Assembly (NCBI GenBank): GCA_965235115.1
Contig: OZ249438.1
Coordinates: forward strand, 26,102,001-26,166,000
Length of the DNA: 64,000 nucleotides
Reading direction: 5' to 3'
DNA from: Laetmonice hystrix
Taxonomy: Eukaryota
Each line of letters opens with the position of its first letter. The stretch's first letter is position 1. The notes beneath the pieces are model-generated. The model worked only from the letters and a program-made list of their open reading frames with translations, did no database searches and was not told the DNA's origin. A program made the translations under genes and the position numbers. Shown here in pieces: positions 1-64,000 of the stretch.

Positions 1-334
1 GATAACAAACTGCACTTCCCCCTTCTCAAGTGTAATATAATTCTCTTCCCATTTAGAATGCTGAGGCAAGTTATGACTTCAGTAGCAATGATCCTTACCC
101 ATACCCTCGGTACACTGACGACTGGTTTAATAGGTAAGTCCAAGTTAGGCAAGTTATGACTTCAGTAGGAATGATCCTTGCTGCATAGGACCCTAAATAA
201 GATTTGAGTTTATATCAAGTTGAGATGGAGTTTCATAATGAATTGATTTGACATTTGCTTGCAGCCACGGCACGCGTTGTGCAGGTGAAATTGCTGCCAA
301 GAGAGACAATAAGATATGTGGCCTTGGTGTCGCA

Positions 335-602
335 TATGGTTCAAAGATTGCAGGCAAGTATTATCATATGGTTCAAAGATTGCAGGCAAGTATTATCATA
401 TGGATCAAAGATTGCAGGCAAGTATTATCATATGGTTCCAAGATTGCGGGCAAGTATTATCATATGGTTCCAAGATTGCAGGCAAGTATATTATCATATG
501 GTTCAAAGATTGCGGGCAACTATTATCATATGGTTCCAAGATTGCAGGCAAGTATTATCATATATAGTATATGGTTCCAAGATTGCAGGCAAGTATTATC
601 AT
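335..602. repeat. 32-bp tandem repeat (TATGGTTCAAAGATTGCAGGCAAGTATTATCA), about 8 copies, PCSK2 intron
   Basis: Unit starts at 335, 367 and so on; some copies carry 2-bp insertions. It explains the repetitive ORFs 248-784, 255-644 and 316-567. Confidence 0.95.
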
Positions 603-805
603 ATACATACAACATGCCACTCCGTACAGCCAGCTTACATTTAATTACGGCCTTTTCAATCAATAATAGAAAGTTGAGTGATGCAATTATTAAAATTGAA
701 ATAGCTTCATTTCAATATGCGACTGTTGTTATTTTGGGTGTGTGCTCTAGTCCCCATAATACGCTTTGTTTGGCCAAATGCTGACTGGGTTGTGGTTTTG
801 CCCAG

Positions 806-3800
806 GTCTGCGGATGTTAGACCAGCCGTACATGACTGACCTGATTGAGGCCAACTCCATGGGACACAAGCCGGAGAAGATCGACATCTACAGCGCTTCC
901 TGGGGACCGACAGACGACGGCAAGACGGTCGACGGGCCCCGTAACGCCACAATGTACGCCATCGTCAAAGGCGTCAACGAGGTGGGTTGGAGTTGCAGTT
1001 TAAAGTGGCACCCCAAATTCCTCAAATACTTAATTTTGAACCTTTAAACCCGAAAGTATTTTAAAAATGGAATGACAAAATATATCTCCGCTGTCCTCCT
1101 GGCTTCCACTCCGCCTCCGCTGCCATATTTGGACATAATCCATGATCTAAAGTTTTATAAATAGATTACCGCTAGATCCCGGCCCGCGCTGGCTTCAGAA
1201 AATAGCGGTCGGGCCAAACGTTTTAAAAATAATCGCTTATCACTCGAACCTGAAATTTTAACTCTCTGTCACTGGGGGTCAAAGGTAAGTATTTAAGGAA
1301 TTTGGGGTGCCACTTTACCCGGGGAAACCTTCGACCCTACAGTTACAGCAGGTAGCTAACAGACCTTGTAACATGCGGCTCAACACGGGATTCGAACCCA
1401 GAGGTGAGAGGCTGTGTGATCACGAGCCGTGGTCTTACAGCACTGATCCTCCGCGGCCCCCCACCGAGCTTGGTGGTGGTAACATGCTCTTGGCGGGCAG
1501 ATGTTACAAAACTAATTAATTGCGCTCTGGGAGACCAATACTTGGTGACCCTAATTACTCTAGGTGAGATTAAATTACATTGAAACTGTTACCTGTTTTG
1601 TAATCACTGACACTGACGTTCTAATGATAGATTGCATGCAGTCCACTCCCGATTGTGCGAGTGGATCTTATCATATCTAATTCAAAATCACAAAGACCAT
1701 AGAATGAGAAAAATGGCACAGCTCCATATGCATGCGCAGATGGTATACCCAATGGTGATGATTATGATGACGATGGTGATGATGGCGATGATGACGTATG
1801 ATGATGTATATTCACCGGTTTCAGGGTCGCGGAGGTCTGGGCTCCATCTACGTGTGGGCGTCCGGTGACGGTGGTCCTGACGACGATTGTAACTGTGACG
1901 GGTACGCGGCATCCATGTGGACAATCTCTATCAACTCGGCCACCAATGACGGACAGACGGCCGGCTACGACGAGTCCTGCTCGTCAACCCTCGCCTCAAC
2001 CTTCAGTAACGGCAAGAGCGGCTACCAGGACGCTGGTGTGGTCAGTACCAGTCACACTCATAAGCAAGGGTTGGTTTCAGCGGGGTAGTTGATGTTTCAG
2101 CGGGATAGTTGATGTTTCAGTGGGACAGTTGATGTTTCAGCGGGATAGTTGATGTTTCAGCGGGACAGTTGATGTTTCAGCGGGACAGTTGATGTTTCAG
2201 CGGGACAGTTGATGTTTCAGCGGGACAGTTGATGTTTCAGTGGGACAGTTGATGTTTCAGCGGGACAGTTGATGTTTCAGTGGGACAGTTGATGTTTCAG
2301 TGGGACAGTTGATGTTTCAGCGGGGTAGTTGATGTTTCAGTGAGGCAGTTGATGTTTCAGTGGGACAGTTGAGGTTTCAGCGGGACAGTTGAGGTTTCAG
2401 TGGGACAGTTGGGGTTTTAGCAGGACAGTTAAGAGGGTTTTAATGGATACGCCACCATTGCTATGACATCAATTTTAATAGATTTTGGATTTCTAGGGCA
2501 GGGGCCCATGACACTTAATTAAAAATGCATGGTCTATAATGTACCAGTAGGCTACTTCCCTGATCTAAGTATTCATTGTCTGTGTTCATTCTCCAGGCGA
2601 CCACCGACCTGTACGGGGAATGTACGACCCGTCACTCGGGTACGTCCGCCGCCGCCCCCGAGGCCGCAGGAGTGTTCGCCCTCGCCTTGGAGGCAAAGTA
2701 CGTATTCAATGTCCACAAGACCGTACATGTACTCGTGGTCTCAACTGAGGGTTCGTGCCACAGTCCGATCAGATTTAAAAATCAGCTGCCCGATTCAGCA
2801 CCTTCTCTTTTCTTTTTGTCAGCTTCCCCATGCTTTATATGCTTTATTATGGGTCCTTCTTGAAAGGACCCACCGGAAGGTCATATTAGACCTAACCAGA
2901 CTTCCCAAAATCAAGGACGAAATCTAAGGAATCTCCATTAGGGACTATTAAAGAGCAACTGCGAGATGATAGGAGTTCCAATGATCATGGGCGTCACCAG
3001 GGACCTCACTGGACGAAGGGGGAGACGATAGAATACCCAAACCTGAAATGTCTCAACAGGTAGTTTTGTTTTTTTCCTCCAGCCGTAAACTAACTTGGCG
3101 TGACATGCAGCACCTGACGGTACTGACCTCGAAGAGGAACCACCTGTACGACCCGCACGGCGAACACAACTGGACCATCAACGGCGCCGGCCTAGAGTTC
3201 AACCATCTCTTCGGCTACGGCGTGCTCGACGCTGGCGACATGGTCGACCTGGCCCGCAACTGGAAGTCTGTGCCAAACCGCTTCCACTGCAGCGCCGGCA
3301 GCGTCACCAATAAATTGTGAGTGAAGGTCCATGGTTATTTGGATACAGGCAACCGTTGTCATCTTGAATTATCTGCTTTCAGCCGGCATATAACTGGCAG
3401 GATCAGGGTCTCTGGTTTCGAATGTCTGTTTGGCCTTAAGAACCTTTGTCTCGTACCTACTTGCCACAGATCGATGGCTATCACCCGGTAGTCCATGCAT
3501 TTTCGTCTACTGGTTACACGGACCCTCCTATGACATTTGCCGTTGTTTAGGGATAAAAATATATGTTCTTGGTCTTTTGACGGAGAGACCTTTTACGTCT
3601 GGGGCCCTGCCTACAGAAAGACGGCTCGTAATTCAGTAAGTTCTGAGTGCGGCCGTTTGTGGATATTGACCGATGACTTGTTGCTGTTACAGTGAGTTCT
3701 CCACGCGTCAGTCGATCATCCTGACCATCGACACGGACGCGTGCAGTGGCCAGGAGAACCAGGTGAACTACCTGGAGCACGTGCAGAGCTTCATCACACT

Positions 3801-4665
3801 GAAGGCCTCCCGGAGAGGCGACGTCACGCTGTATCTGCTGTCGCCCATGAATACAACGTGAGTACATGTACATAGGATTACGGTTGGAAGAGCTGGGAAT
3901 GGGTCAAAAGGTGCCGCGGCCCAGGAGCCGATCAAGGATTTGGAAAGTTCAATATGATCAGTTGGTACCATGGGGGGGGGGAGCTGGATCGACCTATGAA
4001 GCCTACATATTGGCCTCTTTCAATTATTGCGTCTCGGTGAGTCGACGTTAGTTGCCGAGCCACATGTAGTAGAGTATACGGAGGCCTAACATGACCCCCT
4101 AAGTATTGTTGATTTCATCTGTTAAAACCTTATTTTCTAAGAATTCTTAACTCCAACAGAGACTAGTATGGGATATCAGGGGCGGATCCAGAATTTTGGT
4201 AAGGGATGGGTTTAAAGGGGAGAATTTGCTTGTTCAAATTTAAATAGTTCAATGGAGAAAAAGAAAAACTGGCTGTGGGGAGATAACCCCCCCCCCCCCA
4301 ACCCCCCACTTGGATCTGCCACTGGATATGTAGGGGGTAAATTGCACACTAAGAGTTCGCCTTGGGTTACTTGTAGATCAATGATCTTATCCAAGAGACC
4401 TAACGACAACGATGGCACCGACGGTTTCACCAAGTGGCCCTTCATGACGACCCACGCGTGGGCCGAGAACCCGCGAGGTACCTGGAAGCTCTTCGTCATC
4501 TTCGACTCGGACGAACCACAGGAGGGCACGATCTTCGAGTGGACCCTGCTCCTACACGGTATGCAGACGTCGCCCTACACTGGCCAGCCCGTACAAGTCG
4601 ACAAGCATTCCAAGCTGGCCGTTGTGAAACGCGAACACGAAAAGGGCGCCAACTTCCGCTTTTAG
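806..4665 (+). CDS. PCSK2: Prohormone convertase 2 (neuroendocrine convertase 2), 3' part; 5' exons lie upstream of the window
   Basis: Phase-consistent GT-AG exons 806-981, 1825-2040, 2597-2697, 3083-3316, 3693-3857, 4377-4665(TAG). The translation has the subtilase motifs [19 protein letters not shown] and [13 protein letters not shown] (catalytic Ser), VWASGDGG with the PC2-specific Asp at the oxyanion position, and a P-domain RRGD. Confidence 0.96.
1004..1314. mobile_element. Non-autonomous TIR element, Kolobok-like
   Basis: 29-bp TIR AGTGGCACCCCAAATTCCTCAAATACTTA with a 28/29 match at the right end; flanked by TTAA (left) and TTAC (right). Confidence 0.75.
1335..1458 (-). mobile_element. 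tRNA-derived SINE head (fragment)
   Basis: The minus strand reads GGCCGCGGAGGATCAGTGCTGTAAG (A-box-like) then GGGTTCGAATCCC (B-box). There is no cloverleaf 3' end, so it is not a tRNA gene. Confidence 0.6.
2069..2430. repeat. 20-bp minisatellite (GTTGATGTTTCAGYGGGAYA), about 18 copies, PCSK2 intron
   Basis: Directly visible 20-bp periodicity starting about 28 bp after the donor at 2041. Confidence 0.95.
4177..4324. mobile_element. MITE with CAGGGGCGGATCC / GGATCTGCCACTG termini and 5-bp TSD (GATAT)
   Basis: Imperfect TIRs; GATAT at 4172-4176 and 4325-4329; internal poly-C tract. Confidence 0.75.
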
Positions 4666-5131
4666 AGCTCTAGCGGGGGTCTGATTGGCGGAGGGAGAAA
4701 CAACAAGAGACAAGAGAGAGAAAGAAGATCATGCCATGTACACAGCCATCGAGTCACCACCAGGTTGTACGAAGTTCATCCTCTTCTGGTCTCCCCTCGA
4801 ACCTGAGACTCTCAGACGATTTGATGTATGATTTTAATCTCAGCTTTACGATCAGCCGGATAGGTATAGGTCTGAAATATCCTAAATGAATCCCACCGCT
4901 TGGGATAAACTTGTCCCAAAATAAAACAACTGTTGAGAATTCGTCATGAGCTCACATGGTGTATAGCCTTTTCAAAGATAACTTATCTATGAGCTCAGAT
5001 CATGCCAAGAGTGCAGTTAAGATAATTAATTACGAACTTACATCCCATGATCATGTAGGCCTATTCGATAACTTTAGGTAATGAGCTCAATGGGCCTAAT
5101 TAACGCATGTACTTAAAGACAACTTCCTTAT

Positions 5132-5468
5132 GAGCTCAGACAACACCTGTTGTATTTAAAGATAACGTATTGATGAGCTCAGACAACACTTGTTGTATTT
5201 AAAGATAACGTATTGATGAGCTCAGACAACACCTGTTGTATTTAAAGATAACGTATTGATGAGCTCAGACAACACCTGTTTTATTTAAAGATAACGTATT
5301 GATGAGCTCAGACAACACCTGTTTTATTTAAAGATAACGTATTGATGAGCTCAGACAACACCTGTTGTATTTAAAGATAACGTATTGATGAGCTCAGACA
5401 ACACCTGTTTTATTTAAAGATAACGTATTGATGAGCTCAGATCAGAGCTGGTGTACTTAAAGATAACC
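5132..5468. repeat. 43-bp tandem repeat (ATGAGCTCAGACAACACCTGTTGTATTTAAAGATAACGTATTG), about 7.5 copies, downstream of PCSK2
   Basis: Near-identical units are visible; diverged ATGAGCTC-anchored units also occur at about 4947-5130. Confidence 0.95.
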
Positions 5469-5989
5469 TATAAATCTATGGGGATGGCATGGGTATAGAG
5501 GCCTAAATCTATAAGTCTGATAAGCGCGATTGAAAGCATACATTGAGTAGGCCTATGGCGGTACAAAATCCACAGACGTGTTTACCGGACAACAAACAAA
5601 AAGAAAGGGATGAACAGCGCATAATAAATAGTACCATATATTCTCAAGTATACTTATATTGTTCATAACGCCGTTGCAGTAACAAAAAAACACACCCAAG
5701 GTTTGCCTTTTCGGCAAAATCGGTCAGAAATACACGTAAGTGTTACAGAGTAAAGGTGTGGGGACGCCAAATGAAGCGTTGACGGATCAGACCATTGTGA
5801 GAGAAGCGCTTGGTCTAGTGATATCAGATGTTCAGATGAAGGTGATCGTGTCTTTAGTTAATTTCCACACCTGTTCTTTCTGTAATTCAAGTATTTCCAC
5901 CCTGGAATGACATTTGGTAAAGGCTGGTGAGTCCTACTTCCACCGGTACAGTGAACTGTCGATCATAAAATCTTGTACGTCAGAAATAT

Positions 5990-6250
5990 CCAAACAGCTA
6001 TCCAGATATTGGTATGAAGACTCGATAGAGTGACAGGATTTTGGAGACCATCTATTATATTACTGAAGTAATCCTTTATAGTCGTTCGTCCTCCGGTTTC
6101 CCCAATATTCACGCAACCCACGTGATAATATGCATCAAGTTCGTGACAGTGTATAACGTTGTTTACAACAGTCAATGTGAACGCATAGGTATATTCCCTA
6201 ACGTGTCTGTCCCCTTTGACTAAACATTGTACTTTTGAGCCACCGTACAC
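5990..6250 (-). mobile_element. Possible decayed Penelope-like GIY-YIG endonuclease remnant
   Basis: Minus-strand translation FTLTVVNNVIHC...NIGETGGRTTIKDYFSNI resembles the Penelope endonuclease pattern (NVIY-C..C..YIGET.R.L..RF.EH). The match is degenerate and was made by eye. Confidence 0.35.
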
Positions 6251-6690
6251 ATAGATAACAAGATTGAGGTGTAGCGGTTAACATCGTCCTTTGAAAGATG
6301 GAGGAATTTATATCAGACAGATCTTCATGCCTATATATCCTTTCCAGAGCACAATTCTCTTATCGGCGAATGCATTTATCTCATTTATGTCACAGACAAT
6401 CTGACAGGTTAATATAGGGTATAATAATTTTGACATGTTCCAAACCAAAGATTCAGATATATTTGAAAGGCACAGTGGGCCTAGACCACGGCTTCGACAG
6501 CTATTATAAATGACAACTGTCAAGAAATTCGAAGTTGGTGTGAAGAGGCTATAACCCAGACTTTTGGACGTAAAGAACTTTTAAAAGTATTTTCTGTACA
6601 TTGCAGACTGAGGCGAGGGTTTAAACAAAGACATCATCCCCTAGTGAGGTGTGGAAAGGGGCCCCATGACCCCTACTGCTAAGAGCCCAT

Positions 6691-6867
6691 CCCAGTTCGT
6701 AAAAGCTTGAGATCCTACTTTAAGCTTTAAGCTTTAATTAAGCTTAACGCTTCTGATGAGCTGGTCTAATCAGACCAGACAATCAGACCAGACAATCAGA
6801 CCAGACAATCAGAAGCGTTAAGCTTAAGCTAAAGCTTGAGCAAGATCTTAAGTTTTTACGAACTGGG
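6691..6867. mobile_element. Palindromic MITE with internal 13-bp repeat
   Basis: TIR CCCAGTTCGTAAAAGCTTGAGATC vs its right-end counterpart (22/24); inner perfect inverted pair TTAAGCTTAACGCTTCTGAT; core (AATCAGACCAGAC)x3. Confidence 0.8.
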
Positions 6868-8974
6868 CCCTGCAGGAGCCTATAGCTACCCCGTATGACC
6901 ATTGCAACTCTATGAATGTCATAATTTTTGCAGAAAGCTTCTTTGTTGTTAAGGATGAACTTCTTAATACGAGTCCTTAATGAATGAGTGCGGCTAAAAA
7001 ACGTGATATTGTTAGTCCCTTGTTAGGCCTATACGTACCTAAAGCTGTGTATTATATATCCTATTATGCTATGCGTTTGCGTTAAAAGGGTTGATGTATG
7101 GTCTACACAGTTATACTCTCGTTAGTTCCCGTATTATGCCTAATAATATATGAATGTTAAGATGTTACGAATATTCTGTTTGCCAAATCCGAATACAGCA
7201 TCCGATCAAACCTGGCAAGTTCCATCACTAAGTACATCGTTGCCCCTTGTGCACCACCAAACTGCTAGTATCATTCCCCCAGGTTATGGGAATAAGAAAG
7301 TTATAAAAAAACACCCACAGATATAATAAAATGTACATGGTGGTCATCACAGACTCTGGTGTCAAGAGATCGCTGGAAACTTTCTCCCCTTGACGGGGAA
7401 GAAGTATAAGCGCAAAAGGGCTTAGAAGCAATGTATATTGCGGTGTGCATGTGATAGGAAGAAAGTGTGCGTGCGGTGGGACTTTCGACGGCCTGCTTCT
7501 GGGAGTCGATGTGTGGTAATTGTGGCTTCTCTCAGAGTCCAGCACTGTCGCTGGTTGTGGCTTCTCTCAGAATCCAGCAGTCGGGACAATACATATCGAC
7601 ACCACGGGGGATACGTGTACTAAGTGTGCTTTCATGCGGCCCCAGTCTGGTAATTGCAATGCCGAGATCGGGCACAGAGTATGTGCTGACCACTACGACC
7701 ACAAAGAATCCATCTGCACCTGGTTATATATTTGTGTATATATATATGTTATTGCAAATACAAATTTTGAAAAAGAGAAGAAACCCCCTTAAATTCCTTC
7801 TTCTATGTTATTATACTTTCCTCTCGGATAGGTGTCTGTGTCATCGTAAAATCAAAAGCACGATAAGAACTAAATAGTGCATGCATCTACATCTACCCAC
7901 CGAATATTTGATCCCATGACTTTTAAATAATTATGGTCATCGGTCCTATACTGTAGCGCACCCCAACGTTTGTGATCGGAACTACTCCGTGCAAACGAAA
8001 ACCATGCTCTGAACGGCCACCTGGTGGTAATATTACTTATTATTAGGCCACACTCGGCGAGATATTCATTTTCCCACTATCCTCCTATATTCCATATTTA
8101 TCCTTTTCTAAAGCATTCCGACTCCTGCCGTATAAGACCCGATACAATGTATAGAGGCGGATCCAGGTTTGTGCCAACATTGGAGGGGGGGGGGGGGTAC
8201 CAAGAGAGGGGTTGCGGGTGCCGTGGGGTGTTGCATATGTTTGGTTTGCACCTTTCAAGCAGAAAAAAATTGCTTCGTAACTTCGTTTCGATATCTAGAA
8301 ACCCGATTTCAAACATTCTTGCAAATTTCAACCAGAGAATGCCCTTCGTCGATATTCGATTTCTCTTCTTCCACCTTTTTGGAGGAATGAGTTTAGGCTA
8401 CATAGAGAAATATTGAAAGGATTTAAGGTGTAGAGACACACCGACCCAGGGCGACTAGAGCGTCAATAATTGACTCAATAGTAAGTCCGATGTATAATTG
8501 ATGAAAGTGGCAGTAAGAGCAGTTCTCTCTCAGGACGAGTGACGGTCCCAACTGTTCGCCACACGTCACTCCGTGAACATTCTCAGTTCGGAGAAGTTTC
8601 AAGTCTCTACTGACCGGCCGAGTGCCTCCCTCGGCGACTGCACTCCACTGCTTGCCAAATTAACTAGCCGTCTTAATAGGACCAATCTTCTGCTAATTCG
8701 ACATAAGCCTAAGCACGATTGTGGAATTCAGCCAAGTGTATACGTTTGCCATAACACTAATGTTCGGATTTCAACCTATATCAGACATCCTATACCAGTA
8801 ACCGGCAAACGCTAGTATAGGCTAGATGTCGACTTGGAGAACAAGATATGTACATGAGCCGACAAACTCTTCATCCCTCAGGTTACTGATTATTTGGAAG
8901 TGACTGTCACCAGGAGATATACAAGGTATGTGAGGGAAAGGATTGATATAGAGTGGTGTTATACATCGTAAACT

Positions 8975-9808
8975 ATGCCGGTTACGAAACCACCGAGCCA
9001 GGAAGGTGGACGGTCCACAGAACAGAACAGAGACAGCGCCGCATTGCCACCCCTGGCTGGCCCCCACCCCCCAACACCCCTCAAGGGGCCGGAGCCCGCG
9101 TCCTTACCCGATATTGTCCCATCAGGGGTGATCGGATCAAAGAGCGAGCGACCTTCCAAGAAACGTCTACCAAGTCCTGTGCATGACGCAGTCAACATTT
9201 CACATAGTTCCCAACCATCTAAAGGTTCTACAAGACTACCAACCATTGAGAAACAACATTCCATATCTGTGCCAGCCTTTCGTCCCAAGGACCATACTGT
9301 CAAACGAACCACCTCCTTGCCGTCTGAGAACCTGAGAGCTGAACTCTGCCGGACGCCCTCATGTCCTTCCCTCTGGCCGTGCACTGACCCAGAGGACATT
9401 GCTGGCCATCTTCAAGCAGAAAAAGTACTCAAAGGAGACATTGGTTCCCCTAGTTACATAGCGCGAGCGACCCGAGATTTGGCGGATAGCAACTCCTCTG
9501 TCCGGCTACCGCAGATATTCGGTCGGACCCCAAGGACGATCGGGACTACAAAGCAGGATCCTCCCCACAAAGGTTCCAGTAGCACAGTGACGCCCAAACT
9601 AGTAACCTTGAGGACATCCACCAGCCAGAAAGACCTGCTAACTTTGACAGCGTTTCCCCCACCCAAGGAGGACAACCTGGCCCAGGACACCTCTGCTGCG
9701 GGTCAGAGAACAAACCAATTCCTACTTCCGTTAAGGAATATGGGGATTTATCTAAAACGTGCTAAAAGCAGGAAAGCTATGGTAGCGACGGCGGGAGGAC
9801 CTCCGGTT

Positions 9809-9845
<37 letters not shown>

Positions 9846-10207
9846 CGAGTGATGGCACGAGTGGTGGCGACTCGGGGGTGTCTGTAAGCGTGAGGCGCAG
9901 CGACCGGTCCGACTCGTCGGCCGCCAATGACGGCTCGGAGCCAGGAGGTTGCTGCGAGGTAGAGGTTGAGATGGACGATGAGACGGGAGGAGGTGACTTG
10001 TACCCCGGGCGGCCCCGGGAGGAGGACGGAGTAGACGCCGGGGGGAGGGAAGGAACCACAGCTGACACTGCCGGTGACGGTCAGACGTCAACCTTATCAG
10101 CTGAGAAATGTAGGGAATGGTTGGAAACGGCAGACGAGGAGGGCAGGACTAAGACTCAAAGTTCTTCCACGAACAGTGGTTTCTTTAAAATGCCGAAAAT
10201 TGTTTGA
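8975..10207 (+). CDS. Intronless 410-aa low-complexity, probably disordered protein of unknown family, with a polyQ tract
   Basis: 1233-bp ORF with an in-frame TAA two codons upstream of the ATG. It is S/P/T/K/R-rich with an acidic C-terminal third and (CAG)11 at 9812-9844, and is much more GC-rich than its flanks. No domain recognised. Confidence 0.65.
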
Positions 10208-10889
10208 CGGTCAGTTTTCCTCTAAATGTATAATGTAACGGCATACGGAGAAATTCGAGCGACCCATGTAGGGTGCAATATTGTAGCCAGAAAATGTTTT
10301 AATGTCATCAAATGACGTTTAGTGCCCGTGTGTTGGGCGGGTGGTCGTTTGTTGCAAGTGTTGAGAGTGAGATGTTGAAAGATTGGAAGATGATGATTGT
10401 GCGCGGTAGCGTTGGTTTGGTAAGTATATTAAAGGGAATAGAAAAGTTCCTCACTAACGTACCTTTGAACACCAGTAACACCATATAAAGTGTCTAAGGT
10501 CACACCGATAAGTGGAACACTGTCAACGGCGACTTTTTAAAAATACCGCCCGGGTCATTCGCTATTTCCCACGCGAGACAGCGGGAGCTATATCTATTAA
10601 TAGATTGAGATAAGGGCCAAATATGGTAAACAAACGGACGAAGCCAGCGGGAGAATGTCTCTACATTTCGGTTGATTATTCCTTTATTAAAGATCAGATA
10701 ATCACAGAATTGTAGGTAAGAACAAGCTTGTTCATGCTGAACACCCTTATATTGATAGTTTGAACTTTTCTATTCCCTTTAAGTCGTTCTCCACCGTAAT
10801 GTTATTTTGAAGGGAAGCTAGCGTATCTATTGGAGAGCTCTCTCCCTATTGTCGAGAGGTATAGTCACATGAATACTCCCAAACACAAG

Positions 10890-11270
10890 GAAATGATGTT
10901 ATGATCCAAGTAACCACGTTTATTCCATCTCCTAGATGAGGAGCGGAATTGTTTCTGATTCAAGTAGCTGGCCCCTGCATTCACAGGTTTCAGGTATCTC
11001 AAGGCGCGCACGTCACTCCCTCGATTTCTTGGACCGTAGACGGGGCCCGTTTTATAGGTCCCGGTGTGGCCGGCCCGGAAGAACTTATTTATTGACGTCA
11101 CTTTCATCCAATCAGGTGGATGGGTGTGTGTGTCGGACAGTCCGTGGTCAGTGCTCTGCCCCGCTGTGTGTCTGGGCATGTTCCCCCTCGCCTGTGGGCG
11201 GGATCGGCCAGCACCCTGTGTGTGTATGGCAATGTGTGACCCTACACACCTGTTTAGTTATGTTGACAAT
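10890..11270 (-). promoter_or_regulatory. Pol II promoter cassette or solo-LTR-like segment (boundaries uncertain)
   Basis: In minus-strand order: CCAAT box (11108-11112), perfect CRE TGACGTCA (11093-11100), TATAAAA (11056-11050), AATAAA (10924-10919), then ..ATCATAACA. No clean TSD was found. Confidence 0.5.
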
Positions 11271-12313
11271 TAATTTAAGGTTCATGCCCTGAAAAGGTAT
11301 ACATGACGTTGTATATTATTCCCATGTAAACATAACTGCATAATTGCCTAGTGGCTACTAATTGCCTAGCGTCTACGAAGTATATCAGTCCACTCCGCGG
11401 ACATTATATTGCCATGGATCATTTTGTCGTTAATAATTAACAATTATTGTTCGTTTTTAAAACCTAACCGCGCCCTTAAAGGGACTTCGGGAAACCGTTG
11501 GCACAGTTCTAACAATTTCTCTATACCTGTTTGCATTTGAATTATCTAAAATACGTTTCCCTATTTATTGCTTAAAAATAATATTATTGTTTCAAATAGC
11601 ATTTCTATTTACATAGCGAAAAAACGATTGTCATACTTCATTGTAAGCACATTGGGTCCAATGAAGTCATGTCATTGCAATTAATAGATGCGAGTTTTCT
11701 TGTATTTTTCTGCCGGTTTAACTCAGACTCGCTGATGTTTTATTGAAATGTTTTGGGTTGAGTACCTGGTCGATTAAACTGGTTTTGCAGAATTTCCTTC
11801 AAACAAGACGCAATTCAAACAGCCTCCTTTGTTCCACAGAGACTGCCATAGGTCATGTAAATGAGTCACATGGTTGCATACAGTTGTCATGACGAGTACT
11901 TTCAATAATATTATTCGGATATACATTATAAATGTTTTTCAGTTTGTCCCCCTGGGATGTTGGCACACAGCAAACTGAACCAGGTCATCAACTTTCATGA
12001 AATTAAGTAAATAATTTACACAGTGTCTATAATCAAAAAAGGGTCGGTTTTATCGACACATGGAGTCCAGTCCCCGTGGGAATGTGATACTGGATCGTCG
12101 TGCTCGTGTTTGTGTGTGCCTGACGATGAGTACGCCGGGTTCATAGATCGACCGAGCAGTTATTCTCGAGTGGTGACATTCTCAGGGGTTTATGGCAGGG
12201 ATAATAAGTTTTGGGGGCCGGGATTGGGGACTGGGATTAGGGATTCTGGGTATTAATAAATTTTTAGTTCTTTCCCCATATTTCATGGCGATGTTACGAT
12301 GGAAGATCACTTC

Positions 12314-13373
12314 GAGTCGGGCTCGTATAGTATAACGACAGGAGCCTCGTCCGTTCGGGTTCGGGCTCGTATAGTATAACGACAGGAGCCTCGTCCGTTC
12401 GGGTTCGGGCTCTGTTCGAGTCGGGCTCGTATAGTATAACGACAGGAGCCTCGTCCGTTCGGGTTCGGGCTCTGTTCGAGTCGGGCTCGTATAGTATAAC
12501 GACAGGAGCCTCGTCCGTTCGGGTTCGGGCTCGTATAGTATAACGACAGGAGCCTCGTCCGTTCGGGTTCGGGCTCTGTTCGAGTCGGGCTCGTATAGTA
12601 TAACGACAGGAGTCTCGTCCGTTCGGGTTCGGGCTCGTATAGTATAACGACAGGAGCCTCGTCCGATCGGGTTCGGGCTCGTATAGTATAACGACAGGAG
12701 CCTCGTCCGTTCGGGTTCGGGCTCGTATAACGACAGGAGCCTCGTCCGTTCGGGTTCGGGCTCTGTTCGAGTCGGGCTCGTATAGTATAACGACAGGAGC
12801 CTCGTCCGTTCGGGTTCGGGTTCGTATAGTATAACGACAGGAGCCTCGTCCGTTCGGGTTCGGGCTCGTATAACGACAGGAGCCTCGTCCGTTCGGGTTC
12901 GGGCTCTGTTCGAGTCGGGCTCGTATAGTATAACGACATGAGCCTCGTCCGTTCGGGTTCGGGCTCTGTTCGAGTCGGGCTCGTATAGTATAACGACAGG
13001 AGCCTCGTCCATTCGGGTTCGGGTTCGTATAGTATAACGACAGGAGCCTCGTCCGTTCGAGTCGGGCTCGTATAGTATAACGACAGGAGCCTCGTCCGTT
13101 CGGGTTCGGGGTCTGTTCGAGTCGGGTTCGTATAGTATAACGACAGGAGCCTCGTCCGTTCGGGTTCGGGCTCTGTTCGAGTCGGGCTCGTATAGTATAA
13201 CGACAGGAGCCTCGTCCATTCGGGTTCGGGTTCGGGCTCGTATAACGACAGGAGCCTCGTCCGTTCGAGTCGGGCTCGTATAGTATAACGACAGGAGCCT
13301 CGTCCGTTCGGGTTCGGGCTCGTATAGTATAACGACAGGAGCCTCGTCCGTTCGGGTTCGGGCTCTGTGTATA
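12314..13373. repeat. Modular CpG-rich minisatellite (60-bp full unit with shorter variants lacking internal modules)
   Basis: Unit CGAGTCGGGCTCGTATAGTATAACGACAGGAGCCTCGTCCGTTCGGGTTCGGGCTCTGTT, with recurrent loss of the CTCTGTTCGAGT or AGTAT modules. Confidence 0.95.
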
Positions 13374-13427
13374 CTAATAAAAGACTTATATACACAGAGC
13401 CCGAACCCGAACGGACGAGGCTGCTGT
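13335..13427. repeat. Fold-back inverted repeat ending the satellite (39-bp stem, 15-nt loop)
   Basis: 13335-13373 is the reverse complement of 13389-13427 with 1 mismatch. Confidence 0.9.
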
Positions 13428-13436
13428 AAGTATAAG

Positions 13437-13936
13437 TGCCGTCAATGATAATTGTAATTCTGAGCCAGATACAAGTTCAGTCAATTACCGTGGGCATGGC
13501 TCGTCCAGTATAACTGCCGTCAATGATAATTGTAATTCTGAGCCAGATACAAGTTCAGTCAATTACAGTGGGCATAGCTGGTCCAGTATAACTGCCGTCA
13601 ATGATAATTGTAATTCTGAGCCAGATACAAGTTCAGTCAATTACAGTAGGCATGGCTCGTCCAGTATAACTGCCGTCAAGCCAGATACAAGTTCAGTCAA
13701 TTACAGTGGGCATAGCTGGTCCAGTATAACTGCCGTCAATGATAATTGTAATTCTGAGCCAGATACAAGTTCAGTCAATTACCGTGGGCATGGCTCGTCC
13801 AGTATAACTGCCGTCAATGATAATTGTAATTCTGAGCCAGATACAAGTTCAGTCAATTACAGTGGGCATGGCACGTCCAGTATAACTGCCGTCAATGATA
13901 ATTGTAATTCTGAGCCAGATACAAGTTCAGTCAATC
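13437..13936. repeat. 78-bp tandem repeat, about 6.6 copies
   Basis: Unit starts at 13437, 13515, 13593, 13671, 13731 (the preceding copy has an 18-bp deletion), 13809, 13887. Confidence 0.95.
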
Positions 13937-14462
13937 ACAGAGGATGCATGAAGTATAACACCAGCACATGTTTGCGGTTTTGAGCACGACCTGCCTTGGG
14001 TAATAGGACAATATATTTCTAATATAAATTCATTGTGTTCACTGGCTCCTTGTGGAATTAAAACGTGTCGATACAACACACTGCAGGCTTAGAAGATATA
14101 CAGGCCTACTTGGTAATCTACTGAAGATAATACATGTTTGGCTGAACATAGACCCACGTACGGGCCACAATCGGGGCCCGGCCGGTAAGTGGGCGGGGGA
14201 GATATATTAATATGATGGCCGTTTATTGGAGCGCGCAGTCTTCACGGTACAGACATAATACAGTTCACAGTTCTAAGATAACTTTCCTCCAATTTTGCGG
14301 GGATCAAGTTCCCAGGGAAGGATCCATTTATTAAATATCAACCATTTCGTCGCACACATTATTACATATAGGTCACGGCATGAGTAGAAAGTGAGGCTAA
14401 CGATAGGGACGACCTGTATAGCATTATATTATACAAGGGACCCCTGTGTAACCCGCGTATAC

Positions 14463-14621
14463 CAGTAGCGTACCCAAGGGGGTGCTTGGGGTGCTCAAGC
14501 ACCCCCCTCAATGTCTTTTTTTGTTTGTTTTTTTGGTGCGCTTGTTGCCAATTTGCAGCGCCTACGACGTTGGTAATTTCTAGCACCCCCCCCCCGGGTC
14601 CAGTTTCTGGGTACACCACTG
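14463..14621. mobile_element. MITE with CAGTAGCGTACCC / GGGTACACCACTG termini and 5-bp TSD (TATAC)
   Basis: TATAC at 14458-14462 and 14622-14626; imperfect 13-bp TIR. Confidence 0.75.
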
Positions 14622-17600
14622 TATACAATATATCGGGTTGGAGCCTTGGGCCTTAGTATCAATAAAATCAGCTAGATCAATAAAGTTATCATACGACTTG
14701 GCCTCATCAGACCTATACGAATTTAAGACCGAAATATCATATCAATTTATAGGATAGTCCATTATTTCAGAGAAATCTAAAATATAATAAGTATCCACTT
14801 GTGATCACCTATTCTATAGGGCCTACTGAGAAATATACCGTAGGTATATAATTACGGGCCCTATGTCATTGACTCCGAGATGTTGGAGATATTTTCTTCA
14901 GCTTTGGACACATGATAATTTGAGGAATATCAAACATCACGTTGAAACTGACCGTTAGTATACATCACGCATGAACGCCTGCTGGCTCCTGGGCCCGACG
15001 GCCCGTTACAAACGTCGTCAGAGTTCAGGCGTGGACGTACATGCAATCTTCCCTGGAAATGTTCTCATTTGATGGAGTGACCCGGACCTCGACCTCGGCT
15101 CCACGCCCCCCCCCCCCCCCCCCGGGAGGATAGACGGCCCGTCGGTCCAATCGATACCTAGGGCCGGGAGGGGGGTGCGGGACCTGCAGCACGGGTCGGC
15201 TCGGCGGCCTGGGGCACACCCGGCCCGTCCACACATGGTGCCCACCGCGCCCGATTGACCCACACCCGGGCGTCCAATAACCCCGTTCACACCCCGACTA
15301 GATAGAAGATAGACAGTAAGATGCCCTTTTTCACGAGGCCACGATTCCGCAGACATTATCTTATACATCGCGTACCAGAAATCCTAAGATATTAAAAAAA
15401 ATAAGCGCTCACTTTCCTTGATATCCTTCTGGGCTATATGATTTCAACTTCGTCAATTTTATCTTGTACATTATCGGCCTAATCTCCTCCGCCTGCAGAT
15501 TTTATATCTTTGACTAAAACTTCACTTCAATCAGACTAAAGACTAAATGTTAACGGACAAAGATAGGAAGGACGTCGGAACACATTGTACAAAACGATAT
15601 ATGTGTAGGACTTCAATAATAACATCTCATAATGTGCGCTGCTTAGAGATTTATTATTTTCTTTTGTTGCATTTGAGCCGTGCCCATCGTTTCCCACAAC
15701 TCACATAAAAATTCGTTTCAAGAAAGTATATAACTAAACGAAATTACATATGTAACCACAGTATAATTAGAAACGTCCAACTGCCTATTTACTTATATCT
15801 ACAATAGTACACATGCAATGAGCAAGCATTTCCATACAGTGTGTGTGGCAAAACGAGATTTTCGCGTCTGAACTATACCTGACTCAAATACACCTAGTAC
15901 ATATGATATACATGGGAATATTTCCGTTTGTGTTACCAGTAGATGAACATGGAAGAAATGATAAATGTCGTGAAAAATAGACGTCTACATGGTGTTACGA
16001 TGGAAACACAAAATATGAAGTAATTGATTGCACAATCGTCCACAAATATTTGGGGGCATTTGGATCACCGATTTTGCTGTATGTGCAATTGGTCACGATA
16101 AAATGTTTCTTCAAATGAGCTTCGGCCGGTCCCCTCCCTTTCTACGTTACGATATCGTCAGCCACTTAGCAACATGTTGACGACGTGGTTACGATTACAA
16201 CTGAAGATTAAAATATGACGAGTGTGTCACGTCTTGGTTCAATAGAAACACCTGAAATTCCCTCCTTCTTGTGTGAAGGCGGAATGTTTGTAACCGTTTC
16301 AGTCTGACACTCACACTGTCATCTACAGACAACAATAACTCTTATATTATTACCTTATACCGAATTTCTCTTCGTAGAGCGGAATTCTAAAAGAACTCCC
16401 ACTTGTGAACATTTTCTGCTTACCGGTACTCCTCTTCTTCTGTGTGCAGATATTTTTCAAACTATTCGCTGGTTCCTCTAAGATTTCCTACAGACCGTGT
16501 AAATGGTTTCATTCAACCAGTCACTGCAGTGATAAATGCAAGGGCACTAAGATCGTCATAAAGTATCATAATATATCTAAACAATACCCATTTGTCGAAT
16601 GGTTAACATTGTATCACATACTCCTCGGCATGCCAGAATTATCATCGCAATATTATCGCTAAATTACCTTTACTCTATTTTCTCGGTATGCAGACAGACT
16701 ACCCATAACGCGTTTGACGACTTTAACTAGAGGCGTAAATACATACATACACTCACGCATAAATCCATGCACGCATTCAATAGCATACAGCCAGTATTCA
16801 CCTTCATGTTCTGTACCAACCATTTCAACATCGGTATTGCAGGTGGCCTGTACAACATTATCAATCTTTGCCACTAACAAAGAGGGAGGTAGTACAAAAA
16901 TACATTAATTATACTGCTAATAAGATTGGAAGGATAACACTCCCTTCACCCTACCCCAACTCCTGAACAGAAAAAAAGCACATCGGAAAAATATTTTGGG
17001 CTACAGGATATAAATTGGGTATTGGTCACATGAATTCCATCTTCTAAAAGACCTATGGTGGTACTAAGCCTTCCAATGTCGGTTATGCACTACTATACTA
17101 CATTTGTAACTATATTTGACCAGATTATACATTGTCCACGACATATCACAAAAAGACACAATTTTATCCTAAGACTAATAACCTTGTGAGTACGTGTATA
17201 CACTTTTGTAGGGTCACTTTCACTCACAATCTAGTTTTTGTCCTCTACTCCTTGACAAAAACCGGTATGCAGGAATATCAATTCAACAAGACATGTTCAA
17301 CAACTCTCAACTCATAAAAGGAGCGCTACCATGACTGCACTAAACTGCAGGAGAACAAGCCTGTTTCTCTACGAAGTCTGTCAGTTATCACTGTGGACCT
17401 AGCTCCTCTGAGGTTCATTGAGGGAATTAACCTGCTAACCTGCAAACCTTTGTCTGACTCTCTTATGTTAATGTATCATATAATATAATTGTCTCCAAAA
17501 AGTTCCTCTGCACATAGCCGAGTTCAATTTTTTTTTTATGGCAACCGATCGGGGCCCTTTTCCTAACGATCAACAAACTCCTGAGTTTCTGTTGACTTTG

Positions 17601-17899
17601 CAGTTTGAAATTTTCCTTTGCTTGTTGGAAATACTATGTTCAGCACCTTAGACACTATTGTATGTCTAGTCATTGTCTTGTATAATAACTACAGAGGATA
17701 TATTTCTAATGCGAAATAAAACATCTAAAACATGTGTAATGCTATGGGTATGAAACATTGCTAGTCCAGGCGAGTAGACAATGGCTAGGGGACCCAGGAA
17801 GCGATTTTTGTTCTAACTGACATTACGAGAATGCTAGGTGATGCAGGTTCTACAGGCGTCACAAACAGCTCCATCAACTCTTCCTAGGCGCCCCTCGAA

Positions 17900-24232
<6,333 letters not shown>

Positions 24233-24684
24233 GCCAAGACCGGAGTCTGTGCTATAATATCCTGATACTTTGATGGAAGCACTCGGTCCACTGCCTCTGA
24301 AAATCAGTAACCGGAAGACCAACAAAGATGTATTTAGGTGCCGCGATAGTAAATTGAGCAGTATAGCCTACGGTCTTTTTCACAAAACCGAGCGTGCTAA
24401 ACGAAACCGAGTTCCTATTAATATTATCATAGACATCTCTGAGTACTGGCGTTTGTCACCAATGACAGGAGAGGATAGATATATAGGGCCTCTTACAGTT
24501 CCAACGTGCTTGACAATGAGTATCGTGCCTTTTTAAGGATTTTTTTGCGTCAATGCATGGCGCGCTCACCTGCCAGTCGGTTTCGTGTAGGCCTAAAAGG
24601 TTAGTGCGGTTGGATATCGCCCGATGTCGCCACCATCGAGCTGTCGGGTTTTCGCAGGCCTCGGTTATGTTCAGTGATGATCAA

Positions 24685-24958
24685 CAGGGGCGGATTCAGG
24701 GGGGGGGGGCGAGGGGGCCGCGGTCCCCCCTTTCGTCAGGGTACCAATCAGAAAAAAGGCAAAATTTTGTTGTTTGCAATTGTAAAAGCAAACATTTTGC
24801 TTTCTCAGAATGCAGGAAATGCCATTTCATGCAGAGACTCTAGATGTTCAAAATATTAATTGTCCGGGGGGATGCCCCCGGACCCCCTACTAGGGCTCGG
24901 CCCCCCTTTAATTCCAACCGGCCCCCCCCCCTTTTCCAAAATCCTGGATCCGCCCCTG
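24685..24958. mobile_element. MITE of the CAGGGGCGGAT..ATCCGCCCCTG family
   Basis: TIRs as at 4177; flanks ATCAA / ATTAA (4/5 match, probably a decayed 5-bp TSD). Confidence 0.7.
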
Positions 24959-25410
24959 ATTAAACCCAACAACTCACCAAAAAACAACCAGCCCATTCAC
25001 CCTGATGTTCTTAACCTTTTTCTTACCGTTTTCCACTGGTGACTTTGGCCACTACCAGAGCATTATTTCCCCCTGCCCCCCGCCCGACCTTTGGCTTTAG
25101 GCCTAATTGGCTTTGGATAGCCTAGGCCTATATTACTAGGCCTATAGGGTAGGCCTAATATCGTGGTAAACTTTGGTTTCAAGTTTTTTATTTTTACGGT
25201 ACAGGGGCAAAATATGGGGGGGGGGGCTATGGATGCAGAGGCGGATCTATATGCATGGGGCCCTAGGGGCCCGCCCCCCCCCCCTAAATTTTGGACAAGT
25301 AGGCCTATAGGCTAGGCCTAGGCATATACGGCAATCTCCATCCGCCACCAGGGGGCTGGCGCCCGGCCCCCTAGCGGCAGGACAGTGAAGCAGTTCTACG
25401 CCCGCCCTCC

Positions 25411-25535
25411 CCCATAATCCAAATAAGGGCATGATTTGATTCGCGTGCTCTCGTCTCTAGCCAAATAGGCAAACGCTTAATTAATTAATTAAAAATATTG
25501 TCGATATGGACGCGCCATGGTACCAGACTGCTAGA
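25411..25535. repeat. Dispersed repeat of about 125 bp, second copy at 47777-47902
   Basis: Near-identical ATAATCCAAATAAG..GCTTAATTAATTAATTAAAAATATTGTCG..CCAGACTGCTAGA at both sites. Confidence 0.9.
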
Positions 25536-25615
25536 TGTTTACCAGGTTCAACTTTGTGGAAGCTTATGAAGCAGGTCCGAATGAATCACATGTTTATGCC
25601 CAAAGGTTACATTAA

Positions 25616-26367
25616 AGGGGCATGCTATGAAACACGTTTTTGAGGATTTCCGGCAATTATCCAACATGACCGTGTACTAGGGATCCAAGTAAGTAATCCT
25701 ACCACAGCATTTTGTCCTTCGACGTGTTTTCGCTGCGTATGCAGCACAAGTAGGCCTAGGTTCTATACGACCAAACCTATAGATTGCTCCCGATAGCACC
25801 TCTCTCGCCATAATTTGGCGGACAACCTCCCATCAACCCGTGTAATTGCATACTGTGTCACATCCTGTGTGTGCACTCTCTGCATGTGCTTATTCACGTG
25901 CGTTTAACAGTGTGGTTTTCCTACGGGTTCCGCAAGGAATTCGAACTCTAAATTTTATTGAGGATCTCAAAGAACCCCCAAAAAAACATTTTCTCTATAG
26001 TCTGAGTTATTTTAAATAATGCTTATCAGACTATAATATAAGCAGGGCCTAAAGAACTAAAGAACGGTTCAATGTGGAACTGTGTGTGCACTCTCTGCAT
26101 GTGCTTAGTCACGTGCTTTGCTTAGTTTTAAACAATTCAGCAGTGGCACTCGATCGCCCGCCATCAGAATGCCACCCAAAAAATACTTTACGAAATCAGC
26201 AGAGAAGCGGGTAAGGGAGCTTAATAAACTTCGATTTCTCATGCAAAATTAAACTGATAAGTCTGTCTTTGTTTACCAAGCAATTTTAATGAAAGATCTC
26301 TTTATGAAAACAGCAAAAGTTCTATACGAAATACCGATTTTTTTACGTTTCCTCATAATATGCCCCT
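25616..26367. mobile_element. Kolobok-like non-autonomous element (TTAA TSD)
   Basis: TTAA|AGGGGCAT ... ATGCCCCT|TTAA. Confidence 0.7.
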
Positions 26368-28809
26368 TTAATGCTTTACTGCCCAAAAATGCATGAAATA
26401 ATTTAAGGGATCATGCTTACATTTGGATATTGACTGAATGACCTCCTCTATAGTTAACATCAATGATTGTATACATATTGAAGCAGGTTGAACCTGACGT
26501 CCTAGATGCCCGTTAATAACATTGGCGGATCCGGGGGGGGGGGGGGGGGCAAGGGGGCCTTATGACACATCGGGGTAGAAAGTGAACTCGTGCTTGGTTA
26601 CTTTGAAGTGAATCCGTGGCCTGCCACCTTGTGATTGTTGACTGAACTAAACAATTTTACCGGCTTTATACCGTAAATTGTAACGGTTTACCGTAATTTT
26701 TGAATCATGATTTGATTAACGGTATATTTCTCGTATAGAACTGGGTCATATCGCCACAGAATGCACAAATGGCCTCCCAGGACCCCTCAAAAAGACCAAA
26801 TTTTCAAATTGGCCCAATTCCTTATTGTCTGGTATGGTTTGAAAGCCTATGATCTACGCTATCAGGATATACCAATTATACTAACAGAATCGTAGCAGTG
26901 TGGTTTTTATACATCATGTAAACAGCCCCAAACAACAAGCAAAAATAGGCTGGGAAAAATCGGCCAGAATTTTTTTTGTAACTTGTGCAAAAATTTTCCT
27001 CCGATTGGATAAATTTATATATGGCGTATATAAATACAGAATTTTAGGCAGCTCAATACTATATTTTTAATTTTAACATGTTGCAGCTGCATGACGTGCA
27101 TAAGGATCGAAATCGAATATGACACACTTGAAACATGCAGTTAGGGATGATTACATGGTTTGTTTTACAGGTCAGACAGAAGGCTACCCAAAATATATCT
27201 ATGTTCTAAGAGTAGAATCAAAATGTTAGGCTCAGTGGAGCTTGTAAATAAAATGTGTGATGTGCATAAGATTCTTACGAACGTCATGGCTTGATATTGC
27301 TTTTGCTCACAGGTACATGATTCACGCTCATTATGTTTAGTTATAGGGCCTAATACAACATTAGAAGGTAAGAATTAAAATAAAACATACATGTTTAGGG
27401 CACTGAAATTACATGGTTGGGAGCTGTTTTGCCACCATTTACCATGGTGAATGACGTGCATAATCACAAAGTTGGCCAAACCCATCAACATATATGCACA
27501 GACATAGCCTACAGCAATAGTCGTTTACATTAAACCATAACACCTCTAGAGAATGGAAACAAAGAAAAAACCTGTCTGCACCAATAAAATAACTATAGAG
27601 GTCTGCCCTCCTGGTACAAGAAATTGTCCTTATGCACATCACACCATCACAGTCCATGCCCAAGGTCAAAAATACACAGAAGATTTTGCACTGGAACCCA
27701 ACCGTTTATCGCCCATGTTTCAGGCTGAAATAGTGAGGAATTTCCTATTTTTAATCAAAACACACTAAATACGATTAGTTGAATGCTACAATTACATCAC
27801 AGGGGGTTGAAGTACACTACTTCACAATTTGGCTTGGGTAGGATTTACAGTTTAAGCCCGATGTGAGTACAGCTGGTGAAAAAAAAAGGACAAGAACTTC
27901 ATTGATCTTGCCGTCAAGATGCTCACAAAAGTTCCTGCAGATGGCAGCACTGTGTGGCTACGTCATCGCGTTGAAAAGGGCAAAACACTATTTTTAACCT
28001 TATGCACGTCATGCCCCTTATGCATATCATGATTTCCCACGATTTGACCCCCAACATGACTGATCAGTGATATTTTCGGATCTTTCACCACAGGATCATA
28101 GCATAGGAATAGGATCAGGCATACCATGTTCCAAAATTCTCAAAAGCTATTGAATATTGACAGCATGGAGAAATATGAAGGAACCACTGGTCATGACGTG
28201 CATAAGCTGCTCCCAGTATAAACACACTAAGCGAAACTTTGCGGAATCATAACTAAACGGGTTTTAGGAATTTTCGGAAAATTTTTGTGGGAAGTGAGCC
28301 ATCTAAATATGCACTGCATATTCCCCTCATCAATAGCCTTTTTGCTGTGTTATATTTGTCTGGTATAATCAAACCATTATTTTATTATGCACGTCACAAT
28401 AATTTAATGAAAAACTGTTTAATGCATTTCTATAATGAACGAATCAGAATAGATGCGTCAGTATTTTTTATTTACATTGATTAACTCATTACATACCATG
28501 ACATCAAGAAAGATTTATATCAGGCATTCTTTATGCTGCAATCCAAAGTGATTATTGACATATATTTCATGACATAAATTTAAATTTAAATAATTTCTTA
28601 ATTTCAAAAATCTACAGCTTGGGCAAAATGCAAATGAGATAAAGCAAAGTATACATTTTCTTAAAGGTGTATCTGTTCTCTTCCATGTTATGCATTTGGG
28701 CAAAAGATCTCAGTAAAAATAACACACCTATGACCTGTATAACGAGTGAGGGTAAGGATTTCACCCATTTGTGCATTCTGTGGCGATATGACCCATCTTC
28801 ACTGGTATC

Positions 28810-29523
28810 ATACTGTAATTTTACCGAGGCATTTTACGGTATGCCGTAAAAATAACAATTTAACGGTATTTTCTAACTGACGGCGACATTCTGTCGTTTT
28901 TACTGGCTTTATACCGTCATTCACAGACAAAACCGACAGTTTGTTGATTTACGGTACCTACCTGTCATTCAAAACGGGTCATGTACCGTAAACCATGGAT
29001 CACGACCGTTTTCTACATATTTTACGGTCAAATCATAAGTTTACGGGGTTTTATCCGTTAAATTTGAGTAACGGTAAAATTCCGTAATTTTTTACTGACT
29101 TTTCACCGTGAGTTGGCCGTAACTTTTAACAGTGTGGTTTTCCTACGGGTTCCGCAAGGAATTCAAACTCTAAATTTTATTGAGGATCTCAAAGAACCTA
29201 AAAAATACATTTTCTCTATAGTCAGAGTTATTTTAAATAATGCTTATCAGACTCTAATATAAGCAGGGCCTAAAGAACTAAAGAACGGTTCAATGTGGAA
29301 CTTTACCTTCTCTAACAGGAACCCTTTTACTCCGTATAGAACCCTTTGGTTCCACGTGGAACATATTCCTCAAGGAACCCTTCTCCCCTGTATAGAACCT
29401 TTTGGTTCCACGTGGAACCCAACTTTCCTACCAGGAACCCTTTTACCTCGTATAGGACCCTTTGGTTCCATGTGGAACCCCGAAGTTCAACAAAGAACCT
29501 CTCAGAGCCCTTATTTCTAAGAG
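28810..29523. mobile_element. Composite of DNA-transposon fragments: a CCGTA/TACGG-rich end terminating TTTTAACAGTG, then an array of GAACC..GGTTCCACGTGGAAC units of about 60 bp ending TTCTAAGAG (CACTA/EnSpm-like ends)
   Basis: Subterminal motif repeats and terminal CACTG/CTCTTAG-type words are seen directly. The superfamily call is inference. Confidence 0.5.
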
Positions 29524-29963
29524 GCCTGCTAGATTTCACATGCACTTGTATAAATATATTAACCACATCAAAAGTGGGTCGGCCAAAAAAAGAAAAACCT
29601 GTAAAATATATAGCCATAGGGGATCCACCTCAAAAGGGGGATCGAGTAAGAACATGGGGTATAAGAAAAGAACCACTGAATCCTCACTTTGGATGCCCCA
29701 TGTTTCTATTCCTTTATCTTAATTCCTTTGAACGGTCCCTAGACATTGGCCCTGCTGTCCGAGGTCGTGGCTAGCGATACCGGTTAGAACACTGCAGTAG
29801 GCCTAATGCTACTTGCCGAGTGTAGGTTGTACATAAACCGGCTTATGGGCCTGACCCCGCACACTGAACGGAACACAACGTAGGACAAAGCAAGTTGCTA
29901 ATGAGTTAGGCTTATCATGATGTAAAAGACTGAGCCTACGCCCGTTCTGTCTACACGCAGCAA

Positions 29964-30034
29964 CCTTGTTCTCGCCCTGAAATAGCTGAAATACTGCTGT
30001 TGGGCGTTAAACACCAACTATTCACTCACTCACT
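29964..30034 (+). mobile_element. 5'-truncated SINE/LINE 3' tail with (CACT)n end and 13-bp TSD
   Basis: TAGCTGAAATACTGCTGTTGGGCGTTAAACACCAAC-(TCAC)n, flanked by CTACACGCAGCAA at 29951-29963 and 30035-30047. Confidence 0.75.
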
Positions 30035-30813
30035 CTACACGCAGCAAGCTGTATAGGCCCAACGACGAGCATCACAGATGGTGGTTATTATACAAAGTGA
30101 TAATTGCAGTGCAGTGATTACCGGCAATAGAGTCTACATGCGTCATAATGTCACGGGCCTAATTCAGAGCTAACATGTCTGACCTGTCCTGCCCTATAAA
30201 TGATATACATGTAACCCCTTCTGTAATCATAGGCCTACTTTAAAGTTATACATAATAGTAGGGTAGGCGGCTTGTACATGTAGGCCTATTAATCCATGTT
30301 TCTCTCTTTCTTCTCTATCATTTAAACGTAAACATAGGCCTAAATATATCCCTTTTTATACAGTTTTCACTGGAACCAGGTCTAGATCCTATCCTAGGTC
30401 CTGGAGACCACGGTCGATCGACGTCCATTTTGACAACCCCCCCCCCCCCCCCGGACGATCGAGTCAGACTGTCTAGTTCATCAGCAGGCGCGATCTCACG
30501 ATGGGCTGTCCTTATTACCCCGGCCGCACCATAGACCAATATCAATTTACAGACCCACTCTTCCCTGAGATTATTCTGAATAATACTCGGTATATAGGAC
30601 TAATTCTGTACACGTTTCGAACCTTTACCATTTGTAATATATGGGTATACGACTGAGGACGAGGGTCACTGAGGTCATGCCTATCCACGAGCCAACATGG
30701 GAATGAAATCAATTTCGTTATACTATACTTGATGCCGAATGTTATCGATAGCAGACATATAATGGGATATGGGTTGGTCCTGCCAAAGTGGGGTTTCATT
30801 GGAGGTTCTGCCG

Positions 30814-30816
<3 letters not shown>

Positions 30817-30852
<36 letters not shown>
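30817..30852. repeat. (GA)18 microsatellite
   Basis: Directly visible. Confidence 0.95.
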
Positions 30853-30856
<4 letters not shown>

Positions 30857-31345
30857 GTGGGGTGGGGGGTGGGGGGCAGTTGTGTAGGAGCTATAGGCAT
30901 ATATCTTTTTCCGGAAGAAATCATATAAACACCAGTCTCAGACTCCAAAAAAGAAACGTTTGGAACGCCTCACTTCATCATCATAAACTGGGGAGCACAA
31001 AGTGCAATTATGCAAGTTTAAAGATGTCCAAGATGAAGACAAAAAAATGTGGAGGCATATAAATCACGCAAACAAACACACACGTAACGAATATACTGGC
31101 TAACTAAGACTATATTTAACTAAATATGAATAATAAATATCACCAAATAAATAACTCTTCAAGGTCCGACTCCAATTGTTGCATTACCCAGCCCACGTTA
31201 TATGTAGCCAATGACTGACACGCACAAAAAACGGCGGCGAGCCTAATAAATTAGCTGAAATAATGACACTGAATATAAGCTACATAATGGGCGTTGTTAT
31301 AACGCCGGCGTGAGAGACACTCGAGTTGGCTTTGTCGGTACGGTC

Positions 31346-41523: not shown

Positions 41524-43880
41524 TACATATAGATAAATAGCCGATGTATTATTTAGTTATCGTCGGTTATCGTGGGAAATATTCCTAATTAATACCCTTT
41601 CCCCGGCTTCACATTTCTCATGCGATATAACTTGTGGATCCATGCAGTTATCCAATTCCATGATGACATCTATCTTGCCTGCATGTATATATGCCTAATG
41701 GTAGTACAACCATGTTATACAGATTCCATTTATATACCATCCAGTAAGAAGTCCGTAAATTATACACGATACTCACCTTAGCCTGCACTTTGTCAGCATT
41801 TCCGACAGAGAAACATCTTAGTCTATAGTTCTCGCTGCAATGAGGGATTGCTGAACCGTATACCGGAGAAGTTGTTGGCATTTATGTGCAGACCATGCAA
41901 CACGCCGCCTCCCCAACCCCCACATCGAGGGCGGTATATAGTCTGTCCTCGTAATTCGATTTACTGGATTCAATATACCCCAGGCCCGTATAGCCAGCCT
42001 TCCAGGTGTGTGTGTGTGGGGGGGGGGGGGGGTCTTGACTTCGATGGGCGGAACAGGGTATGGTTGGGCGGTCTAGGATGGGATAGATCTAATCCGTTAA
42101 TTCAGGTATGCCAGTCATGAATCCACATTTCAGTGGAATATCAAATTTATTTTATTTCCAGACACATACATAGGCGCTCGAAGATAGTCACAGGTGCACT
42201 GGGGGACAAAGAACAAATCATAGGGCCCAAGTTTCACGATTTGAAATGCTGGTGATGCGAGCGCCGAAGGCGCGAAGCCTCGAGAGTGGGGTCTGGGGGC
42301 CCTCCCCCTGAAAAATTTGAAAATTAAAGTGCCAAATATGCGTTTTGGCATCTGGGAACAAAATCTAAGCCCTCTGACGGTCTGACTATCTCCTGCCACC
42401 TTGAGCTGGGGGGGGGGGGGGGCAAAACTATATGGTTGCCCCTGCCCCCCGGTTCCGGCGCCTATGAGACAGTGTGGAATCAAGCGGCTGATATCCAACA
42501 ACACTGAAAATGAAAATTAATGGTCTATAGGTCCTTAAATAGGACCAGAGCCTATCACCTAAAGGGTGGAACAAAATCTTAGGGATGGGCAATATGGGGG
42601 GGGGGGGGTGCGACCCCCCCCCCCCCCGACTACGGGCCTGAATACCCAATGACCTGACACTATCCTAGGACGCAGGGCTATTTGCTTATTTATCAGCATC
42701 ATAGCGGCTTAATTAGCGCCTTGCGAGTCTGGGAGTGACGTCGGCATAATTTAAATCAATGATGACATAGGATCTCACAGCTGTCTTTGTGATTGGAGCT
42801 CTACAGAGAAGATGAAGAGAATGGTATATGGTATACACCATAATACCACTTGACAGGCGGCGGCAAAGGGAAGCAGGGCATTAGAAAAAAACAACAGATT
42901 TGACTTTTTCCTTGGCTTACAATTTATCTATTTCTTCGGAGTTTTGCTCATATCATATAGCCTATTTATATACCTGACAGAAGTTCTGAATGACAACAAC
43001 CCAAAGACAAGAAATTATCACAGTATATATACACTGATTTATTCAGTGAAAATGAATTTAACATTTGAGTTTATCAATAAAATATAATTTGCAACCAGCT
43101 GCTGTCCTAACAATAAGGATAAGAAGGACGTGCAGATTAGTGTAACAAATTAATGACAATTTATACATTCTTTGGGATTCACTTTGATCACACCTAGCCT
43201 AACCAAATCGGTTAGCTATGTGCTCTTTATTGAGGCTTAATATTATTGTACATCTACAGCGAGACCTTGTGACGGTTTATCACATCTGATGTTCTGCTAG
43301 AAGTCAATTCTTCCAATGTCATTGACTGTGCAACAACAAACCTCCGACACACCGATCAAAAATTCACTAGTATACCTTATTAGTGAGTCGGGAATATTCA
43401 TGTGGAAGTATTATGTCAGTAAGGAGATACCGGTGTATACCCCGTATACATATATTGCCCATTTCTTCAGGGACATACATAACGTGTTCAGGTATAAGGG
43501 ATTCTCAGCATGTTAGAAACCACTGTAGTCACTCTCATTCATTAACTAAACCATGATGATCCACTCTCAGGGTGGGACTTATTTTACCACATGTGGTTAT
43601 GGAAGTACAATTTGTAGTGTATTGTTTGGGACAGTATTTCAATTTGCAAATTGCTGCACCAGAATCCCGTGGGTCGTCAAATGATTGTTTTTCACTGTAT
43701 GCTGGTGCACTTAGTGACTGTAACATTAACTTAGGAATTACCAACTTACAAGGATGAAAAAGGACAGAAACATCTATCTCATCCGAGGATAGGTCATTTA
43801 AATGTATGACTTTCGATGAAGACCGTGGAACACCTTGACTAGTTTAAGTTGTTGATGTAGCCGGGAGATCTTTCCTTTGG

Positions 43881-45828
43881 CTAGTCGTTCTTGGCCTTGA
43901 ATTGGTCAAACCACAACAGGGCAAACATCATTCCAACTGGCTTGTTGTTATTTTCGTCCATGGCAAACTTAAGGCTGTCCTTCACTGGGATTTCAACCAC
44001 CTCGATGAGTTCTCCCTCTCTGGGGTTCCCGCCGCCTGGACCAGTTTTCATGGCATCCGTGACAGCAACATAGTACATTGTCTGTTGTGATCCAGACACC
44101 CCAACTCCAGACCTGTCAAATGCAGCAGTAATCTTTATCATGATCATGCTTGTATTTAATACTGTTCACTTACTGTTCACTTTTTATCTTTCAGGAAGTC
44201 GCAATATACCTGTACTCTCTATCCTGTAAATATAATGTTGGAAGAAGAAAAAAAGGGGAGGGGGTCGAATTGCTGTGATACCGTACTCAATAATTCTTGT
44301 ATAAGAAATTTGATGTTTTATGGTTGTACTTAAAAGAAATGTAGGGAAGTATGGTAATGTAATACCTGAAAGAAGTAATCTTCTCTATACTGTCCAGGGG
44401 GACCTTGTAACCTGTCTCTTCCAAAACCTCCTCTTGTGCTATTTGGTTATTGGGGACATCCTTGTCTACAATACCAGCACATAATTCGTGGGTGATTCCA
44501 AGTGATCCTGGGAACTTATCAGGGTCGATTCTTCCTGTTCCATCATCAGAGTGGTTTATCTCAGCAATGTTGATAAATACAGCTGCAAAATTGATGTGCA
44601 ATGAATTTAAGGAAAATGTGGTACTAAATTCACAACCTTTCTTCAGGAGGGGGTTGATAATTTTTAAAAATCAATTTAAATCTGAACAAGACGCTGTTCT
44701 AACACTTTTCGTGACACCCACACTATTAGCTTTCATTGTTTCTTTTAAATTTCTAGTAGTATATAGAAGATTTTAATTGTTGCTTCCTTATGAAAGTCAG
44801 TCCATCAATATAGTGGTGGAAAACATATTAAAATTGACGCACCAGGACGAAACTGTTTCACATAGACGAAGACATCCCTGGAAATGTTGTGAATCAAGAT
44901 TGCTACGCTGAAATAAAAGACACTTATAACCTTTAGGCCTACATTAAAGATAACACAACAATTAGCAGGGTTTCCGCCAGAGGGTAAAATGGGTAAAATT
45001 CCGTACCCTAAAATTTTTCCAGGGTACAGATCCGTACCCTTAAAATCGTTGGGTAACCATTTTTCCATGAAGTGATAAAAACCTCCTGATGATGCCTTGA
45101 GCAACTTGAAGGAATCAAATATAATGTTGTACAGTACAGTATATGCAGTTTTTATTTGATTAATTCACATATTTGTAACAGCACTTAGGGTTAGGGTTAG
45201 GCTAACCCTAACCCCCCCCCCCCCCCCCTGGTCCGTACCCTAATTTTTTTTCTGGCAGAAACCCTGATTAGATTTAGAGATTCCAACTGCCTGGAATCAA
45301 TTTTAAAGAATGAAAATGGATAAAACATATCGTATACTAGACTGAAGCGAGGTTTATAATAAGCTATTCAGCTGTCAAGTGTTACTAAATTCCTTTTTTC
45401 CTACCTATCATGAACTTTCATTGCATCCCAAGCTTTCTGTTTACCATTCTGAAAAAGAAATGCCATGATCATAGGCCATGCACATACATTTTTGGGACTA
45501 GGTTAAATTATTATTTGGCTATAGGCCTAGGCTGCTACTGCTGTAGAATGGGCCTATTATAGTAATTAATTTTACTCTAATGTGAAGCCTGTATAATAGC
45601 CTGCCAGGTATAGGTCCTATCGGCATCTAAGCCTATGACTAGACTCCTATCTGTGACATTTTTTTTAATGTAAGTTATTAGTTATCACACATCATTATAT
45701 TAGGCCTATTTATTAGTACCGTAACATATACATCAAGTGTTTCCTACCTGAGTATAAAACACTCGATGTGGTTTTATATACTTCGATTCAGTTATTGGTT
45801 TGATTGTTATATCACGTATATTTTCCAT
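43881..45828 (-). CDS. NUDT14: UDP-sugar diphosphatase (Nudix hydrolase 14), 212 aa
   Basis: Exons 45828-45748, 45448-45405, 44907-44843, 44582-44366, 44112-43881(TAG), phase-consistent. Motifs NGKQKAWDAMKVHDSV, VKQFRPAV, ELCAGIVD..AQEEVLEETGY (Nudix box), SGVGVSGSQQTMYY, PGGG..EGELIEVV. Confidence 0.95.
44966..45266. mobile_element. MITE with CAGGGTTTCCGCCAGA / TCTGGCAGAAACCCTG termini and 5-bp TSD (ATTAG)
   Basis: ATTAG at 44961-44965 and 45267-45271; subterminal CCGTACCCT repeats. Confidence 0.8.
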
Positions 45829-46301
45829 GGTGAACTCTGTGGAGCTTGAAACTGGGGATCAGACTCAGGATCGAAATGCTTTAGCCAGTTTAGGCCTACA
45901 CCTATCTTCAATAGGCCTAATCAGCCAACCTCCGGTAGTAGGCCTACTCGCACAGGTCTCTTGTACTGAGTTGCGGCGGTGTACCTTGCCTCAGCCTCCT
46001 AGCGGCAACCGACACAACTCCTACACCATCAGAATCAAACACTGTCTCAGCTGAGCGACCGTGTCCCACACAGCCCGTCTAAAATCAATGCTATACTTAG
46101 TTAACTGGTCTATAATTTCATCATATGAATGTGAACTGAATAGGGTAACGTTTAATACCTACAGGTATAGAACAGAATAGAAGCTCGTCTCAGGAAGACA
46201 GTCCACCTAGCAATTTTGCTTTTATTCTCAACAGGTGGCAGTGTTGTCGGAGCAGCTGGCCAATCCCCTTCGACCTCCACACGGGCGACTGAAGCTTCAA
46301 G
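45829..46301. promoter_or_regulatory. Probable bidirectional promoter and 5' UTRs shared by NUDT14 and UBR1/2
   Basis: Divergent start codons are only 473 bp apart. A strong acceptor (TTTTATTCTCAACAG, ending 46234) implies a further UBR 5' UTR exon inside this gap. Confidence 0.6.
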
Positions 46302-49300
46302 ATGGCAGGCAATCCCAGCAGTTTGTTAGCTGGACTTACACAGGCTGTCGCAGAATTCAATGCGGAAGCCGTCCAAAAGGTAAAGACCATCGATTGTTAG
46401 TAGTTGTGTCTATGTCTGCTACGGTAGGCGATAGATTTTGTTTACAGGACGGGTTTAAACCGCGTAGGAGTGAACGGAAGATCAACCGTATAGCTCGGGC
46501 AATGACGTCGCTGTATTGGTATTGTTTTGGCCGGTCCAATGTCCTGATGATCGCCATTTATTTTTGGCCCCCATACTATTAGTATTAGCCTAGTATTCAC
46601 AGGCACAGATGCTGCAGGTGTGCAGCAGAAGCTAGAGATGAAGACCACGATGAAGTATTAAGGCTCTAGATGACATCATTATCATGTACTGGGGTGGTTT
46701 GCCGTCATAGATTCATAGAGAAAGTAGATCTATCTAGAGTGACTAGACAGTAAGTAACAAAACAAGGCCAAGCCCAAGGGGGGTGAGAACCCGCTCCCCC
46801 CCCCCCCCTCACATGAACTTGATGAAGAAAATAAAAAGTCTAAGAAATAAAAATGTGAGCTAATGAAAATATGTCCTACGAGACTTTGCCATACCTTTTG
46901 TAATGATGATATCCCCTCTTGTGTGGGAATTGGCCTAGTTTAGAAAAACTACTGAAAGCTGAATAATAGTAAATAACATCTTTTTTAAGGCAGCGCCAGT
47001 AGAATTGATATTTAGCCCTATTTATATATATATATTTTTTATTAATTTTGGATGGAGGGCTTTGCTTTTCATATCTGACTATCTGTAGATTAAAGCTATG
47101 CACTAGGACTTGCAAAAGAGACCTTGTTCAAGTTGTTTGTTGGCTCATGAGGGGGTGATCATTACAACCTTCATGACCCTCCCCCCCCCCCCCGCCCCAA
47201 GGGCCTGGGTACATCGCCCATGAAACCCATGAAATTTGGTCCAAAGTAAAGATCCATTGCCTTGACCTTACCCCTAACCCCCATCCCTACACCTCTTCAA
47301 AACATATCCCTATCCTAATCCCTATCCCTGACCTTAATCTGAACCCCTGCCCAAAAGTGTTGGAGGGAAGTTACCCGGGCTGGGTATGGGCTAGCAGGTG
47401 GACCTTTAAATACATAACACACCCATAATAATGGGACAAGACAAGAATACTATATTAAAGGTAATCGATCACCCTAGAGCCGCCATGTTTTGTTGGAGCG
47501 GTGACCCCATGTCCTACGACTCTGCGTATTTTAAGCTTACCTGATCTTGAATCCATCCCACTGGACTGATAAAACATTCTGTCGTAATCGTAACATTGTT
47601 GTGGTAGGTCTGTTGTTGATTATGAGCCATAATGATGCGATACATCCCATTTTTTCATCTCAATGGACTGAGAACCTAGAACACTGTAGCTCTGCGAGGC
47701 TAACGGTAATGGCGCTCGTTACTATAGCAACAGGATTGGGCCTATGCACTGTCTCGCACTGCTCTGCCTGTCCTTCCCCTATAATCCAAATAAGAGCATG
47801 ATTTGATTCGCATGCTCTCGTCTCTAGCCAAATAGGTAAACGCTTAATTAATTAATTAAAAATATTGTCGATATGGACGTGCCATGGTACCAGACTGCTA
47901 GAAACCCCTTAAAATAATTGTTTTTACTCAAGTTTTGTTGAATTGACGGCGTTTATTTCAATTTTCGGACAGATTTCCTTTAACTTTTAAAGCATCATCT
48001 TTGACATGTTTCTTAGACTTCTGCCTTACACTTTCAGGATTTTCTAGCTGCTTATGCAAGAGGTGAATTGGAGGCCGTGTTACACAATCACTGGAGCCAG
48101 TATGTTCCTGCTGTCTACTTACCTGCTGTTGAACCAGATCCAGGGAGGGAGGAACGTAAAGCACGGCGTGTGTTGTTTCGGCCACTGGAATCTTTCCTCT
48201 GTGGAGGTTCACAAGAACCAGACACAATCCTCCGGTCATTGAAAGATAAAGACCACCCACCACAGCTCTGTGGGCATGTGTTTAAAACGGGTGAGCCGAC
48301 ATACTCGTGTCGGGAGTGTGGACTTGACCCAACTTGTGTGCTGTGTGTACAGTGTTTCCAACACAGTGCCCATCGCCATCACAGATATAAGGTGAGCGGG
48401 ATTCTTTATCGGGCAAAATCATGCCCACACAGTTTTGAAACTATACCAGTCGAAATTATGGGGCGCTGGGTGCCAATTTATGGCATAACGGCCAAACACT
48501 GCTTCCGTGAAGGGATGAAATAAGCAGCCCTGGGCACAATTATTTGCTTCTGTCAATACTTTGCTCAAAACAATCCAACCTCACACTAGCCCCACAGTGA
48601 AGTCATGGCTGGTGTTTGAGGAGAGGCCGGGCATCATTGTGGCCAAGGCAAGGCATATGACACCCAGTCTGATACACAGGCTCACTGTCTACACTTGCCA
48701 TTTTTATGAATGGCTCCTAAGTCCTAACACCTTTTAACACATTAGAAATGGGTAAAATGATTTTTACATCAAAAGGAGAATGTTGAGAAGGGGTGGCCTA
48801 GTACAGGGATTTAGCTAGAGCGCGCCCACGCGCCATTGGCGCAAAATATTAACCAAATGTCCCCTTATTATTGCTTAGCTGCATCATAATGTCCCGCCTT
48901 GGAGGGCCGACCAAGAGAGAGGCATGCCAATGCTGCCACCTAGTGTGAATAAAAAAGCGCCATCTAACGTTATAGCTTTCACCTTCCCGCCCTAAAGACA
49001 GTGCTGTATGGGTTGACTCGTTTGTGAACACCAGGACTGTAGTACAGTGGTGCCCCTGTTAAAGCGACCACATTTCCACTGCATTAACCACTTCACACTA
49101 CAATTCCACCCTTAGGTCCTATAAGCGACCACCCGGCACTAACGACCAGCATATCCCTGCATCAACTCCACTGGTCACCCCTTATCAGCGACCAGCTTAG
49201 AATCAGCCGTGGCTAGTCGTCATAACACTGTTGTCTCCCCATGCCCGCCTGCCTGGCATCCTGCCGACCCAACACCCCCCCCCTCCCACCCACCCACTTC

Positions 49301-52300
49301 CATGCCACCATGGCCGGCCACGTGTCTCACCTTGCCCGCCCGACTTCCATCACACGGCCCCACCACGGCTGCTAGGCCCAGTCTCTCACCTTCCCCGCCA
49401 GGCTTCCATGACACATTAAGCTAACAGTTTTGCTCCCCCTCCTAGGCCTACTACCATGCCTGTTGAAAAAACGGTATGCTGAAAGAAGACTCTAGAAAAG
49501 CCGTAAATGAAATGAAACAGACAAGACTTAGTCTTTCTTAAAATAAAATTAAATATTTTTTGTCTCTCTGAACTGAAACTGTGTCATGTTGTCATGTGGG
49601 GGGTTATTTGGCAAGAATAACTCCATACGTGTCCCCCCTTTGCCCCCTCCCTCTAACTGGGATGTCGCCACCTAGTGTTAACTGTGTGTAGTTATCTCAC
49701 ATGTAGCCACCTGGTAGTAACCATGTGTACTTAACGACCTCCTTTAGGCGACCACCCACCACTAGCAACCACTTTCTCTCTGCAGCAGGGGTGGTCGCTT
49801 ATGAGGGGGACCACTGTAAAATATTAGGAACATGATAACAAGAACAACACATTATACAGTATTAGGCAAAACAGCAGTTGCCAGTGCTCCTCGTCAAGTG
49901 ACTCAGTTGTCCCCCAAATATTGAAAATGTCCCCTAGTTTTCTGGGCAGCGGGACATGGTGTCCCTCTTTTTCAAAATCCTGGCTTAATCCCTGCTAGTA
50001 CAAAGCTACTTTGGAGAATTGCTCCTGTAACCAGGCAGACTACTTCCATGAGACTTTGTGGAAGCTATAATTTACGGAAGATATTTTTTGCTTCCGTGGG
50101 AAAATCCTTAATTTCAACCCCTGTGATAGACATAGTAGACTTAGACTAGTAAGTGAGTGGACACTTTTAGTTTTAGTGTGCTGTAAAGTGTAACAAGACG
50201 TGCAGTCCAAAGAAATCCTGGCTGTGTGCCTGTATACTGTAATTTGTAAACTAAGTTAATAGTTGACAGGTTTTTCCTATGTACAGTAAACATTGTAGAT
50301 TGCAATGACTAATTCCACGACAAAAATGTAGGCTTCATTTGTAAAAGATGCATGATGAATTTACTCTTTTAGATGAGCACTTCAGGAGGTGGGGGCTACT
50401 GTGATTGTGGTGACGTTGAAGCATGGAAGTCAGAACCCTTCTGTGATATCCACAAACGGGGTCTAGCAAAGAAAGATCAGGGACACAAGGTGAGAATAAC
50501 TAATACTGGGTCATTGGTGTGTCTAAATCCTTATAACTTGTAGTCTGTATTGACTTGTCAACCTTGCCTCCTGTTTACAGCCAAGGCTTTGGGTAATCAA
50601 GGTTAATATATTGTACATGACTTCCCATGGACTTGTTGTCCCTGCTTACCCTGAGGCTTCTAATCTTTTACTTGTATATGAAACCAAATCCCTTCTGCTT
50701 CCTCCATTTTAAAAGGCTTGTACAAAAACATATCTGTTGCTATTATGGTGATATCGCCATACAAAATGGTAGAGCTCTAACTAAGTTGAAGTATATTGGG
50801 CAAAATAATTTCTTATTGTAAACCCACTTTCACAGCAATTTTGCAATCACTGTTTTTCTAAATTTGCCAGGTAGAGACGGAACCTGCCAGTGCAACCCAT
50901 TGATGTATCTTTTTTTCTTTACCTAATATGAGCAGGATCCTTTAAGTAAACTGTCGGTGGATATGAGGAAGAGGGCGCACGATATGTTTTTAATCACCAT
51001 CAGATATGCAGTAAACATGCTAACATGGCCCCATTCTGACCATCTACCATCAAGCCTGCAGCCTGCAAATGTCAACAACACATATGCAACCATGTTGTTC
51101 AATGATGAAGTTCACACCTATGAACAGGTTAGTGGATGGTGTGACACTGACGACACTGAGAGGCTGACCAGCAGTACACGATGATTATTATCAGTTGGAT
51201 CGAGTATAATTTGTCGTTACACTAGCAAACCCGTTAATGAATCGCATCAGTACTTACTCTTAGTGAGTCATATATGGCTAAGTGGAACAAGCAGTTCAGT
51301 TTGAATTATGAAAAAGTGATGATTTATTGCAATGTTATTTTTAGGTAATTATGTCTTTGGAACGAGCTATAGATTGCACACACAAAGATGCAGTGGACTT
51401 TGCTACAACTGTTGATAGAGAGGTGTGTAAATTAAAGATATTGTTAACATATTTTAGGCGACTGTGAATTGTAGTTTATGTAAGCCTACTCGGTAATGCC
51501 ATGTAGATAACAGTGAACCATTCTATAGACTTTCTTTGTGGACATAAAAATTCTTTCAGCTTTTCCATTTGAAAAAAAGACTTCTAGAATTCAACTTCTA
51601 CAACATTAGTCTTTTACATCAGGTATTTAAAAGAAACATTCTAGTACAGATTGTTTTTTGTTTAATTTGCCAAAGCAATATTGATTTGTGTAACATACTA
51701 GGTTATTGGTTATCTGTATGTGTAAAAGCTTGCAAACTGAGGGGTAATTATTCTTTACAATCGTTTACTTTTAGGGTCGCTGCTCAGTAAAGAATGGAAC
51801 ATTCAATGAGTGTGAAAAGGCTAGAAATTTAATGGAGGTATGTTGACTTATAAAACTATTGGCTTGCCTGCTTATGAATATTCTCTTAATAAAAAAAGAA
51901 GATCTGGAAATATGTAGTTGTATTTTAATACAAAACTTTCAAACTCTTGGTATTTGGACTGCTGTGTAAAATCTGTACTTGGGGAATAAAGCAATGCTGA
52001 ATAGTGACTTTTGACTTGTTGCAGAGAAGTACCTCCCGCCATGGTGGAAAGCCATTGAAAGTGGTAGTCATGCACACATCAGTGGTTGCACATCAGACTT
52101 TTGCACAAAAGATGTTGGCTTGGCTTCAGCACATTATGACATACTCAGGTAGGTCAAATCAAAAGTTTGTAACTGATGCATGACCAACCATGCAGTTTTT
52201 ATCTCCAAGCTCCTCTTTGAACATTCACACTGGCTTTTAAGAAAGATGAGACAAAAGTCACTGGTCTTGGTGGCTTGAAGTTGCTGTAAACTTGTGTAAC

Positions 52301-55300
52301 TTTCTGGTATAACTTAAATTCAGGAGCCTTGATTTCGTTAGTTTCCTATAAAGTGGAAATTACAGCAATGTCTTATTACTGAAGTCAATATGGTTTACAG
52401 GGTTCGTGCTTATGCCGTCCGATATACCAATTTACGCAATGAAATTGGGGGGGGGGGGGGCAAAAATGAAAAGCTGGTGCGTCCCATGTACGCATTGAAT
52501 GGACGTCATCAGTGCCACGGCTTTTTTGCTTGGCCTGGCCTGGTGGTAGCCAGGGTGGGCGGGGTTGTCCTGGGAGTCGGGCAGGACGGGTCAGGATGTC
52601 CTGGCAGTCGGGCATCATAGTTGAAAAGAATTTGTGATAGGATTACAGGGTTCGCAGACTCCTGGAAACTCCTGGAAAGTCCTGGAAAATCAAAAATCCG
52701 TTTTCCAGTACTGGAAAGTCCTGGAAAACCAGTCAGACTCCTGGAAACTCCTGGAAAAATCATAAAATGCTTTGGAACAACATAATGCTTGGGTTCAGTT
52801 TTGCTCTTTATTGCATTTAAAAATCACTGAAAAGTAATAAGTATTAGAACTTAAGTCCTGGAAAACTGCGATTTTATCCTGGAAAACTCCTGGAATTTTG
52901 GTTTCCTCTAACTCTACGAACCATGGATTAGGCAATCTCAAAAACGCTACGTTTGACAGAAACACCTGCCGAAACTGGTGACTCTAAACTAAAGTGGAAT
53001 CCTGGTTCAGTTTATTTTGGGACCCAATTTTTTCAACTGGGACCCCTTTTTTCTAAACACATGGGGTCCTGGGACCCCATTTTTCTAAACACATGGGGTC
53101 CTGGGACCCCATTTCTCAATGGCCTGGTGCCAACCCTGGTTTACTTTCCCTTGCAGATGGTCTTCGCCAGTTGTTTTGTCTACTTTCAATGACAAAGCAG
53201 GAGAATGAAGACATGTCGTTAGTTGAACGAGTGATGTTAGCGGATACTCAGCTATGGAAATGTAACTATTTTGGATGGTTTGCTTTTACAGAAGTTTTTA
53301 GTTAGGTTGGCAAATAAACAAACCTGATAATTGTGTTTACACCTGTTCTTTTTAAAAGTTTGACTTGTTGCATGCCATAAGCTTAAGTAGTTATTTAAAA
53401 GGCTTCTTGATTGGTTGAAAGTGGAGTAATCTGACTCGATGCATAGTATTTAGTAGGCCTAATAATATTTGTTTCTATGAATCTGGTATGAGGTATGAAG
53501 TTGGCACAGGTGTATGTACACATATTGACGATTTCTTGCCTATTTTTGCAGCTGCTAGGGTTCTGAGCCATCAGCTCTTCATGGCAGGGTAAGCATCAAA
53601 ATGAAAGTGATCTATAATGTGTAAATTAATATTAAGATATCAAATTTCCCTTCAGTTTAAAGAATGTAGTTCATACACTAATGCACACTAATAGTTTTAG
53701 AAATCGTTCGTATGAAATTCTAATTGATTGCAATGTTTGTTTTATGTTGTGATAGAGTTTTGATGGACCAGGAATGCAAGAAGCAGTTTGCTATCCTTTT
53801 CACAAAGGTAGGAGAGTTTGCAAAGACAGATAGTAATTTTAGGCATTTCCGATGTATTATTTATGGAGGTCAAAAGTCATCAGAGAGAAACATGTACTTG
53901 TTGATAACACAGTGAAGTTTCATGAGAATGAAGTATGTGATGTGAGAAGTAAAATATAAACATTGCAGTGATTTAAAGTTGGTAAAGCCAGTGTTATTGT
54001 ATGCAATAAGTATACTACTAACCTTTTAATTAATATAGAATCGTAAGTATTCTAGGTATTCAGCTCTAGATAAGGGCAAGAAGGCCACTGCACAAGAATC
54101 TAGAATCAATAATATTTTCTACTATCTCTGGTGAGCCGATGCTTAGTGGTAATCTTTTATGTTGGGGGCATGGCAATCAATGCTTCTTAGCATTTTAAGG
54201 TTTTCTGCAGGGCACCTGTTCAGCCAGTAGACCTCTCTTGGGATCATTATACAAAAAGAAGGCAACGTTTGGTGTGCCCCATGAGTTGAGCGAGTTCTTG
54301 CTGTAGCATCACATTAGGACTGTGGCATTGGTACCCACTGCTTTAAGGCCAACACACACACTGCGACTGCTTGCAACTTCTTGCGACGCGACCGTCGTGA
54401 CCCAGTTTTTGACCCCAGCTCATCTGCACAGGACGGAATGGAGTCTTGCGACGGTCGCAGAGGTTCTGGCATTGTCAGAACGTCTGCGACGGTCGCAGGC
54501 TGTTGCAGGCCACTCATTGCCATAGCGACGGACCGTCGTGCGACGAGTAATCGCAGTGTGTGTCTTGGCCTTTAGTCTGTGATGACCTTGTCATTCTTAA
54601 GATTTTTTTTCAGTGCACATCAACTCAATGGAGATTTATAAATAAGTCTTAATGTGTAGCTTTGGATTGGCATTGGTAGTGGCAATGTGATGTTTCCCAT
54701 CTACAGATCTATCACCGGCTCATGAGGAACTTTATAGATGATGACCATGATTACACAGTGTGTGCTGTCTCCGAGTCTGTGCAGATATACACTGTGCCCA
54801 CACTGGTAGGTTCCTTGCACGTTCTTCATTAACACAGACCAGGCAGTAACGTCGGTCCTCATTTTTATGTTTCTAGCACTACCCTGCTCTCATGACTGAC
54901 TTTATAAGGGATGACCATAGTCGGTCTGTCTCCATGACTAAGTGCTCAGTACAAATTTTCACCGTTCCATCGTTGGTAGGTCGATTTCAAGTCTTTATAT
55001 GTGAATGAAAAATTAGGAATATGGTTTGTGTTATGGTCATTGCACAGTGTAAGCGAAAGGTCGTCGGACTGTCGGACATTGATGACGAAAATCAGGAATG
55101 TCCGCCGTGTTTCATTTTAAAAACGGAGGCCAATTTGTCCTCCGTGGCTGCTGACATGCTGGCAGGGTGGCAGTAGGGAGGTTACCGGGGGGGATACCTC
55201 TGCCTGAGATTTCATATGATCTGAAGTTACCTTTTAACCTTTGTCAGCCCACGGACCTATTTTGTGATATTCTATAAGCCCCACATAGACCAGGCAAACA

Positions 55301-64000: not shown

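What the first reader, a model, noticed from the sequence alone, without database searches (positions are those of the whole stretch)
54707..54975. Duplicated, probably mutually exclusive 99-bp exons in UBR1/2
Two paralogous phase-0 exons encode the same conserved segment (A: [33 protein letters not shown]; B: [33 protein letters not shown]). Both have intact splice sites and no stops, and their many amino-acid differences preserve the DDH and SVQI.TVP.L core, which implies selection on both. The intron between them is only 71 nt and its likely branch As (54832 or 54849) are 27-44 nt from the donor, short enough for steric exclusion as in alpha-tropomyosin. Including both exons would stay in frame, so NMD cannot enforce exclusivity. 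A single invertebrate gene may thus produce two N-recognin isoforms, echoing the vertebrate UBR1/UBR2 split. I know of no description of this.
Basis: partly seen in the sequence, partly recalled or inferred. Interest (0 to 1): 0.75.

Follow-up and report, generated by a model that had tools for sequence, protein, structure and literature searches.

The report
Old alternative exon pair in UBR ligase
This worm-like invertebrate's only UBR1/2-type ubiquitin ligase gene has two real, interchangeable versions of one 99-base exon; the pair dates to before annelids, molluscs and brachiopods split, is already in public gene models of many species, and matches a known alternative exon pair in vertebrate UBR2.

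Summary
Exon A (54707-54805) and exon B (54877-54975) are intact 99-nt, phase-0 paralogues 71 nt apart in the genome's single UBR1/2-type gene.

They are not a local oddity. The same ordered pair, type 1 'DDHDH' then type 2 'DDH[Y/S]R', lies in six other loci I read: five molluscs and Lingula.

Equal-length annotated isoforms that differ only in this exon exist in over 15 species, including the annelid Owenia. Against the nearest locus, both window exons have dN/dS near 0.1.

No RNA of this species could be reached, so exclusivity here is inferred from orthologues.

The steric idea is partly supported:
- The 71-nt intron is the shortest of 27 in the gene.
- An annelid-like relative has 65 nt, and two more have an inferred 49 nt.
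- Molluscs and Lingula have 316-697 nt, and some of them have both-exon models.

The claim that this is undescribed is wrong in kind. Vertebrate UBR2 has a published mutually exclusive pair at the same 33-residue exon, dated to Gnathostomata.

I found no paper on the lophotrochozoan pair. It is a new member of a known kind. The scan has noted other alternative exon pairs in this genome, but not this one on other DNA.

The parts
48017..48391 (+). UBR-box exon of the UBR1/2-type gene. The gene runs on the + strand from here past the window's end, to about window coordinate 67600.
   Evidence: Pfam zf-UBR, E 1e-11. 53-79% identical to UBR1/2 N-termini. All UBR1/2-type matches in the genome lie at this one locus.
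53756..53807 (+). Constitutive exon upstream of the pair; ends ...FAILFTK in phase 0.
   Evidence: Aligns to the exon before the alternative segment in all orthologues.
54707..54805 (+). Exon A, the type-1 ('DDHD-H/Y') version of the alternative 33-residue segment.
   Evidence: The nearest relatives are type-1 exons of annelid-like genomes, Owenia and nemerteans, which share the 'VC.VSE.VQ' signature. dN/dS is about 0.10 against L007.
54806..54876 (+). 71-nt intron between A and B. Donor GTAGGT, candidate branch adenosines at 54832 (UUAAC) and 54849 (GUAAC), pyrimidine tract about 54856-54874, AG at 54875-54876.
   Evidence: Read directly from the sequence. Shortest of 27 introns in the gene; the others are about 121-1981 nt. 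Confirmed by DNA contigs, with one allelic G>A at 54821. Branch points are predicted, not mapped.
54877..54975 (+). Exon B, the type-2 ('DDH-S/Y-R') version of the same segment.
   Evidence: Groups with the type-2 exons of Owenia, Lingula, molluscs and bryozoan fragments. 25/33 identical to the L007 type-2 exon, dN/dS about 0.10. Matches residues 395-427 of human UBR1 and UBR2 in PDB 9wbw/9wbv.
56604..56687 (+). Constitutive exon downstream of the pair (ARMLISEH...).

Best explanation
**What it is**
- Exons A and B are this genome's copies of an old tandem-duplicated alternative exon pair in the single UBR1/2-type N-recognin gene.
- The pair arose before annelids, molluscs and brachiopods diverged; bryozoan fragments show the type-2 exon alone.
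- Type 1, the ancestral 'DDHDH' form, comes first and type 2, the derived 'DDH[Y/S]R' form, second.

**How it most likely works**
- Each mRNA normally carries one of the two exons. This gives two ligase isoforms that differ only in a 33-residue stretch of the conserved helical scaffold, between the ClpS-like type-2 N-degron domain and the winged-helix domain.
- In this annelid-type lineage the intervening intron has shrunk to 49-71 nt. That places the branch point of exon B within about 44 nt of exon A's donor.
- U1 on A's donor and U2 on B's branch point probably cannot assemble together, so joining A to B is blocked. This is steric exclusion, as in alpha-tropomyosin exons 2 and 3.

**Shown**
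- Paralogy of the two exons, and orthology of the pair across phyla.
- Purifying selection on both exons.
- A single gene copy in the genome.
- The intron lengths.
- Annotated either/or isoforms in orthologues.

**Inferred**
- Either/or use in this species.
- The steric mechanism.
- Any functional difference between the isoforms.
For: **Anatomy:**

**Same pair in other genomes**
- The same order, each exon 99 nt and phase 0, holds in Mercenaria, Ostrea, Mizuhopecten, Liolophura, Haliotis and Lingula.
- It also holds in the annelid-like contig L007.

**Isoforms in orthologues**
- Equal-length isoform pairs that differ only in this exon are annotated in many species:
  - bivalves: Mercenaria, Mya, Ruditapes, two Saccostrea, Ostrea, Mizuhopecten, Dreissena;
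  - chiton: Liolophura;
  - gastropods: three Haliotis, Littorina, two Patella, Gigantopelta;
  - brachiopod and annelid: Lingula and Owenia.

**Selection**
- dN/dS is about 0.10 for both exons between the window and L007, with dS saturated.
- The allelic contig of run X3 differs only in introns.

**Gene copy number:** there is a single UBR1/2 locus in the genome.

**Short intron**
- 71 nt against about 121-1981 nt for the gene's 26 other introns.
- 65 nt in L007, the shortest there as well.
- 49 nt inferred from two open frames that read through the intron into the type-2 exon.
- Hatje et al. 2017 use a donor-to-branch distance under 50 bp as the steric criterion.
- Both-included models are annotated only where the intron is long or unmeasured: Mercenaria 697 nt and Ostrea 352 nt.

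**RNA structure:** the local fold is unremarkable, z = +1.05.
Against: - No RNA of this species could be examined. The one run search returned only DNA-like runs, so either/or use here is inferred from orthologues' gene models. I could not inspect the RNA support behind those models.
- The short intron is absent in molluscs and Lingula (316-697 nt). Four of those species still have only either/or models, so another selector mechanism must exist and may also act here.
- Many invertebrates splice introns of 50-70 nt. I could not measure this genome's minimum intron size beyond this one gene.
- The branch points are predicted from motifs only.
- In L007 the other introns go down to about 80 nt, so the contrast with 65 nt is modest.
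Confidence: 0.72

Rival explanations
1. The pair is used either/or, but the choice and the exclusivity are set by something other than steric hindrance, such as tissue-specific splicing factors or long-range RNA pairing. On this view the 71-nt intron is incidental.
For: Molluscs and Lingula keep the pair with 316-697-nt introns. Mizuhopecten, Liolophura, Haliotis and Lingula have only either/or models. Introns near 80-90 nt occur in the related L007 gene.
Against: The A-B intron is the shortest in both annelid-type genes and is short in four lineages: 71 and 65 nt, plus 49 nt twice. No conserved intronic block is shared between the window and L007. There is no unusual local fold. Teleost-like UBR2 fragments show the same shortness, 63-75 nt.
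Confidence: 0.3
2. One of the two exons, most likely the more diverged exon A, is no longer used in this species and is a decaying relic.
For: Exon A departs from the type-1 consensus (Tyr in place of His after DDHD) and has the weaker pyrimidine tract. No RNA evidence exists for this species.
Against: Exon A has an open frame and an intact AG and GTAGGT. It is 79% identical to the type-1 exon of another annelid-like genome, and a relative has Phe at the same odd position. dN/dS is about 0.10, the same as exon B. The second allele carries no change in it.
Confidence: 0.08
3. Both exons are normally spliced in together, giving a protein with a tandem 66-residue repeat.
For: Double inclusion stays in frame. 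Both-included models are annotated in Mercenaria, Ostrea, Patella caerulea, Physella and Pinctada.
Against: In the same species, equal-length single-exon isoforms are also annotated. Most species have only those. In this window the intron is 71 nt, with the branch point at most 44 nt from the donor.
Confidence: 0.05

Closest known systems
Mutually exclusive 33-residue exon pair of vertebrate UBR2. Human tandem duplicated exon substitution event, age 'Gnathostomata' (PMC9741552, supplementary table). qPCR-tested Ubr2 MXE event in CHO cells (bioRxiv 10.1101/863175).
   Same: - It is the same exon of the orthologous gene, with identical boundaries (after ...F[AT]K, before ARML...), 33 residues and phase 0.
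- Both versions keep the DDH and SVQ.FT.P.L core.
- In teleost-like fragments the intron between the two exons is only 63-75 nt, inferred from read-through frames. This parallels the 71 nt seen here.
   Different: - Both vertebrate copies are 'DDH[D/E]R' forms and fall in one vertebrate clade with UBR1 and the cyclostome exons, support 97/94. Amphioxus and echinoderms show a single 'DDHDH' exon.
- The two duplications therefore look independent. The 33-column tree cannot exclude common ancestry: type 2 plus vertebrates form one side of a branch at 77/81.
- Vertebrates also have a second gene, UBR1. This genome has one gene.
Steric-hindrance mutually exclusive exons (alpha-tropomyosin exons 2/3). 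Hatje et al. 2017 found 9% of human MXE clusters with a donor-to-branch distance under 50 bp (PMC5740500).
   Same: Two adjacent homologous exons separated by an intron too short to hold U1 and U2 complexes together. Here the intron is 71 nt and the best branch candidates lie 27 or 44 nt from the donor.
   Different: The branch point is not mapped and no splicing data exist. The same exon pair works with long introns in other phyla.
Lophotrochozoan UBR2-like isoform pairs in public annotation: RefSeq X1/X2 models of molluscs and Lingula, and the Owenia fusiformis models.
   Same: These are direct orthologues of exons A and B, in the same order and with the same size and phase.
   Different: The inter-exon intron is 316-697 nt instead of 71 nt. 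I found no paper describing these isoforms.

Membership tests
Tandem-duplicated mutually exclusive exon pair (tandem duplicated exon substitution event) | Two adjacent exons that are homologous in sequence | tested here: met
   17/33 residues and 52/99 bases are identical. Each exon has orthologues in other phyla.
Tandem-duplicated mutually exclusive exon pair (tandem duplicated exon substitution event) | Same length and reading phase, with intact splice sites on both | tested here: met
   Each is 99 nt, phase 0, with AG before and GTAGGT after. The same holds in seven other loci.
Tandem-duplicated mutually exclusive exon pair (tandem duplicated exon substitution event) | mRNAs carry one exon or the other, not both | tested here: inconclusive
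   No RNA run for this species. Orthologues in over 15 species have equal-length annotated isoform pairs. Five species also have both-included models and one has a both-skipped model.
Tandem-duplicated mutually exclusive exon pair (tandem duplicated exon substitution event) | Both copies kept by purifying selection | tested here: met
   dN/dS is about 0.10 for each exon against L007. Both types are conserved across phyla.
Steric-hindrance type of mutually exclusive splicing | Upstream exon's donor lies less than about 50 nt from the downstream exon's branch point | tested here: met
   The intron is 71 nt, with motif-predicted branch adenosines 27 and 44 nt from the donor. The criterion comes from PMC5740500. 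The branch point has not been mapped experimentally.
Steric-hindrance type of mutually exclusive splicing | Short spacing conserved where exclusivity is conserved | tested here: inconclusive
   Short in annelid-type genomes: 71 and 65 nt, and an inferred 49 nt twice. Long in molluscs and Lingula, 316-697 nt.
Steric-hindrance type of mutually exclusive splicing | No A-to-B joined transcripts; lengthening the intron relieves the block | not testable with these tools
   Needs RNA of this species and a minigene experiment.
UBR1/UBR2-type N-recognin E3 ligase | UBR box, ClpS-like N-domain and UBR1-type winged-helix domain in one gene | tested here: met
   Window exons hit zf-UBR (E 1e-11), the start of ClpS (E 0.004, below Pfam's cut-off because it is only an exon fragment) and UBR1-like_wing (E 8e-16). 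The gene is colinear with Owenia UBR residues 18-1333 in the window and on to residue 1758 just beyond it.

The most novel reading that the evidence does not exclude
The same scaffold exon of the UBR1/2 N-recognin was duplicated independently twice, once in the lophotrochozoan stem and once in gnathostome UBR2. Each time it became an either/or exon. In annelids and in teleosts the intron between the copies independently shrank to about 50-75 nt, which hard-wires exclusivity. That would point to a strong, recurring advantage in having two versions of this unstudied 33-residue segment next to the type-2 N-degron domain. The alternative that my tree cannot exclude is a single bilaterian origin followed by several losses.
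Probability: 0.4. Interest if true: 0.6.

Novelty: new member of a known kind. Interest (0 to 1): 0.45.

Why it matters
- UBR1 and UBR2 are the main N-degron recognition ligases of animals. The two UBR2 isoforms made by this exon swap have never been compared functionally, as far as the held literature shows.
- An equivalent swap has been kept for over half a billion years in lophotrochozoans, probably of separate origin. This suggests the segment is a real functional switch and not splicing noise.
- The segment lies in scaffold region C, just after the ClpS-like domain.
- The conserved differences between the two versions give a concrete set of residues to test: the two positions after DDH and the next eight or so.
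- For splicing mechanics, the contrast between annelid-type genes (49-71-nt intron) and mollusc genes (316-697 nt, some with both-exon models) is a natural experiment on steric exclusion.

Tried and rejected
**RNA evidence for this species**
It returned only three DNA-like runs of one sample.
- Laying those runs confirmed the DNA but says nothing about splicing.

**cDNA fragments across the junctions**
- The profile search returned mostly genomic read-through frames.
- No fragment from this species was found.

**Conserved intronic selector or docking elements**
- blastn between the window and L007 found only the exons.
- The local RNA fold is ordinary, z = +1.05.

**Structure of the segment**
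- An AlphaFold model of a 111-residue fragment was poor (pLDDT 55), so I draw nothing from it.
- The yeast Ubr1 alignment (7mex, about residues 547-580) is weak, E 0.23.
- From memory, yeast Glu-560 aligns with the His of DDH and is a type-2-site mutant position. I could not verify this, so I do not use it.
- A remembered Johanson-Blizzard missense change at the last residue of this exon was also not found.

**Common origin with the vertebrate pair**
- The 33-column tree neither shows nor rejects it.

**Missing DNA**
- Sinanodonta: the gene is too long. P0486: the file is too large. No DNA could be fetched for either.

Full report
**1. Observation**

The window holds two stop-free 99-nt segments on the + strand, at 54707-54805 (A) and 54877-54975 (B). 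Each is preceded by AG and followed by the identical donor GTAGGT.
- They share 17 of 33 residues and 52 of 99 bases. Differences are commonest at third codon positions (13/13/21).
- The intron between them is 71 nt.
- The neighbouring exons, 53756-53807 and 56604-56687, read in phase 0 on both sides.
- Unitigs built from raw reads of two runs cover 54581-55151 with no difference, so the spacing is real.
- A third run carries an allele with one G>A at 54821, inside the 71-nt intron, and small indels at 54636-54650. Neither exon changes.
- A motif scan of 47001-64000 on both strands finds no third copy.

**2. The gene**

The exons belong to a UBR1/2-type N-recognin gene on the + strand.
- It starts at or before 48017 and runs past the window's end.
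- Window exons hit Pfam zf-UBR, the start of ClpS, and the UBR1-like winged helix.
- The gene is colinear with full-length UBR proteins.
- In the 627-Mb assembly all UBR1/2-type matches lie at this one locus, G000:C3:26150035-26169600. The only other hit is an isolated UBR box. The gene is therefore single-copy.
- Owenia (annelid) gives the best total score, narrowly ahead of nemerteans, a chiton and Lingula. Earlier notes of this scan call the genome an annelid. My data fit that but do not prove it.

**3. The pair is old and widespread**

Searches from the UBR-box exon and then from full-length relatives showed two exon types at this position across Lophotrochozoa. Type 1 has 'DDHDH' and type 2 has 'DDH[Y/S]R'. 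Window exon A is type 1 and exon B is type 2.

Genomic loci:

| Species | Locus | Inter-exon intron (nt) |
|---|---|---|
| Mercenaria | L001 | 697 |
| Ostrea | L002 | 352 |
| Mizuhopecten | L003 | 461 |
| Liolophura | L004 | 316 |
| Haliotis | L005 | 588 |
| Lingula | L006 | 402 |

In all six the order is type 1 then type 2, and each exon is 99 nt and phase 0.

Equal-length annotated isoforms that differ only in this exon exist in many species:
- bivalves: Mercenaria (X3/X4), Mya, Ruditapes, Saccostrea echinata and S. cucullata, Ostrea (X4/X5), Mizuhopecten, Dreissena;
- chiton: Liolophura;
- gastropods: Haliotis rufescens, H. cracherodii and H. asinina, Littorina, Patella vulgata and P. caerulea, Gigantopelta;
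- brachiopod: Lingula anatina;
- annelid: Owenia fusiformis.

Other patterns in the annotations:
- Both-included models exist in Mercenaria, Ostrea, Patella caerulea, Physella and Pinctada.
- A both-skipped model exists in Mya.
- A bryozoan protein and bryozoan-like fragments carry type 2.
- The nemertean models carry only type 1.
- Amphioxus (13 isoforms), three echinoderms, arthropods, a priapulid and a jellyfish show a single 'DDHDH' exon. This marks type 1 as the ancestral form.

I could not inspect the RNA support behind these public models.

**4. Both window exons are alive**
- Exon A shares the 'VC.VSE.VQ' signature with type-1 exons of Owenia, nemerteans and eight fragments from annelid-like genomes. 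It is 79% identical to the closest, and one relative has Phe where the window has the unusual Tyr.
- Exon B is 76% identical to the type-2 exon of contig L007 (ENA ERZ21788760).
- Between the window and L007, dN/dS is about 0.10 for each exon, with synonymous sites saturated.

**5. Mechanism**

*For steric exclusion*
- The 71-nt intron has branch-like motifs at 54832 (27 nt from the donor) and 54849 (44 nt from the donor, 27 nt from the AG). Both are under the 50-bp criterion used for human clusters.
- It is the shortest of the gene's 27 introns; the others are about 121-1981 nt.
- In L007 the homologous intron is 65 nt, again the shortest there, the others being about 80 nt and more.
- Two further annelid-like open frames read from the type-1 exon through the intron into the type-2 exon in a shifted frame. 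That fixes the intron at 49 nt. This is inferred, with no DNA available.
- Teleost-like UBR2 fragments read in frame through their inter-exon intron, giving 63, 66 and 75 nt.

*Against steric exclusion as the general mechanism*
- Molluscs and Lingula keep the pair with 316-697-nt introns. Some other selector must exist, and steric exclusion can only be a lineage-specific addition.
- I cannot say whether this genome splices about 70-nt introns elsewhere.

*No sign of an RNA-structure selector*
- No conserved intronic element is shared with L007.
- The local RNA fold is ordinary.

I put the either/or reading at about 0.85 and the steric step at about 0.5.

**6. What is known**

- A CHO-cell study validated by qPCR a Ubr2 mutually exclusive event whose two exons encode similar 33-residue peptides (19 conserved) and ascribed it to exon duplication.
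- Martinez-Gomez et al. list human UBR2 among tandem duplicated exon substitution events and date it to Gnathostomata.
- The vertebrate exons have the same boundaries as A and B.
- The same authors, and Copley 2004, document convergent tandem exon duplications in orthologous genes.
- In my exon tree all vertebrate exons (UBR1, UBR2 a and b, lamprey, hagfish) form one clade at 97/94, and the lophotrochozoan type-2 exons form one group at 83/0. This fits two independent duplications.
- The best tree also puts type 2 and the vertebrates on one side of a branch at 77/81. A single bilaterian origin with losses is therefore not excluded.
- I found no paper on the invertebrate pair.

**7. Where the segment sits**

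Pfam places it between the ClpS-like domain (219-296 in the chiton protein) and the winged helix (768-863).
- It matches residues 395-427 of the solved human UBR1 and UBR2 chains.
- In the yeast structure paper this interval is scaffold 'region C'. It is one of the best-conserved parts and also holds the acceptor-ubiquitin loop.
- The function of the swap is unknown in any species.

**8. Verdict**

This is a real, conserved alternative exon pair: a new member of a known kind. The novelty claim was overstated. The steric mechanism is plausible for this lineage only.

Noticed in passing
window 54337-54595 and 55114-55400: The introns beside the exon pair hold high-copy repeats. Summed contig depth is in the hundreds to tens of thousands, against about 50 for the single-copy stretch 54596-55113.
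   Followed up: no
P0025 vs P0259 (Antedon mediterranea UBR2-like X2/X1), residues 781-796: The crinoid's two equal-length isoforms differ at a different place, a 16-residue stretch at the start of the winged-helix region. This suggests a second, separate substitution-type alternative exon in that lineage. The window has no duplicate of that exon.
   Followed up: partly
P0410, P0413, P0415 (Logan fragments, teleost-like UBR2): The intron between the two vertebrate UBR2 alternative exons is open and in frame (21-25 codons, 63-75 nt). Retaining it would also keep the reading frame.
   Followed up: partly
L002 20727-20825 (Ostrea type-2 exon); P0229 (Ruditapes X2): In oysters and Ruditapes the type-2 exon has lost the otherwise invariant DDH motif (DTH and EDQ). 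The motif is therefore dispensable in that isoform.
   Followed up: no
P0411, P0414, P0427, P0438, P0442 (bryozoan-like fragments): The upstream constitutive exon reads straight into a type-2 exon with no type-1 exon between them, then into intron-like sequence. Bryozoans may have lost type 1 and the intron before type 2.
   Followed up: no
window 48017 and upstream: The open frame of the UBR-box exon has no ATG before the conserved part. The start codon is probably on a further upstream exon that I did not locate.
   Followed up: no
window 54821 and 54636-54650: Run X3's contig carries an allele with one SNP in the 71-nt intron and small indels in the upstream intron. Both exons are unchanged.
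   Followed up: partly
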